Shown here piece after piece: positions 1-61,626 of a stretch of 61,626 nucleotides of DNA. A program made the translations under genes and the position numbers. The notes beneath the pieces are model-generated. The model ran no database searches. It was not told the DNA's origin and worked only from the letters and a program-made list of their open reading frames with translations. The stretch is from positions 1 through 61,626 of IMG/VR virus record IMGVR_UViG_3300046167_000317; one strand, written 5' to 3'. How positions within the stretch are numbered: the first letter of the stretch is position 1; each line of letters opens with the position of its first letter. This DNA comes from a virus (taxonomy: Duplodnaviria; Caudoviricetes).

Positions 1-447
1 TTCGTTACTATTTCGTACTGTATGCTTTTCGTTTTCATAATAATTCCAGTACGCATCAACACTGCAATCAGATTTATATTCGTCGGGCATGCACTGAGGA
101 GGCTGTACAAAAGCTTGATAACCAATAGCTTTAGGAAAGTTATATAATACGTCGCGGCATTTTAGTATTGTTAAATGTGTTTTACCGTATCGCTTTGTAT
201 ACTCTTTGCCTAATGCTATCATATGCTCGTATGCCCACATATAATTTTCAGCAGACTCACGCACCCATATAGCTGAAGGATGATTTTTGTGTGTAGCTTT
301 GTAAGGCACATCTGCAGCTTCGCCATCTAATATAATATGAGCAGTACATAATAATTGAGCAGTCTCAAGGATCATTTTTACTACATGCTTATTATATTGA
401 TATTGTGCAGCCTTCTCAGGGCAGTGTGACAAATAAAATATATTCAT
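1..447 (-). CDS. Pyrimidine-dimer DNA glycosylase/endonuclease V-like phage protein; continues across the window end into 61626..61603
   Basis: Not in the ORF track. Hand translation MNIFYLSHCPEKAAQYQYNKHVVKMILETAQLLCTAH...THKNHPSAIWVRES...EYTKRYGKTH...PPQCMPDEYK matches the typical family pattern. ATG overlaps the TAA of the upstream gene. Confidence 0.75.
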   Translation of the reverse strand, partial: MNIFYLSHCPEKAAQYQYNKHVVKMILETAQLLCTAHIILDGEAADVPYKATHKNHPSAIWVRESAENYMWAYEHMIALGKEYTKRYGKTHLTILKCRDVLYNFPKAIGYQAFVQPPQCMPDEYKSDCSVDAYWNYYENEKHTVRNSNE

Positions 448-668
448 TAGCTTAATTGTTTATAGTCAAACTTTTTAAATATAAAGTTGTTTAAGAATTT
501 GCCTTTAGAGGCAGAATCGAATAAACCTCGCCAGTAAAACAAAGGCACGCTAGAATATTTGTATATACTTTGGTTGTTAAAGTATACGATCATAGACTTG
601 TCTTCGATATTGTATTCTGCACTTGATATTGCGGTTGAGTCAACCATTACTGTTTCAATTTTGTTCAT
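447..668 (-). CDS. KTSC domain protein
   Basis: VDSTAISSAEYN...VYFNNQSIYKYSSVP...SASKGKFLN is the KTSC signature. Confidence 0.85.
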   Translation of the reverse strand: MNKIETVMVDSTAISSAEYNIEDKSMIVYFNNQSIYKYSSVPLFYWRGLFDSASKGKFLNNFIFKKFDYKQLS

Positions 669-690
669 AAGTTTAATTGTTTTAATTTAT

Positions 691-726
691 TATATTATCG
701 TTTATTATTCGTATTACGTTTGCAAA
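691..726 (-). promoter_or_regulatory. 36-bp early-region motif copy 1 (TTTRCAAAC..AAYACGA-N9-GATAATATA)
   Basis: + strand tatattatcgtttattattcgtattacgtttgcaaa, just upstream of the ATG at 668. Confidence 0.75.
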
Positions 727-727
727 T

Positions 728-922
728 TTATAACCCTGATTTTTTTAAGAAATAGTTATAAACTTCTGGTATATGCTTTTTGTAATAAGGCTGTTCTTGT
801 GCTACCCAACGCTTAAGATGTTGTTTATCATAAAACGGAGCACACATATTAAATGTAACTTCTACATCATCTATAAAATCACCGACTGTCCAGCCTTCCC
901 ATATGTGTTTATCTCTATTCAT
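728..922 (-). CDS. Hypothetical early protein
   Basis: Tightly packed in the - strand operon; IWEGWTVGDFI...QPYYKKHIPEV looks like a real phage protein. Confidence 0.7.
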   Translation of the reverse strand: MNRDKHIWEGWTVGDFIDDVEVTFNMCAPFYDKQHLKRWVAQEQPYYKKHIPEVYNYFLKKSGL

Positions 923-923
923 A

Positions 924-1529
924 TTAGTGGTATATTAATCCTACTTTATTTGTGTTATTGTACCATTTAGTTGCATACAGATCTACCTTACTCGCATTAG
1001 CATAGCCAGCTTCTTCAAGCTCAGCTTCGCTTTTAAAGATACGAGTATGGCGATCGTGTATAGCATCAATGTGGTGTTTTTGCTTACCGCTGTCGCTAAA
1101 GATAATGTCAAAGTTATCCGGCAACGTAGCTTTTTTAAGTAGCAACACCGAGTTAGTATAACTATAGAATCTAACCTCAGGGAACAGTAACGCAATGTCG
1201 ATCCACTTATTTAGATATGCTTTGGAATAATAGTCGCCGCTATCATGAACCCTTACGTAGTCTGGCTTTTTCTTAACAATCTCGTTGTACATCTTATCAA
1301 CGAATTTATCAGTTTTAGACAGTTCGTAACGCTTTTCGAATGCAGGTTGTACATTGCTCCATACATATGCACCTTTACGGGCGTAACAAAACTTAACACA
1401 GGCATCAGCGAAAGGGCAGGTTAGTTTGCCGTTGGCAGATTTATAAGCTGGTATACCGAAGTTGAATACTCTTACGCCTAGTTCTTTGCTTGTTTTCTTA
1501 AGTTTACTGTTTTGAGTTAATAGATTCAT
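924..1529 (-). CDS. GP88-family (radical-SAM-like) protein
   Basis: NSKL N-terminus, CPFADACVKFCYA Cys cluster, VRVHDSGDYY and FYSYT motifs. Confidence 0.75.
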   Translation of the reverse strand: MNLLTQNSKLKKTSKELGVRVFNFGIPAYKSANGKLTCPFADACVKFCYARKGAYVWSNVQPAFEKRYELSKTDKFVDKMYNEIVKKKPDYVRVHDSGDYYSKAYLNKWIDIALLFPEVRFYSYTNSVLLLKKATLPDNFDIIFSDSGKQKHHIDAIHDRHTRIFKSEAELEEAGYANASKVDLYATKWYNNTNKVGLIYH

Positions 1530-1543
1530 AGTTATTTGTTTAT

Positions 1544-1579
1544 TATATTATCGTTGTTTGTTCGTGTTATGTTTGTAAA
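1544..1579 (-). promoter_or_regulatory. 36-bp early-region motif copy 2
   Basis: tatattatcgttgtttgttcgtgttatgtttgtaaa, upstream of the ATG at 1529. Confidence 0.75.
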
Positions 1580-1855
1580 TTAATCAAGTAACACCATATA
1601 AGCTTCAATATTATTTTTTCTAAACCAAGTTAACGCTTTATGGAAGTCATTAACCTGTTTAGTTGTTACAGATTTTGGAGCTACCTCGAATACATATTGC
1701 ATTCCCATTATAAAATCGTATATAGATAACTCTAAACCATTTAGTTCGTACTCTTCTTTGCTGAAAGGGTTCACAACAGTGTCACCTTTATCATAGATCA
1801 TTCCTTTAAACCATTTAGGTATTTTTTGTTCTTTAGTCTTCGTTTTCATACTCAT
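1580..1855 (-). CDS. Hypothetical early protein
   Basis: ORF track; operon context. Confidence 0.7.
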   Translation of the reverse strand: MSMKTKTKEQKIPKWFKGMIYDKGDTVVNPFSKEEYELNGLELSIYDFIMGMQYVFEVAPKSVTTKQVNDFHKALTWFRKNNIEAYMVLLD

Positions 1856-2297
1856 AACCTTGTTCTTTTAATTCGTCAATAACTTCTTCTTCAAATCTTT
1901 CAGCTAGATACTCGAATAACTGGGTGATAGCATCGTCAATGAATTGCTGGTAAAGATCATCTACATATATAATTTCAGGGTATTCTTCGTCACCGTTAGA
2001 ATATCTAATATGCTCCTCAAGGGCATCGCCTAGATCGCTGTCATAATAGTATACGTTTTCGTTTACATTAACAGAGTTCTGGTCATGCGTAGCTATAAAC
2101 ACTGAGTAGCCATCAGCTGTTGACTCTTCGTATATATAAAAGTCTGCGTTGCTAGTCCATTGATCTGTGAATTCTACATTGAAGTGTTTCAACACTGCTT
2201 CTTTAGCTAGATCTTCGTCATTGATCTGCTTTTCACCGAAGCCTTTAGCTTCTAGTCTTTCATTGATTAGTTCGTCTGTAATTAGTTTTTTGCTCAT
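1833..2297 (-). CDS. Highly acidic hypothetical protein (possible DNA mimic)
   Basis: Very D/E-rich 154-aa ORF in the early region. Confidence 0.65.
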   Translation of the reverse strand: MSKKLITDELINERLEAKGFGEKQINDEDLAKEAVLKHFNVEFTDQWTSNADFYIYEESTADGYSVFIATHDQNSVNVNENVYYYDSDLGDALEEHIRYSNGDEEYPEIIYVDDLYQQFIDDAITQLFEYLAERFEEEVIDELKEQGYEYENED

Positions 2298-2308
2298 AAT
2301 ATATAGTT

Positions 2309-2539
2309 TTAATTGTTTTTTTCTATTGTTTCAGCGATATATTGCCATACTTTTAATTCTTTTTTAGTACCGTTAAGCACTAGCTCCAGCTCTTCTGTAG
2401 TTATGCCGCCTGTGTTACCGTGCTTTAGATCTTTTTTTAGTCGTTCGATATCAAAACCTAACATAGTTATTTTTGCGAAAGCTTTATCGATAGCTTGCGA
2501 GTGTATAGCACTATTCATCAGGGTTGGGATTAAACGCAT
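2309..2539 (-). CDS. Hypothetical protein (start possibly at the MNSAIH ATG)
   Basis: ORF track; operon context. Confidence 0.6.
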   Translation of the reverse strand: MRLIPTLMNSAIHSQAIDKAFAKITMLGFDIERLKKDLKHGNTGGITTEELELVLNGTKKELKVWQYIAETIEKNN

Positions 2540-2732
2540 CGCCGAAGAACGCTAGGTTACAAGCACACATTATATCGTGAACAATACCGTACTTAACTTC
2601 AGTGAAGAAGAACTCGGTGTGTAACACTTCTACAATGCACTCATGCGAGTAAGGGCGATCGGCAAAATCTTTTTTTAATAGTTGTTTGTACTCTGGTTTG
2701 AGACGTGCCCATAGTGTTAATGATCTTTTCAT
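2511..2732 (-). CDS. Hypothetical protein
   Basis: ORF track; preceded by motif copy 3. Confidence 0.65.
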   Translation of the reverse strand: MKRSLTLWARLKPEYKQLLKKDFADRPYSHECIVEVLHTEFFFTEVKYGIVHDIMCACNLAFFGDAFNPNPDE

Positions 2733-2755
2733 AGTGTTATATTTATTTGTTACAT

Positions 2756-2911
2756 TTATATTATCGATTGATGTTCGTGTTTTGTTTGCAAATCGCGTTT
2801 CTTATTCTTGTACTGTCTATTCGCTTTACAATGAGGACAACTCCCGTTGTTTCTACAAGTTTTATCAAACCTTTTTGATCCGGTATAAGGCTTTTTTTTA
2901 GTCCTGCTCAT
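2756..2911 (-). CDS. Small basic Cys-containing protein (51 aa)
   Basis: Below the track cutoff: MSRTKKKPYTGSKRFDKTCRNNGSCPHCKANRQYKNKKRDLQTKHEHQSII. Start overlaps the upstream gene end. Confidence 0.65.
   Translation of the reverse strand: MSRTKKKPYTGSKRFDKTCRNNGSCPHCKANRQYKNKKRDLQTKHEHQSII
2757..2792 (-). promoter_or_regulatory. 36-bp early-region motif copy 3 (inside the 3' end of 2756..2911)
   Basis: tatattatcgattgatgttcgtgttttgtttgcaaa. Confidence 0.75.
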
Positions 2912-3152
2912 CTATTTCTTCATTTATACACCGCGCTATTTCGTAATAGTTTACGTCACTTAAAAACGATCGAGCGTAATTAGCTACTAGACTTCCTTTA
3001 CACCCGCAGTTATCAAATACTACGTTTTCTACTATTTCTTTTAGGTAATCTGCAGTAACTGTTTCATCACTAGCCCATTGAATGTCACCTAATATTTCTA
3101 AGTTTACTCGCCACGTAGCGTAGTTTGTCCATCCGTTGTATTCTTTATTCAT
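2898..3152 (-). CDS. Hypothetical phage protein (YNGWTNYATW family)
   Basis: YNGWTNYATWRVNL...VNYYEIA motif recurs in small phage proteins. Confidence 0.7.
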   Translation of the reverse strand: MNKEYNGWTNYATWRVNLEILGDIQWASDETVTADYLKEIVENVVFDNCGCKGSLVANYARSFLSDVNYYEIARCINEEIDEQD

Positions 3153-3168
3153 AATTTATTTGTTTTAG

Positions 3169-3278
3169 TGGACATGGCAGGAATCGAACCTGCGTTTGAA
3201 CCGAACCAGCCTCAGTAGTAACGCTTGCTGGAAGCATTAAGTTACCTTGAGTGTGGGTTCACTAACCATATCATGCCC
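3169..3278 (-). ncRNA. tmRNA-type tRNA-like domain only (mini-tmRNA, 110 nt, Ala identity)
   Basis: Acceptor GGGCAUG/CAUGUCC-A with G3:U70. Stemless D-loop AUAUGGUUAG. Helix UGAACC/GGUUCA capped by an irregular hairpin. AAC linker, then T arm GCAGG-UUCGAUU-CCUGC. Confidence 0.8.
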
Positions 3279-3280
3279 AA

Positions 3281-3505
3281 TTGAGAGGCGGATAGCACTG
3301 GAATGTTAGGGATGCACGCCATTTAATAGTATGCCCTGACTTATACCCTTTTCTCTGTTTATACTATCTTTCGCTGTCATCGTTCGCACAATTACAGGTG
3401 ATCAAACCTTAGTGCCGTCAATATCTTGGCTTCCAGACTTAAACCTCTCCGCTAGCAATTCACTTATGTGTTAAAGAGTTACGGGCTGTATACGGCCACC
3501 TTCAA
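3281..3505 (-). ncRNA. Candidate ~225-nt structured RNA
   Basis: No long ORF, GC-elevated. Ends pair (UUGAAGGUGG / CCGCCU-C-UCAA). Internal CUGGAA/UUCCAG pairing and a hairpin at 3305-3340. Confidence 0.45.
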
Positions 3506-3527
3506 CCTAATTAAGCTACTCGTCTAG

Positions 3528-3701
3528 CTATATTTCTTTTACCATTTCTGCGATCACACGGCGCATAAGTTCGCTGTGTATAGCATTGAAGTCATCATTG
3601 TTTACATCAAGATTGTTTAGTTGCCAGTCACAAGTTTTATATAGTGCTTGCATTGTTACTTCAGTTACTTGTGTTACGTGATCGTCTAAGTTCATATTCA
3701 T
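3528..3701 (-). CDS. Hypothetical protein (57 aa)
   Basis: Hand translation MNMNLDDHVTQVTEVTMQALYKTCDWQL...MVKEI. Confidence 0.55.
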   Translation of the reverse strand: MNMNLDDHVTQVTEVTMQALYKTCDWQLNNLDVNNDDFNAIHSELMRRVIAEMVKEI

Positions 3702-3882
3702 CTGAGTTTTTTGTTAGTATATTGTTTTATCATAGTGACTCATCCACTCAATATTACTTAGGCTAAAACCTTTAGATATTATGAAATCTATTAAGTCTTG
3801 ATGTCTTTCATATTGGTCTTCTTGTATCTCATATTGGTGTACATGTCCCATTGAGAAATCTAGTATTGTTATATATTTCATA

Positions 3883-4134
3883 TTAATCGCCTTTATAGTT
3901 TAGTGTTTTATAGAATTCGCCAGCCGCTTTAAAACTTAGCTCTTCGCATTCTTTGTAATATGCTTCGTTTTTTATTTGGTCGTCGCGCCAAGCGGTTACT
4001 TCTTCAAGTGTACCATATTGCGTAGTGTAACGAATAGTACATTTGTATATTTCTTGATCCGGTTTGTACGGGTTGTCGTGTCTTATTATATCCATTATTC
4101 CTGTATGTAAGTTAAACCTTTGTAATTGAACCAC
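3883..4134 (-). CDS. Hypothetical protein (true start probably the MDIIRHD ATG near 4095)
   Basis: ORF track; an internal ATG abuts the upstream stop. Confidence 0.6.
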   Translation of the reverse strand: MVQLQRFNLHTGIMDIIRHDNPYKPDQEIYKCTIRYTTQYGTLEEVTAWRDDQIKNEAYYKECEELSFKAAGEFYKTLNYKGD

Positions 4135-4277
4135 TCAATGATACCGTCGCGGTCGTTGTCTTCGTCGTATTTAAAAGCGAATAGATTTGGTAGTTCGCCG
4201 ATCATATACGGTTTGTATAGCATACCGTTTAGTTTGATTTTTTTGCCGTTATTGATAAATTTAATTGAGTTAGTCAT
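4095..4277 (-). CDS. Hypothetical protein
   Basis: ORF track; preceded by motif copy 4. Confidence 0.65.
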   Translation of the reverse strand: MTNSIKFINNGKKIKLNGMLYKPYMIGELPNLFAFKYDEDNDRDGIIEWFNYKGLTYIQE

Positions 4278-4302
4278 AGTATTATTTTTTATTTGTTACA
4301 TT

Positions 4303-4338
4303 ATTATTATCTTAGAGTGGTCGTATTATGTTTGTAAA
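4303..4338 (-). promoter_or_regulatory. 36-bp early-region motif copy 4
   Basis: attattatcttagagtggtcgtattatgtttgtaaa. Confidence 0.7.
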
Positions 4339-4451
4339 TTAAAACACTTCTTCCGATATCCACAATCTATCTTGTTCATCTAGTTCGTCGTAAGTTACAC
4401 CGTGATAGTGTAAAGCTACTATATTTAAGTCGTACATATTATTTGGTTTTA

Positions 4452-4784
4452 TTAGTTATATTCATCATAGATCACCCCAGCTTCGTGGAATGCCCACATT
4501 ACTTTGTTTATAAATTCTATTGTATTGCACTTTGCTTTTTCAATTGGAAAGGTATATACCATTGCATTATAGAATTCCATTAAAGCTTCATTATTATATG
4601 CCCAATTTTTCTTAAAATACTCATACTCGTCACCTTGCATGAAGTTTAATCCTACTACTTTTCGTAGTTCGTTGTATTCAACATATATCCATCGATCGTC
4701 TTTTTCACACCATTCGTGTAATACTCTATCTATTCTATTTGCTTTCATATTTATAATTTTATATTGATTTCCAAAATAATTCAC
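4452..4784 (-). CDS. Hypothetical protein (true start probably MKANRID)
   Basis: ORF track; operon context. Confidence 0.6.
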   Translation of the reverse strand: MNYFGNQYKIINMKANRIDRVLHEWCEKDDRWIYVEYNELRKVVGLNFMQGDEYEYFKKNWAYNNEALMEFYNAMVYTFPIEKAKCNTIEFINKVMWAFHEAGVIYDEYN

Positions 4785-4942
4785 GTTGCTCGTCGGTTAA
4801 ACCTTTTAAGTTTTCTTGACCGAACATTTCAAGGCATATTTTAGTTCGTCTTTCGGATTCTTTAAAGTTGCGAGTTACCTCGTCCCACGCTTGTTGATTT
4901 GTTTGATATTGTCGGTACATAGTTATTTATTTTTTATTCAAT

Positions 4943-4978
4943 TATATTATCGTTTAGTGTTCGTTTTTTGTTTGTAAA
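4943..4978 (-). promoter_or_regulatory. 36-bp early-region motif copy 5
   Basis: tatattatcgtttagtgttcgttttttgtttgtaaa. Confidence 0.75.
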
Positions 4979-5065
4979 AAGTATATTATCTATTTGTTGG
5001 TAAAATTAGTGATACAGGTATAATACCACTCCTCTAAGTACTCAACTACTTTTTTTTTCTAAAAG

Positions 5066-5113
5066 TGTGACGTTAGCTAGTTATATTATTACTAATAAGA
5101 GGCTATTGTCGCA
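5066..5113. promoter_or_regulatory. Spaced inverted-repeat site A (TGTGACGTTAGC-N24-GCTATTGTCGCA)
   Basis: Imperfect 12-bp inverted repeat; similar sites at 6248, 60558 and 61262. Confidence 0.7.
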
Positions 5114-5279
5114 TTTTACTTAATTATTTATTTGTACTTATAAATCGTTTTATTATTTCCTCTAGTTTGAAAGTGTCTTCGGGAGATAGGTCCCCTGAGT
5201 TTAGTTGGTGATCTTTACAAATTTCGCTAAAGTTAATGTAGTCTAATAATTCCATTTTATTTCTTATTTTAAATTCATA

Positions 5280-5315
5280 TATATTATCATTGGGTGATCG
5301 TATTACGTTTGCAAA
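5280..5315 (-). promoter_or_regulatory. 36-bp early-region motif copy 6
   Basis: tatattatcattgggtgatcgtattacgtttgcaaa. Confidence 0.75.
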
Positions 5316-5416
5316 ATGCTATACATTAAAAACTAAAGTTACCTAACGTACTTCGTTTGCAAAGTGCTATACGCGTTGCTATACACGCTCCGCGTGTTTG
5401 GGGAAGTTAAGGAACC

Positions 5417-5737
5417 TTATTTAGATTCCTCAACATCTAGATCAACAAACTCACCTAAGTGTCTTACATTAACCGGTAGATTAGTTGATTGTGACCAATA
5501 CCCTCGTTTGATCCAACATGGCATGATATTTAATTTAGGTAACATTACTTTAAGCACCTCATCGTGGTTGTACGTTACTTGTTGGTTTTTGTTATTGATG
5601 AAAGTTATTACTTGATTTCTACCTAACCATGATTTACGTACTACAAAGTTCTTTCTTGTAATAGGTGGGAAGATTAAAGACTTCTCTTCGTTTGACATGT
5701 TAGTTAATGCTTGGGTAATTAATTCTTGATTTGACAT
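5417..5737 (-). CDS. Hypothetical early protein
   Basis: 106-aa ORF directly downstream of motif copy 7. Confidence 0.75.
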   Translation of the reverse strand: MSNQELITQALTNMSNEEKSLIFPPITRKNFVVRKSWLGRNQVITFINNKNQQVTYNHDEVLKVMLPKLNIMPCWIKRGYWSQSTNLPVNVRHLGEFVDLDVEESK

Positions 5738-5771
5738 AATTTTATTTATTTAGTTATTATTTATTTTCATT

Positions 5772-5807
5772 TATATTATCGAATACTATTCGTATTAAGT
5801 TTGCAAA
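5772..5807 (-). promoter_or_regulatory. 36-bp early-region motif copy 7
   Basis: tatattatcgaatactattcgtattaagtttgcaaa. Confidence 0.75.
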
Positions 5808-5812
5808 TTTGT

Positions 5813-5962
5813 TTATTTATTTATAAAAATTCCATCGAGTGCAAGTTGACACTCCTCCAACGTATCGCGTAGACTGTCGGTCGTTACGTTACCGTTTAGA
5901 TACTGGTTTAATTCGTCGATCGTAGTTAGTATTTCGATTCGTAATCTGGTATTTAATTTCAT
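5813..5962 (-). CDS. First - strand ORF (49 aa)
   Basis: MKLNTRLRIEILTTIDELNQYLNGNVTTDSLRDTLEECQLALDGIFINK, lying between motif copies 8 and 7. Confidence 0.55.
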   Translation of the reverse strand: MKLNTRLRIEILTTIDELNQYLNGNVTTDSLRDTLEECQLALDGIFINK

Positions 5963-5985
5963 AGTTATTATATTTATTATTCGTA

Positions 5986-6021
5986 TATATTATCGTAAAC
6001 CGATCGTACTACGTTTGCAAA
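5986..6021 (-). promoter_or_regulatory. 36-bp early-region motif copy 8
   Basis: tatattatcgtaaaccgatcgtactacgtttgcaaa. Confidence 0.75.
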
Positions 6022-6245
6022 AAGGTGAAACGTTATACACAAAATTCGGAAATTAGTTGCGATAGTCGATCGAGTTATTGACAACAAAACGTACGAAACG
6101 TCGAATAAAACGTAAAAACGATACGGGGGCTGGTAAAAAAAAAGTAAATTCCCGTTCGGGGGCCGAAAATTGTATAGCGTAGCGTAACCCTTTAGTTCCA
6201 TATATCTAACAAAAAATTTTTTAATATTTTTTTTTGGTCCAGTAA
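6022..6245. other. Non-coding divergence point; candidate genome terminus/packaging site or origin
   Basis: AAAACG-type short repeats, two GGGGGC patches and A/T tracts, between the divergent arms. Confidence 0.45.
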
Positions 6246-6247
6246 AA

Positions 6248-6294
6248 CGTGACATTAGGTAGTTATATATAAATAGTAGTAGGCTATCGTCGCA
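6248..6294. promoter_or_regulatory. Spaced inverted-repeat site B (CGTGACATTAGG-N23-GCTATCGTCGCA)
   Basis: Homologous to site A; upstream of the first + strand gene. Confidence 0.7.
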
Positions 6295-6350
6295 TTTATA
6301 TAATTGGGGTCTATGTTAGTATTATATAATTGTGCGTAATCATACATGGT

Positions 6351-6605
6351 ATGAGACAACAACTTTCCCCATCTGCTAGAAGAGCTAAAGCTGCTAGAGA
6401 TAAAGCTTATGCAATGACTCCTGACAGGAAGGCTAAAAAAGCGCATGCTCAGAGAGAGCGTAGTGCGGCTAAAAAGAAAGGTCAAAACCTAGACGGTCAA
6501 GATTACGATCACAAAAGACAGAAGTTCGTTTCTATTAAATCAAACAGAGGAAACGAGGGACTAGGTACTCAGCAAGAATCAGGACAAACTTACAACACAA
6601 AATAA
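6351..6605 (+). CDS. Small basic protein with a degenerate HNH-like DYDH...NRG motif
   Basis: ATG at 6351 preferred over the track start at 6330; DGQDYDHK...SIKSNRG. Confidence 0.6.
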   Translation: MRQQLSPSARRAKAARDKAYAMTPDRKAKKAHAQRERSAAKKKGQNLDGQDYDHKRQKFVSIKSNRGNEGLGTQQESGQTYNTK

Positions 6606-6606
6606 C

Positions 6607-7551
6607 ATGGCAAGAATTACCACATACGCATTAGATTCTAATATATCTTTAAATGATAAATTAGTGGGCACTGATGCTGACGACAATAGTATAACTAAGA
6701 ATTATTCTATAGACGCTCTCGGCGATGGTTTAATATCACTTAAGGATATTATAACTGGAACTGGCACATTAAACACAATACCTATGTTTACCCCAGACGG
6801 GCAAATTATAGGTGATTCCACTATAACCCAGGACGTAGGCGGTAATATTACAGTTGGAGTAAATTTAACTGTAGTAGATGATTTAACTGTGGAAGGTAAT
6901 ATTGATGTTGATAACAGCATAACTGTTGGCGGTGTTGGGAGTGTGTTTAATGGCACCGTAACTTTTAATGATAATATTACAATTAATGCAGACACCACAT
7001 TTGAGGGTGAGGCAAATTTTCAGAATATAGTTAAAGATGAAAATAGCCAGCCTGGTATACTTGGCCAGGTGCTTACATCAACAGGTAATGCAGTCTTATG
7101 GAAAAATCTTAATGCCATATCAGAAGTAAAAACCGCTACAGTTACAGTTACAGATGCTCAAATACGAACGCTAGGCACAGTACCGGTTGAAATAATACCT
7201 TCAACAACCGATGCTAGTATTCAAATAATAGGTTTAACCATCCAAAATATCGGAAACGGAGATCTTGGAGATTCATATGATTGGTCTGCGTCTGGTAACG
7301 GAGTTTTTTATGGCCAAGGATTTACATCAACACAACATAGAGTAGAAATAAATAATTCTCTTTTGCCAGAAGGAGGGGCTTCTTTAGCACCGGAAATATA
7401 TGTAGCTAGTATAACACCTGGAGGTATGAAATCTGGCGCTAGTATACAGCTTAGCACAACAACAGGAGTTAATCCTTCAATACCTATTGGTGAATCGCCT
7501 AGCGCAGAAATGATTGTCAATGTTACATATAGAATAATACCTACAACATAA
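6607..7551 (+). CDS. Virion fibre/appendage protein
   Basis: MARITTY...TKNYS N-terminal module; G/T/N/V-rich beta-repeat composition. Confidence 0.65.
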   Translation: MARITTYALDSNISLNDKLVGTDADDNSITKNYSIDALGDGLISLKDIITGTGTLNTIPMFTPDGQIIGDSTITQDVGGNITVGVNLTVVDDLTVEGNIDVDNSITVGGVGSVFNGTVTFNDNITINADTTFEGEANFQNIVKDENSQPGILGQVLTSTGNAVLWKNLNAISEVKTATVTVTDAQIRTLGTVPVEIIPSTTDASIQIIGLTIQNIGNGDLGDSYDWSASGNGVFYGQGFTSTQHRVEINNSLLPEGGASLAPEIYVASITPGGMKSGASIQLSTTTGVNPSIPIGESPSAEMIVNVTYRIIPTT

Positions 7552-7554
7552 TAC

Positions 7555-8274
7555 ATGGCAAGAATAAGTACATATGGTATAGACGCAAAGCCCGAGTTAA
7601 GTGACAAGGTTATTGGAACTGACACTGCTCCGGGTGCAGACTTAAGAACAAAGAATTATTCTTTAGGTGAAATAATTGATTTATTTAACCAGTCTAATGA
7701 GTTAGGTGTAGCGGATCAGTCCATATTCTTATTTCAAAATGATATATCATTAGGAAGAGAATCCGGCACAATTAGTTTTGCAGCAGGTGGAGGCGTTGGA
7801 ACTCTATTTAGTGATATAACACAGGTATTAATAAGTAAAACAGCTCCAGGTAATAAATCGGTCGCTCAATATCTACCTTTATTTATAGGTAAAGATATAA
7901 TATTAGCCGAAGCGGGAAACATTAACGAATTTGGAACGTATAAGGTGGCATCGATAACAACGGATGTCGCGGAACCTAACTTCTTTTTAGTAACATTAGA
8001 GAATTACGCTTCTAACGGAGTAATTTCACTTGATGGTTACTATATATTTAGTGAATTTGTAGATTCTAACTCCGCGGGCGACAAAAATTATGTACATAAT
8101 CAAGCTGTAGCATCTGCTACGTGGAACGTGCAACACAATTTAAACAAATTTCCATCATGCACTATGGTTTTGTCTACAGGACAGCAAGGATATGGAGATG
8201 TAACTTTTATAGACGAAAATAACTTAACAATAACATTTGCCGGCGCAGAGTCTGGTAAAGCATATATCAACTAA
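7555..8274 (+). CDS. Virion structural protein
   Basis: Paralogous MARISTY...TKNYS N-terminus; C-terminal DKNYVHNQ..ATWNVQHNLNKFP domain common in phage tails. Confidence 0.7.
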   Translation: MARISTYGIDAKPELSDKVIGTDTAPGADLRTKNYSLGEIIDLFNQSNELGVADQSIFLFQNDISLGRESGTISFAAGGGVGTLFSDITQVLISKTAPGNKSVAQYLPLFIGKDIILAEAGNINEFGTYKVASITTDVAEPNFFLVTLENYASNGVISLDGYYIFSEFVDSNSAGDKNYVHNQAVASATWNVQHNLNKFPSCTMVLSTGQQGYGDVTFIDENNLTITFAGAESGKAYIN

Positions 8275-8276
8275 CT

Positions 8277-9731
8277 ATGGCAATACCATTTTTAAATAAC
8301 ATTACTCTCAATAATAACGAGATACAAAATGTAAGACTTCAGAACGCAACTTCTCCACCACTAAACTTTGGCCCAGGTCAAATATATTTTGATAGCACTC
8401 AATCACCCGCTATTGTAGATACAGCTAAGTATTACGCAAACAGCACAGATACTTGGGTAAGTCTAAAAGAATACTCTTTTCCAGCAGTTGCTCAAGCTGA
8501 TGGTTATATAACTAGTACTATAACAGGTACTACAGCTAAGCCTATTGTAAAGTTTAATCTTAATGCTACAGGAACTGCAGATTCTACAACATATTTAAGA
8601 GGTGATAACCAATGGCAACCAATTAGTGCAATACCTGGTACTTATAAGTTTACTCTAAGTGATAACGCGCCTTCTCCAGGACCAGTAAGTGGAATTGTAG
8701 CAGAAAATGACACTGTTACAATAGCAGCGAACAGTGATTTAACTTCTAATTTAACAGGTCAAGCGTCTACATCTAAAACCCTTACTATAGGTTTAAAAGT
8801 AGACGGGGGTGTTGGTGTTTCTGATAACTATGTGGTTAATCAAGCAGTTGCTGTAGCTGACGCTGATGATAGTATACCTTTTAACCAAAATACTGATTAT
8901 GGCAATCCTTCTCTTGACACTGACATAGTTAAGAAAACAACATTTGGTACTATACCTGTTAACGCATTGGCTCTTGTAAAACAATATATAGATAATTCCG
9001 TTGCTGGCGGTTTAATATATCAAGGCGGATATAACGCTTCAACTGATACAACCTCGCCTGGTGGTTATGGATTACAAACCCCGCCAAACCCTAATATTAT
9101 AAAGAAAGGTTGGACTTATACAGTTACAGCTGATGGTACTTTTTTCACCACAGAGCAGTTAAGAGTAGGTGATGTTCTTATTGCGGAAGTAGATGCTCCG
9201 ACTGTTTTAGATGATTGGACAACTGTTCAAAACAATGTTGATTTAGCTAGTTTAACTCAAGTTGGTATTGGTAATGTTAATTCTTCAACTGGTCAAGAAG
9301 AACTGGGTATATCCGTGTCATATTCTTCAGGTACTGCGGCAGTTGGTTTAAATATTGATGGACTTTCAGCTGTAACTACTACTGAAGATGATTCTTCTGT
9401 TGCTATTCATGACAATGCTAACGGCGTAAACAAAAAAATAGAATTAGGAGATTTAGCGCCAGTGTTAAATAGCTTTATATCATTTTCAGGAACTATAGGT
9501 GATGGCTCTGCTACTTCTATAGATTTACAAGATTCTGGAGCTGTAGCGCCAAATATAAATCACGGTCTTGGAGAAGATTCAAGCTCTTTTATGATTCAAC
9601 TAGTTGATACATCTTCAGGCGAAACAGTTTACGCAGATGTTACAAGAGGTGCTAGTGGCTTAGTTACTATCGATTTCGCGAGTGCGCCAGCTGCAAATGG
9701 TATTAGAGTTCTAATACAAAAAATAGGATAA
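8277..9731 (+). CDS. Virion fibre/structural protein
   Basis: FLNNI N-terminus, TYLRGD motif, INHGLG C-terminal domain. Confidence 0.7.
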   Translation: MAIPFLNNITLNNNEIQNVRLQNATSPPLNFGPGQIYFDSTQSPAIVDTAKYYANSTDTWVSLKEYSFPAVAQADGYITSTITGTTAKPIVKFNLNATGTADSTTYLRGDNQWQPISAIPGTYKFTLSDNAPSPGPVSGIVAENDTVTIAANSDLTSNLTGQASTSKTLTIGLKVDGGVGVSDNYVVNQAVAVADADDSIPFNQNTDYGNPSLDTDIVKKTTFGTIPVNALALVKQYIDNSVAGGLIYQGGYNASTDTTSPGGYGLQTPPNPNIIKKGWTYTVTADGTFFTTEQLRVGDVLIAEVDAPTVLDDWTTVQNNVDLASLTQVGIGNVNSSTGQEELGISVSYSSGTAAVGLNIDGLSAVTTTEDDSSVAIHDNANGVNKKIELGDLAPVLNSFISFSGTIGDGSATSIDLQDSGAVAPNINHGLGEDSSSFMIQLVDTSSGETVYADVTRGASGLVTIDFASAPAANGIRVLIQKIG

Positions 9732-9749
9732 TAAAATAAAATATAATTT

Positions 9750-12188
9750 ATGGCAAATCGTTTTTTAAATAACATAAAAATAAACGATTCGTATGAACTG
9801 CCCCCGGCAGATGGTACTGAAGATCAGATAATAACAACAGACGGAACAGGACAACTTAGCTTTGTAGACCAAAGTACAATAAATGCCGGTAACGCTGAAC
9901 ACGTCGTTATATATGCAAAAAATACTTCAGGTTCACAAATAAACAAAGGAACTCCTGTTTATATTACTGGTACTGTCGGTGCTACTGATACAGTACAAAT
10001 TGCACCAGCAGACGCGGGCAACGCATCTCATATGCCAGCAGTTGGACTTCTTGATGACACGTTGTTAAATAATGAGTTTGGATATGTTATTACTGGTGGT
10101 TTTATGGATAACGTAACAACTGATCCTATTGATGGTGCTCAACCTGCTTCAAATGATACGGTGTATGTAAAAGTAGGTGGTGGATTAACATTAGATAAAC
10201 CTACAGGTCCAACCGGGCTTATACAAAATATAGCTAAAGTTGGTAAAGTATCTGGTGGAAACTCTGGATCACTTATTGTTTCTTCTATCCTCAGAACAAA
10301 TGACGTACCTAACCTTACAACCGGTAAAATATGGGTTGGTAATAGTAATACGGTAGAATCTACTGTTGTTCACTTAGATGAGACTAATGGCCGTATGGGT
10401 ATAGGAACTGATTCTCCAAATGAGCTTCTTGAAATAAAAAGTACAACTATACCTAGCATAAGACTTAATAGTACAGATGCTAGTTTTCCTACTTTCGGCA
10501 AAATCGACGCATATAACAACACAACGTATAGAGGAGGAATAACTTGGGCATCAAACCCAGTTCAAAATGGAGCTAGAATAACTTATGTTGGTTTTCCTAG
10601 CGGCGTGCAAACAACAAGCACGTTTGAAGTTGGTTCTAATTTTGTAGATACTTCTATAAATAATGGCTCTATGGTTACAAGACTAAACACAACTGGTCTT
10701 GGCATCGGAACAACTAGCCCAAGCTATAAACTAGATGTTTCCGGAGATGCTTACATAGATGAAACTTTAAATATAGAAAGCACAATATCTGGAACTCTAC
10801 TCTACGGGTACTCTGGCGTAGGCGCTGGAAACTTAGTTGTTGGAGGGCTTAATTTTGCGTCATTTACACCTGGTGTAATAACACTGATAAACCAAGATAC
10901 CACCATAAGTGCTGGTCAAGATCTAGGTGTTTTACAATTCGGTGGTAAAGACGATCAAACAAATGCTTATGCTAACGGTCAAATAATATGCACTACAGCT
11001 GTAGGCGCGGGTAGTGGAAATACTGGAGGTGGTATATTTAGATTTTTACTTTCAGGTAATACTACTGGAAGTGGTCCAACTGAAAGAATGCGTATCACAA
11101 ACACTGGCAACGTCGGAATCGGAACAACTAGTCCAAATGAAAAACTAGAAGTAGCAGGCACAGTTAGAATAACAGGTAATGGTTTAGATGTTGGTTACAA
11201 TAATAACGGTACTAATTTTATTCAAGTTGGAAATGGAAGAACTACAAATGGCTATGCTTACATTGATCTAGTTGGTGATTCTACTTATACTGATTATGGT
11301 CTTAGAGTAATTAGAGGCAACGGTGGCGCTAATACTACTTCTGAAATAATTCATAGAGGAACAGGGATATTTAATATTAACGCTACGCAGGCGGCATCTA
11401 TGACTTTTAGAACGTCTAACATTGAAAGAATACGTATTACTTCTACAGGCGAAGTTGGTATTGGAACAACTAGTCCGTCTACAAAACTTCACGCTCTTGG
11501 AACTAGTATTTCAATGCCGGCTTTAGGAGAAGCTCCATCAGCTGCTCAATTTGGCGGTAGTTCTTATGGAACTTTGTTTAGCACTTTAACAACCGGAAGA
11601 GGTGTAATACAGCAAGGAAGGGTAGATGGGACAGCTACTTCTTATGATCTTTTATTACAACCAGTAGGTGGAAACGTTGGGATTGGAACGACTAGTGCAA
11701 ATGAAAAACTAGAAGTAAATGGTTCTGTAAAAGCAACGGCGTCAACTGACGCTTATAAAGGATATATCAAACAGACTATAGCTACTATTGCTAATGAAAA
11801 AGGTACTGCAACTGCTAATTATAACCTTATTCCATATAACACTCTTACTACAACGACTAGCAATCAATACTACAATAGAATGGCTGCTGCTTATGATGGT
11901 AGAATTAAAAAAGTATATATTGTAGATACCGGAGGTACTACACCAGATGCAACCGTAGTTAATCTTAAGAAGCAAGTAAATAACGTAACATCATCAACAG
12001 TATATAGTGCCACCGTGACGGGTTCAGGTTCGGGTATGTCGGCAGTTTATAACTTCGCAGATAATGATTTTACTTTTAACGCAGGAGATACTTTTGGTAT
12101 TTTATACCAAACAACAGATTCCGGTGGTGGTGCTAGAACAATGGGAGGTGTTGCTATAAACATAATTATTGAATATAATATAACTTAA
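9750..12188 (+). CDS. Tail fibre / receptor-binding protein
   Basis: Five [10 protein letters not shown]-like repeats and ERMRI motifs typical of trimeric phage fibres. Confidence 0.8.
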
Positions 12189-12189
12189 T

Positions 12190-12705
12190 ATGGCTAATAT
12201 AAACGACAACATAAGAACAAAAAAGCTTTATAAAAGCGGAGATACTTCAAAAGCATATAAAGATTCTAATGGAGAAATAGTTGTACCCTCAAGTGTAGCG
12301 TCGGAGATAGCTGCGGTATCAGATATAACAGAACTTCTTAATGACCATGATAACTACTCAAAGTCAATATATCTTTTAAAAGAAATAGAAAATATTAGAT
12401 TAGACCTGGAAGAGCTGCATGCGTTTATTAAAACTGCTTTTGGTAAAGATTCAACAACAGCTGCATCAAAAGGTGAAACCGGTGCCACTGGACCACAAGG
12501 ACCTCAAGGGCCAAAAGGAGATACGGGTAGTACAGGACCGCAAGGACCTCAGGGGGCAACTGGTGTAGCTGGTCCAGCTGGATCTAATGGTAAAGATGGA
12601 AACAGTCATTTAAGTAACGTAGGTTCTATCCAATTTAACAGTAAAGCAAATCAACTAGAAATAACAATAGATAAAACAACTTATAGAATTAATACAGCAA
12701 AATAA
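12190..12705 (+). CDS. Collagen-like (Gly-X-Y) fibre protein
   Basis: [43 protein letters not shown]. Confidence 0.85.
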
Positions 12706-12710
12706 AAAAA

Positions 12711-13031
12711 ATGATAACATACGATTGGAATTGTAAAACAGTAGACGTACACCCTCAAGAAGAAGGTGAAAAAAATGTAGTATATAACGTACACTGGATT
12801 GTTACGGGAAATAAAGAAGATTATTCAGTTGATAATATTGGAACTCAAATAGTAACTTTAAATCCTGAAACACCTTTTGTGCCTTTTGAAGATTTAACCA
12901 ATGATATAATTGTTGGGTGGACGAAAGAAGCGATGGGTGAAGAACAAGTTAAAGCTATTGAAGACAGTATTGCTTCACAAATAGCTGAACTAGAAAACCC
13001 AACTTCTTTAACTATGACAATAGAAGAGTAA
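12711..13031 (+). CDS. Tail-fibre-associated protein/chaperone
   Basis: VVYNVHW...FVPFEDLT...GWTKEAMG pattern typical of genes following fibres. Confidence 0.6.
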   Translation: MITYDWNCKTVDVHPQEEGEKNVVYNVHWIVTGNKEDYSVDNIGTQIVTLNPETPFVPFEDLTNDIIVGWTKEAMGEEQVKAIEDSIASQIAELENPTSLTMTIEE

Positions 13032-13106
13032 ATATTAATATTTATACGTAATAATATAACCATACTGCAAAGGTATAAAACCAATAGTAATTTAAAACCA
13101 AAACCA

Positions 13107-13397
13107 ATGACACTATTTTACCAGACTGAATCGTGGAGTAGTCAACCACAACCAGGCAAAAGCCAAGTTAAACTATGGAAACACATAGCTGAAAAAGAAA
13201 ACTGGAGAATTGTCCAGCTTGTTAACGGCTTTTATCAAACAGAATACCAAGACATCAAAGATCCAGAAACATGGCATGATGTAACTAGGCGCGAAACTTT
13301 AGAAGGAGCCGAAACGGCTATCGATCAAACAGTAGCGCACTACTTAAAAAAAGTTGAATTTATAAACGGACCAAAAGTAGTAAAAACATTCAAGTAA
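13107..13397 (+). CDS. Hypothetical protein
   Basis: Preceded by ACGTAATAATAATA; heads the chaperonin operon. Confidence 0.7.
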   Translation: MTLFYQTESWSSQPQPGKSQVKLWKHIAEKENWRIVQLVNGFYQTEYQDIKDPETWHDVTRRETLEGAETAIDQTVAHYLKKVEFINGPKVVKTFK

Positions 13398-13418
13398 AAA
13401 TCAATCAAATTTAATTTA

Positions 13419-14972
13419 ATGGAATTTAATAATCCTAACGAAATCGTTAAAACCCTTACTTTTGGTAGTGAGGCAAATAGTCAAATTATATCAGGAGTAG
13501 AAAAATTAGCAAGCGCAGTAAAGAGCACTTTAGGTGCGTCTGGAAAATGCGTAATATACGAAGATGCTCTTGGAAGACCGGTAATAACAAAAGACGGTGT
13601 AACCGTTGCAGAAAGCGTAGTCTTATTACATCCGGTTGAAAACATAGGCGCTACCTTGATAAAAGAAGCGGCTAGAAATACAGTAAGAGAAGCAGGTGAC
13701 GGCACAACAACATCAACCGTGCTTGCTCATTCTCTATTAAAAATTGCAAACAAACATTTAGATGAAGAAAAAGTTAGAGAACTTAAAAGTGGCATTATTA
13801 GTGGTGCTGATAAAGTTAAGGTATATCTTGATAAAACCAGCACTGAAGTTAAAGGCGAAATGTTACGGAGCGTTGCTATCATTAGCTGCAATAACGATAT
13901 CGAGCTTGGAACCAAAATTGGCGAAGCTTACGAGCAAGTTGGAAAAAATGGAGTTGTACTAATGGAGGAGTCTGATACAAATGAAACTTATGTTGATTTT
14001 GTTGAAGGCGTCCAATTTGATAGTGGATTAAAATCCCCGCACTTAGTAACAGACAAAGACAAAGGTACGGCTGTTTTAGACGATCCTTATGTGCTTATTG
14101 TTTCTTCTCCTATTCCTAATATAAGAAAAATACAAAGTGTCTTAGAACACGTTATAAAAAGCAAAAGAAGTTTGCTTATAGTTGCAACTGTTGAGCAGCA
14201 GCCGTTCGCTACATTATTGTCAAATAAAGTTAAAGGTAATATAAAAGTAAATATAGTTGATGCCCCAGGCTTTGGGCCAACAAGGCAAGAAACTATAGAG
14301 GATCTGGCTTTACTTACAGGTGCTACAATTATAAACGAAGAGCTAGGGGATGATTTAGATTTAATTGATCCAAATGTATTAGGTTCTGCTATTAAATCTG
14401 TAACTGATGATAAATCAACTGTATTGCAAATATCTGATGAAATTGATATTACAGATCGAGTAGCTGATGTTAATAAGAAAATAGAAACAGAAACAAACCC
14501 GTTTTTTAGAAAGAAGTTAGAGCAGCGTTTGTCAATGCTAACAGGCAAAGTAGGTCTTGTTTATGTTGGAGCAGATTCAGCTGTAGAGTTAAAAGAAAAG
14601 AAAGATAGAGTTGAAGATGCGATCCATGCTACTAAAGCAGCTTATAAAGAAGGTATCGTAGCTGGAGGTGGAATTGCATTGCTTAATGCAGCAAATACTT
14701 TAAAGCCTAAGAATAAAGGAGAAGAGATATTATTTGAATCAATCAAAGCTCCTTATTACACAATACTAGACAACGCTGGGATTGTTGAAATCAAAAAGCC
14801 TTCGGTTAAAAACAGAGGTATTGACGTTAAAACCGGCAAAGAAGTTAATATGATTAAAGCAGGTATTATAGATCCTGTTTTAGTTACTAAGTCAGCTCTT
14901 AAAAACGCTGTAAGTGTAGTAACAACTATTATCTCTGCAGATTGTGTAATTAGTAATAAAAGATTAGCATAA
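13419..14972 (+). CDS. groEL: Phage chaperonin GroEL
   Basis: TKDGVTVA, AGDGTTT, EKKDRVEDA, GIVAGGG, GIIDP motifs; no GGM tail. Confidence 0.97.
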   Translation: MEFNNPNEIVKTLTFGSEANSQIISGVEKLASAVKSTLGASGKCVIYEDALGRPVITKDGVTVAESVVLLHPVENIGATLIKEAARNTVREAGDGTTTSTVLAHSLLKIANKHLDEEKVRELKSGIISGADKVKVYLDKTSTEVKGEMLRSVAIISCNNDIELGTKIGEAYEQVGKNGVVLMEESDTNETYVDFVEGVQFDSGLKSPHLVTDKDKGTAVLDDPYVLIVSSPIPNIRKIQSVLEHVIKSKRSLLIVATVEQQPFATLLSNKVKGNIKVNIVDAPGFGPTRQETIEDLALLTGATIINEELGDDLDLIDPNVLGSAIKSVTDDKSTVLQISDEIDITDRVADVNKKIETETNPFFRKKLEQRLSMLTGKVGLVYVGADSAVELKEKKDRVEDAIHATKAAYKEGIVAGGGIALLNAANTLKPKNKGEEILFESIKAPYYTILDNAGIVEIKKPSVKNRGIDVKTGKEVNMIKAGIIDPVLVTKSALKNAVSVVTTIISADCVISNKRLA

Positions 14973-15229
14973 TGAAAGCGATTAATTATTACATAGTTAT
15001 AGACAAGATAAAAGAAGCTCCTAAAAAAGTTGGGGGTATCGAATTAACCGAAAAGCAGGATAGCGACATTAGGTACTTAAAAGGTAAAGTTATAAGTGCT
15101 GGAGATAAAGTTACAGGAATCAAAGAAGGTGATATTATTAGATACGATAAACACGCGGGATTCGGTATAGAGTGGAAAGATAATTTTCATGTTGTTATAA
15201 CTGTTAAAGATGTTGTTATTGTTGAATGA
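14972..15229 (+). CDS. groES: Co-chaperonin GroES
   Basis: KKVGGIEL mobile loop, GKVISAG, IKEGDII; adjacent to groEL. Confidence 0.9.
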   Translation: MKAINYYIVIDKIKEAPKKVGGIELTEKQDSDIRYLKGKVISAGDKVTGIKEGDIIRYDKHAGFGIEWKDNFHVVITVKDVVIVE

Positions 15230-15666
15230 GACTAACAGGAAAAGATCTTAGGGAAATAAATTTATTTAAGTATTACAGGCTCGTCAGGCGATGGGCTTGT
15301 AAGACTTATGATCTTAAAGACGCTGATCTTGAGCTGCTCATATACCTAGATTGTAAAAAGTTGTTTACACGTAATGATTTTATTAATGGCGTATACACCT
15401 ACAGCTGGGATAAAAACCGGTGGGAAAGATTACGAAGAAATGGCTGGATCGATGTTTTTAAAGAACGTAATAGAACAACTTCTAAGTATGCTGTTTATAA
15501 AGTTTCTTCAAAGTCAAAAAGATTAATAAATAGAATATACAGAATACTGCTTGCGGAAGAGGATTTACCCACAGCCACAACAAGTGTTTTTTATAATAAT
15601 AAGTCATATACAGATAAAGTTTTTAATAAAGCAATTGATGATATGATTAACGACAAAGATAGATAA
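15226..15666 (+). CDS. Probable winged-helix DNA-binding protein
   Basis: YDLKDADLELLIYL...RLRRNGWIDV...YKVSSKSK resembles a MarR-type wHTH. Confidence 0.5.
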   Translation: MRLTGKDLREINLFKYYRLVRRWACKTYDLKDADLELLIYLDCKKLFTRNDFINGVYTYSWDKNRWERLRRNGWIDVFKERNRTTSKYAVYKVSSKSKRLINRIYRILLAEEDLPTATTSVFYNNKSYTDKVFNKAIDDMINDKDR

Positions 15667-16046
15667 TGGGATTTAGATTAAAAGACTTTTCAGACCTTGT
15701 TGGAATAGACAAAGAAACTTCTACTTATAATACACCTGTTTTTAAGAAAACATTAGAAGGTGGAATTTTAGGTGAAGCTAATAACGACGGCACTATTTTT
15801 ATAGACAAGTCATTAAAAGGTAAAAAGAAACAAGAGGCTGTAAATCACGAAAAAGTACATTTAGATCAAATGGCTCAGGGTAGATTGCAGTATGATGATA
15901 ACACTGTTACTTGGAAAAAAGATACTAAATCACCGGCTAGAGTTTACAAAAGAATAAACGGACAATTAATAGATGAAAAAACCGGCAAAGGTGCTGAAGA
16001 AGGAGGCGACTTTGAATGGGAAAGAGAAGCATATAAAAATTCATAA
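15666..16046 (+). CDS. Small zincin-like metallopeptidase
   Basis: GEANNDGTIFID, HEKVH (HExxH), WEREAY third-ligand motif. Confidence 0.75.
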   Translation: MGFRLKDFSDLVGIDKETSTYNTPVFKKTLEGGILGEANNDGTIFIDKSLKGKKKQEAVNHEKVHLDQMAQGRLQYDDNTVTWKKDTKSPARVYKRINGQLIDEKTGKGAEEGGDFEWEREAYKNS

Positions 16047-16048
16047 TT

Positions 16049-16315
16049 ATGACATATAAAGCAAAATCAATAACTAGTAAAGCGTCCAGCGCGTGCAAAA
16101 TGAATATGGGCTTAGTACAAGGAGCCGCAGATGTAGCTGCTTCAAAAAAGTTTGTAGACCAGGGAAAAGGAATGGCTGAAAAGTTTTCTGGAGGCCAAAG
16201 CACTCCCGCAGGTGGGAGCGACACTAGTAAAGACTCAGAAGAGAAACCTGAAGAAAAAAAAGGCCAAGCAGACGCAGCAATAACTATTGACGCAACAGAG
16301 ACCTCAAAAGTATAA
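16049..16315 (+). CDS. Small low-complexity protein (putative virion cargo)
   Basis: ORF track; SITSK/ACKM resemble motifs in neighbouring proteins. Confidence 0.6.
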   Translation: MTYKAKSITSKASSACKMNMGLVQGAADVAASKKFVDQGKGMAEKFSGGQSTPAGGSDTSKDSEEKPEEKKGQADAAITIDATETSKV

Positions 16316-16336
16316 AAAAAAACTAACTTAACTAAG

Positions 16337-17335
16337 ATGCAAAAACCAATAACTAGTAGAGTAAAAAGATCACCTCTTTTAAAGTACTCTCCAGCAAAAG
16401 AAACAGAAGACGGAAACGTTGAGGCTATAGGGTCTCAGACCACTGAAGGCGATGATATAACCACAACTGAAACAAAAGAAAAAGAACAGGTTGGTGGGTA
16501 CCGTCGAGCCTGCGGGAGTAAAACAGACGGCTCTACTGGAACCGACCCTAAAACAGGTAAAACTTTTAAATGCGCTCAAGCTCCAAAAGGCGAAGAGCCT
16601 AAGGAAACAGAAACTGTTACTACTACAGAAAAAGGTGAAGATAAAACGGTTGACGCTACGCTTTACAGGAAAGACTACCAAGATGTAAAAGAACCTTGGG
16701 AAGTACGTAGATCTAATAGAGCTGCTAAAATCGCAGGTAGAGCACAGAGACGAGCTCAAAACAAAGCAGATAAAGTTAAAAGACAATTAGCAAAGCTTGC
16801 TGAAAAAGGTGTAACTTCTGGTAGAAAATATGACAACTTAAAAGCTAAAGAGACTGAAACAACTCAGGAGTTAGAAAACATGAAGATGGGTTCCGCGAAT
16901 GTTGCTGAAAGCCGAAGATCTGGTAAGCTAGCTGGCGAGAGAGTTAGAAGAAGTAAAGATGTTGTTAAAACAATGGGCGATTACGAAAGCGATGATGCTG
17001 CTCAGGTTAGAATGCAGGCTAGACGCGCTGAAATTGCGGCACAATCAGGCATGACAACTAGCCAAGCTGCAAATGCCCCAATGCCAGGTCAAACCCCTTT
17101 TTCTGGAATGATGGAAACAGCTAAAGAATTAGGTGAGCTTGATTATAAAGCCGGTCAGTATTCTCAAGGCATAACTATGAAGCCTTCTGCTTTTAAAATG
17201 AAAGCTAAAAGTCCCGCTGTAAAAAAACTACAGGGTAACCAACATAAATTACCTCAGCATTTGCAAGACGCAATTAAAGCGGCCCCAGGCAAAATGAGAT
17301 CTGGATTTAAAATGAAAGGTTACGGTAAAAAATAA
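16337..17335 (+). CDS. Charged protein with SPxK/FKMK motifs (putative virion cargo)
   Basis: PITSR, SPLLK, SPAK, AFKMK, SPAVK, APGKM, GFKMK. Confidence 0.7.
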   Translation: MQKPITSRVKRSPLLKYSPAKETEDGNVEAIGSQTTEGDDITTTETKEKEQVGGYRRACGSKTDGSTGTDPKTGKTFKCAQAPKGEEPKETETVTTTEKGEDKTVDATLYRKDYQDVKEPWEVRRSNRAAKIAGRAQRRAQNKADKVKRQLAKLAEKGVTSGRKYDNLKAKETETTQELENMKMGSANVAESRRSGKLAGERVRRSKDVVKTMGDYESDDAAQVRMQARRAEIAAQSGMTTSQAANAPMPGQTPFSGMMETAKELGELDYKAGQYSQGITMKPSAFKMKAKSPAVKKLQGNQHKLPQHLQDAIKAAPGKMRSGFKMKGYGKK

Positions 17336-17340
17336 TAGCT

Positions 17341-17685
17341 ATGGCATATATACAAAATAACCCCTTTAAAAAAAATAACTGTGGTTGTGATTCGCCTTTA
17401 AAGAAAAAAGGCGATGCACCGTCTAGAAAAAAATCAAAAGGGTACTATAACGAAGCAAAACCTACCGGAACAGGAGCAGCTGCAGGTGGTGGTATGTCTG
17501 AAAAAGGGGTAAAGAAGTATAAAGCTGATAATCCTGGCAGCAAGCTTAAAACGGCTGTTACTAAGGATCCTTCTAAATTAAAAAAAGGCAGTAAAGCTTG
17601 GAAACGTAGAAAATCATTTTGTGCTAGATCAAAAAGCTGGACTTCAGAAAGAGGTAGAGCAGCTAGACGTAGATGGAACTGTTAA
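17341..17685 (+). CDS. Small basic protein (resembles DUF6321)
   Basis: PGSKLKTAVT...RRKSFCAR...ARRRWNC; leader NPFKK/SPLKK. Confidence 0.7.
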   Translation: MAYIQNNPFKKNNCGCDSPLKKKGDAPSRKKSKGYYNEAKPTGTGAAAGGGMSEKGVKKYKADNPGSKLKTAVTKDPSKLKKGSKAWKRRKSFCARSKSWTSERGRAARRRWNC

Positions 17686-17689
17686 TATT

Positions 17690-17833
17690 ATGGAATCAAA
17701 AGGACTAGGGGATTCAGTAGAAAAATTTACAAAAGCAACAGGCATTAAAAAATTAGCCGATAAAATCCCCGGCGGCTGTGGTTGCAAAAAAAGAAAAGAA
17801 AAATTAAACAAAATATTCCCATATAAAAAATAA
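17690..17833 (+). CDS. Small basic protein (KGLGD...CGC family)
   Basis: MESKGLGDSVEKFTKATGIK...GCGCKKRKEKLN; ATG at 17690. Confidence 0.7.
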   Translation: MESKGLGDSVEKFTKATGIKKLADKIPGGCGCKKRKEKLNKIFPYKK

Positions 17834-17837
17834 AACA

Positions 17838-18491
17838 ATGGCTTACAAATCAAATGGTGGTTGCACCCCTATAACAGCTAAAATTAAACGCACTGCCAAA
17901 GGCGGTATTACGCAGCCTCTACTTAATGTAGGAGCTCCGGTAAAAATGAAAGCACCTGCTCCGGCTAAAAAAACTAAGTCACATCCAAGCGCGGAAGATA
18001 CTTTTGGTATAGGCAATAAAAAAGCTAAGACAGGATTCGCAGGCGACACACCGTATTCAGTGCAAGATGGCAAAGGTACAATTCATGGTCCTAAAAGCAG
18101 TTATGATACCGCTTATAAAAAAAGAGATAGAAAGGTTTATGGAGAAATGTCTAAAGCTGAATATATCAAAGAGGCTAAAAGACAAACAAAATCTTTTGAA
18201 AGCACCGGAAAATTCGACGCACCTAAAGCTAAAAAAGCAAAACCAGTTTCTGCAATTAAGCCTAAAGTTACAATTGAATCTAAAAAACCTACGGCTGATG
18301 TAACTATTACAGTTAAGCCTAAAGCTAAAGTAACACCTAAAACAAAAGCTGAAGTTAGAAAAACAGCTAAGGTAAATAAAAAATTATCACAAGCAGCAAA
18401 GGCTAGAGCGGCCGGCAACGAAAAGAAAGCTTTAAGAAAAGAAAGAGCAGCACAAAGAAAAGCAGCTAGATTAGCTAAAAAGAAAAAATAA
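17838..18491 (+). CDS. Lys/Ala-rich, histone-H1-like basic protein
   Basis: K/A/P-rich C-terminus; leader PITAK, APVKMK, APAKK. Confidence 0.7.
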   Translation: MAYKSNGGCTPITAKIKRTAKGGITQPLLNVGAPVKMKAPAPAKKTKSHPSAEDTFGIGNKKAKTGFAGDTPYSVQDGKGTIHGPKSSYDTAYKKRDRKVYGEMSKAEYIKEAKRQTKSFESTGKFDAPKAKKAKPVSAIKPKVTIESKKPTADVTITVKPKAKVTPKTKAEVRKTAKVNKKLSQAAKARAAGNEKKALRKERAAQRKAARLAKKKK

Positions 18492-18893
18492 GTGAAGAAA
18501 ATTTGGGAATGGCTTACAGGCTCCGTCATAAAAGAAGTTGGCGAGGTTTTAGATAATCTTACAACTACTAAAGAAGAGAAACTAGAAGCTCAGCGCCTTA
18601 TTACAGAAATTCTTGAAAAAGCTGATAAAGAAGCGCAAGAGCAAGTAACGGCAAGATGGCAGTCAGATATGCAATCTGATTCTTTCTTGTCTAAAAACAT
18701 TCGCCCAATGGTACTTATATACTTAACGTTTATATTTACAGTTTGTGCGTTTTTTGACGGTAACGTTGGAGAATTTGTAATAGCAGAAGAATATATACCA
18801 ATATTTCAAACTTTATTAGTTACTGTTTATGGAGCTTATTTTGTAGGAAGATCTTGGGAAAAAGGAAAATCAATAATAAATAACAAAAAATAA
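18492..18893 (+). CDS. Holin-like membrane protein (GTA holin 3TM type)
   Basis: EEKLEA...RWQSDM.SDS.LSKNIRP, hydrophobic helices, YFVGRSWEK. Confidence 0.75.
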   Translation: MKKIWEWLTGSVIKEVGEVLDNLTTTKEEKLEAQRLITEILEKADKEAQEQVTARWQSDMQSDSFLSKNIRPMVLIYLTFIFTVCAFFDGNVGEFVIAEEYIPIFQTLLVTVYGAYFVGRSWEKGKSIINNKK

Positions 18894-18896
18894 ATA

Positions 18897-19145
18897 ATGG
18901 GACAATTTAACAATCAACCAGACTTTGGAACAAACGCATTTCCAGTGGTTGCAGGAACTACAAATGTTAGAAACTGTGCTTTGTATTTAGGCAGTGGAGG
19001 TGACATAGAAGTTACTTTAATGGGCTCGCCTAATACTCCTGTAGTATTTAAAAACATTCCAAACGGTAGCTTTTTACCTTGCATAGTTAATACTATTGTA
19101 ACAGGAGTTAACACTACGGTTGCGGATATTGTAGCTATTCAATAA
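18897..19145 (+). CDS. Small structural protein (spike-base-like)
   Basis: ALYLGSGGDIEV...VFKNIPNGSFLP..V...TT.ADIVA pattern. Confidence 0.6.
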   Translation: MGQFNNQPDFGTNAFPVVAGTTNVRNCALYLGSGGDIEVTLMGSPNTPVVFKNIPNGSFLPCIVNTIVTGVNTTVADIVAIQ

Positions 19146-19672
19146 TGAATTGGTCTGCAATATTAAACGGCGTTTGGTGGCCAGATAGAAATGATACAGG
19201 TCTTCCTTGCAGCGCGGTAGCTTTACCTGGAGGTGTAGGCATAACAGATAACACTATAGCTTTAGATCCTTCAGGTGGAGTAATAACTATAATGTTTACA
19301 GCTTACGGTGTACCAGATAAATTAGAAATAATTCACGGAAACGCCAGCGGAACAAAAGTAGCAACAACAGGGATGACAACCGCAAATGCTGGTCCTTTTG
19401 ATAATACATATGGTACTGAACCATCCAACGTGGTACCTACCGTAGCCCAAACAAATGCTGTAGATCAATTTATAGGTACGGACAAAGGCGCTGTACCAAC
19501 TAGGGCAGCTGCTTATACTTTAGAAACAGGTAATCCAAACCCTTTAGTAGCTCCTTATCAACAGCTAATTTGGTGGGTTTATACTACAGCTGACTACCAA
19601 GCTTCACCATTCGTTACCGTTAGGGTAACAGGGCCGTCAGGTACACAGTGGCAATTTCAAAGGGCTTGTTAA
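19145..19672 (+). CDS. Appendage protein; shares a domain with the C-terminus of 36553..38622
   Basis: LDP.GG, PDK.EI.HG, QFIG..KG, YQQ..WW.YT.ADY and TGPSGT.W occur in both proteins. Confidence 0.7.
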   Translation: MNWSAILNGVWWPDRNDTGLPCSAVALPGGVGITDNTIALDPSGGVITIMFTAYGVPDKLEIIHGNASGTKVATTGMTTANAGPFDNTYGTEPSNVVPTVAQTNAVDQFIGTDKGAVPTRAAAYTLETGNPNPLVAPYQQLIWWVYTTADYQASPFVTVRVTGPSGTQWQFQRAC

Positions 19673-19738
19673 AGAAAAGTAGGTATTAGCTATAATGCGT
19701 AATTAATAATATAAGTAATAACAATTAAATTAAATCAA

Positions 19739-19981
19739 ATGTCAAAAAAATTAACACAAGAAGAATTAAAAGAGTTACAGGAAGCTGTCAACACTATGAA
19801 TAATTTACAATTGCAAATAGGTGGGTTGGAAGCTCAAAAGCATGAAGTATTGCATTCTATGGAGACGGCAAAAGTAACTTTATCTGAAGTACAGAAAAAA
19901 TTAGAAGATATTTATGGCCAAGTATCAGTAGATATTTCAACTGGAGATATAAAAGAAAATGAGTCTAGTACGGAAGATTAG
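19739..19981 (+). CDS. Coiled-coil protein
   Basis: Heptad pattern followed by YGQVSVDISTG. Confidence 0.7.
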   Translation: MSKKLTQEELKELQEAVNTMNNLQLQIGGLEAQKHEVLHSMETAKVTLSEVQKKLEDIYGQVSVDISTGDIKENESSTED

Positions 19982-20177
19982 TATAGGAAGAGACTATAAA
20001 AATGACGCCATGCACTATGCTGTTGGACAGGAAGTGTATGGCGGTCATACTATAGCTAATATAATAGAAGAAGAAGATAAGTATTCTATATATATAAAAA
20101 AAGGAGATGAGTTATTGCCGTGGAAAGATTTTAATAAAAATATGGCAATTGCAGTTGAATATGATTTGCAATACTAA
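19959..20177 (+). CDS. Hypothetical protein
   Basis: ORF track; operon context. Confidence 0.7.
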   Translation: MSLVRKISIGRDYKNDAMHYAVGQEVYGGHTIANIIEEEDKYSIYIKKGDELLPWKDFNKNMAIAVEYDLQY

Positions 20178-20767
20178 TGAAAGCTTTATTTGATTTTATT
20201 ATAGAACCCGCAGGGGATAGATATAATAACAAAAAAAAAGTAGAAGGCTCAGAGCTTATTTTAAATACAGAACTTCATAACCATAATTATTCAAACAGGA
20301 TAGCTAAAGTTATAGCTGTACCTTCTGAGATAGAAACAGAAATTGAAGTAGGCGATAAAGTAATAGTGCATCATAATGTTTTTAGGCGATTTAAAGACAT
20401 TAGAGGTATTGAAAAAAACAGTAGGTCATATTATAAAGATAACATATATTTTGCAGGTGAAGACCAAATATATGCTTACAAAAGACGCGGTGATTGGATG
20501 GCTTGCAAAGGTTTTAATTTTGTTAAACCTATTAAAGAAACAAAAATGTTTTCAATTAACTTTGAAAAAGAAGGCGTAGGTGTTTTGTACACAAAAGATC
20601 CAGAACTTAAAGCGTTATCAGAAGGCAACCTAGTAGGCTTTAAGCCAGGGGCAGAGTATGAATTTATTATCGGTAACGATAGAGTTTATAGAGTACCCAC
20701 TAATTCAATTACAATTAAATATGAATATCAAGGAAACGAAGCTGAATATAATCCAAGCTGGACATAA
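20177..20767 (+). CDS. Tandem two-domain GroES-like protein
   Basis: MKALFDFIIEP...AKVIAVP...IEVGDKVIV, then FNFVKP...GVGVL...LSEGNLVGF. Confidence 0.6.
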   Translation: MKALFDFIIEPAGDRYNNKKKVEGSELILNTELHNHNYSNRIAKVIAVPSEIETEIEVGDKVIVHHNVFRRFKDIRGIEKNSRSYYKDNIYFAGEDQIYAYKRRGDWMACKGFNFVKPIKETKMFSINFEKEGVGVLYTKDPELKALSEGNLVGFKPGAEYEFIIGNDRVYRVPTNSITIKYEYQGNEAEYNPSWT

Positions 20768-20996
20768 AGCAGTTGAAGAATTAATAAAAGTGGCAGGCGA
20801 AAAGATCGTTGACTCAGGAGATGATATATCAGCTGACAGGCTTAAGAATGCTGCTGCTACAAAAAAGCTAGCTATATTTGATGCCTTTGAAATATTAAAC
20901 AGGATCAAAGAGGAAGAAGATTTATTAAATAACAAGCCTAAGGAAGAAGTTGAAAAAAAAGCTTTTAAAGGTTTTGCGGAAAAAAGATCTAGGTAA
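20721..20996 (+). CDS. Probable terminase small subunit
   Basis: Helical protein immediately before TerL; ATG at 20721 (MNIKETK). Confidence 0.5.
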   Translation: MNIKETKLNIIQAGHKAVEELIKVAGEKIVDSGDDISADRLKNAAATKKLAIFDAFEILNRIKEEEDLLNNKPKEEVEKKAFKGFAEKRSR

Positions 20997-23209
20997 TGTA
21001 CGAACAATCATTATATAGCGTAATAACGCCAATAAGATCTAATACTATAGCTCGGCTTAATAAATCTAAAAAATGGAAGTATGGGTATAACAAGGAGCAT
21101 GACGTAGTTGTTATAAGTAAGACGGGGCAAATTGGAGAGATATACAATATACAAGGCCTCAAAATAGCACTTCCTAAGCAACCTAGTAAAATTAATAAAT
21201 CCACAAATAAATGGACAGCAGAGGAATATCCTAAAGAGCTAAAGTCAATAACAAGTGTTTTTGATTGGCGGGACTACCCTGAAGAGTTTCAAAACAAGTG
21301 GGAACCATATATAGATGAACAATTTAAAAGAAGAGACGAAGGCCATTGGTTCAATAATAAGGGCGTGGCTACTTACATTACTGGTACTCATTTTATGTAC
21401 TTGCAGTTCAGCAAGATTGACATTGGGAAGCCAGACTTTAGGGAAGCAAACAGATTATTCTTTATATTCTGGGAAGCTTGTAAAGCAGACTCACGATCTT
21501 ACGGAATGTGCTATCTTAAAAACCGTCGTTCAGGATTTTCATTTATGTCATCAGCAGAAACCGTTAACTTGGCGACAATTACGTCAGATGCACGGTACGG
21601 TATCTTGTCTAAGTCTGGAGCTGATGCTAAGAAAATGTTCACAGACAAGGTCGTCCCTATATCCGTCAACTACCCGTTCTTTTTCAAACCAATCCAGGAC
21701 GGTATGGACCGGCCAAAAACCGAACTTGCCTATAGAATACCGGCCAGTAGACTCACTAGGAAATCCATACAAAATAAAAAAGATCAGGAATTATTGGAAG
21801 GGCTCGATACTACTATTGACTGGAAAAACACAGGAGACAACTCCTACGACGGGGAAAAACTTAAGTTACTCGTCCATGATGAATCGGGCAAATGGGAAAA
21901 GCCAGATAACATCCTCAACAACTGGAGGGTTACAAAAACTACGTTAAGACTAGGAGCAAGAATTATCGGTAAGTGCATGATGGGATCAACGTCAAATGCT
22001 TTAGATAAGGGTGGCGAAAATTTTAAAAAGCTTTATAATAATTCTGATGTTAGCAAAAGAAACAGAAATGGGCAAACAGCTTCTGGTTTATATTCTTTAT
22101 TTATTCCTATGGAATGGAATTATGAAGGCTTTATTGATGAGTACGGAATGCCCGTATTTAATACGCCTGAAGAAGAAACCTTTGGTCCATATGGAGACGT
22201 TATAGACGTTGGAGTAATAGAGCATTGGGATAATGAAGCAGAAGGATTAAAAGGCGACCAGGATGCTTTAAACGAGTTTTATAGACAGTTTCCGCGCACG
22301 GAAGAACACGCTTTTAGAGATGAAACAAAAAATAGTATATTCAACTTAGTTAAGATATACGAGCAAATAGACTATAATGAAGACTTAGGTAATACTAATG
22401 TATTAACTACCGGTAATTTTCAGTGGGCTAACGGGGTTAAGGATTCTACAGTTGTATTTACGCCAAATCCTAATGGGAGATTTAAAGTTTCTTGGGTACC
22501 AGGTGTTGCTTTGCAAAACAGGCAAATAGTAAAAAATGGATTAAAAAGCCCAGGTAATGAGCATATGGGCGCATTTGGATGTGATAGCTATGATATATCA
22601 GGCACAACAGATGGACAAGGCTCAAAGGGAGCTTTACACGGGTTAACTAAATTTAGTATGGAGGATGCTCCTGCTAATACATTTTTTTTAGAATATATAG
22701 CTAGACCACAAACTGCTGAAATATTTTTCGAAGATGTGCTTATGGCTTGCGTATTTTACGGAATGCCCATACTAGCTGAAAATAATAAACCTAGATTGTT
22801 GTACTACTTTAAAAGAAGGGGATATAGAGGTTACTCAATGAACCGCCCTGACAAAGTTTGGAATAAGCTGTCTGTAACCGAAAGAGAAATCGGGGGTATG
22901 CCTAACTCAAGTGAGGATATAAAACAAGCACACGCAGCCGCTATTGAAAGTTATATAGACAGGCACGTTGGTTTACAGGAAGACGGAAGTTATGGTACTA
23001 TGTACTTTAATACTACCCTAAACGAATGGTCAAAATTTGATATAAATAAAAGAACAAAATTTGATGCTGCTATTAGCTCAGGTTTAGCCATTATGGCATG
23101 TAACAGACATTTATATCACCCTAAGCCTAAAGTAGAAAGAAATAAAATAAATTTAAAAATAGCTAAATACACCAATTCTGGTGGTTTATCAAAACTAATA
23201 GAAAAATAA
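20996..23209 (+). CDS. terL: Terminase large subunit
   Basis: LKNRRSGFS Walker A variant, LLVHDESGK Walker B, MGSTS, FGCDSYD nuclease motif. Confidence 0.92.
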   Translation: MYEQSLYSVITPIRSNTIARLNKSKKWKYGYNKEHDVVVISKTGQIGEIYNIQGLKIALPKQPSKINKSTNKWTAEEYPKELKSITSVFDWRDYPEEFQNKWEPYIDEQFKRRDEGHWFNNKGVATYITGTHFMYLQFSKIDIGKPDFREANRLFFIFWEACKADSRSYGMCYLKNRRSGFSFMSSAETVNLATITSDARYGILSKSGADAKKMFTDKVVPISVNYPFFFKPIQDGMDRPKTELAYRIPASRLTRKSIQNKKDQELLEGLDTTIDWKNTGDNSYDGEKLKLLVHDESGKWEKPDNILNNWRVTKTTLRLGARIIGKCMMGSTSNALDKGGENFKKLYNNSDVSKRNRNGQTASGLYSLFIPMEWNYEGFIDEYGMPVFNTPEEETFGPYGDVIDVGVIEHWDNEAEGLKGDQDALNEFYRQFPRTEEHAFRDETKNSIFNLVKIYEQIDYNEDLGNTNVLTTGNFQWANGVKDSTVVFTPNPNGRFKVSWVPGVALQNRQIVKNGLKSPGNEHMGAFGCDSYDISGTTDGQGSKGALHGLTKFSMEDAPANTFFLEYIARPQTAEIFFEDVLMACVFYGMPILAENNKPRLLYYFKRRGYRGYSMNRPDKVWNKLSVTEREIGGMPNSSEDIKQAHAAAIESYIDRHVGLQEDGSYGTMYFNTTLNEWSKFDINKRTKFDAAISSGLAIMACNRHLYHPKPKVERNKINLKIAKYTNSGGLSKLIEK

Positions 23210-23213
23210 AAAT

Positions 23214-25640
23214 ATGGCTGAGTCAGTTGTAACAAGTTATTTTCCGAGTCAAATAGCAAGCGATGCCGAGAAAATGTCCAAAGATTATGGTAACACCATT
23301 GGTAGAGCTATTGAAAATGAATGGTTTAGTTCCGATAATGGAAATAGCAGATTCAAAAGTAATCAAGCTACTTTTCATAATCTAAGATTATATGCTCGAG
23401 GAGAGCAAGGAATACAAAAATATAAAGATGAACTGTCTATTAATGGCGATTTATCTTATTTGAATTTAGACTGGAAGCCAGTGCCAATTATACCAAAATT
23501 TGTTGATATAGTTGTTAATGGTATTTCAGATAGACAATTTGATATAAAAGCATACTCGCAAGATCCATACGGAGTTGAAAAACGAACTAAGTACATGGAA
23601 GCTATAATACGTGATATGCAAACAAAAGAACTTAATGAGTTTGCTCAAAAAGAATTTGGTGTAAATTTATTTGAAAGCGATGTAGATGTATTACCTAAAA
23701 ATAAAGAGGAACTTGATTTGCATATGCAACTAAGCTATAAGCAGGAAGTTGAATTAGCAGAAGAGCAAGCTATAACTGTCTTATTAGATGGTAACAACTA
23801 CGATTTGATTAGGCGTAGATGCAATTATGACTTAACCACTATAGGTATTGGAGCAGTTAAAAATACGTTTAGTAAAGCAGAAGGAGCAACCGTTGAATAT
23901 GTTGATCCGGTAAATTTAGTTTGGTCATATACAGACTCCCCTTATTTTGAGGATATATATTACGTAGGGGAGGTAAAAGCCGTACACTTAAACGAGCTTA
24001 AAAAACAATTTCCTTGGCTTACTAATGATGACCTGCAAAAAATAGCAGGCCAAAACACAAGCAACAATGGGTTTTATGACAGGACTCTTAGCAATTCGGA
24101 TTATGACGATTCAAATACTGTTCAAGTTCTTTACTTTAATTACAAAACTTTTACAAACGAAGTTTACAAAGTTAAAGAAACAGCGACGGGAGCAGCTAAA
24201 ATAATACCTAAAACTGATGAGTTTAATCCGCCAGAAGAAATGTATGAAGAGTATGGCATATCTAAATTGTCAAAATCTTTAGAGGTTGTTTACGAAGGCG
24301 TAAAAGTACTAGGTGGGCAATTGCTTAAATGGGAGTTAGCTAAAAATATGATACGTCCTAAAAGTGATTATACTAAAGTTAAAATGAACTATAGTATTGT
24401 AGCCCCAAGAATGTATAGAGGTAGAATTGAATCTATAGTAAGCCGTATAACTGGTTTTGCAGATATGATTCAACTTACACACTTAAAGTTGCAACAAGTA
24501 ATGTCAAGGATGGTTCCAGATGGGGTTTATCTTGACGCTGATGGCTTAGCTGAGGTTGATTTAGGCAACGGAACAAACTATAATCCGCAAGAAGCATTAA
24601 ATATGTTTTTTCAAACAGGGTCTGTTATTGGGAGGTCATTTACGCAAGATGGCGATATGAATCCTGGTAAAGTGCCTATTCAAGAAATTACAACAGGTGC
24701 GGGTGGTCAAAAAATGCAAAGCTTAATCGCTAATTATAATTACTATATGCAAATGATCCGTGATGTGACGGGTCTGAATGAAGCCAGGGATGGTAGCACT
24801 CCAGATGCTAGAGCATTAGTAGGAGTACAAAAACTTGCGGCGGCAAATTCAAATGTAGCTACACGCCATATATTAGAAGGTAGTTTATTTTTAACTGCCG
24901 ATTTGTGCGAAGGATTGTCATTAAGAATATCCGATATATTAGAATATTCGCCAACAAAAGAAGCGTTTATACATAAGATAGGTAATCAAAATGTAGCAGT
25001 GCTAGAGGAAATGAGCGATTTATATTTATATGACTTTGGTATATTTATTGAACTTCAACCAGACGAAGAAGAAAGAGCTGTATTAGAAAATAATATACAA
25101 GCTGCTGTTCAAAGCGGACTTATTGATTTATCTGATGCTATTGACTTAAGAGAAATTAAAAATATAAAATTAGCTAATCAATTGCTCAAGATACGAAGAA
25201 ACGAAAAGCAATTAAGAGATCAGCAGATGCAACAGCAAAATATTCAAGCTCAGGCTGACGCTAACGCTCAAGCACAACAAGTAGCAGCGCAAGCAGAAGT
25301 TCAAAAGCAGCAAGCTTTGATACAACAAAAAATTGCATTAGAACAAGCAAAAGCTCAAATAGATTCTCAAAAGCTGATACAAGAGGCTTCGCTGAAGAAA
25401 GAATTAATGTCTTTAGAATTCGAAATGAATATGCGTTTAAAAGGTATTGAGGTTAAAGGCAAGAAAGAGGAAATAGCGGAAAAAGAAGACCGTAAAGACG
25501 AGCGAACAAAATTACAAGCTACGCAACAGAGTGAATTAATAAATCAAAGACAAAACGATTTGCCTCCTAAAAACTTCGAATCCAGCGGAAACGATATACT
25601 TAGCGGCAACTTTAACTTAGGTTCCTTCGAGCCTAGGTAA
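23214..25640 (+). CDS. Portal protein
   Basis: 808 aa after TerL; PIIPKFVDIVVNG, IRDVTGLNEARDG, Q-rich C-terminal barrel. Confidence 0.88.
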   Translation: MAESVVTSYFPSQIASDAEKMSKDYGNTIGRAIENEWFSSDNGNSRFKSNQATFHNLRLYARGEQGIQKYKDELSINGDLSYLNLDWKPVPIIPKFVDIVVNGISDRQFDIKAYSQDPYGVEKRTKYMEAIIRDMQTKELNEFAQKEFGVNLFESDVDVLPKNKEELDLHMQLSYKQEVELAEEQAITVLLDGNNYDLIRRRCNYDLTTIGIGAVKNTFSKAEGATVEYVDPVNLVWSYTDSPYFEDIYYVGEVKAVHLNELKKQFPWLTNDDLQKIAGQNTSNNGFYDRTLSNSDYDDSNTVQVLYFNYKTFTNEVYKVKETATGAAKIIPKTDEFNPPEEMYEEYGISKLSKSLEVVYEGVKVLGGQLLKWELAKNMIRPKSDYTKVKMNYSIVAPRMYRGRIESIVSRITGFADMIQLTHLKLQQVMSRMVPDGVYLDADGLAEVDLGNGTNYNPQEALNMFFQTGSVIGRSFTQDGDMNPGKVPIQEITTGAGGQKMQSLIANYNYYMQMIRDVTGLNEARDGSTPDARALVGVQKLAAANSNVATRHILEGSLFLTADLCEGLSLRISDILEYSPTKEAFIHKIGNQNVAVLEEMSDLYLYDFGIFIELQPDEEERAVLENNIQAAVQSGLIDLSDAIDLREIKNIKLANQLLKIRRNEKQLRDQQMQQQNIQAQADANAQAQQVAAQAEVQKQQALIQQKIALEQAKAQIDSQKLIQEASLKKELMSLEFEMNMRLKGIEVKGKKEEIAEKEDRKDERTKLQATQQSELINQRQNDLPPKNFESSGNDILSGNFNLGSFEPR

Positions 25641-25672
25641 TAATAATAGTAATAATTATATAATATTTTATC

Positions 25673-26860
25673 ATGTCAGAAGAACAAGAAAAAGAAGCGC
25701 CTGTAGTTGAAGAAGCTACTGCGCAAGAAGAAAAACCTATGTCGTTCGAAGACGGCATTATCAAGGTTGATTTATCAGAATTAAATAAACCAACAGAAGA
25801 TGCCATTCCAGAGCAAGAAACAAATGCAAGCGATGTTCCTGTCGAACAACCCGAAGACACGCCAAGTAGCGAAGAAGTGGTTGAAGAAGTACGGGAGCCC
25901 GTCCAAAATGAGGAAACCTCCGTTCAAGCTGAAGAATCAGTTCTTCAAGAAATAACAGAAGAAGAGGTACAAGAAAAAACAGAAGAGCTTGAGGAGCAAG
26001 TAGAGCAGGCCTTGGTGGAGGCTGATGCAGGAATTGAATTACCTGAAAACATACAGAAGGTAGTTGAATTTATGAATGAAACGGGAGGATCTTTAGAGGA
26101 TTACGTTAAACTTAATACCGATTATGCTTCATTAAATGAAACACAATTATTAAGAGAATATTACGAAACAACACGACCCCATTTAGACTCAGAAGAAATT
26201 TCTTTCTTAATGGAAGATAATTTTTCTTATGACGAAGAGTTAGATGAAGATCGAGATGTACGTAGAAAAAAATTAGCCCGTAAAGAAGAATTAGCAAAAG
26301 CTAAAAATTATTTAGAAGGGTTAAAAACAAAATATTACGACGAAGTAAAAGCTGGATCAAAATTAAATCCAGAACAACAAAAAGCGGTTGAGTTTTTTAA
26401 CCGTTATAAAAAAGAAAACGAACAGGCAACTAAAATAGCTGAACAGCAAGTGTCTACATTTAAAAACAAAACAGAAAAGCTTTTTTCTAATGATTTCAAA
26501 GGTTTTGATTTCAATGTTGGAGAAAAGAAATTTAGGTTTAAAGTCAATAATGTAGATCAAGTTAAAGAAACACAAAGCGACATCAATAATTTGGTCAAGA
26601 AGTTCTTGAACGATAAAAATGAAATGAATGACGCTGCAGGTTATCACAAATCTTTATTTACAGCTATGAATCCAGATGCAATTGCAAACCACTTTTACGA
26701 GCAGGGCAAAGCCGATGCGATGAAAAGCAGTGTTGAAAAAGCCAAGAATATTGATATGAGCCCAAGAGGTACTCATGAGAAAGTCAGTATGCCGGGCGGT
26801 TTTACGGTTAAGTCAATTAAATCTTCTAGTTCGCCTAGGTTTGGAATTAAAAGAAAATAA
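25673..26860 (+). CDS. Capsid scaffolding protein
   Basis: Acidic disordered N-terminus and helical core, between portal and capsid; FYEQGKADA motif. Confidence 0.7.
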   Translation: MSEEQEKEAPVVEEATAQEEKPMSFEDGIIKVDLSELNKPTEDAIPEQETNASDVPVEQPEDTPSSEEVVEEVREPVQNEETSVQAEESVLQEITEEEVQEKTEELEEQVEQALVEADAGIELPENIQKVVEFMNETGGSLEDYVKLNTDYASLNETQLLREYYETTRPHLDSEEISFLMEDNFSYDEELDEDRDVRRKKLARKEELAKAKNYLEGLKTKYYDEVKAGSKLNPEQQKAVEFFNRYKKENEQATKIAEQQVSTFKNKTEKLFSNDFKGFDFNVGEKKFRFKVNNVDQVKETQSDINNLVKKFLNDKNEMNDAAGYHKSLFTAMNPDAIANHFYEQGKADAMKSSVEKAKNIDMSPRGTHEKVSMPGGFTVKSIKSSSSPRFGIKRK

Positions 26861-26885
26861 AACAACAACTTAAAACTTAAAAATT

Positions 26886-28310
26886 ATGGCCGCAGCAGGT
26901 TCATTTACGGGTAGCGCAGGTGCATTAGCACACTTAACGCCACGCCCAACACAAACATTATTTAACGACAACTATCTAACTCTTGCAGATTTAGATTTTA
27001 CACAGCAGTTTTTACCAGAAGTATATGAAAAAGAAGTAGAGCGTTACGGAAACCGTACGATCTCAGGATTCTTACGTATGGTAGGTGCTGAAATGCCTAT
27101 GGCTTCTGACCAAGTAGTTTGGTCTGAGCAAGGAAGATTACACGTTGCATACGACCCGGTAGTAACAACTACAACTACAGTAACAATCCCAGCTGGTGCA
27201 GGGGGCGTTAACCAAAATGTTATTGGCCCAGGAGCTACAATTGTAGTATCTTCAGCTGATGGACTAGTTGTAGAGAAAGCTTATGTTCAAGCAGTAGCTG
27301 CTCCAGTAGCAGGCGCTGTAGAATTAACAGTAGTTGGTTATGCCGCTGCAACAATCACAGCTCACGCTGCTGGTAAAGTATTTGTATATGGTTCTGAATA
27401 TGCGAAAGGAACTTCTAACGCAGGTACTTCTATTGATGCTGCTTTCGAACAGTTTAATAACAAACCAATTATCCTTAGAGATAAGTACAATGTAAGCGGT
27501 TCTGATACTGCTCAAATTGGATGGGTTGAAGTTACTACTGAAGCTGGAACATCTGGTTACTTATGGTACTTAAAATCTGAGCACGAAGCACGTATTCGTT
27601 TTGAAGATCAATTAGAAATGGCTATGATCGAAGCTGAAAAAGCTGCTACTCCAATTACTCCAGCTGCTGGACTAGGTGGTGGAACTGAGCTTACAGGTTC
27701 TGACGGACTTTTTGCTGCTCTTGAAAATAGAGGCCTTGTTTATACAGACGCTAACTTTGGAGGCGCTGCTGGATTAGACGATTTTGACCTTATCTTACAG
27801 GAGCTTGACAAGCAAGGAGCTATTGAAGAAAACATGCTCTTCCTAGATCGTGGAACTTCTTTGGGTATTGACAATATGTTGGCACAGCAAAATTCTTATG
27901 GTACTGACGGTACTTCTTATGGAGTATTTGATAACTCTTCAGATATGGCGCTTAACTTAGGGTTTAGCGGATTCCGTAGAGGATCTTACGATTTCTATAA
28001 GACTGACTGGAAATACTTAAACGATGCTACTACTCGTGGATTAGTTGGAGATGTTGAGGGTGTTATTGTACCAGCAGGAACTTCTACAGTTTACGATCAG
28101 CAATTAGGAAAAAATATTTCACGACCATTCTTACACATCCGTTATAGAGCTTCTGAAGCTGACGACCGTAAGATGAAGTCTTGGATTACTGGATCCGTTG
28201 GTGGAAACTATACAAGCGACGAAGATGCAATGAACGTTCATTTCTTATCAGAAAGATGTTTATGCGTACAAGGAGCTAACAACTTTGTATTGTTGAAAAA
28301 AGCAAGCTAA
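26886..28310 (+). CDS. Major capsid protein
   Basis: Position and size, strong codon bias, followed by a terminator; QFLPEVYEKEVERYG and GFRRGSYDFYK motifs. Confidence 0.88.
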   Translation: MAAAGSFTGSAGALAHLTPRPTQTLFNDNYLTLADLDFTQQFLPEVYEKEVERYGNRTISGFLRMVGAEMPMASDQVVWSEQGRLHVAYDPVVTTTTTVTIPAGAGGVNQNVIGPGATIVVSSADGLVVEKAYVQAVAAPVAGAVELTVVGYAAATITAHAAGKVFVYGSEYAKGTSNAGTSIDAAFEQFNNKPIILRDKYNVSGSDTAQIGWVEVTTEAGTSGYLWYLKSEHEARIRFEDQLEMAMIEAEKAATPITPAAGLGGGTELTGSDGLFAALENRGLVYTDANFGGAAGLDDFDLILQELDKQGAIEENMLFLDRGTSLGIDNMLAQQNSYGTDGTSYGVFDNSSDMALNLGFSGFRRGSYDFYKTDWKYLNDATTRGLVGDVEGVIVPAGTSTVYDQQLGKNISRPFLHIRYRASEADDRKMKSWITGSVGGNYTSDEDAMNVHFLSERCLCVQGANNFVLLKKAS

Positions 28311-28329
28311 GAGTAAATTAATGTAATTT

Positions 28330-28368
28330 TTACCCTCGTTGTACTGACGGGGGTAATTATTACTTTTT
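28330..28368 (+). terminator. Intrinsic terminator after the capsid gene
   Basis: TTACCCTCGT / ACGGGGGTAA stem followed by a T-rich tract. Confidence 0.7.
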
Positions 28369-28393
28369 ATCAATTATTTAATTATATTATATC

Positions 28394-29221
28394 ATGGCTA
28401 AAAAAGCTACAGCAGAAACAGTTGAGGTTGCGCCTCAAAAAGCAGCGGTTAAAACCGCACCAGTTCAAAAAGCACCGGCTAAACCAGTGTTTGAATTTAA
28501 AGATAGAACTTATTATATTGCTACAGGAAAATCACCTTTAGTATATACCATACCTTCTAGGCACAGTCAGCGAAAACCTTTACTGTATTTTGACAACGAA
28601 TTAGGTTATGCACGGGAGCTTCGCTATGCAACTAACCAGCCTTCTCCATTAGTTGATGAACAAAAAGGAGAAGTTACATTAGGTAGAATTGTTTTTAGAA
28701 ACGGTACGTTAACGGTAAGAAAAGAAGACGTTGCTTTACAAAAGTTGTTATCTATATATCACCCTTTTAAAGACAAGATATACAAAGAACTAGATCCGGT
28801 ACAAGATTCTGTTAATGAATTAGATTGGATTGAATACGAATTAGAAGCTTTAACAGCTGCTAAAAGTATGGATATTGATTACGCGGAAGCAATATTAAGA
28901 TCTGAGTTTGGAGAAAAAGTTACAAAATTATCTTCAAGCGAATTAAAAAGAGATTTGATGATCTTTGCAAAAAGAAATCCTATCTTATTTATGGAATTAG
29001 CTAACGATGATTCAATCGAGCTAAGAAACATAGGAGCTAAAGCCGTTGAAGCCGGCATATTAAAACTTTCTGGAGATCAACGTACATTTACATACGGCGA
29101 TGGAAACAGAAAATTAATGACAGTTCCTTTTGATGAGCATCCTTATTCTGCATTAGCATCTTTCTTTAAGACTGATGATGGAATGGAAGTTTACAAAACA
29201 ATTTTAAAAAGACTTAAATAA
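28394..29221 (+). CDS. Conserved hypothetical protein downstream of the capsid gene
   Basis: ORF track; RELRYATNQ.S motif. Confidence 0.7.
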   Translation: MAKKATAETVEVAPQKAAVKTAPVQKAPAKPVFEFKDRTYYIATGKSPLVYTIPSRHSQRKPLLYFDNELGYARELRYATNQPSPLVDEQKGEVTLGRIVFRNGTLTVRKEDVALQKLLSIYHPFKDKIYKELDPVQDSVNELDWIEYELEALTAAKSMDIDYAEAILRSEFGEKVTKLSSSELKRDLMIFAKRNPILFMELANDDSIELRNIGAKAVEAGILKLSGDQRTFTYGDGNRKLMTVPFDEHPYSALASFFKTDDGMEVYKTILKRLK

Positions 29222-29229
29222 GTCACTAA

Positions 29230-29272
29230 TTATAGTAGCTAGGCCGCTATAATGGTGGCCTAATTACTATAA
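29230..29272. other. Long intergenic hairpin (processing or termination site)
   Basis: TTATAGTAGCTAGGCCGCTA / TGGTGGCCTAATTACTATAA; no U-tract on the + strand. Confidence 0.6.
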
Positions 29273-29291
29273 ATAATAAAAAAATATACAA

Positions 29292-30023
29292 ATGGCAATA
29301 AGCGTGGATAGTGTTTACCAGCGGGTGCTTGGCATACTTAATAAAGAACAAAGAGGCTATGTAACAGCTCAGGAATTTAACTTATTTGCTAACCAAGCGC
29401 AAGAAGATTTATTCGAACAATACTTTTACGATATAAACCAATTTGGTAGAATACCAGGTAATAGTACGGAGTATTCAGACATGCTAAATTTACTTAACGA
29501 AAAGATTAACATATTTGAAACTTCAGCGCAACCAACTCGTACAGGAAACTTTTTTGACGAGCCAACTGATCTATATAGATTAGGAACAGTGGTATATAAA
29601 AATACAACAACAAATTCCTTCGGTGTATCATCTACAGAAAGCATTGAAGCAGAGCGTATTAACGCTAACGAGTTTTTATATATAAACTCATCCCCATTAA
29701 CAAAACCTAAAAACGTCAGACCTGTATTTGTAGCAAACACAAATGGAATCAGAGTTTATGGTAACAGCGAGATAACAGATGTTGCTGAAGTAGAGTTTCA
29801 ATATATAAAGAAACCATCTAAGGTTCAATGGGCTTACCAAATAGTATTTGACGAACCATTATATGATGCAGCTAATTCAGTTAATTTTGAATTGCACCCG
29901 TCAGATGAAACAGAGCTTGTGATTAAAATATTAGAATTATCAGGCATATTAATAAAAGATCTTAACTTGTATCAAGTTATGAATCAAGAAGAGCAAGAAA
30001 CTATCCAACAAGAAAAATCATAA
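29292..30023 (+). CDS. Head-tail adaptor / tail ring protein
   Basis: Position; NKEQRGY..EFN.FAN.AQ and YIKKP motifs. Confidence 0.6.
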   Translation: MAISVDSVYQRVLGILNKEQRGYVTAQEFNLFANQAQEDLFEQYFYDINQFGRIPGNSTEYSDMLNLLNEKINIFETSAQPTRTGNFFDEPTDLYRLGTVVYKNTTTNSFGVSSTESIEAERINANEFLYINSSPLTKPKNVRPVFVANTNGIRVYGNSEITDVAEVEFQYIKKPSKVQWAYQIVFDEPLYDAANSVNFELHPSDETELVIKILELSGILIKDLNLYQVMNQEEQETIQQEKS

Positions 30024-30026
30024 CAT

Positions 30027-30947
30027 ATGGGTTTAATAAATCAAACAGACGAACAATACTACTTAGGCCCAGATAATGTTTGGAACAGTTGGGATGAAGA
30101 TTATGGTAACTACCAATTTACCAGTATTAAAGATATTATAAATAACTTTATTATATCATATGTAGGTGAAGAAAAAATAATACCTAAAGTTAAAAGAACA
30201 GACGTAGCGTTTCATGCGCAACGAGGCATACAAGAGTTCAGCTTTGATATACTGCCTTCAGTTAAATCTGCTGAGATTGAAATAGGACCTAATTTAAACT
30301 TCGTATTACCTAAAGACTATGTAAACTATGTAAAACTAGTTTGGGTTGATTCTAACGGTATAGAACGCGTTGTATATCCAGCTCAGCACACTAGCAATCC
30401 ATTCCCAATACTACAAGACAATAATTACGAATATCTTTTTGACGAACAAGATCAAGAAATAATATCTGCACAGTCTTCGGAAACAAAGAAAAGATTTGAA
30501 TCTACAAGCCGTAATGAAGTTAATAATAACCTAGATAATTTAGACAATAAATTAGATGGAGGATATTACTTTAATCACTTCGGCAGACGCTATGGCCTTT
30601 CGCCACAACAAGCTCAAACTAATGGGGTTTTTTATATAGATCAACTTCAGGGAATTATATTCTTTGATTCTTCATTTGTTGGAAAAATAGTTACATTAAA
30701 ATATATCTCAGACGGCCTTGGCACTGACGAAGAAATGGTTGTGCATAAATTTGCGGAAGAAGCTTTATATAAATATATAGCTTACGCTGTTTTATCTACA
30801 AGAGCAAACACACCTGAATATTTAGTATCACGCTTTAAGAGAGAAACCTCTGCAGCTAAAAGAAATGCTAAAATAAGATTATCAAATATTAAAATTGAGG
30901 AGATTACACAAGTTATGCGTAATAAATCCAAAGTAATAAAACACTAA
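30027..30947 (+). CDS. Tail ring/tubular protein
   Basis: LPKDYVNYVKL and YISDGL motifs; position. Confidence 0.6.
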   Translation: MGLINQTDEQYYLGPDNVWNSWDEDYGNYQFTSIKDIINNFIISYVGEEKIIPKVKRTDVAFHAQRGIQEFSFDILPSVKSAEIEIGPNLNFVLPKDYVNYVKLVWVDSNGIERVVYPAQHTSNPFPILQDNNYEYLFDEQDQEIISAQSSETKKRFESTSRNEVNNNLDNLDNKLDGGYYFNHFGRRYGLSPQQAQTNGVFYIDQLQGIIFFDSSFVGKIVTLKYISDGLGTDEEMVVHKFAEEALYKYIAYAVLSTRANTPEYLVSRFKRETSAAKRNAKIRLSNIKIEEITQVMRNKSKVIKH

Positions 30948-30950
30948 TAT

Positions 30951-33900
30951 ATGGCAGAGTTTGTGCATGTTTTCCAAGCAGGGAGAATGAACAAAGACCT
31001 TGACGAACGTTTAGTTCCGAATGGAGAATATAGAGACGCTTTAAATTTAGACTTAGCAAATTCCGACGCAAGTGATGTTGGCGCTATGCAAAATATTGCG
31101 GGCACAATAGAACTTAGAGATAAGGTTGGGACAGGTGCTACTTGGACTGGTGGCTATATAGACGCTATGACAAACCCTGTTTGTATTGGATCTTATAGAG
31201 ATGATATAAACGAAAGAATATATTGGTTTATAGCAAGTGATGGTATTAGCGCAATTGCAGAATACGATCAAACAAAAAATGAAGTTAGCCCTGTATTAGT
31301 AGACACTGCAGGTATTTTAAATTTTTCATCTGATTATTTAATTACAGGTATAAATATACTTGATAAGTTTTTATTTTGGACAGACGATCAAACTGAGCCA
31401 AAGAAAATTAATATTGAAAAGTTTAAAACAGGTTCTACTAATTTTGTTACTCAAACTAAAATCCCTAAGTGGGATGCAGAGCAAAATAATTACAACGTAA
31501 ACCTGTCAGGACAACCCGACTTTGTTGAAACAGATATCACTGTTATTAAACTATCTCCATTAGATGCTCCTACTTTTAATGCGGCAAATTCTAAATTTGG
31601 AAATAATGTTATTGGAACTGGCACTACGCCTGCAACGACTAGATTTAATAACGAGGATTTATATAACTTTACCTATGTTCCAGACACAATATCTTTTCCT
31701 ACAAGATATGCTTCTTATCCTACATATGGTGAATATTTAGAACAAATAGAATCTGGCGGTAATTATTTAGATAGTTCCTTTAATGACCCCGTTAACAATC
31801 CAAATTATGACGCTACATATGGTTGGAATGGATTAATTACTTTTGTTACAGATCAATTAGTCACTGTTTGGGACACTGAAGATAATGATATATTAGTACT
31901 AGAGGGCGAATTTAATAATGAATTTGGGCAAGTTGAAAACTATGCTTTACAAATAAAAATAACCCAAATAAACAATACGGAAATAACGGGTCAAATACAA
32001 GCTATATCTACTGATATAATTAGAAGCATAGACGCCGAAGGCGTTAGCACTCCTCTGCAATGGGAAGTTACCTTGCAAGAAAAAGACCCTATGTTTGAAT
32101 ATGTTTTTCCTAGATTTGCTTATAGATGGAAATATATTGATGGTGAATATTCTTGTTTTTCTCCTTTTTCGGAAGTTGCTTTTATTGGAGATGAGTTTGA
32201 ATACGTTTCTTCCGATGGGTACAATATAGGCATGACTAATAACATCAGGAAACTTGCAATAGAATCCCTGCAATGGGGATCTGAGGAAGTTGATGAGCTT
32301 GATATATTATATAAAGAATCAAACAGCACAGCTGTATATGTCGTAGATACTTTAAAGCTGAAAGATTACACCCCGTATACTTTAACGCCTCTACCTACTT
32401 CTTATAATGTTAAAACTGAACTAATCACAAAATTAGTTGAATCTAATCAAATATTAAGACCATGGGATAATGTTCCGCGCAAAGCTAAAGCTCAGGAAAT
32501 AATTGGCAATAGAATAGTTTATGGCAATTATTTGCAAAACTATACTTTAAATAATACGATTAAGCTTGGTTTAACATTGTTTTCTAATATTCATCCCGGC
32601 ACGCTACCTTCTGAAATCGATCCTGCTACTGGGATTGGAACGCCAAATCCAAATATAAGAATGCCTTACAAGTCTTTAAAGTCTATACGAACCTACCAGC
32701 TAGGAGTATTATTTAAAGATCAATACGGAAGAGAAACACCTATATTTACAAGTGAAGAAGCTGGCTTGCAGATAGACGCAAATGAAGCCTCTTCTATAAC
32801 TCAGCTACAAGCAACCCCTATATCACCTCCCCCGTTTCCTGAAGCAACTCATTATAAGTTTTTTATAAAAGAAACAGCAAATGAATATTATAACTTAGCT
32901 TTAGATAGATTTTACTTAGCAGAAGACGGTAATGTTTGGCTGTCTTTCCCTTCTTCTGAAAGAAATAAAGTTGACGAAGAAACATATCTGATATTAAAAA
33001 AGCAGCACGATAATGATGTTGCTGTAACGTCTGAAAATAGATACAAAATACTATCTATAGCAAATGAAGCACCGGATTTTATATCAAGATTTGATGCTTT
33101 CGTAGCGTCATCTTCTGTTACGCTGCTCAACGAAATAGAGCCTGGTTTTTTACAAATTAAATTTACAGGGCCTAATAATGAAACAAATTCTAGTTTTAGA
33201 GAAAACTTAAACTCTTCCGCTAAAATAGTTATAAAATACTTAGGGCAAAGTACTCAAAAATATGATTTACAATCCGCAGAAATTAGCGGTTCAGGTGGAA
33301 CAACTTATACTTTAAGATTTGAAGCAGCATTGGGAGCTGAAGTTCCCGTAATTGCAGACGGCACATCTAATGTAATTATAGAGATATACCAAGAAGAAAC
33401 TAAAAATTTGCCAGAATTTGAAGGAAGATTTTTCGCAAAAATAAATAGAAACTTTGGTTTTGATACAAATATTATATCATCTTTTAAAGCTTTAGCTCCT
33501 CAATACGCTGTTAAAGACGAAATAGATTTTACAAAAGCTTTGCAGCCATTAACTAGCGGCGCTGGCGGTGTTGATGGCTATTATTATGGAGACGAAGGGA
33601 GTAATCACGTAAAAGGTGACTTAAGCGGTGTAACAGGATGTAATGGAAATGCTAGTGCAAGGTACTTAAAGGGTGTTAATGGTTGGGGAGGCCAGGGAAT
33701 TAGCGCTTACGCTAATGATGGCTATCAGCCCCCCACTAATGGATCTAATGTTTTTGGTTTTCAGTATTTGAATGCCCCAATAAACAGTCGTATAGATGAT
33801 ATGGTAGGTGTATCGGCAGCAATGTGGGGAACGCGCTCGCCTCTTAGCGGATATATAGCCCCCGGGGCCCAAATTAGGTTTAAATTTAAAAACGGGTCTT

Positions 33901-36536
33901 ACTCTGATATATATATAGTAGATCAATCTATAGGTAGATCCACGTATAGAGGGGCTGAGTCTCCTAAATTTGTAAATCCACTTGAGGGGTTTACTTGTAA
34001 TGATCGAAATGCACAATGGAATTATAGATACGGCTGTACAGTTACTCTTACAAAGCCATTAAATGAACCTTTAATGCCGTCAGCGGGAGATTGGGCTCAT
34101 CTTCAAGAGGTTTTGCCTAGCATACAAGTGGTTGAAGCAATAACCAGCGATAATAACAAGCTTTTATCTTCTTCAAACCCAGCTATATTTGAAACGGAAC
34201 CTAAAGAAGCTGTTGATTTAAACTTGTTTTATGAGGCAAGCAACGCTATTCCAATAGCAAACTATAATACACCAAACCAGTTAATAAATTGGTTTAACTG
34301 TTATTCTTATGGAAATGGGGTTGAATCAAACAGAATTAGAGATGACTATAACGCTGTTACTATAGATAAAGGACCTAAAGTGTCTACTGTATTGGATGAG
34401 CCATATGCAGCTGAACGGAGAGGTAGTGGATTTATATTTTCACAAATATACAACTCTACATCTGGAATAAATAGATTAAACCAGTTTATACAAGCAGAGC
34501 CAATTACTAAAGACCTTAATCCTATATATGGAACAATACAGAAGCTACACGCTAGAGATACTGATTTAATATCTTTATGTGAAGACAAGTGCTTGCGCGT
34601 ATTAGCTAATAAGGACGCTTTATTCAACGCGGATGGTAATTCTAATGTAACATCTAATCAAGCGGTGTTAGGTCAAGCTGTGCCTTACGCAGGGGAGTTT
34701 GGTATATCTAAAAACCCAGAATCTTTTGCGTCTTATGGCTTTAGAGTATACTTTACTGATAAGAACAGAGGAGCCGTAATAAGATTATCCAGAGACGGAA
34801 TTACTAATATTGCTGATAAAGGTATGTCAAGTTTCTTTGCGGACAACTTAAGAACATCTACTACTGCTGTAGGCAGCTATGACGATGATAAGGATATATA
34901 CAACCTTACATTGAATAATTTATCTAACTATTGGCAGAAAAGGTTAAGCCTTGACGCTAATTACCAACTAGACCCAGACTGCGAAGATGCTCCCAATAGC
35001 TTAGTACCTAGCACAACGGTATCGTTTAAAGAAAGCGTTGATGGTTGGACAAGCAGAAAAAGCTTTATACAAGAATCAGGTGTAACTTTAAATAACATAT
35101 ATTATACATTTAAAAACGGTCGCGTGTGGGCGCACGGGTTCAATACTCTTTATAATAATTTTTACGGCGTTCAATATGATAGTTCATTTAATGTTTTAAT
35201 AAATGAAATGCCACAGGTAGTAAAAGGCTTTAGTACTTTAAATTATACAGGTACAACCTCTAGAGTACTTGAGTACGAAGGGCCAAATGAAAAATGGTAT
35301 TCTATAGCAGAAGTTAATGCTAATCAAATAATACCTATAGCAGAACAAATAAAAACCCACGGCTGGTACACAAGCTTTATTAGAACAGATCTTGAAGCAG
35401 GCGAGGTTAAAGAGTTTCAAAAGAAAGAAGGCAAATATTTTAATTATATAAAAGGAACCTTAATTGGTTGTGAGCCAAAAGGAAATGGAATAGGGCCTTG
35501 TTTAGACTGCGGGGATGATACGCCTCAAGACTATTTATTGACTGTTACGATAGATGAAACTTGTAGTAGCTCTGGAACAGTAACTCCAGATACATTATTT
35601 ACTGGTTGGTACAATTGGAATTATAAAGGAGCCGTCGACGGCAATATAGTAAATGAGATAACCGCACAAAATGCAAAGTGTATTATAGATAATTTTTATA
35701 CACTTCCTAGCGGGAGTTCCGTTACTTATTCAGCAGTAACTGTTGATAATGAAGATTTTATGTATGTTTTTGCAGACGGAATCAACCCAGGTACACAAAT
35801 ATATGACAATAATACTTTAGAACCTTTAGCTAGATCAGGTACTTATTTATATATAAAAAATCCTCCCGGAGCTATTCCTAATCACCCAGCCCTTGATCCA
35901 AATAACCCGGCTGATGTTCCAGGCTCATATTTTATAGTGATATGGGGTAATGACGGGATTATAACCTCCGTTACACAGTATAACACACTCTCAGCCTGTC
36001 TTCCAGAGCCTGATGTAACAGGCGTAATGACGTTGCAGTCAGTTTTTGCTGATTTAGGTGACCCTCCGGTCCCACCCGGTGATTGGAATCTATACCTTAC
36101 TTTTGACACAGACACTGAAGCTCCCATTGCCACTAGACTAGCTAATTTAGTGTGTTTATATAAAAATAGAAACGCAGAGGTTAGTGCAGTACTAGCAAGC
36201 CCCACCGGAGATCTTGGAGGGTTTGGAGGATCAACAATGTACTTTGGTTTGTTTTCAAATCAAAATCCACACGGGAACCAAGTAGGCATAGGTACTAGAT
36301 TATACCACAAACCGTCGAGTACAGCAGATTATGAACCTTGGTCTAGGAATTTTCGTTATTTAGCTATTCATGACGCCTCTAACAACCTTGCCCCTTCTGC
36401 TGGTTTTTATAATCTTCAACCTCCGCAATCTGGAACGGTATCAGATGATATTAAAATTTTAGAAATAGATGAAAATGGATATGTAATAAGCATAACCCAA
36501 TGGAATACCTTAACTGATTGCCCAACCCCTCCTTAA
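30951..36536 (+). CDS. Tail nozzle / stabilization protein with C-terminal appendage repeats
   Basis: MNKDLDERLVPNGEYRDALN, LFWTD..EPKKIN, GEFGISKNPESF, YFTDKNRGAVIRLSRDG. Confidence 0.75.
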   Translation: MAEFVHVFQAGRMNKDLDERLVPNGEYRDALNLDLANSDASDVGAMQNIAGTIELRDKVGTGATWTGGYIDAMTNPVCIGSYRDDINERIYWFIASDGISAIAEYDQTKNEVSPVLVDTAGILNFSSDYLITGINILDKFLFWTDDQTEPKKINIEKFKTGSTNFVTQTKIPKWDAEQNNYNVNLSGQPDFVETDITVIKLSPLDAPTFNAANSKFGNNVIGTGTTPATTRFNNEDLYNFTYVPDTISFPTRYASYPTYGEYLEQIESGGNYLDSSFNDPVNNPNYDATYGWNGLITFVTDQLVTVWDTEDNDILVLEGEFNNEFGQVENYALQIKITQINNTEITGQIQAISTDIIRSIDAEGVSTPLQWEVTLQEKDPMFEYVFPRFAYRWKYIDGEYSCFSPFSEVAFIGDEFEYVSSDGYNIGMTNNIRKLAIESLQWGSEEVDELDILYKESNSTAVYVVDTLKLKDYTPYTLTPLPTSYNVKTELITKLVESNQILRPWDNVPRKAKAQEIIGNRIVYGNYLQNYTLNNTIKLGLTLFSNIHPGTLPSEIDPATGIGTPNPNIRMPYKSLKSIRTYQLGVLFKDQYGRETPIFTSEEAGLQIDANEASSITQLQATPISPPPFPEATHYKFFIKETANEYYNLALDRFYLAEDGNVWLSFPSSERNKVDEETYLILKKQHDNDVAVTSENRYKILSIANEAPDFISRFDAFVASSSVTLLNEIEPGFLQIKFTGPNNETNSSFRENLNSSAKIVIKYLGQSTQKYDLQSAEISGSGGTTYTLRFEAALGAEVPVIADGTSNVIIEIYQEETKNLPEFEGRFFAKINRNFGFDTNIISSFKALAPQYAVKDEIDFTKALQPLTSGAGGVDGYYYGDEGSNHVKGDLSGVTGCNGNASARYLKGVNGWGGQGISAYANDGYQPPTNGSNVFGFQYLNAPINSRIDDMVGVSAAMWGTRSPLSGYIAPGAQIRFKFKNGSYSDIYIVDQSIGRSTYRGAESPKFVNPLEGFTCNDRNAQWNYRYGCTVTLTKPLNEPLMPSAGDWAHLQEVLPSIQVVEAITSDNNKLLSSSNPAIFETEPKEAVDLNLFYEASNAIPIANYNTPNQLINWFNCYSYGNGVESNRIRDDYNAVTIDKGPKVSTVLDEPYAAERRGSGFIFSQIYNSTSGINRLNQFIQAEPITKDLNPIYGTIQKLHARDTDLISLCEDKCLRVLANKDALFNADGNSNVTSNQAVLGQAVPYAGEFGISKNPESFASYGFRVYFTDKNRGAVIRLSRDGITNIADKGMSSFFADNLRTSTTAVGSYDDDKDIYNLTLNNLSNYWQKRLSLDANYQLDPDCEDAPNSLVPSTTVSFKESVDGWTSRKSFIQESGVTLNNIYYTFKNGRVWAHGFNTLYNNFYGVQYDSSFNVLINEMPQVVKGFSTLNYTGTTSRVLEYEGPNEKWYSIAEVNANQIIPIAEQIKTHGWYTSFIRTDLEAGEVKEFQKKEGKYFNYIKGTLIGCEPKGNGIGPCLDCGDDTPQDYLLTVTIDETCSSSGTVTPDTLFTGWYNWNYKGAVDGNIVNEITAQNAKCIIDNFYTLPSGSSVTYSAVTVDNEDFMYVFADGINPGTQIYDNNTLEPLARSGTYLYIKNPPGAIPNHPALDPNNPADVPGSYFIVIWGNDGIITSVTQYNTLSACLPEPDVTGVMTLQSVFADLGDPPVPPGDWNLYLTFDTDTEAPIATRLANLVCLYKNRNAEVSAVLASPTGDLGGFGGSTMYFGLFSNQNPHGNQVGIGTRLYHKPSSTADYEPWSRNFRYLAIHDASNNLAPSAGFYNLQPPQSGTVSDDIKILEIDENGYVISITQWNTLTDCPTPP

Positions 36537-36552
36537 AATAAAATAATATATT

Positions 36553-38622
36553 ATGCCATCAATAAATAATTACACTTTTACTAATGTCCAGTTTACTATA
36601 CCAGAGGGTGATAACGTTTCAGCGTTATACCCCACGGCTGAAATAACAATTGTGCCAAATGAAGGTTATACAGCAGTTGCTACAGATTTTTTAATAGACC
36701 CTAGCTTTTCTGATAATGCTGTGCAAAATGTATTTTTCACTCAAATCGGATTAAATGTCCAATGCAATGTAATCTTTAATGCAAACTTTGTGATGCCATC
36801 AGGCAACTACACAATACCCTTATGTATTATAGGGCAATCAGAAGTAGCTTCAATTACTATAGGTGGAACATTTATTGCTAATATTGGGGCTAATATCTCA
36901 GGAGGTGTAAGCGAAAGCACACCTTATACAAATTCTGGAAACGCAGGAGAGGAGCAGCTGCTTTTTACTAGAAATTATAATGCTAACTCTGGCTATTATT
37001 TAGAGTCAACTGGGCTGCAGGTTGTTGTAGGTAATCAATCGCATTATTCAATAGGAACGACAACCAACTATGACCCAGACGGTAATTTAACAGGCTTAGG
37101 GTATACCGTTAATTACATATACCCTACTCAAAGTGTTGCTGACAATGTGTTAAGAATTAATCAACTTTCAGCAAAAGAAATATATACTAACCCCAGCCCT
37201 GTAGTTACTGGTTATGGCCCAATAAGGACTGTTATACCGGCTGGAGGTTCTGAAATTGTTAATTGGAAAATTATTGGTCAACCGGGAGCTGAGTTTTCTG
37301 TTGTAATGACAGATACCTCTGGTAATACTTGGAATTTAGTAACTAATGGGGTTATTAGAGAGTGCTGCGGAGATTATTATGTACAAATATCAATTCCTGA
37401 TATAATTGGCTCTTGCAATGGACCTTGCAGCGAAGAGTATACTATTACTTTATCGGGTGATTTAGCAAGCCCTTTTGAGCAAAATAATCCTATAGTTCTT
37501 TATCAAACCGGCTTTTCTCCAAGAATAGAATTTACAGGCACATCAACAAACGGTATAACTGGCTATACTCCTGTAATAACAGAGAGAAGCGCATATACTA
37601 GACTAGCGGGAGGATCTAATTTAATAACTATTGATTGGGATATATCAACACCTAATGGTTTATTGCAATACCCTAATACTGTAGATACAACTATTATCAC
37701 GAGCATGAATTCAGTATTACAGACTTATAATACTTCTGTAGTTACAAATAACACTTCTTTAGATTTAAACACTACCACTGGCCTTACTGTAGGAGATAAA
37801 TTTAATTTACCAACAACCGCTTTTGAAAAAACAGAGGATAGTGGCTTTGCTCCTTTCCAATACGAGGTAACTGCCATTAATTCTGCTACAAATATAACTA
37901 TTTCCCCGGCTATATCCATGATAGCAAACAACGAAATAGTATTTTGGAGAAATAATGGTAACGTATCTAATATTAATAATATATCATACACCCCTACTAC
38001 GGACTCTTCTGGTAAATTAACATTAACATTTGACGTTACCGGATACGGAAATACAGATTCAACTTTTATAGTTGATTTAGACACTATATTTAACTTTGTT
38101 CCAAATTTAGCCTGCGGATCAGCTGCTATTAGTGGAGGAGAAGGCGTAACAGACTATTCTTTAGGCTTAGATCCAGCGGGAGGGACTATAGCGTTCCTAG
38201 TTAATGGTCAAGGTTTGCCTGATAAGTTTGAAATATTCCACGGCTTACCTTTTGATAATGATAAAAAAGCAACCTCTGGTATGGTGGCATCTGAAAACTT
38301 TGGTCCATTTGAAAATGATTTTGGTACATCTCCATTAAATGCAATACCAACTTCGTCGCAGCTAAACGCAAATCAATTTATAGGCTCTAACAAAGGAACA
38401 ATTCCAAATAGGACTACAGAGTTTAACTCAGACACAGGGTTTACTATACCAAGCATGACTGTAGGTGGAACAACTTATCAACAGGTTGTTTGGTGGCAAT
38501 ATACAGCAGCCGATTATACTAGTAACCCAAATGCAACAATAAGAATAACAGGCCCTTCTGGAACAGGATGGGACATCCTAAGGCTATGCTGCCTAGACCC
38601 GTCTGATCCTAATTGTACTTAA
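36553..38622 (+). CDS. Tail-associated structural protein
   Basis: T/N/G-rich beta composition; C-terminal domain paralogous to 19145..19672. Confidence 0.65.
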   Translation: MPSINNYTFTNVQFTIPEGDNVSALYPTAEITIVPNEGYTAVATDFLIDPSFSDNAVQNVFFTQIGLNVQCNVIFNANFVMPSGNYTIPLCIIGQSEVASITIGGTFIANIGANISGGVSESTPYTNSGNAGEEQLLFTRNYNANSGYYLESTGLQVVVGNQSHYSIGTTTNYDPDGNLTGLGYTVNYIYPTQSVADNVLRINQLSAKEIYTNPSPVVTGYGPIRTVIPAGGSEIVNWKIIGQPGAEFSVVMTDTSGNTWNLVTNGVIRECCGDYYVQISIPDIIGSCNGPCSEEYTITLSGDLASPFEQNNPIVLYQTGFSPRIEFTGTSTNGITGYTPVITERSAYTRLAGGSNLITIDWDISTPNGLLQYPNTVDTTIITSMNSVLQTYNTSVVTNNTSLDLNTTTGLTVGDKFNLPTTAFEKTEDSGFAPFQYEVTAINSATNITISPAISMIANNEIVFWRNNGNVSNINNISYTPTTDSSGKLTLTFDVTGYGNTDSTFIVDLDTIFNFVPNLACGSAAISGGEGVTDYSLGLDPAGGTIAFLVNGQGLPDKFEIFHGLPFDNDKKATSGMVASENFGPFENDFGTSPLNAIPTSSQLNANQFIGSNKGTIPNRTTEFNSDTGFTIPSMTVGGTTYQQVVWWQYTAADYTSNPNATIRITGPSGTGWDILRLCCLDPSDPNCT

Positions 38623-38632
38623 AAATAAAAAT

Positions 38633-38971
38633 ATGGCAAATATAACTTTAACATTTTCAAACCCCTTACCCGAAGGAATTCAAGTAGGAGACATCGCTTG
38701 GTATTTAGACGTTGATGCTGAACCCGCTCCTGCGGAAATTGAAATGGGGCCAATACTTTCAATAACTAATAATCCAGTTTCTATAGTTGTAGACGCAGCA
38801 GTGGGAGTTCCTTCGCCTTCACAGAGTGATTTTATTTTCTACGCTGAAAATCCTATTGGATATTTAGGACAACTCAAAGGTTACTATGCTGAGGCTCAAT
38901 TTAGAAATAGCTCAACAAGTTATGCGGAGTTGTTTTCTGTAGGTTCAGAAATATTTGAGAGTAGCAAATAA
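38633..38971 (+). CDS. Tail protein
   Basis: IQVGDIAWY...LKGYYAE...ELFSVGSE...SSK. Confidence 0.6.
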   Translation: MANITLTFSNPLPEGIQVGDIAWYLDVDAEPAPAEIEMGPILSITNNPVSIVVDAAVGVPSPSQSDFIFYAENPIGYLGQLKGYYAEAQFRNSSTSYAELFSVGSEIFESSK

Positions 38972-39002
38972 CATGTAATAATAATATATAAAACTTAATA
39001 CA

Positions 39003-39632
39003 ATGGTAGGTCAAGTAGTCGGCGGATTAACTAGTATAGCTAGTGGTATAATCGGCAGTAGAAAAAGAAAAAGAGAGGCTAGAGCAGCGGCCGCAGAGTT
39101 AGCTAAGCGGAAAAGTCAATACGAAATGCTAGATACATCTAATGTGTATCAAAACATGCAAAATACCATGGAAGACTTAACGGTTAACCAGCAAGCTGCG
39201 CAATTTCAAGCAGAGCAGGAACAACAGGGGCTTTCTAATATAATGGGTCAAATGCAAGGAGCAGCTGGTGGATCTGGTATTGCGGCGTTAGCTCAATCAT
39301 TAGCAGGGCAACAATCTCAAAATTTAAGACGCGCATCAGCAGATATTGGTAGACAAGAACAAGCTAACCAAATGGCTGAAAGGCAACAAGCCGGGAACTT
39401 ACAGCTTTATGAAAGAAAGGGAGAATTAATATCAAGAGACGCGGAAAGAGATAAAGTATCAACCTTAATGGGTATGGCTCAACAAAGATCAGCAGCTGCA
39501 AATCAGGCAAGACAAGACGCTACAAATGCTATTGTTGGCGGAATAGGCGGTGTTGTAGGTGGAGCTGCGGGTATAATTGGCGGATTACCAAGTATGGCCG
39601 GTTCTCCTGTCGGTGATATATTAAATTCTTAA
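39003..39632 (+). CDS. Ejection/internal virion protein (G/A/Q-rich)
   Basis: Gly-rich hydrophobic ends and Q/A coiled coil; first of a small-medium-giant trio. Confidence 0.65.
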   Translation: MVGQVVGGLTSIASGIIGSRKRKREARAAAAELAKRKSQYEMLDTSNVYQNMQNTMEDLTVNQQAAQFQAEQEQQGLSNIMGQMQGAAGGSGIAALAQSLAGQQSQNLRRASADIGRQEQANQMAERQQAGNLQLYERKGELISRDAERDKVSTLMGMAQQRSAAANQARQDATNAIVGGIGGVVGGAAGIIGGLPSMAGSPVGDILNS

Positions 39633-39645
39633 TAAAATATAAATT

Positions 39646-41076
39646 ATGAATCAACAATTAGTAAAAGGAGCAGCTCAAGTAGCCGCTAGCAAAAGATCCA
39701 CATGGAACCAAGCTTTCCAAAAGAATCTTAATGCTTCATTGGCAGTAGCGGCTAAAAGATCTATGCAGCGCAAGGCTGAAAAAGCTAGAGCTAACGCAAA
39801 AACAGCTTCTTATATAAATAGCTTAAATTCAAATGTAGATACTACTAGCCTAACTGCTTCACAGCAAAGCGCTGTTTCAAATTATCTTACCGAGCAGAAA
39901 ATGACTTATGCTAATGCTGCAAAAAGAATAGCAAAACTAGAGCCTACTCACCCTGCATACATGCGTCTTAGAGACGAGATGAACGGAGTTCAAATGAACT
40001 TTACAAATTTAGCTAATTCGTTAAATCAATACAAAGAAGACAAGATTAATTATCTAAAAGACTTTGATAATAGTTTGTTATCTGCTGGTAATGAAACAGG
40101 CGCATTTGTTGAGGCTTCTAAAATATATACTGATGAAGGATTTATTGGTATTGGACAAGGAGGCTCCTTAAACTTTTACGATGAAAATAAAGGAGAATAT
40201 CGAAAATACAATGAAATAACTAAACCTTTTTTGAAAGACACTGCGGCAGGTAATTCTATACTACAAATGAACGAGCAAGTTTATAACTCAGGTAAAGAAT
40301 TAACAGGCACTAGACGTAATATGGTTCGGCAAAGATTAAATAATATGATAAGTGCCGGCGGCCGGGACACTTTATTGTCTTTAGCTTCTGATGATTTTGT
40401 TATTGAAGGAGGATTAGGATTGCAAGATCCTTCTTTGTTCGATAAAGAAAACGAAGCTCTATTAAAACAAGCCGTGCTAGATGGTTATATGAGTGTATTA
40501 GAAGACTCTGCAGCACAAGGAGCTATTGACAATAGACCCAAAGTTTCTGGAGGTGGGAGTGGAGATAGAGGTAGAAAAACCTTAGACGAAGAAATCCCAG
40601 TTGTTGAAGACGCATTTGAATTTTCGCAAGTGTATAGCACAAATGTTGAACCAGGATTAAGGGAGGATAAAACTTTATTACTAGTTCAAGAATTGAACGC
40701 AATAGACCCTACTAAATCAGGTAATTACATAAGTAGAGGTACGTTGTACGACATGTACCTTCGAGATTTTAAAGGAGATGACTACGAATTAGATGATGAC
40801 GAAGAAACTCGAGCTAACTTTATAAATGATTACGGAGACTCTCAGATTTACATATTCAATGAAGACGATCCAAGCCAGCCAATGCCAGTGCTAATAAATA
40901 CAGATAATCCCCAAGATCTTTACGAGTTTTATCTAAAAAATTCTAATCTTACCACCAAGGCTCAAAATTATCACATAGGACAATACGAAGGCTACATAGC
41001 AAATTCTGAAAAACCAAAAGAAAACAATACCACTTCTTCTACAGGAGGAGGAATAGATACTTCAAAATATAATTAA
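39646..41076 (+). CDS. Ejection/internal virion protein
   Basis: Position and helical composition. Confidence 0.55.
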   Translation: MNQQLVKGAAQVAASKRSTWNQAFQKNLNASLAVAAKRSMQRKAEKARANAKTASYINSLNSNVDTTSLTASQQSAVSNYLTEQKMTYANAAKRIAKLEPTHPAYMRLRDEMNGVQMNFTNLANSLNQYKEDKINYLKDFDNSLLSAGNETGAFVEASKIYTDEGFIGIGQGGSLNFYDENKGEYRKYNEITKPFLKDTAAGNSILQMNEQVYNSGKELTGTRRNMVRQRLNNMISAGGRDTLLSLASDDFVIEGGLGLQDPSLFDKENEALLKQAVLDGYMSVLEDSAAQGAIDNRPKVSGGGSGDRGRKTLDEEIPVVEDAFEFSQVYSTNVEPGLREDKTLLLVQELNAIDPTKSGNYISRGTLYDMYLRDFKGDDYELDDDEETRANFINDYGDSQIYIFNEDDPSQPMPVLINTDNPQDLYEFYLKNSNLTTKAQNYHIGQYEGYIANSEKPKENNTTSSTGGGIDTSKYN

Positions 41077-41078
41077 AT

Positions 41079-44000
41079 ATGAACGAACAAGCTTTACAAG
41101 ACTCGTTTAAGTTATTTCAATCACAAGGTTACTCAGGTGATATAAATGCTTATAAAGAATTAATATCAACTAATGATGAGGCATTTAACGATGCCTATTC
41201 ATTATTTAGCAATAGCGGATATAAAGGCGGCGAAGGTGCTTTTAAAGGCCTTATGGGTATTAATGTAGTGGGAAAGACAAACGACTCTGCGGTTGCGGAT
41301 CCAAATGCGGAGTCAAGCCAAGAAGGTACGGGATCCAAATCGGGAGATGGTTCATTGGAATCAGCTCAAGAGGATAAAGGTTTTTTAGCGGGATTAAAAA
41401 ATTACGGCGAAATTGGCAATAAAATATTTGAACTCACAGGAGGTCCTGCTGGTTTTATAGCTGGGACTGTAGTAGATGGAGGAAAAAAAGCTGTAAAATT
41501 TTTAAGTGGGGCAATAGACAATATACAGGAGCGCGTAGTGGATGAGCCTGTAGAGGTGCCAACAGATGCAAGTTCAGAATACCTTATGGGTAGAGGATTT
41601 GCTTCTAATCCAAGCGGGTTTTTTGAAAGCGCCTATGACGGAATACCAGGAGCTGCAAATACTACCATAAATTTGTTGTATGGTAACATGAAAGACATAG
41701 AGGAAGCTTCTGCTATAATAGGAGCGGGTCTTTATTTACAGGCTAAAAAAGGTGAACTTGGTTTGTCTAGCGAGGAAAGAATAGAGGTAGCTAACTCTGT
41801 AAAAGCTGCTATTAAAGTGAAAGACTCTATAATTGATAAAAAAAATAAAGAATTATTAGAATCTGTAGGAATGAGCGGCATATCTCCTTACATATATGCT
41901 TCTAGAGAAAACCTTCAAGAAATAGAAGATAAGTTGTTAAAAAACCAAAAGCAATATGACACTGCTATATCTGAAGAAATACTAAAAGGAACAGATGCTA
42001 ATTGGGCTGAAATCGGAGGAAGAACTTTAGGTGGTGCTTTAACAAGTGCTCCTTACAGTCTTATGTCTATGAATCCATACTCTGCTGCCTATATGGGTGT
42101 TGGTATTGCTGCAGATAAATTTGTAGAAGAAATTGATGAAAACCCTGATAGAGCATTTTGGAAACTATCAGGAGCAGCTGCAACTACAGGGGGAATTGAA
42201 ATGGCTGACGCTTGGGTTTCAAGAAGGTTACTAAGAGCCAAAGGTTTTTTACCTAAAGGCAAAGGAGCTGAAAAAGCAATTGAGCAAATGAATAGGGGTA
42301 TTGGCGGAAAGCTTAAAGATATTATTGGTATTGGAGCAAAAGAAGGTCTTACAGAAGTAGGGCAGGCTATTGGGACTAAAATAAGCGATTACCTTTGGCT
42401 AGACGAATTGCCAGGTCAAGATGAAGAAGGAAATGTAACTAAAAAAGGGTTGCTCAAAACAGCATATGAAATAGTAGACGAAGGTATAATCGGAGCATTT
42501 TCAGGCGGTGGTATGGCTTCTGTTGGAGCGGCAGTTCAAGGCAATGACGCTTTGAACGAAAGAGCTAAATTTTTACTTACGCCTGAGTATATAAAAGATG
42601 ATCGTAAAAAACTTTATGACGAATATATTGGTAGGGCAGCAAAGATAAAAGAGGCTAGAGACAGCGGCAACAACAGAAGAGCTGGTGCTTTACAGGACAT
42701 TAATGACAGGCTTGGAATAAAAATTAATAAATTAGACATAACTAGTTCTTTGGTTTTAGATAATCTTACTCAAGAAGAGCTTACTGAATATGCTAGAAAT
42801 GTAGATAAAATAAATGCCCTTCTTGACGGAAAAGTAGATAACGCATTACAAAATGACGTACAAACTTTACAAGATCAAAACAATGATATATTTGACAAAG
42901 CCTTAAAAAGAAATTTTGGCGAGAATATGTCGTTTGCTCAAGCAGCGGCCGCTCAAGTTGGACTAACTACTACTGTTGTTGACAATGCAGCAGATTTTAA
43001 TAAGTTAATAAAAGATCCAAAAACAGGAAAATTCATAACTAATAAAGACGGAGTTGCCGGGGCTTTTATTGGCGGAGGGCAGCTTATAATAAATAAAGAA
43101 ATTGCTTTACAACAAGGAGATGTTACTGTAGGTAGCCATGAAGTATTACACCCTATTTTAAACGCTATGATTGGTGATATAAACCAACAAATGCCTATTG
43201 TAGAGGAATTTAAAAAGCAATTAAACTCTAGAGAAAAAAAATGGGTTGAAAATGAGTTAAAGAGAAAAGGTAAGAAAAAAGGAACCGCGGAATACTACGG
43301 GGAATATTTAACCGTTTACTCAGAAGGCTTAGTAAATAACAATATAAACTTTGACAATACAACTTTTGAAAACTTAAAACAATTTTTTACAAGATTGTAC
43401 AAAGGCAAAGGATTTGATAATATAGATTTTAAAACAGGTAGAGGAGTTTATAACTTCATGTCGGCTTACGGTAAAAGTGTGCAAGAAGGCAAATTATCTG
43501 AAGACGTTTTAAGCGCTATAGACGCAAAAAAGGTAGCAACTGTAGAAGCCGTAGATGACACTCAGTTTTCAAAAACATTATCAGACGACGTTAAGGCTAC
43601 CTTATCAGATAACATAACAGAAATAAAAAATCTTGCAAAAGAAAACGCTGAAATAGCTGCTAAGTTTAATAAAGAGCCTATTAAAGGAGCTAAACAAATA
43701 AGATTAGAAAGAGAAGTTATTGAAGGGGTAAAGCCTTTGGTTGAAAAGATTGTTACAAATCGTACAAAAGCGTTGTATGACAAAATAGCAGATGATGCTA
43801 AAAGAGGCGTTACAAGAGAACAGTTTCAAGAATCAATGCGAGCTGATATTGAAACAATGATCCTTAATGAATACGACGCCACTAAGCAAGACCTTGAAAA
43901 GTTTACGGTAAGCAGAGCGTATTTAAGAGCTAACAATTTAGCTAAACGTTTAGGAATAGAATCGGTAGAAGAAGGCGGTATCAAGCAAGATATAGACACT

Positions 44001-47000
44001 GCTAAAGGCATTACAGAAGAAAAAACTACAACTACAAAACCTAAAGAACCTTCTGTAGAAAGAGGGCAAGCTACATTTGACGAGCTTGACATTGTTGATG
44101 ATGCTTTAATTGAAGATATTAAATCTGAGCTTGAAAAAGAAATAAGGACTAGGGTTCAAAAGGGTACATTAGCAGAAACTGTTTCTGTTAAAAAAGGTAG
44201 AGAAACTTATATTGTTTCTTGGCTAGAAAATTATGTTAACAAGCAGCTATTTAAAAAGCTTCTTAAGAAAGTAGGTGCAATTAAAGGAACATACCCCAAT
44301 ACTATAATACCTACCGCATACATTGACTTTTTACAAGACCCTAAAACTTTTGATATTATAACAAAAGCTTTACCTATTAAAAGTATAAAGAAAAGTTACG
44401 GTAAGCTATTTGAAATAGAGCGTATAGGCAGAGAGGTTACTGCAGAAGGTAATCCTGTATTTAGAATAAAGAAAATTAATAAGACTAAGTTTTTTAAATA
44501 TTTTGTTGAAGGAAAAAAATCAACTGTATTAGAAAGGCAAAAACAATTATTCAGAGAAATATTAACACCTATAGCAAAACAAGCAGTGGCTGATTATGCG
44601 ACCCCTGAAAATCTTGCAAATCTTAATGAAATAAAAAACTTAGCACCTGATGCTTCTTTGGATGTTCAAGCAGATATTATTTTGGAAGCACAATTAGAAA
44701 ATCTTGAAAGTCAATTAGATAGGTATAAAGGCGAAAAAACAGGTTTTGACATTATACAATTTTCTAAAACTGTTACCGCTGAGCAAAAACAAAAAATATC
44801 TAATGCTTTAAATCCTTTATTAGATACGCCTTCTAATAATGATTTTAAATATTCTGTTGTATTAGATATATTAAATGGATTAAATGATGTTAAAACATTT
44901 GAAGATTTAGCCGATTTAATTTGGAATGCAGGAAATACCACACTTAGTGTTACGTCGTTAAGAGAATATAGAGTTGAGCTATTGAGCTTATTAGCTAATA
45001 AGTTAAACTATACTGATACAGTTAAGTTTTTAATTAGTGCAATTAATAAATATCAAAAAGTTTATAAATATCAACAAAAAGTTATTGGCTATGATTATTC
45101 TTTAGCTAACTTTAAATCTGATTTTTCAACAGCAAACAATATTGAAGCAAAAGTTAAAGTTGTAGAGGAATTTTTAAAATACATCAGCAGGTCTATACGT
45201 ACTTTAAAAATTAACGATATTACTAAAAACTCTGATGTATATAACAAAATAATAAAACCAGTTCTTGGAGATCCTAAAAAGTACCGTATTACTTTAGAAA
45301 TAGACAAGCAAAAAAATAGATCTTATATATTAAAAAATAATATTAGATTACAAGGGCTAACTGATATTACAAGAATTAAATCAGATTTTAGCAAAAATGT
45401 TGCTGCTATAAATAAAGAAGCAGTTGAAGTGCGTGAATGGCTTTTAAATGAAGCTAAAAAAGCACAAACTAATAATGACGTAGATTCTTTTGTAGGTCAA
45501 CTTTCTTTAATGTCTGCAGACCAACGTGGTGTAATACGTAAAATGAACAACGCGGGGTTTGCTTTTAAAAACGTTAAAGTAGCCGATGCTATATTAGAGC
45601 ATGAGACTGAAGCTTTTGAAGTATTTAATGCCTGGAAAGATTTTGCTGAAGGTAAAATAACAGAAAATAAATTAAATAAATTTTTAGACGGAGCTAAAGT
45701 GAATCTTGTTCCAAAAAGTTTTGATAATTTACTTAAAAAAGTACAAAAAGAAAAAGGTTGGCGCGGCAAAGCTAGGTACTCTGATCCGCGGGTTAAAAAA
45801 TATATTGCAAAAGCAAAACAAAACGGAGATATAATACAGTTTTCTAAAACAAATAGAGATTTTGACACTTTTGGTATGGCTGATATTATTAGTCGACAAA
45901 TGTTTCCTAATGCTTTTGTAAATAAACCCAGTTATGCTCAGGGTTATGACTATTTAACCCCAAAACAACAAGACGCCGTTAAAGCTGAAATGAAAAATGC
46001 TAATCTTATTCAATTTAGCAAAACACTAAATAAAGCTAAAGCTATGGTCAACAGACCTGACGCCCCTGTTAAAGGTATTAGTGTTTGGGATTTTGACGAT
46101 ACATTAGCTACAACTAAAAGCAATGTATTGTACACAATGCCTGATGGCACCAAAGGAAAGATAGACGCTACTGAGTTTGCTTTAAATAGTGAAGCATTAG
46201 CGGCTCAGGGTGCTGAGTTTGATTTCAGCGAATTTAGCAAGGTTATGGAGGGCGCTAAAGGCCCTCTGTTCGATAAAGCCATTGCTCGTAATAAAAAATT
46301 CGGCAACGATAACGTATTTATTTTAACTGCCCGACCTGCGAATTCAAAATATGCTATACACGAATTTTTAAAAGGTATTGGCTTAGATATTAAATTAGAA
46401 AATATATTTGGACTAGGCGATGGCACAGCTATTGCTAAAGCTAAGTGGGTAATTGGGAAAGTAGCTGAAGGTTACAATGATTTTTACTTTGCAGATGACG
46501 CATATAAAAACGTACAAGCGGTACAAGAAGTTTTAGAGCAAGCGGATGTTAAGTCTAAAGTTCACCAAGCTAAAGTACAATTTTCTAAAAACTTAAACAA
46601 AGAGTTTAATAACATAATAGAAGATGTCACAGGTATTGAATCCTTTAAAACTTTTTCAGAAGCTAAAGGCAAAGTAAGAGGTCAAGGTAAAGGTAAGTTT
46701 AAATTCTTTATTCCGCCATCTGCAGATGATTTTGCAGGTTTATTATATAAGCTCACGGGTAAAGGTAAAACAGGTGAGGCACAGCAGGCTTGGTTTAAAG
46801 AGTCTCTGTTTGATCCGTTCGCTAAAGCTATGCGTGAATTCGAAAGCTATAAACAAAACGTGACAGGGATCGTTAATCAGCTTAAAAAAGATATTAAAAA
46901 CGTTCCTTCTGGATTGAAAAAAGTTAATGAAACCGGATTTACAAATGAAGTTGCCGTAAGAGTTTATTTATGGGCAAAGAATGGTTATGATATTAATGGC

Positions 47001-48632
47001 TTATCTGAAACAGATAAAAAAGAGTTAATCGCTGTAGTACAAGCTAATCAAGATTTATTAGATTTTGCTGACCAAATGGATTCTGTTTTAGAAGGATATC
47101 CGGAGCCGCAAAATGACTGGCTAGCCGGTACAATTACTACTGATGCCATTAACATGATTAATACCGTTAAGAGAGCTGAGTTTTTAGAGGCATGGCAAAA
47201 TAACGCTGACGCAATATTTACTAAAGAAAACTTTAATAAGCTTAGGGCAGCATTTGGTGATAATTATGTAGAAGCAATGCAGGATATGCTCTATAGAATG
47301 AAGACTGGTAGAAACAGACCTTCAGGAGCTAACAAGCTAACAAATAAATTTATGAACTGGGTTAACGATTCAGTTGGTACAATAATGTTCTTTAATACTA
47401 GATCAGCATTGTTACAAACGTTATCTATTGTTAACTTTATAAACTGGGGTGATAATAATCCTATGGCTGCGGCTAAAGCTTTTGCAAATCAAAAACAATT
47501 CTGGAGTGACTTCGCAATGTTGTTTAACTCTGATTTCTTAAAGCAAAGAAGATCAGGATTAAAGAATGATGTAAATGCCGATGACATCGCTAACGCTGCA
47601 GAAACTGCTACTAATAAAACAAAAGCCGTATTATCCTCTATACTTAAAATGGGATTCTTGCCCACGCAGATAGCTGATAGTTTTGCTATTGCAATAGGTG
47701 GCGCTAGTTTTGTTAGAAACAGAATAAATAAATATGTTTCTGAAGGAATGGACAAACAAGCTGCAGAAGAGCAAGCGTTTTTAGATTTTCAAGAAGTAGC
47801 TGAAGAGACTCAGCAGTCTTCAAGACCTGACAGAGTATCGCAGCAGCAAGCAAGTCCATTAGGTCGTATCATATTAGCTTTTGCAAATACACCTATGCAG
47901 TACATGCGATTAACTAAAAAAGCCTTTTTAGACCTTAAGAATGGCCGAGGAGATGCTAAAACTAATATAACAAAGATAGCTTATTATATGGCTGTTCAGA
48001 ATATTATATTTTCAGCTTTACAATCCGCGTTGTTTGCTGGTTTATTTGACGACGACGAAGAAGCTTTAGATAACAAGAAAACTAGAGTGGCTAACTCTAT
48101 GTTAGATTCTATATTAAGAGGTGTTGGTGTTTATGGTGCTATTGCTTCTACCCTTAAAAATATAGCTATAGAAATCAAAACTCAAGCAGAAAAAGATAGG
48201 CCAGACTTTACAGTAGCAGCTCAAAGAGCATTAAGCATATCTCCTCCAATTGATTCTAAAATGCGTAAATTAATGGGAGCAGGTAGAGCATTTAGTTATA
48301 AAACTACTCGCGAAAAAATGGTAGGTTACGGATTAGATAATCCAGCTTTTTATGCAGGCGGTCAAATTGTATCTGCTTTAACTAACGTGCCTTTAGATAG
48401 AGCTATTAGAAAAGCGGATAACCTTAGAGTCGCGGTTGATAACGATACAAAATACTGGCAATCATTAGCATTGCTACTAGGTTATAGCCAATGGGATTTA
48501 GGGCTTATAGAACCAAGTAAAAGCAAAAGTAAAAGTAAAGGTAAAAGTAAAAGACCATTTGGAGGTACCTTAAAATACAAGCCTTCCAGATTAACAAGAA
48601 AAGATCTTATAAAAATAAAAAGAAAAAAATAA
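41079..48632 (+). CDS. Giant polyvalent internal virion protein (2517 aa): zincin HExxH, HAD phosphatase, five QFSK motifs
   Basis: HEVLH at aa 687; DFDDT (aa 1671), FILTAR, K and FADD; QFSK at aa 829, 1227, 1587, 1645 and 1834. Confidence 0.8.
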   Translation: MNEQALQDSFKLFQSQGYSGDINAYKELISTNDEAFNDAYSLFSNSGYKGGEGAFKGLMGINVVGKTNDSAVADPNAESSQEGTGSKSGDGSLESAQEDKGFLAGLKNYGEIGNKIFELTGGPAGFIAGTVVDGGKKAVKFLSGAIDNIQERVVDEPVEVPTDASSEYLMGRGFASNPSGFFESAYDGIPGAANTTINLLYGNMKDIEEASAIIGAGLYLQAKKGELGLSSEERIEVANSVKAAIKVKDSIIDKKNKELLESVGMSGISPYIYASRENLQEIEDKLLKNQKQYDTAISEEILKGTDANWAEIGGRTLGGALTSAPYSLMSMNPYSAAYMGVGIAADKFVEEIDENPDRAFWKLSGAAATTGGIEMADAWVSRRLLRAKGFLPKGKGAEKAIEQMNRGIGGKLKDIIGIGAKEGLTEVGQAIGTKISDYLWLDELPGQDEEGNVTKKGLLKTAYEIVDEGIIGAFSGGGMASVGAAVQGNDALNERAKFLLTPEYIKDDRKKLYDEYIGRAAKIKEARDSGNNRRAGALQDINDRLGIKINKLDITSSLVLDNLTQEELTEYARNVDKINALLDGKVDNALQNDVQTLQDQNNDIFDKALKRNFGENMSFAQAAAAQVGLTTTVVDNAADFNKLIKDPKTGKFITNKDGVAGAFIGGGQLIINKEIALQQGDVTVGSHEVLHPILNAMIGDINQQMPIVEEFKKQLNSREKKWVENELKRKGKKKGTAEYYGEYLTVYSEGLVNNNINFDNTTFENLKQFFTRLYKGKGFDNIDFKTGRGVYNFMSAYGKSVQEGKLSEDVLSAIDAKKVATVEAVDDTQFSKTLSDDVKATLSDNITEIKNLAKENAEIAAKFNKEPIKGAKQIRLEREVIEGVKPLVEKIVTNRTKALYDKIADDAKRGVTREQFQESMRADIETMILNEYDATKQDLEKFTVSRAYLRANNLAKRLGIESVEEGGIKQDIDTAKGITEEKTTTTKPKEPSVERGQATFDELDIVDDALIEDIKSELEKEIRTRVQKGTLAETVSVKKGRETYIVSWLENYVNKQLFKKLLKKVGAIKGTYPNTIIPTAYIDFLQDPKTFDIITKALPIKSIKKSYGKLFEIERIGREVTAEGNPVFRIKKINKTKFFKYFVEGKKSTVLERQKQLFREILTPIAKQAVADYATPENLANLNEIKNLAPDASLDVQADIILEAQLENLESQLDRYKGEKTGFDIIQFSKTVTAEQKQKISNALNPLLDTPSNNDFKYSVVLDILNGLNDVKTFEDLADLIWNAGNTTLSVTSLREYRVELLSLLANKLNYTDTVKFLISAINKYQKVYKYQQKVIGYDYSLANFKSDFSTANNIEAKVKVVEEFLKYISRSIRTLKINDITKNSDVYNKIIKPVLGDPKKYRITLEIDKQKNRSYILKNNIRLQGLTDITRIKSDFSKNVAAINKEAVEVREWLLNEAKKAQTNNDVDSFVGQLSLMSADQRGVIRKMNNAGFAFKNVKVADAILEHETEAFEVFNAWKDFAEGKITENKLNKFLDGAKVNLVPKSFDNLLKKVQKEKGWRGKARYSDPRVKKYIAKAKQNGDIIQFSKTNRDFDTFGMADIISRQMFPNAFVNKPSYAQGYDYLTPKQQDAVKAEMKNANLIQFSKTLNKAKAMVNRPDAPVKGISVWDFDDTLATTKSNVLYTMPDGTKGKIDATEFALNSEALAAQGAEFDFSEFSKVMEGAKGPLFDKAIARNKKFGNDNVFILTARPANSKYAIHEFLKGIGLDIKLENIFGLGDGTAIAKAKWVIGKVAEGYNDFYFADDAYKNVQAVQEVLEQADVKSKVHQAKVQFSKNLNKEFNNIIEDVTGIESFKTFSEAKGKVRGQGKGKFKFFIPPSADDFAGLLYKLTGKGKTGEAQQAWFKESLFDPFAKAMREFESYKQNVTGIVNQLKKDIKNVPSGLKKVNETGFTNEVAVRVYLWAKNGYDINGLSETDKKELIAVVQANQDLLDFADQMDSVLEGYPEPQNDWLAGTITTDAINMINTVKRAEFLEAWQNNADAIFTKENFNKLRAAFGDNYVEAMQDMLYRMKTGRNRPSGANKLTNKFMNWVNDSVGTIMFFNTRSALLQTLSIVNFINWGDNNPMAAAKAFANQKQFWSDFAMLFNSDFLKQRRSGLKNDVNADDIANAAETATNKTKAVLSSILKMGFLPTQIADSFAIAIGGASFVRNRINKYVSEGMDKQAAEEQAFLDFQEVAEETQQSSRPDRVSQQQASPLGRIILAFANTPMQYMRLTKKAFLDLKNGRGDAKTNITKIAYYMAVQNIIFSALQSALFAGLFDDDEEALDNKKTRVANSMLDSILRGVGVYGAIASTLKNIAIEIKTQAEKDRPDFTVAAQRALSISPPIDSKMRKLMGAGRAFSYKTTREKMVGYGLDNPAFYAGGQIVSALTNVPLDRAIRKADNLRVAVDNDTKYWQSLALLLGYSQWDLGLIEPSKSKSKSKGKSKRPFGGTLKYKPSRLTRKDLIKIKRKK

Positions 48633-48787
48633 TGAGCTTATCAGACATTAAACTTTATGCAATGAACGGAGGTACACTCGGTGTTACAACATTTACGCAA
48701 ATAGAAGACTGGTTAAAAATAATACTATTAGTAGTCACTATAGGGTATACTATTGCTAAATGGTCAAAAGTAAAAGAGGAAGACTAA
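48632..48787 (+). CDS. Probable holin (51 aa)
   Basis: MSLSDIKLYAMNGGTLGVTTFTQIEDWLKIILLVVTIGYTIAKWSKVKEED; overlaps both neighbours, directly before the endolysin. Confidence 0.7.
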   Translation: MSLSDIKLYAMNGGTLGVTTFTQIEDWLKIILLVVTIGYTIAKWSKVKEED

Positions 48788-49140
48788 TGAGGTATTTTAA
48801 GTTAGAAGAATTTGATTCGCCTGACGAAAAAGGCAGCGGCAGTAAAATGAGTGAAGAGCTTTTAAGCATGCTTGACATTGCCCGTAAAAAGTTTGGAAAA
48901 CCTATAAAAATAAACTCAGGCTATCGAACAATTGCACACAATAAAAAAGTAGGTGGAAAACCTTCCTCGTCGCACCTTAAAGGTTTAGCTGTAGATATAT
49001 CCTGTACTAACTCTGTTGACAGATTTAAGCTGCAAGACATATTAAGAGAGGTAGGATTTAATAGATTAGGCGTGGCTGGTACGTTTATTCACGTAGATAT
49101 AGATAAAAACAAATCGCCCAATGTAATGTGGGTATATTAA
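48787..49140 (+). CDS. Endolysin, peptidase M15 family
   Basis: INSGYR, SSHLKGLAVDI, FIHVD zinc motifs; ATG at 48787 (MRYFKLEEFD). Confidence 0.88.
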   Translation: MRYFKLEEFDSPDEKGSGSKMSEELLSMLDIARKKFGKPIKINSGYRTIAHNKKVGGKPSSSHLKGLAVDISCTNSVDRFKLQDILREVGFNRLGVAGTFIHVDIDKNKSPNVMWVY

Positions 49141-49155
49141 AAACATACATAGCAT

Positions 49156-49368
49156 ATGAGAACAAAAGGAACAGGGCCGCAAGGCTTAGGTGTTAAAGGC
49201 AATAATGGTTACAAAATAGGATCTGAAGACGCGCCTACTAAAAAGAAAGATGCCTGTTACAGTAAGGTAAAAAGCAGATATAAAAAATGGCCATCAGCTT
49301 ATGCTAGTGGAGCTTTAGTTAAATGTAGAAAAGTTGGCGCTGCTAACTGGGGAAATAAATCTAAATAG
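49156..49368 (+). CDS. Small basic protein (WPSAYASG motif; resembles the N-half of DUF5872)
   Basis: KDACYSKVKSRYKKWPSAYASGALVKCRK; APTKK leader. Confidence 0.65.
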   Translation: MRTKGTGPQGLGVKGNNGYKIGSEDAPTKKKDACYSKVKSRYKKWPSAYASGALVKCRKVGAANWGNKSK

Positions 49369-49369
49369 T

Positions 49370-49597
49370 ATGGCATTTAAAATGAAGCCCTCTCCGTTTA
49401 AAAATTTAAACAGATGGTTTAAAGAAGAGTGGGAAACGCCGCGAGGCAATAAAGATTATAGCAAAGGCGAGAATACATTCAGACCTACTAAAAAAATAAG
49501 TAAAGACACTCCTAAAACCTGGAGCGAAGTAACGCCTGCTTCAAAAGCTAAAGCTCAAAAAGAAAAAAACACAAAAGGCAGAGTAACTAAATACTAA
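49370..49597 (+). CDS. Small basic protein (LNRWFKEEW motif; resembles the C-half of DUF5872)
   Basis: Start at 49370: MAFKMKPSPFK-NLNRWFKEEW...FRPTKKISKDTPKTWSE. Confidence 0.65.
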   Translation: MAFKMKPSPFKNLNRWFKEEWETPRGNKDYSKGENTFRPTKKISKDTPKTWSEVTPASKAKAQKEKNTKGRVTKY

Positions 49598-49599
49598 AT

Positions 49600-49634
49600 A
49601 AAAAAAGGGGTGCCATTTCTGACGCCCCAATTTT
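49600..49634 (-). terminator. Intrinsic terminator at the convergence of the arms (probably bidirectional)
   Basis: - strand GGGGCGTCA-GAAA-TGGCACCCC-TTTTTTT; AATTTT on the other side. Confidence 0.8.
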
Positions 49635-49635
49635 C

Positions 49636-49662
49636 AACTAACTAACTAACTAACTAACTAAC
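49636..49662. repeat. (AACT)6 tandem repeat
   Basis: aactaactaactaactaactaactaac, overlapping the nrdA stop. Confidence 0.9.
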
Positions 49663-51376
49663 CATCACACGCAATACAATCTTCACTCATTGCTTGCTGT
49701 GCAATATCTCCACGTAGAACGCTTTCTGTTCTCGTATAATATAAAGTCTTAACTCCGTTTTTCCAAGCATCAAAGTGTACTTTGTTAAGCCACTTAGGTG
49801 TTGCTTCACTAGGAAAAGCTAAATTCAAACTAACTGATTGATCTATATACTGCTGTCGCAGTCCAGCTTGATTGACTAACTCTAATTGGTTAATCTCTTT
49901 AAACGTTTTAAACACTTCCTTCGCAGGTATATCGTGTCCCATAGTAATCCCATCAAGCTCAGGTATATCTTGAACGCTACCGCCATCGGCAAGTATTTTA
50001 TTCCATATTTCATTATTATTAATTTTATGTTTTCTTAATAATTTTAAAAGCGTAGGATTCTTTCTAATAAAAGTTCCTTTAGCCGATTGTTCAGTAAATA
50101 CATTAGCAGCCCAAGGTTCAATACCCGCGCTTACGTTTCCAGAGAGCTTACTATTAGAGACAGTAGGAGCAACGGCGCGCAAATGAGTATTGCGGTAGCC
50201 AGTGCCAGCACACCACAAAGGCTCACCATAAGTTTCAGCAAGCGCCATGGAAGCTCTTTCGCTTTCAATTTTAATTTGCGAAAATATTTTCCTAGTCTCA
50301 AACTGAGATAATAGACCTTCGAAAGGAATACCCTTCTCTTGTAAGTAAGTGTGCCAGCCGAGGACTCCCAATCCCAATGCTCTCCCTTTCTGTGCAGATC
50401 GTATAGAATTCTCGAATCCGCGTAATCCCTTCGCCCTTTGAATAAATTCTTCCATAACACCGTCAAGAAACCATATGGCGTCGTAAATAAGGTTAGTGTC
50501 TTTCCATTCTTCATATTTTGCTAAGTTTAATGATGATAAGCAACAGACAAAGCTGTGATTCTCATCGGTGTGTAATGCAATTTCTGAACATATGTTCGTC
50601 ATATGTACTTTTAATCCGTTTTCTTTATATGCTTTTGGATTTGCTTTGTTAACATTGCCTTTAAACATGATATACGGTTCTCCAGTTGCTTTTCGCTTTC
50701 TAAGTAGTTTACTCCATCTATTTCTAGCATCCTTATCTCCTTGTTCAAGCTTACGCATAAACTTGTCACCAACAACTGCGCATTGATGTAAATTAAGCGA
50801 CTGTCTGTTAACATCTCCTTTTGGCTCTCTGATTTCAAGCCATTCTTCAAAATCGTCGTGCTCAATATTAATGTTAACTGAAGCAGCTCCTCTTCTGACA
50901 GATCCTTGATTAGTTGCAAGAATTGTTGAGTCGTATATCTTGCAGAATGGGACGACCCCATCTGATGTTCCATTACCTGTAATTTTAGCGCCAGCGGGTC
51001 TAATTTGATTAACTCCAATACCAACTCCACCGCCGTGCTTAGCGAGTAGCATCATCTCTAAATTCTTTTGTCCTATGTCTTGTATACTATCAGCCACGTC
51101 AATACCAAAGCAACTGATAGGCAAACCGCGATCAGTGCCTGTATTAGATAATACTGGGCTAGCGAGGCAAAGCCACCCATTCCAGATGTACTCGAAGAAA
51201 GTTTCTGCCATTTCTGGCTTATATAATCTACGAGCAACTGTTTTACTGACGCGCATGTATGCTTCTCTAGGTGACTCTCCGTCAAATAAATATCCCCCGG
51301 ATATTGTCTTCTTGTATACGTCCGTATTACCCCACGCAGGGTAATCTTCTCCTTTTTTCCAATTTTCATTCCACAT
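49658..51376 (-). CDS. nrdA: Ribonucleotide reductase class I alpha subunit (no ATP cone)
   Basis: LASPVLSN, ISCF, NICSEI, APTVS, KTLYY, C-terminal CIACDG. Confidence 0.95.
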   Translation of the reverse strand: MWNENWKKGEDYPAWGNTDVYKKTISGGYLFDGESPREAYMRVSKTVARRLYKPEMAETFFEYIWNGWLCLASPVLSNTGTDRGLPISCFGIDVADSIQDIGQKNLEMMLLAKHGGGVGIGVNQIRPAGAKITGNGTSDGVVPFCKIYDSTILATNQGSVRRGAASVNINIEHDDFEEWLEIREPKGDVNRQSLNLHQCAVVGDKFMRKLEQGDKDARNRWSKLLRKRKATGEPYIMFKGNVNKANPKAYKENGLKVHMTNICSEIALHTDENHSFVCCLSSLNLAKYEEWKDTNLIYDAIWFLDGVMEEFIQRAKGLRGFENSIRSAQKGRALGLGVLGWHTYLQEKGIPFEGLLSQFETRKIFSQIKIESERASMALAETYGEPLWCAGTGYRNTHLRAVAPTVSNSKLSGNVSAGIEPWAANVFTEQSAKGTFIRKNPTLLKLLRKHKINNNEIWNKILADGGSVQDIPELDGITMGHDIPAKEVFKTFKEINQLELVNQAGLRQQYIDQSVSLNLAFPSEATPKWLNKVHFDAWKNGVKTLYYTRTESVLRGDIAQQAMSEDCIACDG

Positions 51377-51575
51377 TTGTACTATTGTTATTACTTGTTA
51401 TTGTCCATTTAGGTTGCTCTTCCGGTCTATAAGTCCAGTCAATATATGGCTTATATATTGGTGTATTATAACAAAAATCTCTACCAACTATAGCATTCAA
51501 TAAAACATCAACTTCGTCTTTTGCTATTTTGTCTTCTTTGTATAATTTTAAAATTACATTTCTTGCTTTGTTCAT
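51366..51575 (-). CDS. Hypothetical protein
   Basis: ORF track; operon context. Confidence 0.6.
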   Translation of the reverse strand: MNKARNVILKLYKEDKIAKDEVDVLLNAIVGRDFCYNTPIYKPYIDWTYRPEEQPKWTITSNNNSTNVE

Positions 51576-51853
51576 TATGATAAATATAATATTGTGTAGG
51601 CTATTGCTACGTTTAAATTAACTGCTACTAAGTTCCATTGTTTTGCTACAAACACTTGAGGTATTGATATAACACCAGCTATTATGTATGTAATCATTCC
51701 CATTTTGTCAGGTAAAATATGGGGAGACATCATCATAAATGCCGTCCCCATATATCCTAATCTACTAGACAGTCTTTCAATCGGCGTTAATCTCTTCTGC
51801 CTTACTAGACTTTTCAGCCATTTTCTTTTTAAGGTCTTCGATCGCTTGCTCAT
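51575..51853 (-). CDS. Small 3-TM membrane protein (PQ-loop / half-PnuC-like)
   Basis: Three hydrophobic segments and ISIPQV. Confidence 0.55.
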   Translation of the reverse strand: MSKRSKTLKRKWLKSLVRQKRLTPIERLSSRLGYMGTAFMMMSPHILPDKMGMITYIIAGVISIPQVFVAKQWNLVAVNLNVAIAYTILYLS

Positions 51854-51992
51854 AATCGTCCATCTGTTTAATTGTTTCTAATGTTCCTACAGCTAAATCT
51901 TTCAGCTGAGGCACTTCTCTCATTAAAAATTGAACAGCCTTTCCAAGCGTTTCAATTTTGTTTTTCATTTCTATTAAAGTCTGTTCTTTCAT
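51777..51992 (-). CDS. Coiled-coil hypothetical protein
   Basis: ORF track. Confidence 0.6.
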   Translation of the reverse strand: MKEQTLIEMKNKIETLGKAVQFLMREVPQLKDLAVGTLETIKQMDDYEQAIEDLKKKMAEKSSKAEEINAD

Positions 51993-52031
51993 TTATATAG
52001 TTGTTCGTATATTTCGTCTTCAGTTATAACA

Positions 52032-53000
52032 TTACCAAATGTCTTCAAAGTCTTCGCCTTCCCCAGCTTTCGAGTAATCCGTTGGCCTAGTGGCGAAAAA
52101 ATCAGTATGAGTGACCCCGCCGGTAAGATGATAGAACCAATCAAGATTGCCTGCTGCTTTGGTGTCATACGCAAAATACGAACCCAAGTCAACGTAACCA
52201 AGTTCCACAAGTTTTTCATTTGTTCTCTTTTTTATAAAGTGTTTTAAATCATTAGCTGATATACCTTCAATATCACCAGCTTCAAACATTTTGTCAATAT
52301 ATTTAGTTTCTAACTTAATCATAGTTTCCGCGGCTTTTATTATATCTTCTCGACATAAGTTCAGCAATTGTCCATTTTCACTGCACATATCGCGAAATAG
52401 TTTACAACCCATTTTACTATGTAAGCTTTCATCCCTTACGGACCATTTCATTTGCTGTCCAATACCTTTAAGCAAATTGCGTAGCTGAAAAGAATAAAGC
52501 ACTGCAAAAGCAGAATACAAGCTAACTCCTTCAGCGAATGCAGAGAAGACAGCAAGCGACTTAGCAATGCCAATTGGATCATTGCCATCGTAAGCAACAA
52601 GATTATCAAAACGAGCAGCCGTAGCAGGCTCATGTAAAAATGCCTCATAATCTTCTAGTTTTAATGTTTCGTTTAAATAACTATACGCTACCGCGTGAAT
52701 AGTTTCTTGTGATCCGAACATCATAGCCATTTGTTGTATTTCATGCTTAGGGAACCAACCAACTACTTTCTGTGTCCAATAATCCGATACCGCACACTCC
52801 GTCTGTGCAAAGCCAAGTAAAATGTTACCGACCAGGTTTTTTTCTTTATCATCTAATTTTTCGTTCCAATCTTTAATATCACTTTGCATCGATATTTCGG
52901 TGTGCAACCAAAATGCCTGTGCTTGTTTTAACCAACCTTCTGTGTAGTACTCAGGGTACTCAAAAGGCTTATAAGCTACTCTTTCGTCAAATAATCCCAT
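52032..53000 (-). CDS. nrdB: Ribonucleotide reductase class I beta subunit
   Basis: KPFEYP, ETIHAVAY, EGVSLYSAF, RDESLH, DFF C-terminus. Confidence 0.95.
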   Translation of the reverse strand: MGLFDERVAYKPFEYPEYYTEGWLKQAQAFWLHTEISMQSDIKDWNEKLDDKEKNLVGNILLGFAQTECAVSDYWTQKVVGWFPKHEIQQMAMMFGSQETIHAVAYSYLNETLKLEDYEAFLHEPATAARFDNLVAYDGNDPIGIAKSLAVFSAFAEGVSLYSAFAVLYSFQLRNLLKGIGQQMKWSVRDESLHSKMGCKLFRDMCSENGQLLNLCREDIIKAAETMIKLETKYIDKMFEAGDIEGISANDLKHFIKKRTNEKLVELGYVDLGSYFAYDTKAAGNLDWFYHLTGGVTHTDFFATRPTDYSKAGEGEDFEDIW

Positions 53001-53630
53001 TATAAATTTATTATGTGTTGTATAGTTTTTAATTCACTCCTCCAGGCGTCCATATAAGCTATCATATCAGCTTTTTTTGTAGATCTTGATACATTACGCA
53101 TATCATCTAAAATGGATCGCACAAACAGGTCTATTGTGTGTAATTGTGTTTCTTTATCTTCTTCCATTAATTATAAGTTGTTAACGCTAAGTCAATAAAC
53201 GGCATGTATAGCACATAAGAGGTTTGCTCTGGCTCTTCATAGGTTCTTGCTCCTAGTAATATTCCAGGGTAAAACCCTAACTCAATTGACCATAATGGTT
53301 TGTTTTCTTCTTTTTTACTCATATTATATATTTTTGCTTAATATTAATGGGGATTCGTCATTGTTTCTTTTTATTAAATAAAAGCTTTGATTTTCTGTTA
53401 TATTCAAAGGTTCGTCTTTAAAAGTTTTAGGATATTTATCTCTTACGTATTTTTCAATTCTCGCTACATCTAATTCCATATTGTTCTTGTAATTCTATTA
53501 ATTCATTATATTTAACTTTACCTCGTATTTCCCAGCTCCATTTGACAAACTTATCAATTTGACGCTCGGCATACTTTTGTCTAGCTATTCTTTTCTTTTC
53601 GAAAGGATTATGCTTATTGTCTCGTCGCAT
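53000..53630 (-). CDS. Four tandem small ORFs (53000-53167, 53167-53322, 53324-53479, 53454-53630)
   Basis: Hand-translated 51-58 aa ORFs with coupled or overlapping starts and stops that fill the gap. Confidence 0.6.
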
Positions 53631-54055
53631 TCTTTTTGATTTTGTGGTTTGTATAATGTAGTTCCTGGAAATTGTTTAACAATTAATTGTTTAAATAACT
53701 TCCAGCGCATAGGAAAACTTTCGTTTGCTCTACCTTTAGTTTCTATAATAAAATCATCGCCAATAAAATCAGGAGTGTATTTAATAGGTAAGATACGTTT
53801 GCAACCCCTATTTTTGTAATCGCCTTTTCCATTAGCCTGTCTTTCGTATACTTCGTTATCAAAATGAAAGCCGTTAAGTAAAACAAAAGTTTCTCCTTCA
53901 TATTTAGCTTTTATTTTAGCCTTCTTTAAAGCCATATACATATAACGTTCTAGCCCTGAGGCGAAGTTGATGCCATCATATGACACCTTCTTCGACTGCA
54001 CTGGGCCTCGTTTTTTGCTTTTTCTTTTATAAGGTTTCCGTCTCATGTACTTCAA
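53585..54055 (-). CDS. T7 endonuclease I-like resolvase (PD-(D/E)XK)
   Basis: FASGLE, YEGE, YTPDF, IIETKG. Confidence 0.8.
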   Translation of the reverse strand: MKYMRRKPYKRKSKKRGPVQSKKVSYDGINFASGLERYMYMALKKAKIKAKYEGETFVLLNGFHFDNEVYERQANGKGDYKNRGCKRILPIKYTPDFIGDDFIIETKGRANESFPMRWKLFKQLIVKQFPGTTLYKPQNQKECDETISIILSKRKE

Positions 54056-54290
54056 TATTTTTTAAAGCTGCCTCTTGAATATCCTCTGTATAAACTTCTT
54101 TAGCTTTTTGAAGATACAACACAGCATCCATTAATTCTTCTTGTAAATGATTAAGCCAAGCAAACATATTAGATGGGTCGTCTCTTAGTGTTACACCATA
54201 TTTTGCAAAGCCTACATCAGATCTTGATACAAACTTATCAACAACACGTTCAACAACTGGATCTCTAAATTCTATTTGTTTTTTACTCAT
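54027..54290 (-). CDS. Small all-alpha NTP-pyrophosphatase-like protein
   Basis: GFAKYGVTL...WLNHLQEELMDAVLYLQK. Confidence 0.55.
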   Translation of the reverse strand: MSKKQIEFRDPVVERVVDKFVSRSDVGFAKYGVTLRDDPSNMFAWLNHLQEELMDAVLYLQKAKEVYTEDIQEAALKNIEVHETETL

Positions 54291-55060
54291 AGTGTTTCTT
54301 TTACAAATGTTCCGTTAATCATTTTACCTTTGCGATTAGCTATTTCATTGTATGCTGAATCAATACAGTTTTCTATATCAAAACCTTCTAGCTTTGCTAG
54401 GTTTGTTAATACAACAACAATATCGCCAATTGCATCTACAATTTCTGGTTTATCATCATTAAGCAATGCAGCTGCTAGTTCACCAGCCTCTTCCATTAGT
54501 TTAACATATTGCGTTTGAGAATTACCTTTGTCGTATATACCTCTTTCATTAGCCCAAGATCTTATAAGATCAAATCGCGAGGGTAAAGGATAAGGTTGAG
54601 GCGTATGCTTAGGATTAAAAAATGCTTCATAGAAAGCTTTGTTGTAAATGTAGCTTCGGTTTTCGTTAAACATTGAAGTTCTAGCATTAGCCATTATCCA
54701 AGGTATGTTTTCTTTAGTTATTTTGAACTTACCGTTAGATGTTTCCCAACTTAAGTCTAAATTGTCCATTAATCTACCTTTCAGTTTATCTAATGGACAC
54801 GGGAATGTTGACGTCTGCTCTGTAGCGTTTATTTTCATTTTTTTGTTTTTATTAATTAAATTTGTATAAGATTGTCGGTCGACTTTATAGCCGTAAGACT
54901 TTTGAAGTTCTAACTCCATAGCTGACACATAATCAATGTCATCACTAGTAAGTAGAACTTCGTATTCGCCTGGTGCATAACCTTGTTGCACTGTAACTCT
55001 TTTATTAAGATTACGTGTAACGCCAATTTTTTTACCAGGAATGTGATAAATGTTGTACAT
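54287..55060 (-). CDS. GIY-YIG-like domain fused to a MazG-like pyrophosphatase
   Basis: N-terminal YNIYHIPGKKIGVTRNLNKR; C-terminal KLMEEAGEL...DAIGDIVVVL...AYNEI..RKGKMINGTFVKE. Confidence 0.75.
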   Translation of the reverse strand: MYNIYHIPGKKIGVTRNLNKRVTVQQGYAPGEYEVLLTSDDIDYVSAMELELQKSYGYKVDRQSYTNLINKNKKMKINATEQTSTFPCPLDKLKGRLMDNLDLSWETSNGKFKITKENIPWIMANARTSMFNENRSYIYNKAFYEAFFNPKHTPQPYPLPSRFDLIRSWANERGIYDKGNSQTQYVKLMEEAGELAAALLNDDKPEIVDAIGDIVVVLTNLAKLEGFDIENCIDSAYNEIANRKGKMINGTFVKETL

Positions 55061-55068
55061 AATTGTTT

Positions 55069-55917
55069 TTATTTACCAACACTCAGCTCTGCTTTTATTG
55101 CAGGATAAGGATTGTAGTTAATTAATTTAATTGTATTAGCTGTAGGTATATATATTTCTCCGCCATATTGGGTACATGAATATATGCCTGGTGTTTTATA
55201 TATGCCTTGGTCTAATTGTAATTTAGGCAGTATTCTTTTTGGTCTATCTAAATATACTTGAGCTTGTTCTAAATGATTATTATACAAATGACAATCACCA
55301 AGCTGACCTATAAGCTGTCCTGCTTTTAATCCAGCGCCCTTAGCTAACATTTCTAATAGTAAGCCGTACATAGTTATATCATAAGGCAAACCTAAAAACA
55401 CATCAGCTGAACGTTGCTGCCACATTAAATCTAAAACACCGTTGTTAATGTAAACTTGAAATCCATAATGACACGGCGGTAAAGCCATATCAGGCATATC
55501 AGCCGGGTTCCAAGCGTTGATCATAAGACGTCTAGAATTTGGATTAGTAGTTATGCTATACACAAGTTGTTCAAGCTGATCTACGCCGTTAAAATCGCGC
55601 CATTGCTTGCCATATACAGGACCAAGCGTTTCATCTGTTCTGCCTGAACGTTCATAATCAGGTCTCCAGTATTTAACACCATTATCTTCTAAATACTTAA
55701 GATCAGTCCTACCATTCAATATCCAAAGCAGTTCAGTTCTTGCTGCATTGAAGCTTATCTTCTTTCCTGTAAGTATAGGGAAGCCCAGTGACATATCGTG
55801 TCTAATCGTTCTTCCGAAGACAGACTTCGTCCCCGTGCCTGTTCGATCTTCTTTATCCAATCCTCTGTCGAGTATTTCTGATATAAGTCTTTTGTATTCA
55901 TTTTCTATGTTTGTCAT
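55069..55917 (-). CDS. thyA: Thymidylate synthase
   Basis: DRTGTGT, LGPVYGKQWR, MALPPCH, QRSADVFLGLPY, HLYNNH; true start MTNIE at 55917. Confidence 0.97.
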   Translation of the reverse strand: MTNIENEYKRLISEILDRGLDKEDRTGTGTKSVFGRTIRHDMSLGFPILTGKKISFNAARTELLWILNGRTDLKYLEDNGVKYWRPDYERSGRTDETLGPVYGKQWRDFNGVDQLEQLVYSITTNPNSRRLMINAWNPADMPDMALPPCHYGFQVYINNGVLDLMWQQRSADVFLGLPYDITMYGLLLEMLAKGAGLKAGQLIGQLGDCHLYNNHLEQAQVYLDRPKRILPKLQLDQGIYKTPGIYSCTQYGGEIYIPTANTIKLINYNPYPAIKAELSVGK

Positions 55918-56158
55918 AATAGTATTTACAATATTCAAATATTTTTGTCCATATTTCTGTTTTGCCATATGTTTCTGGGCTGGTGTGAGTTCTATCTTTG
56001 CTCCGTATATCAATATACCATTGCGTTGGGGAATAAGCCTTAGGGGCAATAGCTATTTGATTTCTAACACACCATCTATATGCTTTCCATAATTCAGGAT
56101 CCATTGAGGGTTTACCCATATCAATAGCGCCTTTCTTTTTTTTAGATCCACTACCCAT
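55898..56158 (-). CDS. Hypothetical protein
   Basis: ORF track. Confidence 0.65.
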   Translation of the reverse strand: MGSGSKKKKGAIDMGKPSMDPELWKAYRWCVRNQIAIAPKAYSPTQWYIDIRSKDRTHTSPETYGKTEIWTKIFEYCKYYYDKHRK

Positions 56159-57868
56159 TTATTCCCACGGCATTTTTTCACCAGATACGTTTATCTGTTC
56201 GTGAGGTATAAAGCATCCTGATTTTGGTTCCCACTTGAAGTGAGCTTCAGCTCCATTCTCGCCAAGGTTTTGAAACTTAACTTTTAAAACTTTAGCTTTA
56301 ACTGTTTTAGCTTCGTAATCCCTGTGGACTAATAAACCATGATAGCTAGCGTCATACCATTCGCCGCCTCCTTTGATATTATACATTGTAGGCTCTTCAA
56401 TTTTACCATCACTACCTTTGTACATTTTAGTTGGATGAGCTACCACGAATACAAGCACATCGTACTTTTTAGCAAAGATTTCAATCTTGCTTAAGTACTC
56501 CATAGTATAACGATTAACATCTTCAGTCTTACAATCAACATCTCTTACTTTGTTAAATGGATCAATAACTAAGCATTTAATACCTTTACGCTTAACCAGC
56601 TCAGCCCCTTTACGCAACACAGAATCTAATGTGTAACGTTCCATATCAATGTGAAAGTAGTTACTATTACAATGATCTGCTACTTGATTCCATTTATCTC
56701 CTCCGATATCATCTCTAGTTGGCATACCTTGCCAATGCTTACGCATTAACTTATGAGCGTGTAAATAAGTCGGTACATTTTCTGGCGACGCAAACGCTGT
56801 TTTCCATCCGTAGTTATTATTATATCCGACAACCATCTGATCGACGAAATCACTCTTACCGGAACTAGGAATACCAGTAACAGTAATGAATTGACCAGTG
56901 TAAGTTGAGAAGATATCATCAAAATTTTCAAGGCCAACTTGGAATCCTGGTTTAAAGCCATTCTTAACAAAGTCGGTAACTTCATCTTCAATATCCCTGA
57001 ATGTTGTAACATTCTCAAGCGGTACTGGTCTTGCTCCCGAAATACGCTCTGATAATTTTTCTTTTCCATACTTTTGTAAATATTCATTTGCATCTTTACA
57101 GTCTTCAAACGATGCCAAGTAGCATACTTCAGATCCTAGTCTTCTAACTAGCTCTGCTTGTAAAGCCATACCAGCTTCGTCTGTGTCTACAGCCAATATG
57201 ATTTTTTCTTTGTCTTCGAAATAATCTATACAAGCATCTAAATAATCAAGGTTATTACTATTTAATGTAGCTCCGTTTGGAACTGATATCGCATTTGTTA
57301 TGCCAGCTTCATGGAGCGCAAGCACATCCATTTCGCCTTCAACAATAACACAATACTCATAACCTATTATACTATTTATATTATAAAATACTTTTTCAGC
57401 ACCCTTATATAATTTAAAGTTCTTTCGTCCATCGCGATACTTAACGTTGATAAGTTGATCGCCCATGAAGTAATTAAACTTTATAACGTTCTCGGTTTTA
57501 CCGGTCTGGGGCATATACTCAGGACCCTCACCAATCTTAAGATCAGTGAGAGTTTGCTGAGATATTCCTCTAGTTTTAAACCACTCAACTACTTTGCTAG
57601 CTGGAGGTTTATGTACAACCTCTGCAGGTCTTACATATACCTTTTCACTAGCACCTTTACGCTGATACGTATGTAGTTGAAATGATGTATTACAGTTGTG
57701 ACAAGTACCGAGACCCCGATCCCAATCATAAGACGCACATTTAGCCTTTTGATTCTTGGGTTTTCTATCAGGGGAACAAAGAGGACATATGCCCTGCTTC
57801 TTTCCCTCTTCAAGCTTATGTTGATTGAACTCGTCAATCAAAAATCCATTGATCTCTGTTGTCTGCAT
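56159..57868 (-). CDS. T7 gp4/Twinkle-like primase-helicase
   Basis: Zn finger CPLC...CHNC, TOPRIM VEGEMD/DTDEAG/KDANE, Walker A GIPSSGKS, LVIDP, VAHP. Confidence 0.93.
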   Translation of the reverse strand: MQTTEINGFLIDEFNQHKLEEGKKQGICPLCSPDRKPKNQKAKCASYDWDRGLGTCHNCNTSFQLHTYQRKGASEKVYVRPAEVVHKPPASKVVEWFKTRGISQQTLTDLKIGEGPEYMPQTGKTENVIKFNYFMGDQLINVKYRDGRKNFKLYKGAEKVFYNINSIIGYEYCVIVEGEMDVLALHEAGITNAISVPNGATLNSNNLDYLDACIDYFEDKEKIILAVDTDEAGMALQAELVRRLGSEVCYLASFEDCKDANEYLQKYGKEKLSERISGARPVPLENVTTFRDIEDEVTDFVKNGFKPGFQVGLENFDDIFSTYTGQFITVTGIPSSGKSDFVDQMVVGYNNNYGWKTAFASPENVPTYLHAHKLMRKHWQGMPTRDDIGGDKWNQVADHCNSNYFHIDMERYTLDSVLRKGAELVKRKGIKCLVIDPFNKVRDVDCKTEDVNRYTMEYLSKIEIFAKKYDVLVFVVAHPTKMYKGSDGKIEEPTMYNIKGGGEWYDASYHGLLVHRDYEAKTVKAKVLKVKFQNLGENGAEAHFKWEPKSGCFIPHEQINVSGEKMPWE

Positions 57869-57928
57869 TTAATTTAATTTAATTTATCTAATAACATTCT
57901 TCTAAACATTCAGGACATATGTATAGCA

Positions 57929-58240
57929 TTAGAATGGTAGATCGTCTGCAGGTTCTGGTACTGCCGGTGCTGCTTGTTGAGGTTGGCCATCACGAGGCGC
58001 TGCTGCAACGTTGTCTCCATTAGTCCATACTACTTTAACATTACCTAAATAAACCTTGTCAGCTTTGGCCTCACGCTCTTCTTTAGTTTGTTCTACTATT
58101 ATCGGACCATTGTTTCCAAATTGGTCAAGCTCATCATTAAGAGTAATAGTGATGGGTAAATACTTGCCTTTCTTTCCAACATAGATTTTATCTTTAGGAA
58201 TTTTGTTTAGGTCAATACTTGTTTTAATTATACTAGCCAT
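57929..58240 (-). CDS. Single-stranded DNA-binding protein (Bacteroidota-phage type)
   Basis: GKKGKYL...DQFGN...YLGN and a C-terminal DDLPF tail. Confidence 0.8.
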   Translation of the reverse strand: MASIIKTSIDLNKIPKDKIYVGKKGKYLPITITLNDELDQFGNNGPIIVEQTKEEREAKADKVYLGNVKVVWTNGDNVAAAPRDGQPQQAAPAVPEPADDLPF

Positions 58241-58241
58241 A

Positions 58242-58418
58242 TTAGTATGCGTTTAATTGGTTAAACATTCTTTGCATTTGGGATTTTGTTGCGCCTGTTG
58301 TACGGCGTAAGTTATCTACAGCTTTTACATGATTTTGATTTGTATAGAAGTTATCTACACTAGTTTCTAATCCTGATACTGTACATACTTTTGTTTGGTT
58401 TTTTCTGGTTCTTGCCAT
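58242..58418 (-). CDS. Hypothetical protein (58 aa)
   Basis: MARTRKNQTKVCTVSG...; directly downstream of motif copy 9. Confidence 0.6.
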   Translation of the reverse strand: MARTRKNQTKVCTVSGLETSVDNFYTNQNHVKAVDNLRRTTGATKSQMQRMFNQLNAY

Positions 58419-58451
58419 TGGTTTTAAATTTAATTGTTATTAATATTCATG

Positions 58452-58487
58452 TTTATTATCAATACTGCTTCGTGTTATGTTTGTAAA
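58452..58487 (-). promoter_or_regulatory. 36-bp early-region motif copy 9 (upstream of the SSB/primase-helicase block)
   Basis: tttattatcaatactgcttcgtgttatgtttgtaaa. Confidence 0.7.
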
Positions 58488-59219
58488 TTACAAAGTCTGA
58501 TTAATAAAATAGTTTTCCGGTTTAAAGTCCGGGTTTTCGTAGAATAATTTATATGCTTCTACAGCTTTTTCAACTTTATCCTCTCCTTTAGAATAGAACT
58601 CAGGTGAACAGTCATATATACCTATCTGGTGTGTTGTTTTATCTATTACAATAAAAACCATTTCATAACCAAATAACTCTCTGTATATATAAGCTTGACT
58701 GTTATAATTGTACTTCTGAGCAGAGTATCTAAACTTAGAAATATCAGCCGTTGTTTTTAAATCAATAATTAACTTTTCGTCGTGATTAACAATATCGGCT
58801 TTGCCTTTCCATAGTTTACCTTTAATCTCTGCAATCCCAGGCACTTCGTATTCTACATTACCATCCCGTATTAAACCTCTACATACTTCGTTAGACATCA
58901 TAACATCTATAAGTACTTCGAGCTTATCTACTTCTGATTGTAGAAGACACATCTCACCTCCTGAGATCTCTTTGTAAGCTTTTGTATTTCTAGTAGAAGC
59001 TTCTATCACTTTGTATTTCTTAAGCTTATCTGGCTCAAGTATTGCAGTATGAAAGTAGCCTCCAACTAAAAATGCAGGGATTTGTTTTTGCTTTTCCCTA
59101 AGCGACAAAGGATTAGTTAATAGTTTTGAGATATCTGAATTACTTAGGAATTGTTTTCCAAACTTACCATAGTAATGTTCATCTTCTCTTAACTTCTTTA
59201 ACTCATCTTTTCTTGTCAT
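58488..59219 (-). CDS. RecE/exonuclease VIII-like PD-(D/E)XK nuclease
   Basis: LSNSDI, FHTAILEP, KGKADI, IIDLKTT, YNSQAYIY. Confidence 0.85.
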   Translation of the reverse strand: MTRKDELKKLREDEHYYGKFGKQFLSNSDISKLLTNPLSLREKQKQIPAFLVGGYFHTAILEPDKLKKYKVIEASTRNTKAYKEISGGEMCLLQSEVDKLEVLIDVMMSNEVCRGLIRDGNVEYEVPGIAEIKGKLWKGKADIVNHDEKLIIDLKTTADISKFRYSAQKYNYNSQAYIYRELFGYEMVFIVIDKTTHQIGIYDCSPEFYSKGEDKVEKAVEAYKLFYENPDFKPENYFINQTL

Positions 59220-59737
59220 TATAACGTTTTTAATGTTGCAGCAGGTATATCGTATTTACTTTTTATTGCTTCTAAGCTTCCCCCCGCTTTTAAGAAAGCC
59301 TTAGCTTTTGTTAACGCTGCTCCTTCTAATTTCGGCTTGGCAGTTTTACCGTGTCCATTCGTTGCATCACTGTCAGCTGTGTCATCAATTAAGAATAAAT
59401 TACCGAGTGAATACTTTTTACCGTAGCTTGATGCGCTACCAAACTTCTGGGGCATTTGCATACCTTTTTGATCTAAATCAACGCCAACTAAAGCTGTTGC
59501 GTGTATAGCACTTTTGCCGTCAGAAATAGTCGAAGTTGAACAAATAATAGGAAAGCCTTGGGCTTCAACCAATTGCTCGCTGATTGTTACTGTAACTCCT
59601 AACTCTAATAGAAAGGGCTTTGTTGCTTCTAGGATATCTTCGGCTGATCTGAAGTTATATTTGCCGAATGAATTAAATCTACTTTTCTTCGATTTAAACT
59701 TTGTCTGGATCGTTGCCAGTTTCTCATTTAAGGTCAT
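59219..59737 (-). CDS. erf: ERF-family single-strand annealing protein
   Basis: NSFGKYNFRSAEDIL, GSASSYGKKYSLGNLFLIDD. Confidence 0.9.
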   Translation of the reverse strand: MTLNEKLATIQTKFKSKKSRFNSFGKYNFRSAEDILEATKPFLLELGVTVTISEQLVEAQGFPIICSTSTISDGKSAIHATALVGVDLDQKGMQMPQKFGSASSYGKKYSLGNLFLIDDTADSDATNGHGKTAKPKLEGAALTKAKAFLKAGGSLEAIKSKYDIPAATLKTL

Positions 59738-59784
59738 ATGGTTTGTGGTTTGTTATTAATATAATTACGTATTTTGTTCATAAA

Positions 59785-60534
59785 TTAAAGATAATCAATT
59801 ACTTGGGTGGGATCGGTGTTAGCTATCAACTTGTCAATTGCCTCTCTTTTGATCTGCGAAACACGTACATTTGCAGTGTTTACGTTTATTTTTAGCTTGT
59901 TTGCTATATAGTTAGCAGAATGCTTATCACAATCTAAACCAAAAGATAATCTTAATACTTCGTATTCAATAGGCGTTAAATGCTCTTTCATTAATCCTAA
60001 CAAATAAATATTTAATAAATCTATATTATAAGGTGTTGACTTATCTTCTATTTGATATATAGGATTTTCTTCGTCATTATAATTTTCATCATAGCTTGAA
60101 AATACTGAATTAAAAAATAGTGATACCATTTTATCATCATCAGGGTTTTTACGTATTTGATTTAGCTTATGCTCAGGTATTTTAACATCACCCCGGTTAA
60201 TATCTATTGCGCGTCTTATAGCTCCTTTAATTCTTTTGCTTAAAAAAGATTTTAAAGTTTTTTCAACATCAGACGATTCGTCTATCATTAGCCAATCTAT
60301 TTTATCTACAGCTTTAACTAAGCCTGAGTTACCTTCTTGTATTAAATCGTTAATACTTAATACGCCTGAGGCTTGCTGGGTTGTTGAAAATTTTCTAGCT
60401 AGATTTTCTACCAGTGGCATAAACTTTATTATTAGCTCATCTCTGGTATATTCATCGTAGAACTTTTCAGAAGGTATAGATTTTTTAAGATCCTCTTTGT
60501 ATCTTATGTAATTCTGTACATTATATTTCTTCAT
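59785..60534 (-). CDS. Phage-encoded sigma-70-family factor
   Basis: Region 2 PLVENLARKF...DLIQEGNSGLVKAVDK; region 4 LTPIEYEVLRLSFGL...RVSQIKREAIDKL. Confidence 0.9.
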   Translation of the reverse strand: MKKYNVQNYIRYKEDLKKSIPSEKFYDEYTRDELIIKFMPLVENLARKFSTTQQASGVLSINDLIQEGNSGLVKAVDKIDWLMIDESSDVEKTLKSFLSKRIKGAIRRAIDINRGDVKIPEHKLNQIRKNPDDDKMVSLFFNSVFSSYDENYNDEENPIYQIEDKSTPYNIDLLNIYLLGLMKEHLTPIEYEVLRLSFGLDCDKHSANYIANKLKINVNTANVRVSQIKREAIDKLIANTDPTQVIDYL

Positions 60535-60634
60535 TATTGTTTAGTTTTTCAAATGCCTGTGACATTAGGTTGTTATCTGCATAGTATATATTACCTATAC
60601 TCGCCATCCATTCATTAAAATTATTTGCTATCAT
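60521..60634 (-). CDS. Possible 37-aa ORF
   Basis: MIANNFNEWMASIGNIYYADNNLMSQAFEKLNNNEEI; overlaps both neighbours. Confidence 0.4.
   Translation of the reverse strand: MIANNFNEWMASIGNIYYADNNLMSQAFEKLNNNEEI
60558..60605. promoter_or_regulatory. Degenerate spaced inverted-repeat site D (TGTGACATTAGG-N24-CCTATACTCGCC)
   Basis: Left half matches site B at 11 of 12 positions; 24 nt upstream of the sigma ATG. Confidence 0.5.
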
Positions 60635-61248
60635 ATTTGTTGATTTAAAAGTGCTTTTTCTTTTTTAAGTTCATTACTCATATTTCTGTATATTGTTCTT
60701 GTTGAACACCCTAATACTATTGCTAATTTTGATATACTTATTTTTTCTGCTTCGTCGTGCATTATTAGCATTGCGTCATATATTTCAGACTCAGATAATT
60801 TTTTTCTGCCTACCATTTGCCCCACTATAGAAAGCTTTTGTCGCATATCTAATCTTGTGTGCTCTTTAAATATAATTTTACGTAATTTATTTGGAGGCTG
60901 TCTATCAAGGTCACTCATGCTAACCTCATATATTATATTGTTTATTGCTGAATCAGATATAGTAAAAGTTACAAAGCCATTTTTTTTATCACACATAAAC
61001 ATACACATGCCTGAGAACTCGTCTGGATCCATTTCAGGATTAAGATACCATAATACATATAAATGCCATCTAAGTGATTTATACGTGTTTATTTTGGCTC
61101 GGCTATTGAACAGTGTATAGCATTCGTAAGTGCCTGCTTCGTAATAGTTTCCCCATGAGTGCACTTCTGTAGGTTTATCATTAACAGGATTTCTTCTATA
61201 TATTATTCGTCTTCGATTAAAATAATCGAGTTGCCGTTCGTATTCCAT
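60631..61248 (-). CDS. C-terminal HTH protein (regulator or replication initiator)
   Basis: ISISKLAIVLGCSTRTIYRNM helix-turn-helix. Confidence 0.7.
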   Translation of the reverse strand: MEYERQLDYFNRRRIIYRRNPVNDKPTEVHSWGNYYEAGTYECYTLFNSRAKINTYKSLRWHLYVLWYLNPEMDPDEFSGMCMFMCDKKNGFVTFTISDSAINNIIYEVSMSDLDRQPPNKLRKIIFKEHTRLDMRQKLSIVGQMVGRKKLSESEIYDAMLIMHDEAEKISISKLAIVLGCSTRTIYRNMSNELKKEKALLNQQI

Positions 61249-61261
61249 TGTGTTTGTTTTA

Positions 61262-61307
61262 TGTGACGTTAGCCTCTTACTATTATATACTACATGCTAT
61301 TGTCACA
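61262..61307. promoter_or_regulatory. Spaced inverted-repeat site C (TGTGACGTTAGC-N22-GCTATTGTCACA)
   Basis: Ends 14 nt upstream of the HTH gene start; spacer is reverse-oriented relative to A and B. Confidence 0.75.
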
Positions 61308-61318
61308 GTTTTTATTAA

Positions 61319-61606
61319 TTATAATTTATACTTAGCTTTAAGTTGAATTAATTTTTGTTTTATTTTTTCCGCCATATTATAATCTTCATTAACTACAGCT
61401 TCATCAAGTTCAAGTTCAAGTTTAATTAATTGATCTTTAATAAGATCTGTTTGACTAATCATACCAAATGATATATTTGCTTCTTCTTGGCTTTGTTCTA
61501 TCATGCTTTGCATATCAGCTTGAAAAGCTTTATCATATTCTTCCTGTTTTGCAGATAACTTTTCTACTATTAAATCTGCTAATTTATTGATTTCTTGTTC
61601 TGTCAT
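61319..61606 (-). CDS. Coiled-coil protein with a UVR-like C-terminal motif
   Basis: LDEAVVNEDYNMAEKIKQKL resembles the UvrB/C motif. Confidence 0.65.
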   Translation of the reverse strand: MTEQEINKLADLIVEKLSAKQEEYDKAFQADMQSMIEQSQEEANISFGMISQTDLIKDQLIKLELELDEAVVNEDYNMAEKIKQKLIQLKAKYKL

Positions 61607-61626
61607 TGTGGTCTTGTTATTAATTG

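What the first reader, a model, noticed from the sequence alone, without database searches (positions are those of the whole stretch)
3166..3278. Phage-encoded mini-tmRNA: complete tRNA-like domain with no mRNA-like domain
Seen on the - strand: GGGCAUG-AUAUGGUUAG-UGAACC-[CUCA/UGAG, GUAAC/GUUAC and a small terminal hairpin]-GGUUCA-AAC-GCAGG-UUCGAUU-CCUGC-CAUGUCC-A(CUA). It has a G3:U70 pair, discriminator A, a stemless D-loop, a 3-nt variable linker and no anticodon loop. Established: these features define the tmRNA tRNA-like domain, which is charged by AlaRS and bound by SmpB and EF-Tu. Bacterial tmRNAs are ~350 nt with pseudoknots and a tag ORF; tagless short forms are known from some mitochondria. 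Here the mRNA-like part is replaced by a ~55-nt hairpin (110 nt total) and CCA is not encoded. Inference: an early phage RNA that either sequesters SmpB to block host trans-translation, or rescues stalled ribosomes without a degradation tag, for example against tRNA/mRNA-cleaving defences.
Basis: partly seen in the sequence, partly recalled or inferred. Interest (0 to 1): 0.93.

Follow-up and report, generated by a model that had tools for sequence, protein, structure and literature searches.

The report
Phage tmRNA-like RNA without tag
A marine phage carries a small RNA that copies only the tRNA-like end of the bacterial ribosome-rescue RNA (tmRNA); one such phage RNA was already described, but here it proves common among uncultured marine phages.

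Summary
Window 3169-3278 (- strand, CUA tail to 3166) folds into a complete tmRNA tRNA-like domain (TLD). It has a 7-bp acceptor stem with G3:U70, A73, a stemless D-loop and a UUCGAUU T-arm. A 65-nt hairpin replaces the mRNA-like part. Rfam's tmRNA model matches both ends (33.6 bits, below its cut-off of 47). ARAGORN finds nothing.

It is a conserved gene. Related marine phage contigs carry it at the same place. Nine of 17 stem pairs show compensatory changes. G3:U70 and A73 were kept in every intact copy sampled without constraining them (53/53, 19/19, 17/17).

The kind is not new. A TLD-only tmRNA is published for mycobacteriophage DS6A, with the SmpB-titration idea. My models score the DS6A RNA and the window RNA alike.

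Best reading: a CCA-tailed, alanine-charged decoy that engages host SmpB and competes with host tmRNA. This is inferred, not shown.

Apparently new:
- the breadth of the family: 48 tRNA-filtered distinct sequences from the first pattern scans, a few with imperfect acceptor stems, plus further variants in later samples;
- hairpin inserts exchanged between the TLD and a neighbouring unknown structured RNA;
- an RNA cluster upstream of the TLD.

The parts
3169..3278 (-). Predicted mature TLD-only tmRNA-like RNA, 110 nt, from G1 (3278) to discriminator A73 (3169)
   Evidence: Sequence; Rfam tmRNA 33.6 bits matched end to end; R1 98.1 bits; R2 52.3 bits. The ends are inferred from the structure, not mapped.
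3166..3168 (-). Genomic CUA where CCA would stand. CCA must be added after trimming (inferred).
   Evidence: The same C-U-A follows A73 in 19 of 19 clade copies and in DS6A, and in 16 of 17 copies.
3272..3278 (-). Acceptor stem, 5' strand (GGGCAUG), with G3 of the G3:U70 pair
   Evidence: Pairs 4:69 and 5:68 covary; G3:U70 is present in 9 of 9 sequences.
3262..3271 (-). Stemless D-loop analogue (AUAUGGUUAG) with the GG that Rfam aligns to the tmRNA consensus
   Evidence: Rfam alignment; alignment A1.
3197..3261 (-). P2-like stem (3256-3261 pairs with 3197-3202) closing a 53-nt variable 'cargo' hairpin. It stands where tmRNA has helix 2, the pseudoknots and the tag frame.
   Evidence: Fold. All 5 proximal P2 pairs covary in the clade. 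The interior cannot be aligned between relatives.
3194..3196 (-). Three-nucleotide linker AAC
   Evidence: Invariant in A1.
3177..3193 (-). T-arm: GCAGG, UUCGAUU, CCUGC
   Evidence: The T stem is paired in 100% of cells, and 2 of its 5 pairs show compensatory changes.
3170..3176 (-). Acceptor stem, 3' strand (CAUGUCC), with U70
3451..3528 (-). Upstream structured RNA 'module A': a covarying closing stem, invariant internal loops and a variable apical hairpin. It is context and may not belong to the same mature RNA.
   Evidence: Nine of 17 predicted pairs show compensatory changes in 23 sequences. Rfam has no match.
3283..3450 (-). Upstream structured RNA 'module B'. Its outer stem GAGAGG/CCUCUC ends 4 nt before G1 of the TLD.
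   Evidence: Read by eye. Relatives L073, L054, L113 and L100 keep the outer and second stems with changed letters. No formal covariation test was run.

Best explanation
This is a real, conserved phage gene for a 'TLD-only tmRNA'. It consists of the tRNA-like domain of transfer-messenger RNA closed by a hairpin, with no tag reading frame and no pseudoknots.

Proposed mechanism (inferred):
1. The RNA is cut out of the leftward transcript by host tRNA-processing enzymes: RNase P at G1, then 3' trimming and CCA addition.
2. Host alanyl-tRNA synthetase charges it through G3:U70 and A73.
3. It binds host SmpB, and EF-Tu when charged.
4. It thereby competes with the host's own tmRNA for SmpB and for stalled ribosomes. 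Trans-translation, meaning tagging and destruction of unfinished proteins, is reduced or diverted during infection.

Shown here: the structure, its conservation and covariation, and the strict retention of the alanine identity elements.

Taken from the literature for a similar molecule: inhibition of tmRNA.

Inferred: processing, charging, SmpB binding and any benefit to the phage.
For: 1. Anatomy matches the tmRNA TLD at both ends.

2. It is conserved at a syntenic site in related marine phage contigs. Loci L003, L004, L008, L088, L017, L069, L050, L038, L073 and L011 share many proteins with the window (tblastn). Of 25 loci fetched through the neighbouring protein alone, 16 carry 17 intact copies upstream on the same strand.

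3. Covariation in the clade (A1, 9 sequences): 98.7% of cells pair; 9 of 17 pairs change on both sides; 0 of 500 shuffles reach this; slid controls give 0-1 such pairs. In the wider family (A2, 36 sequences): T stem 100% paired, acceptor 94.4% paired; 174 cells changed on both sides against 73.3 +/- 6.8 in shuffles, 0 of 500.

4. Alanine identity elements are retained while other acceptor pairs vary. A scan leaving positions 70 and 73 free returned 53 loci, and all 53 were already in the set that required U70 and A73. Copies found through an unrelated upstream motif have G3:U70 and A73 in 19 of 19. Copies found through protein synteny have them in 17 of 17.

5. In 5 relatives a tRNA-Met gene starts a few bases after the TLD, the usual layout of co-processed tRNA clusters.

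6. The phage encodes no SmpB, no RF-1/ArfB domain and no CCA-adding enzyme above cut-off, so it must rely on host factors.

7. Precedent: DS6A's TLD-only RNA (record 28478-28560) scores 43.2 bits with Rfam tmRNA, 31.3 with R1 and 48.7 with R2. It is the same kind of match and also ends A-CUA. PMC4131195 states that a similar molecule strongly inhibits tmRNA, perhaps by titrating SmpB.
Against: There is no direct evidence of a discrete transcript, of CCA addition, of charging or of SmpB binding.

The score lies below Rfam's curated threshold (33.6 against 47).

The clade's D-loop and P2 junction (GGUAAG ... AAC) differ from the usual tmRNA GGnUUCGAC ... GGAC, so SmpB contacts could be altered.

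[quoted passage not shown] Pure SmpB titration therefore does not explain why G3:U70 is always kept, which suggests the natural RNA does more than soak up SmpB.

The gene is dispensable. Of 25 syntenic loci, 6 have none, 2 have a reduced 53-nt form and 1 keeps only the 3' half.

In the wide alignment the number of pairs with a change on both sides (17) is not above shuffles (15.6; 97 of 500). P2 pairs in only 68% of cells there, which may reflect the limits of the alignment.
Confidence: 0.6

Rival explanations
1. Tagless rescuer. The charged TLD with SmpB enters stalled ribosomes, accepts the nascent chain on alanine and lets the ribosome be freed by another route, such as drop-off or a hydrolase. 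No degradation tag is added, so phage proteins made from broken messages survive. This is the role suggested for mitochondrial tmRNAs that lack a tag frame.
For: Strict retention of G3:U70 and A73 argues that charging, and hence ribosome entry, matters. PMC11915505 notes that tag-less mitochondrial and plastid tmRNAs are conserved together with SmpB and probably still help with incomplete mRNAs.
Against: No release activity is encoded in the phage: no RF-1/ArfB domain was found. No test was made here. The published experiment on a similar molecule showed inhibition, not rescue.
Confidence: 0.2
2. tRNA-like handle. The TLD mainly serves as a processing and stability scaffold (RNase P, CCA enzyme) that releases and protects the variable hairpin it carries and punctuates a multi-RNA precursor. 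The functional part is the cargo hairpin.
For: The hairpin is replaced wholesale between relatives while the TLD stays. Seven TLD inserts share stretches with 9 apical loops of the neighbouring module A RNA. Examples: 96% over 51 nt for the L004 TLD against L054 module A, and 93% over 71 nt for L099 against L017. The TLD sits in a run of structured RNAs and tRNA genes.
Against: A mere handle needs neither G3:U70 nor A73, yet both are invariant. Many family members carry only a minimal hairpin, at 68-80 nt in all. The window's own insert was not found in any module A loop.
Confidence: 0.12
3. Decoy for a host defence that senses or cuts tmRNA or tRNA, for example systems with SmpB-like domains or tRNA nucleases. 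It would not act on trans-translation itself.
For: Predicted defence systems (CoCoNuTs) carry SmpB-like OB folds thought to bind tmRNA (PMC11090510, passages read). DS6A also encodes an RtcB-like RNA ligase.
Against: This rests purely on context. No such system or counter-gene was found beside the RNA.
Confidence: 0.05
4. Decayed tRNA or tmRNA gene, or an attachment-site remnant without function.
For: Phages often carry fragments of ssrA picked up at integration sites (PMC9004378, passage read). One relative keeps only the 3' half (L175).
Against: Both halves are present and pair. Compensatory changes keep three stems. No tyrosine integrase is present. The RNA is conserved at one site across diverged phages.
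Confidence: 0.03

Closest known systems
TLD-only tmRNA of Mycobacterium phage DS6A. It is listed as 'TLD only' in PMC4131195 and as a CDS-less standard form in PMC11915505. The experiment is in Mao et al. 2009, RNA Biol 6:355, which is not held and is known here only through those two papers.
   Same: Both are phage-encoded. Both have a complete acceptor stem with G3:U70, A73, a stemless D-loop and a T-arm, with a hairpin in place of the mRNA-like domain. Both genomes read A-CUA instead of CCA. Both score below the Rfam cut-off with matches at both model ends (43.2 against 33.6 bits), and both are recognised by models R1 and R2.
   Different: The DS6A hairpin insert is about 20 nt, against 53 nt (65 with its stem) here. 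DS6A keeps the usual CGAC ... junction, whereas the window clade has GGUAAG/GGUUAG ... AAC. DS6A is a temperate actinophage at 69% GC in this region. The window is a 36% GC marine podophage-like genome without an integrase. Here the RNA sits in a cluster of other structured RNAs.
Bacterial tmRNA (SsrA, Rfam RF00023)
   Same: The tRNA-like domain, position by position in the Rfam alignment.
   Different: There is no tag reading frame, no pseudoknots and no long helix 2. The length is 110 nt against a 374-position model.
Mitochondrial (jakobid, oomycete) and some plastid tmRNAs without a tag frame (PMC11915505, PMC3590771 in the listing)
   Same: They are reduced to little more than the TLD, and their function without tagging is unresolved.
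   Different: The organellar genes are usually circularly permuted and co-occur with an SmpB of the same cell. Here the gene is in standard order and the SmpB would be the host's.
Full-length phage tmRNAs, for example Bxz1-like mycobacteriophages and marine myophages with two-piece ssrA (PMC4131195, PMC9004378)
   Same: A phage carries part of the trans-translation system.
   Different: Those RNAs encode a tag and are found by ARAGORN. This one has no tag and is missed by ARAGORN and by Rfam's default threshold.

Membership tests
tmRNA (Rfam RF00023, full-length SsrA) | 7-bp acceptor stem with a G3:U70 wobble pair | tested here: met
   G3:U70 is present in 9 of 9 clade sequences.
tmRNA (Rfam RF00023, full-length SsrA) | Discriminator A73 followed by CCA | tested here: inconclusive
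   A73 is present. The genome reads CUA. Post-transcriptional CCA addition cannot be tested with these tools.
tmRNA (Rfam RF00023, full-length SsrA) | T-arm (5-bp stem, 7-nt UUCGAnU loop) and a stemless D-loop analogue with GG | tested here: met
   Rfam alignment; A1.
tmRNA (Rfam RF00023, full-length SsrA) | mRNA-like domain with a resume codon and a tag reading frame ending in a stop | tested here: not met
   Only 66 nt stand for 326 model positions. The insert is a closed hairpin and cannot be aligned between relatives. Short GCN-to-stop frames seen by eye in the window and L004 are absent in L006 and L011.
tmRNA (Rfam RF00023, full-length SsrA) | Pseudoknots PK1-PK4 and long helix 2 | tested here: not met
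   There is no room for them in 66 nt.
tmRNA (Rfam RF00023, full-length SsrA) | Score at or above Rfam's gathering threshold | tested here: not met
   33.6 bits against 47.
TLD-only tmRNA (DS6A type; 'standard, no CDS') | Complete TLD in standard gene order, with the rest reduced to a hairpin | tested here: met
   The same architecture was found in DS6A.
TLD-only tmRNA (DS6A type; 'standard, no CDS') | Recognised by one covariance model together with the DS6A RNA | tested here: met
   R2: window 52.3 bits, DS6A 48.7 bits. R1: DS6A 31.3 bits.
TLD-only tmRNA (DS6A type; 'standard, no CDS') | Inhibits host tmRNA, binds SmpB, or is alanylated | not testable with these tools
   Known only from the literature, and only for a similar molecule (PMC4131195).
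Ordinary tRNA (tRNA-Ala) | D stem and an anticodon arm with an anticodon | tested here: not met
   ARAGORN finds 0 genes. Within clan CL00001, Rfam kept tmRNA as the best match.
Mitochondrial tmRNA (RF02544) | Usually permuted gene order; match to RF02544 | not tested
   hid lower-scoring matches of the same clan, so the RF02544 score is unknown. The gene order here is standard.

The most novel reading that the evidence does not exclude
In these marine phages the TLD and the neighbouring 'module A' RNA may be two scaffolds of one RNA system that displays a shared, exchangeable set of hairpin modules. The TLD version would carry its hairpin on an alanine-chargeable, SmpB-binding handle. That could take the hairpin to stalled ribosomes or to factors that bind tmRNA. 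Such a natural 'tRNA-scaffold' RNA toolkit for host takeover or counter-defence has no described equivalent.
Probability: 0.15. Interest if true: 0.8.

Novelty: new member of a known kind. Interest (0 to 1): 0.55.

Why it matters
Trans-translation is the main ribosome-rescue pathway of bacteria and a drug target. In the literature I could search, a phage RNA that copies only its tRNA-like end appears as a single case (DS6A).

This window shows that the same device recurs in an unrelated marine phage lineage. The pattern scans suggest it is common in uncultured phages and far rarer in cellular genomes. One pattern matched 70 viral loci. In one genome each of 185,579 species it matched 29 loci, of which only 10 have a fully paired acceptor stem.

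The alanine identity pair is kept in every intact copy. This suggests the RNA is charged and goes to the ribosome, which the simple SmpB-sponge idea does not require. That gives a concrete, testable question about how phages handle stalled ribosomes.

The practical lesson is that ARAGORN and Rfam's default threshold both miss these genes.

Tried and rejected
- ARAGORN on the window found 0 genes. Rfam at gathering thresholds found 0 matches.
- BLAST of the region against isolated phages gave no match: near mode with 1.4 kb and distant mode with 301 nt. Two other family members also gave none.
- The promoter and terminator scan of 2500-6700 found no more sites than in shuffles and none placed to serve the RNA.
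- Sequencing runs: DNA holders are marine or seawater metagenomes. Six metatranscriptome runs held 15-20% of the words.
- Laid contigs of four RNA runs cover 3316-3527, the upstream modules, with flanks unlike the window. Only one low-depth contig (X15, 3230-3451) reaches the first 49 nt of the TLD. These are contigs, so they show no ends, no strand and no CCA. The lack of cover over most of the TLD says nothing.
- R1 was run on six isolated relatives: an uncultured podovirus record, Flavobacterium phage elemoA, Cellulophaga phages phi18:3, phi38:1 and Calle_3, and Tenacibaculum phage Gundel_1. It gave only weak hits, which are ordinary tRNAs or other tRNA-like RNAs without G3:U70. No cultured phage-host pair with this RNA was found.
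- A tag reading frame was considered. The window insert holds a 7-codon GCU-to-UGA frame and L004 a 6-codon GCC-to-UAA frame (by eye). The inserts are unrelated in sequence and L006 and L011 have no such frame, so this was rejected.
- A hidden mRNA-like part in the upstream modules was considered. No conserved frame was seen by eye, so this was rejected as unsupported.
- An attachment-site remnant was rejected: there is no integrase and both halves covary.
Mao et al. 2009 is not held, so its experiment is known only second-hand. Supplementary tables of the tmRNA database paper, which may list other CDS-less phage forms, were not seen.
- Literature searches for a wider description of tag-less phage tmRNAs found only the DS6A mentions.

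Full report
**What is there**

On the - strand, window 3278 to 3169 reads as a complete tmRNA-type tRNA-like domain (TLD). Its parts are:
- acceptor stem GGGCAUG/CAUGUCC with a G3:U70 wobble;
- a 10-nt D-loop analogue without a stem;
- a stem UGAACC/GGUUCA that closes a 53-nt hairpin;
- a 3-nt linker AAC;
- a T-arm GCAGG-UUCGAUU-CCUGC;
- discriminator A, followed in the genome by CUA rather than CCA.

The predicted fold gives these helices (-36.5 kcal/mol, z -2.76). ARAGORN reports no gene and Rfam reports nothing at its curated thresholds. With E-value reporting, the tmRNA model RF00023 matches 3166-3278 from its first to its last position. Here 326 model positions are replaced by 66 nt. The score is 33.6 bits against a cut-off of 47, with E 8.9e-12 for the 701 nt searched.

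**The genome**

The window is a whole IMG/VR virus record of 61.6 kb, estimated 97% complete. It encodes a GroEL-like chaperonin, terminase, portal, ribonucleotide reductase and primase-helicase. The nearest isolated phages by terminase infect Flavobacterium (68 records), Cellulophaga (15), Tenacibaculum (2) and Maribacter (1). The best match is 62.8% identical. DNA runs that hold the region are marine. A marine Flavobacteriia host is therefore likely, but this is an inference.

The RNA lies in the leftward block of small ORFs. No match above the curated cut-off was found to SmpB, the RF-1/ArfB domain, a CCA-adding enzyme or tyrosine integrase. The only hit was 12.2 bits to the CCA-adding family, below its cut-off of 23. 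The neighbouring ORFs have no informative family matches. The downstream ORF is a borderline DUF7249.

**It is a conserved gene**

Exact-pattern scans of IMG/VR for a TLD with a short middle returned 9, 70 and 9 loci for gaps of 60-90, 30-60 and 90-120 nt. These gave 52 distinct sequences in 86 occurrences, the window included. ARAGORN calls four of them (L002, L081, L082, L083) ordinary tRNAs, so they are chance matches. Among the rest, some (for example L074, L032, L076, L010) pair poorly in the simple acceptor register.

A group of contigs of 23-68 kb shares the window's 5' and 3' ends but carries different middles: L003, L004, L006, L008, L088, L050, L054, L011 and its copies. By tblastn most of them are relatives of the window phage, and the RNA lies at the same place.

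Covariation results:

| Alignment | Sequences | Cells paired | Pairs changed on both sides | Shuffles reaching this | Slid controls |
|---|---|---|---|---|---|
| A1, window clade | 9 | 98.7% | 9 of 17 (2 acceptor, 5 P2, 2 T stem) | 0 of 500 | 0-1 pairs |
| A2, wider family | 36 | 79.6% overall; T stem 100%, acceptor 94.4%, P2 68% | 17 of 23; 174 cells against 73.3 +/- 6.8 | cells: 0 of 500; pairs: 97 of 500 | 12-15 pairs; 54-78 cells |

In A2 the bare count of covarying pairs (17 against 15.6 in shuffles) is not above chance.

**Unbiased samples**

- A scan with positions 70 and 73 left free found 53 loci. All were already in the set that demanded U70 and A73.
- A scan for an unrelated upstream motif found 25 loci. 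Model R1 finds a TLD in 20 of them. The 19 that were new all have seven acceptor pairs, G3:U70, A73 and a CUA tail.
- Twenty-five loci were fetched only through the protein encoded 1.3 kb downstream. Sixteen of them hold 17 intact TLDs, all with G3:U70 and A73. Two hold a reduced 53-nt form, one holds only the 3' half and six hold none. Some of these contigs overlap the previous set.

The RNA is thus frequent but dispensable. Its alanine identity elements are kept while neighbouring acceptor pairs change.

**Comparison with what is known**

The kind is in print. PMC4131195 lists 'Mycobacterium phage DS6A (TLD only)'. It states that a similar molecule, chargeable or not, strongly inhibits tmRNA, perhaps by titrating SmpB, citing Mao et al. 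2009 (passages read). PMC11915505 counts 9 'standard, no CDS' sequences and 79 phage tmRNAs, and repeats the DS6A statement. Mao et al. itself is not held.

I located the DS6A RNA, which is not annotated in the record, at 28478-28560 between gp33 and gp34. It scores 43.2 bits with Rfam tmRNA and also ends A-CUA. Model R2 was built from 36 other viral sequences, one of them (L011) from the window's clade. It scores the window RNA at 52.3 bits as its only hit in the window, and DS6A at 48.7 bits. The window RNA is therefore a new member of the DS6A-type class.

It fails the tests for a full tmRNA: no tag frame, no pseudoknots and a score below Rfam's cut-off. It also fails those for a tRNA: no D stem and no anticodon arm.

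Six literature searches found no wider account of such RNAs in phages. Supplements that might list more were not available.

**How it most likely works**

Established background: G3:U70 with A73 is the identity set of alanyl-tRNA synthetase, and SmpB binds the TLD (the abstract of PMC4174442 in the listing says so).

Inference: the RNA is released by tRNA-processing enzymes, receives CCA, is charged with alanine, and binds host SmpB and EF-Tu. It then competes with host tmRNA. Three observations bear on this:
- A tRNA-Met gene follows the TLD within a few bases in five relatives, which fits tRNA-type processing.
- The phage lacks its own SmpB, release-factor domain and CCA enzyme, so host factors are needed.
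- The invariance of G3:U70 is not required by a pure SmpB sponge. I read it as a sign that charging and ribosome entry matter.

Whether the outcome is blocked trans-translation or rescue without a tag cannot be decided here. I give the competitor/inhibitor reading 0.6 and tagless rescue 0.2.

**Surroundings, and a lead beyond the finding**

The 250 nt upstream are not empty spacer.
- Window 3451-3528 ('module A') has a closing stem and an apical stem that covary: 9 of 17 predicted pairs in 23 sequences. Its internal loops looked invariant, but the scan pattern imposed that.
- Window 3283-3450 ('module B') is a larger structure whose outer stem ends 4 nt before G1 (by eye).
- Rfam matches neither module.
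- Other relatives insert a second tRNA-like unit and true tRNAs in the same run.

Metatranscriptome contigs from four studies cover 3316-3527 with flanks unlike the window. They are contigs, so they show presence only.

The variable hairpins are shared between scaffolds. Of the 38 TLD inserts listed, 14 were regex artefacts. Seven of the remaining 24 share stretches with 9 of 23 module A loops, up to 96% over 55 nt. This modular exchange is the most novel observation, but its meaning is open.

**Distribution**

The same pattern that matched 70 viral loci matched 29 loci in one genome each of 185,579 prokaryotic species. ARAGORN of those tRNAs, and 10 have a fully paired acceptor stem. Several of these are in candidate-phyla-radiation genomes assembled from metagenomes. 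No isolated relative examined carries the RNA.

**Verdict**

It is a new member of a known but little-known class. Its function is inferred by analogy and from the conserved identity elements. Interest is moderate. The breadth of the family and the cargo-swapping RNA cluster deserve follow-up.

Noticed in passing
window 3451-3528 (- strand): 'Module A' is an unknown structured RNA found in 25 viral loci. Its closing and apical stems covary (9 of 17 predicted pairs). Its internal loops looked invariant, partly because the scan pattern imposed that. Its apical hairpin is variable. Rfam has no match.
   Followed up: partly
window 3283-3450 (- strand): 'Module B' is a larger structured region. Its outer stem (GAGAGG/CCUCUC) ends 4 nt before the TLD. 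In relatives L073, L054 and L100, module A is nested inside it. This was judged by eye only.
   Followed up: partly
L004, L107, L099, L105, L112, L008 (TLD inserts) against L054, L017, L110, L108, L113, L104 (module A loops): The same hairpin sequences occur in one phage inside the TLD and in another inside module A, for example 96% identity over 51-55 nt and 93% over 71 nt. These are exchangeable 'cargo' hairpins of unknown role.
   Followed up: partly
window 3316-3527: Contigs from four marine metatranscriptome runs match this upstream stretch at 90-100% identity and then run on into sequence unlike the window. A conserved element is therefore present in RNA libraries from relatives.
   Followed up: partly
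L094, L096, L104, L106, L109, L111, L114, L117 (between module A and the TLD): A second tRNA-like unit is present. It has a 6-bp acceptor-like stem (AACUAG/CUAGUU), a GAGG-UUCGAAU-CCUC T-arm, a variable middle and an ACAAA tail. It has no G3:U70 and is absent from the window.
   Followed up: no
L011, L017, L038, L069, L073: A tRNA-Met (CAT) gene starts a few bases after the TLD. L174 carries two TLD copies about 400 nt apart.
   Followed up: partly
L164, L177, L175: These are reduced or decayed forms. Two are 53-nt versions without the P2 hairpin and without G3:U70 in the simple register. One locus keeps only the 3' half.
   Followed up: no
L092 28478-28560 (Mycobacterium phage DS6A, JN698994): The published TLD-only tmRNA is not annotated in the GenBank record. 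It lies between gp33 and gp34. The phage also encodes an RtcB-like RNA ligase (gp76).
   Followed up: yes
L156 (Tenacibaculum phage Gundel_1, record 73061-73129): A 69-nt tRNA-like RNA has a paired acceptor stem and a T-arm but G3:C70. R1 scores it at only 23.6 bits and ARAGORN does not call it.
   Followed up: no
L123, L132, L133, L141, L143, L144, L145, L147, L149, L150 (genome contigs): TLD-only-like RNAs of 67-78 nt occur in bacterial and archaeal assemblies, several from candidate-phyla-radiation genomes. I did not check whether they lie in prophages.
   Followed up: no
window 13419-14972 (+ strand): The phage encodes a GroEL-type chaperonin (PHROG 5725, E 4.8e-137). It is conserved at 66-68% identity in relatives L017, L069 and L050.
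   Followed up: no

What the first reader, a model, noticed from the sequence alone, without database searches (positions are those of the whole stretch)
3281..3505. Second structured RNA candidate (~225 nt) abutting the mini-tmRNA
Seen: a GC-elevated gap without a long ORF in an otherwise densely coded region. On the - strand the 5' end UUGAAGGUGG pairs with the 3' end CCGCCU(C)UCAA, which ends 2 nt before the tRNA-like domain's G1. Nested pairings include CUGGAA/UUCCAG (3431-3436 with 3298-3303) and a hairpin at 3305-3340. GCGGA and GAGAGG offer alternative pairing with the 3' end. A 24-codon ORF (3380-3306, MTAKDSINREKGISQGILLNGVHP) stops inside the hairpin. Inference: a co-transcribed ncRNA released by RNase P cleavage at the tRNA-like domain. 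It could be 6S-like, or more speculatively a detached mRNA-like module acting with the mini-tmRNA.
Basis: partly seen in the sequence, partly recalled or inferred. Interest (0 to 1): 0.72.

Follow-up and report, generated by a model that had tools for sequence, protein, structure and literature searches.

The report
Pseudoknotted phage RNA beside mini-tmRNA
The gap holds a real, conserved, pseudoknotted non-coding RNA of a marine phage that always sits just upstream of a tRNA-shaped gene; it belongs to no described RNA family and its job is still unknown.

Summary
The ORF-free, GC-elevated gap is real, and it encodes structured RNA on the minus strand. It is not one 225-nt unit closed by its own ends. 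It holds two modules of a longer non-coding island (3166-3530). The first (3451-3530) is a hairpin with two invariant motifs, M1 and M2, around a variable apex. The second (3283-3449) is a 167-nt core with helices P1-P5, in which P2 and P4 cross as a pseudoknot. Across 28 distinct homologues, 97.4% of pair cells are paired and 9 pairs show compensatory changes; no shuffle reached the score. The single-sequence folding energy is no better than shuffles (z +0.72), because the fold is pseudoknotted. The core ends 4 nt before G1 of the tRNA-like-domain-only mini-tmRNA. In relatives it always precedes such a domain or a true tRNA-Met. The end-to-end pairing, the 6S idea and the small ORF (kept in 12 of 28) do not. 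No Rfam family matches. Release by RNase P is plausible but untested. The function is unknown. The nearest analogues are phage RNAs found near tRNA genes (GOLLD, ROOL, T4 RNAC/RNAD).

The parts
3506..3530 (-). Motif M1 (TAGCTAGACGAGTAGCTTAATTAGG), the 5' half of a hairpin module. It overlaps the stop codon of the upstream 57-aa ORF.
Evidence: It occurs once in the window, with 0 expected by chance. The 23-nt version is exact in 31 viral-contig stretches.
3471..3505 (-). Variable apical hairpin between M1 and M2 (closing stem UUGAAG / CUCUUUAA).
   Evidence: 28 of 32 distinct variable segments between M1 and M2 fold with their ends paired, against 182 of 1600 shuffles. The closing stems differ in sequence between loci.
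3451..3470 (-). Motif M2 (CACATAAGTGAATTGCTAGC), the 3' half of the hairpin module. I propose AGUA/GAA (loop-E-like), GCUUA/UAAGU and GCUAG/CUAGC pairings with M1.
   Evidence: M2 follows M1 in the loci listed. When the module is inserted inside the core (L054, L055, L056), the closing GCUAG/CUAGC is replaced by GG/CC. The loop-E assignment is my reading of the sequence and is not tested.
3283..3449 (-). 167-nt pseudoknotted core. P1 is 3444-3449 with 3283-3288. P2 is 3431-3436 with 3298-3303. P3 (3373-3430) is a variable insert site. P4 is 3362-3368 with 3291-3297 and crosses P2. P5 is 3346-3348 with 3309-3311. An inner sub-module lies at 3314-3340.
   Evidence: Alignment A1 holds 28 distinct homologues. 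97.4% of cells are paired, 9 pairs change on both sides, and the covariation score is 0.227 against 0.119 for shuffles (0 of 500 reach it). Slid controls pair 34-45% of cells. RNAalifold independently finds P1, P2, P5 and the inner stem.
3373..3430 (-). P3 domain, an optional nested module.
   Evidence: It is replaced by a short hairpin in L052 and L075, and by other modules, including M1-M2 itself, in L054-L056. Its GCAC/GUGC stem changes to ACAC/GUGU in L053, L064, L071 and L073 (read by eye).
3306..3380 (-).
   Evidence: An ATG-started ORF of 20 aa or more ending at the same TAA is present in 12 of 28 homologues. 8 of 28 have length differences that are not multiples of three. Its start lies in the optional P3 domain.
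3279..3282 (-). AAUU linker between P1 and G1 of the tRNA-like domain.
   Evidence: The tRNA-like domain starts 4-5 nt after the core in 14 of 32 instances. The 4-nt leaders are A/U-rich, and N(-1) is U in 28, C in 4 and A in 3 of 35.
3166..3278 (-). tRNA-like-domain-only 'mini-tmRNA' (context, a separate finding). It has a G3:U70 acceptor stem, a T arm and a 66-nt inner insert.
   Evidence: Rfam tmRNA scores 33.6 bits (gathering score 47), E 8.9e-12. ARAGORN finds nothing.

Best explanation
The interval is part of a non-coding RNA island (3166-3530, minus strand) of an uncultured marine phage related to phages of Flavobacteriia. It is built from self-closed RNA modules. Here these are a hairpin with motifs M1 and M2 and a variable apex (3451-3530), then a 167-nt core (3283-3449), then a tRNA-like domain.

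In the core, helix P1 closes an H-type pseudoknot. The continuous 3' strand UUCCAG-UGCUAUC pairs with two separate 5' strands (P2 and P4). An optional domain sits in one loop (P3) and a small invariant sub-module in the other (P5). This much is shown.

Inferred: the island is transcribed together with the surrounding early genes, and host RNase P cuts at G1 of the tRNA-like domain. In some relatives the cut would be at a true tRNA-Met. The cut would free the upstream modules as a stable RNA whose 3' end is protected by P1, much as tRNAs punctuate phage T4's tRNA-region transcripts. The invariant junction nucleotides suggest a specific tertiary fold that binds a partner, either protein or RNA. 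That partner, and therefore the biological role, is unknown.
For: Structure. 28 distinct homologues were aligned. 97.4% of 896 pair cells are paired, and 9 of 32 pairs have changes on both sides (76 cells). No shuffle of 500 reached the covariation score, and slid controls gave at most 45% paired. P4 occurs as GAUAGUA/UGCUAUC, GACAGGA/UCCUGUC, GACGGGA/UCCCGUC and GGCAGUA/UGCUGCC. P5 occurs as GGG/CCC, GAG/CUC and GGA/UCC. P1 occurs as GAGAGG/CCUCUC or GAGAAG/CUUCUC. RNAalifold finds P1, P2, P5 and the inner stem on its own.

Strand. The G-U pairs (for example UG in 14 of 28 at P2 and in 8 of 28 at P4) would be mismatches on the other strand.

Conservation. By my count on the alignment, the core differs at 6 of 167 positions from L006. 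The neighbouring 84-aa protein is only 59% identical in that locus.

Linkage. There are 32 distinct core instances. A tRNA-like-domain start lies within 330 nt in 28 of them, and at 4-5 nt in 14. A true tRNA-Met lies at 8 nt in 1 (L054). L040 has its tmRNA-type hit 186 nt downstream. The other two contigs end too early to tell.

RNase P context. N(-1) is U in 28 of 35 distinct tRNA-like domains.

Expression. Contigs from four RNA libraries cover 3316-3527 (X16-X18) and 3230-3451 (X15). The X15 contig bridges the junction between core and tRNA-like domain. These are contigs, and DNA carry-over cannot be excluded.

Not coding. Not a known family.
Against: The single-sequence folding energy is no better than shuffles (z +0.72).

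The homologues were fished with a pattern that fixes the inner sub-module and part of the P2 3' strand. The invariance of those helices is therefore by construction, and P2 rests on conservation plus one one-sided change.

The sequences are related, so cell counts overstate the number of independent events. By my count there are about 7 independent compensatory changes.

No RNA 5' or 3' ends were observed, and contigs cannot show them. RNase P cleavage and release are inference only.

Other modules of the same islands also occur inside the tRNA-like domain, where they cannot be released. This fits a model in which the modules work while attached.

No promoter or terminator was found. The scan does not cover Bacteroidota promoters.
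Confidence: 0.55

Rival explanations
1. The upstream modules are not cut off. They stay joined to the alanine-type tRNA-like domain and serve as its 'body', a reverse-order analogue of the pseudoknot-rich part of tmRNA. The whole RNA of about 365 nt would then act on stalled ribosomes or on SmpB, EF-Tu or AlaRS.
For: Modules C, D, E and F of these islands occur both upstream of and inside the tRNA-like domain in different loci. This suggests position-independent function on one molecule. An RNA-library contig bridges the core and the tRNA-like domain (X15, 3230-3451). In canonical tmRNA the tRNA-like domain is joined to several pseudoknots (established knowledge).
Against: The core itself was never seen inside a tRNA-like domain (0 of 32). 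In L054 the same core precedes a true tRNA-Met, which must be 5'-processed to work. The tRNA-like domain has an ordinary RNase P substrate shape with U at -1. A bridging contig is also expected from a precursor.
Confidence: 0.2
2. It is a cis-regulatory sensor, riboswitch-like, that controls maturation of the tRNA-like domain or expression of the downstream 84-aa gene.
For: The junctions are invariant and the helices covary, as in ligand-binding RNAs. A phage tmRNA gene with a glutamine riboswitch has been reported (PMC9004378; abstract and passages read).
Against: No riboswitch family matched at E up to 10. No expression platform is evident: there is no terminator, and I saw no alternative pairing with the acceptor stem. 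The distance to the tRNA-like domain varies from 4 to about 165 nt, with unrelated modules in between.
Confidence: 0.08
3. It is a detached mRNA-like (tag-template) module that works with the mini-tmRNA.
For: In relatives, a different module with the string GCG AAU AAA UAA lies inside the tRNA-like domain in L081, and beside the second tRNA-like-domain 3' end of L048/L075. It lies upstream of the domain in L007, L013, L025, L029, L034, L039 and L076. M1 can be read as GCU AGA CGA GUA GCU UAA (my reading).
Against: That module is absent from the window. The substitutions follow base-pairing, not codons. M1 is part of a hairpin module that also sits inside the core in L054-L056.
Confidence: 0.04
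4. It is a 6S-like RNA that mimics open promoter DNA and binds RNA polymerase.
For: Its size of about 170-225 nt is similar. The phage encodes its own sigma factor (59785-60534).
Against: No Rfam 6S hit appeared at E up to 10. The covariation-supported fold is a branched pseudoknot, not a long rod with a central bubble.
Confidence: 0.02
5. It is a cis-acting catalytic RNA. One version is a minimal RNase-P-like core, because the strand order P1-P2-P3-P4...P2'-P4'-P1' matches the catalytic domain of RNase P RNA. Another is a self-cleaving ribozyme that trims the tRNA-like domain.
For: The helix order and the GAAAG that leads into P4 resemble RNase P RNA as I recall it. The element sits directly 5' of a tRNA-shaped substrate.
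Against: No RNase P or ribozyme family matched at E up to 10. P2' and P4' abut with no J2/4 junction, and I did not see the conserved CR-I and CR-V strings. The spacing to the substrate varies from 4 to about 165 nt. The resemblance rests on recall and is only topological.
Confidence: 0.03

Closest known systems
GOLLD and ROOL RNAs (large ornate RNAs of phages and prophages)
   Same: They are phage-borne and rich in pseudoknots, have a conserved part plus variable parts, and have no known function. They are 'often near tRNA islands', and tRNAs are sometimes present within GOLLD (bioRxiv 10.1101/2024.12.08.627333; passages read). One GOLLD studied came from a marine sample, downstream of a Met-tRNA.
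   Different: Neither Rfam family matched, at the gathering score across the whole window or at E up to 10 or 1 locally. This RNA is much smaller (core 116-231 nt, island about 365 nt here). It lies upstream of, not downstream of, the tRNA-shaped gene. Oligomerisation was not tested.
Phage T4 RNAC and RNAD (small stable RNAs of the tRNA region)
   Same: They are small RNAs transcribed from a phage tRNA region, with unknown roles (PMC3014915; passage read). That they are processed along with the tRNAs is my recollection.
   Different: No sequence comparison was made. The host clade differs. Here the partner is mostly a tRNA-like domain of tmRNA type rather than tRNAs.
tmRNA (one-piece, two-piece, and forms reduced to the tRNA-like domain)
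   Same: The adjacent gene matches the two ends of the Rfam tmRNA model and has G3:U70. tmRNA bodies are chains of pseudoknots. Phage tmRNAs, including two-piece ones, are known (PMC9004378).
   Different: The structured RNA lies 5' of the acceptor stem, not between the two halves of the tRNA-like domain. It has no conserved tag frame. It did not align to the tmRNA model.
6S RNA
   Same: Similar length.
   Different: The fold differs and there is no family match.
tRNA-punctuated processing (MALAT1-mascRNA; tRNA-linked transcripts)
   Same: A tRNA-shaped element directly 3' of a structured RNA could define that RNA's 3' end through RNase P. This is a recalled analogy.
   Different: The known example is eukaryotic. 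Cleavage was not shown here.

Membership tests
6S RNA | Match to an Rfam 6S covariance model | tested here: not met
   No 6S hit at the gathering score or at E up to 10 in 3000-3700.
6S RNA | Long irregular hairpin with a large central bubble | tested here: not met
   Covariation supports a branched fold with crossing helices P2 and P4.
tmRNA mRNA-like domain | A conserved short reading frame ending in a stop codon | tested here: not met
   The ORF is kept in 12 of 28 homologues, and 8 of 28 have frame-breaking length changes.
tmRNA mRNA-like domain | Lies between the 5' and 3' halves of the tRNA-like domain | tested here: not met
   The RNA lies wholly 5' of G1 (3278). The core is never inside a tRNA-like domain in the 32 instances.
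GOLLD / ROOL | Match to the Rfam covariance model | tested here: not met
   No hit.
GOLLD / ROOL | Self-assembly into RNA-only multimers | not testable with these tools
   Needs size-exclusion chromatography or cryo-EM.
RNase P RNA | Match to an Rfam RNase P model, or presence of the conserved CR-I and CR-V sequences | tested here: not met
   No RNase P hit at E up to 10 or E up to 1 in 12 relatives. The conserved strings were not seen by eye, and my knowledge of them is recalled.
Known self-cleaving ribozymes and riboswitches (all Rfam families) | Covariance-model match | tested here: not met
   Searches returned only partial tmRNA hits; one search returned partial tmRNA hits and one tRNA.
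RNase P-punctuated leader RNA (functional class) | A tRNA-shaped RNase P substrate directly downstream | tested here: met
   A tRNA-like domain or tRNA lies downstream in 30 of 32 instances, and the other 2 contigs are truncated. N(-1) is U in 28 of 35.
RNase P-punctuated leader RNA (functional class) | An RNA 3' end at the cleavage site | not testable with these tools
   Only contigs could be laid, and these show no ends.

The most novel reading that the evidence does not exclude
The interval is one cassette of an undescribed, recombining 'construction kit' of self-closed RNA modules. The kit includes the M1-M2 hairpin, the pseudoknot core and at least six further cassettes. Marine phages of Flavobacteriia plug these into several kinds of slot: between modules, at the hairpin apex, in P3 of the core, and inside the tRNA-like domain. 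All of them surround a tmRNA reduced to its tRNA-like domain. In this reading the pseudoknot core is a new class of ornate phage RNA. It would work either as an RNA-only assembly, like GOLLD and ROOL, or as the attached body of a reverse-order tmRNA that engages stalled ribosomes without tagging.
Probability: 0.15. Interest if true: 0.85.

Novelty: new variant of a known kind. Interest (0 to 1): 0.66.

Why it matters
This adds a covariation-supported RNA fold that matches no Rfam family, and it is abundant enough to appear in contigs from marine RNA libraries. It ties that fold to an unusual set of tmRNA genes reduced to the tRNA-like domain (47 to about 180 nt) in phages of a major group of marine heterotrophs.

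It gives a compact system of 120-170 nt for asking why phages keep ornate RNAs next to tRNA genes. That question is still open for GOLLD, ROOL and T4 RNAC/RNAD.

The way modules move between slots, including inside the tRNA-like domain, is a rare natural example of modular RNA architecture.

It also shows that a folding-energy z-score can miss a real pseudoknotted RNA.

Tried and rejected
**Folding energy against shuffles.** z was +0.72 on the minus strand and 0.04 on the plus strand, so there was no signal. I do not take this as evidence against structure, because the fold is pseudoknotted.

**Family and gene finders.** Rfam at the gathering score on the whole window, and at permissive thresholds on the window and on 24 related loci, gave only partial tmRNA hits and one tRNA. 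ARAGORN found no tRNA or tmRNA in the window, and only one tRNA-Met in L002-L013.

**Searches in sequence collections.**
- BLASTN against 50,697 phage records gave no match with 3100-3600 or with 3440-3535 at E up to 10.
- Two exact-pattern scans of 185,579 prokaryote genomes found nothing. Because the patterns are exact, diverged copies would be missed.
- One viral scan returned 0 although L006 holds the pattern. The pattern straddles a stored-chunk boundary (L041/L051).

**Context checks.**
- The promoter and terminator scan found nothing above chance and does not cover Bacteroidota promoters.
- Pfam and PHROGs on neighbouring small ORFs gave only DUF7249, just below its cut-off, for the 84-aa ORF. 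No RNA-processing enzyme was found among the 20 larger ORFs tested.

**RNA-library contigs.** They left the flanking ORFs (above 3541 and below 3163) uncovered. This is not evidence of anything. Relatives' flanks are too diverged to be laid, and contigs give neither levels nor ends. Contig ends at 3316 and 3327 coincide with strain differences at 3319 and 3326, so they are probably assembly breaks.

**Ideas considered and dropped.**
- A group I intron: the P/Q/R/S-like strings are in the wrong order, and there is no Rfam hit.
- A DNA-level element such as an origin or iterons: the covariation includes strand-specific G-U pairs.
- An attP fragment of host ssrA: both halves of the tRNA-like domain are present, and no integrase was seen among the ORFs tested.

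**Not achieved.** I could not fetch a Flavobacteriia tmRNA to compare its pseudoknots with these modules.

Full report
**What is at the coordinates.** The window is an IMG/VR virus record of 61,626 bases, estimated 97% complete. Its terminase is 46% identical to those of Flavobacterium phages, and related terminases occur in Cellulophaga, Tenacibaculum and Maribacter phages. It also encodes GroEL, a sigma factor, Erf with an exonuclease, ribonucleotide reductase, ThyA and MazG. Between the 57-aa ORF (3528-3701, minus strand) and the 84-aa ORF (2898-3152, minus strand) there is no ORF of 30 aa or more, apart from one that overlaps the tRNA-like domain. GC rises to 0.43-0.45 here, against about 0.28-0.37 nearby. 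Rfam gives no hit at the gathering score anywhere in the window. With a permissive threshold, 3166-3278 (minus strand) matches only the two ends of the tmRNA model, with a 66-nt insert in place of 326 positions (33.6 bits against a gathering score of 47; E 8.9e-12). ARAGORN finds nothing. Nothing in Rfam touches 3281-3505 at E up to 10.

The 225-nt stretch folds to -49.0 kcal/mol, against -52.2 +/- 4.4 for shuffles (z +0.72). The plus strand gives z 0.04.

**Relatives.**
- Loci found through the neighbouring 84-aa protein and through a pattern from the tRNA-like domain showed that relatives carry similar mini-tmRNAs. Two of about 80 nt score above the Rfam gathering score.
- L006 carries a close copy of the candidate. 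By my count on the alignment, its 167-nt core differs at 6 positions from the window. The 5' hairpin and the interior of the tRNA-like domain are diverged, and the neighbouring protein is only 59% identical.
- A 25-nt motif (M1, 3506-3530) occurs once in the window, with 0 expected. Its 23-nt form is exact in 31 viral-contig stretches.
- Pattern scans for the core gave 8 and 3 viral stretches and 30 metagenome stretches.
- Neither element was found in 185,579 prokaryote genomes with exact patterns, nor in 50,697 deposited phage genomes by BLASTN.

**Anatomy.** The interval is two modules, not one.

*Module 1 (3451-3530).* It consists of M1, a variable segment, and M2 (CACATAAGTGAATTGCTAGC).
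- Of 32 distinct variable segments, 28 fold with their two ends paired, against 182 of 1600 shuffles.
- The segments belong to several unrelated sequence types.
- I read M1 and M2 as pairing through GCUAG/CUAGC and GCUUA/UAAGU around an AGUA/GAA internal loop that resembles loop E. This is inference.
- One supporting fact: when the whole module sits inside the core (L054-L056), the outer GCUAG/CUAGC is replaced by GG/CC.

*Module 2, the core (3283-3449).* In 28 distinct homologues (alignment A1) it has the following helices.

| Helix | Window coordinates | Sequence or variants |
|---|---|---|
| P1 | 3444-3449 with 3283-3288 | GAGAGG/CCUCUC; GAGAAG/CUUCUC in 8; one G-U intermediate |
| P2 | 3431-3436 with 3298-3303 | CUGGAA/UUCCAG; C or U opposite G, 14 each |
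| P3 | 3373-3430 | insertion site, from a short hairpin (L052, L075) to about 120 nt |
| P4 | 3362-3368 with 3291-3297 | four fully compensated variants, plus one form with a U-U mismatch |
| P5 | 3346-3348 with 3309-3311 | three variants |
| Inner sub-module | 3314-3340 | invariant |

P2 and P4 cross, and their 3' strands are contiguous. The core is therefore an H-type pseudoknot closed by P1.

*Covariation counts.*
- 97.4% of 896 cells are paired.
- 9 of 32 pairs change on both sides (76 cells).
- The covariation score is 0.227, against 0.119 +/- 0.008 for shuffles; 0 of 500 shuffles reach it.
- Sliding the partners by 1-3 columns drops pairing to 34-45%, with at most 1 compensated pair.
- RNAalifold, which cannot draw pseudoknots, recovers P1, P2, P5 and the inner stem.

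*Caveats.*
- The search pattern fixed the inner sub-module and part of the P2 3' strand, so their invariance is by construction.
- The sequences are related. By my count there are about seven independent compensatory events.
- The G-U pairs only work on the minus strand, which is also the strand of the tRNA-like domain.

- CUGGAA/UUCCAG is P2.
- The 'hairpin at 3305-3340' is roughly the P5 sub-domain.
- GAGAGG, not UUGAAGGUGG, is the conserved partner of the 3' strand CCUCUC. The proposed end-to-end helix uses a segment that is variable or absent in homologues.
- The 24-codon ORF is kept in 12 of 28 homologues. 8 of 28 have length differences that break the frame. Its ATG lies in the optional P3 domain. 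The substitutions follow pairing, not codons.

**Context and linkage.** Regex mapping of modules over all loci shows islands built from recurring, self-closed modules. I labelled them C, D, E, F, G, A66 and B, plus a second tRNA-like type, T1. They occupy different slots in different phages: between modules, at the apex of the M1-M2 hairpin, in P3 of the core, and inside the tRNA-like domain. Nearly every island in that map with enough downstream sequence ends in a tRNA-like domain or a tRNA-Met.

For the core there are 32 distinct instances (some are the same contig fetched from two collections).
- A tRNA-like-domain start lies within 330 nt in 28, and at 4-5 nt in 14.
- L054 has a true tRNA-Met 8 nt downstream.
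- L040 has its tmRNA-type hit 186 nt downstream.
- L066 and L079 end after 109 and 57 nt, so they cannot be scored. By eye, L079 ends inside a tRNA.

Across 35 distinct tRNA-like domains, the base before G1 is U in 28, C in 4 and A in 3. The acceptor stem covaries (GGGCGUG/CACGUCC or GGGCAUG/CAUGUCC, always with G3:U70). CCA is encoded in only one.

**Expression.** Six RNA runs hold 20-27% of the sampled words of 3100-3700. I laid four of them. Contigs from X16-X18 cover 3316-3527, and one from X15 covers 3230-3451, bridging the core and the tRNA-like domain. The tool warns that contigs in RNA libraries do not prove transcription and show no ends. I treat this as consistent with an expressed RNA and nothing more. 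Among the DNA runs not flagged as a possible source, ten (X5-X14, seven studies) hold 78% or more of the words.

**How it most likely works.**

*Shown.* This is a conserved, pseudoknotted RNA domain on the minus strand. It is non-coding, and it is linked to a downstream tRNA-shaped gene.

*Inferred.* It is co-transcribed with the early-gene cluster. It starts at the stop codon of the upstream ORF, and no promoter or terminator was detected, although the scan does not cover Bacteroidota promoters. RNase P cutting at G1 then separates it from the tRNA-like domain. The strongest argument is that the same core sits directly before a real tRNA-Met in L054, and before an apparent tRNA at the truncated end of L079. 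A tRNA must be 5'-matured to work. The U at -1 fits the preference of bacterial RNase P, as I recall it. P1 would then guard the new 3' end.

*Unknown.* What the freed RNA does is not known. The invariant A-rich junctions (GAAAG, UAAACAGAGAAAAG, UAACA) suggest a specific tertiary fold or binding pocket.

*Main rival.* The leader stays attached as a tmRNA-like body. This is favoured by the fact that other modules also live inside tRNA-like domains.

**Comparison with known systems.**
- It works most like the phage ornate RNAs GOLLD and ROOL, which are 'often near tRNA islands' and of unknown function (bioRxiv 10.1101/2024.12.08.627333; passages read).
- It is a member of neither by any test I could run.
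- Phage tmRNAs, including two-piece forms with a glutamine riboswitch, are on record (PMC9004378; abstract and passages read). A Cellulophaga phage with one tmRNA is listed in PMC8776804 (passages read).
- I found no description of this RNA in full-text searches for tmRNA, phage and domain terms, for Cellulophaga phage with tmRNA, for GOLLD and ROOL, and for 'tmRNA-like'. These searches cover open-access text only. Supplements were not consulted.

**Verdict.** Its boundaries and its closing helix were wrong, and the 6S and mRNA-like readings fail. RNase P release is the best current mechanism, but it is untested.

Noticed in passing
window 3166-3278 (-); L052 2956-3002; L081 228-408: The 'mini-tmRNA' belongs to a family of tRNA-like-domain-only genes that range from 47 nt (no inner module at all) to about 180 nt. 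All have G3:U70, and CCA is encoded in only 1 of 35.
   Followed up: partly
L013 2174-2260; L015, L018, L021, L022, L033, L036 and others: A second tRNA-like element, T1, has an acceptor stem AACUAG/CUAGUU, a T arm GAGGUUCGAAUCCUC and no G3:U70. It sits directly after M2 in many islands, sometimes in tandem with the alanine-type domain and a tRNA-Met.
   Followed up: partly
L081 about 302; L007 2660; L013 2045; L076 192; L025, L029, L034, L039: A module contains AGCGAAUAAAUAAC, which can be read as GCG AAU AAA UAA (Ala-Asn-Lys-stop). It lies inside the tRNA-like domain in L081 and upstream of it in the other loci listed. It may be a minimal tag template. It is absent from the window.
   Followed up: no
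window 3185-3262 (-): The interior of the window's tRNA-like domain holds a frame GCU UCC AGC AAG CGU UAC UAC UGA. The one difference in L064 (UAC to UAU) is matched by a compensating change in a stem, so it looks structural rather than coding.
   Followed up: no
L003, L007, L048, L056, L060-L062, L071, L075, L077, L078 (upstream of the islands): A cysteine-rich ORF of about 62 aa ending ...HRAWRRK often ends 1-3 nt before the first RNA module. It has no Pfam match. I did not search the window for a homologue.
   Followed up: partly
window 13419-14972 (+), 59785-60534 (-), 58488-59737 (-): The phage encodes a GroEL-type chaperonin, its own sigma factor, and an Erf plus exonuclease recombination pair. 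The recombination pair could drive the module shuffling.
   Followed up: no
L066 3' end: The metagenome contig ends in what looks to me like a sequencing-adapter string, directly after an RNA module. This is probably an assembly artefact.
   Followed up: no
L041/L051 (same viral contig as L006): A collection scan missed a pattern that straddles a stored-chunk boundary. Zero hits from such scans can therefore be false negatives.
   Followed up: yes
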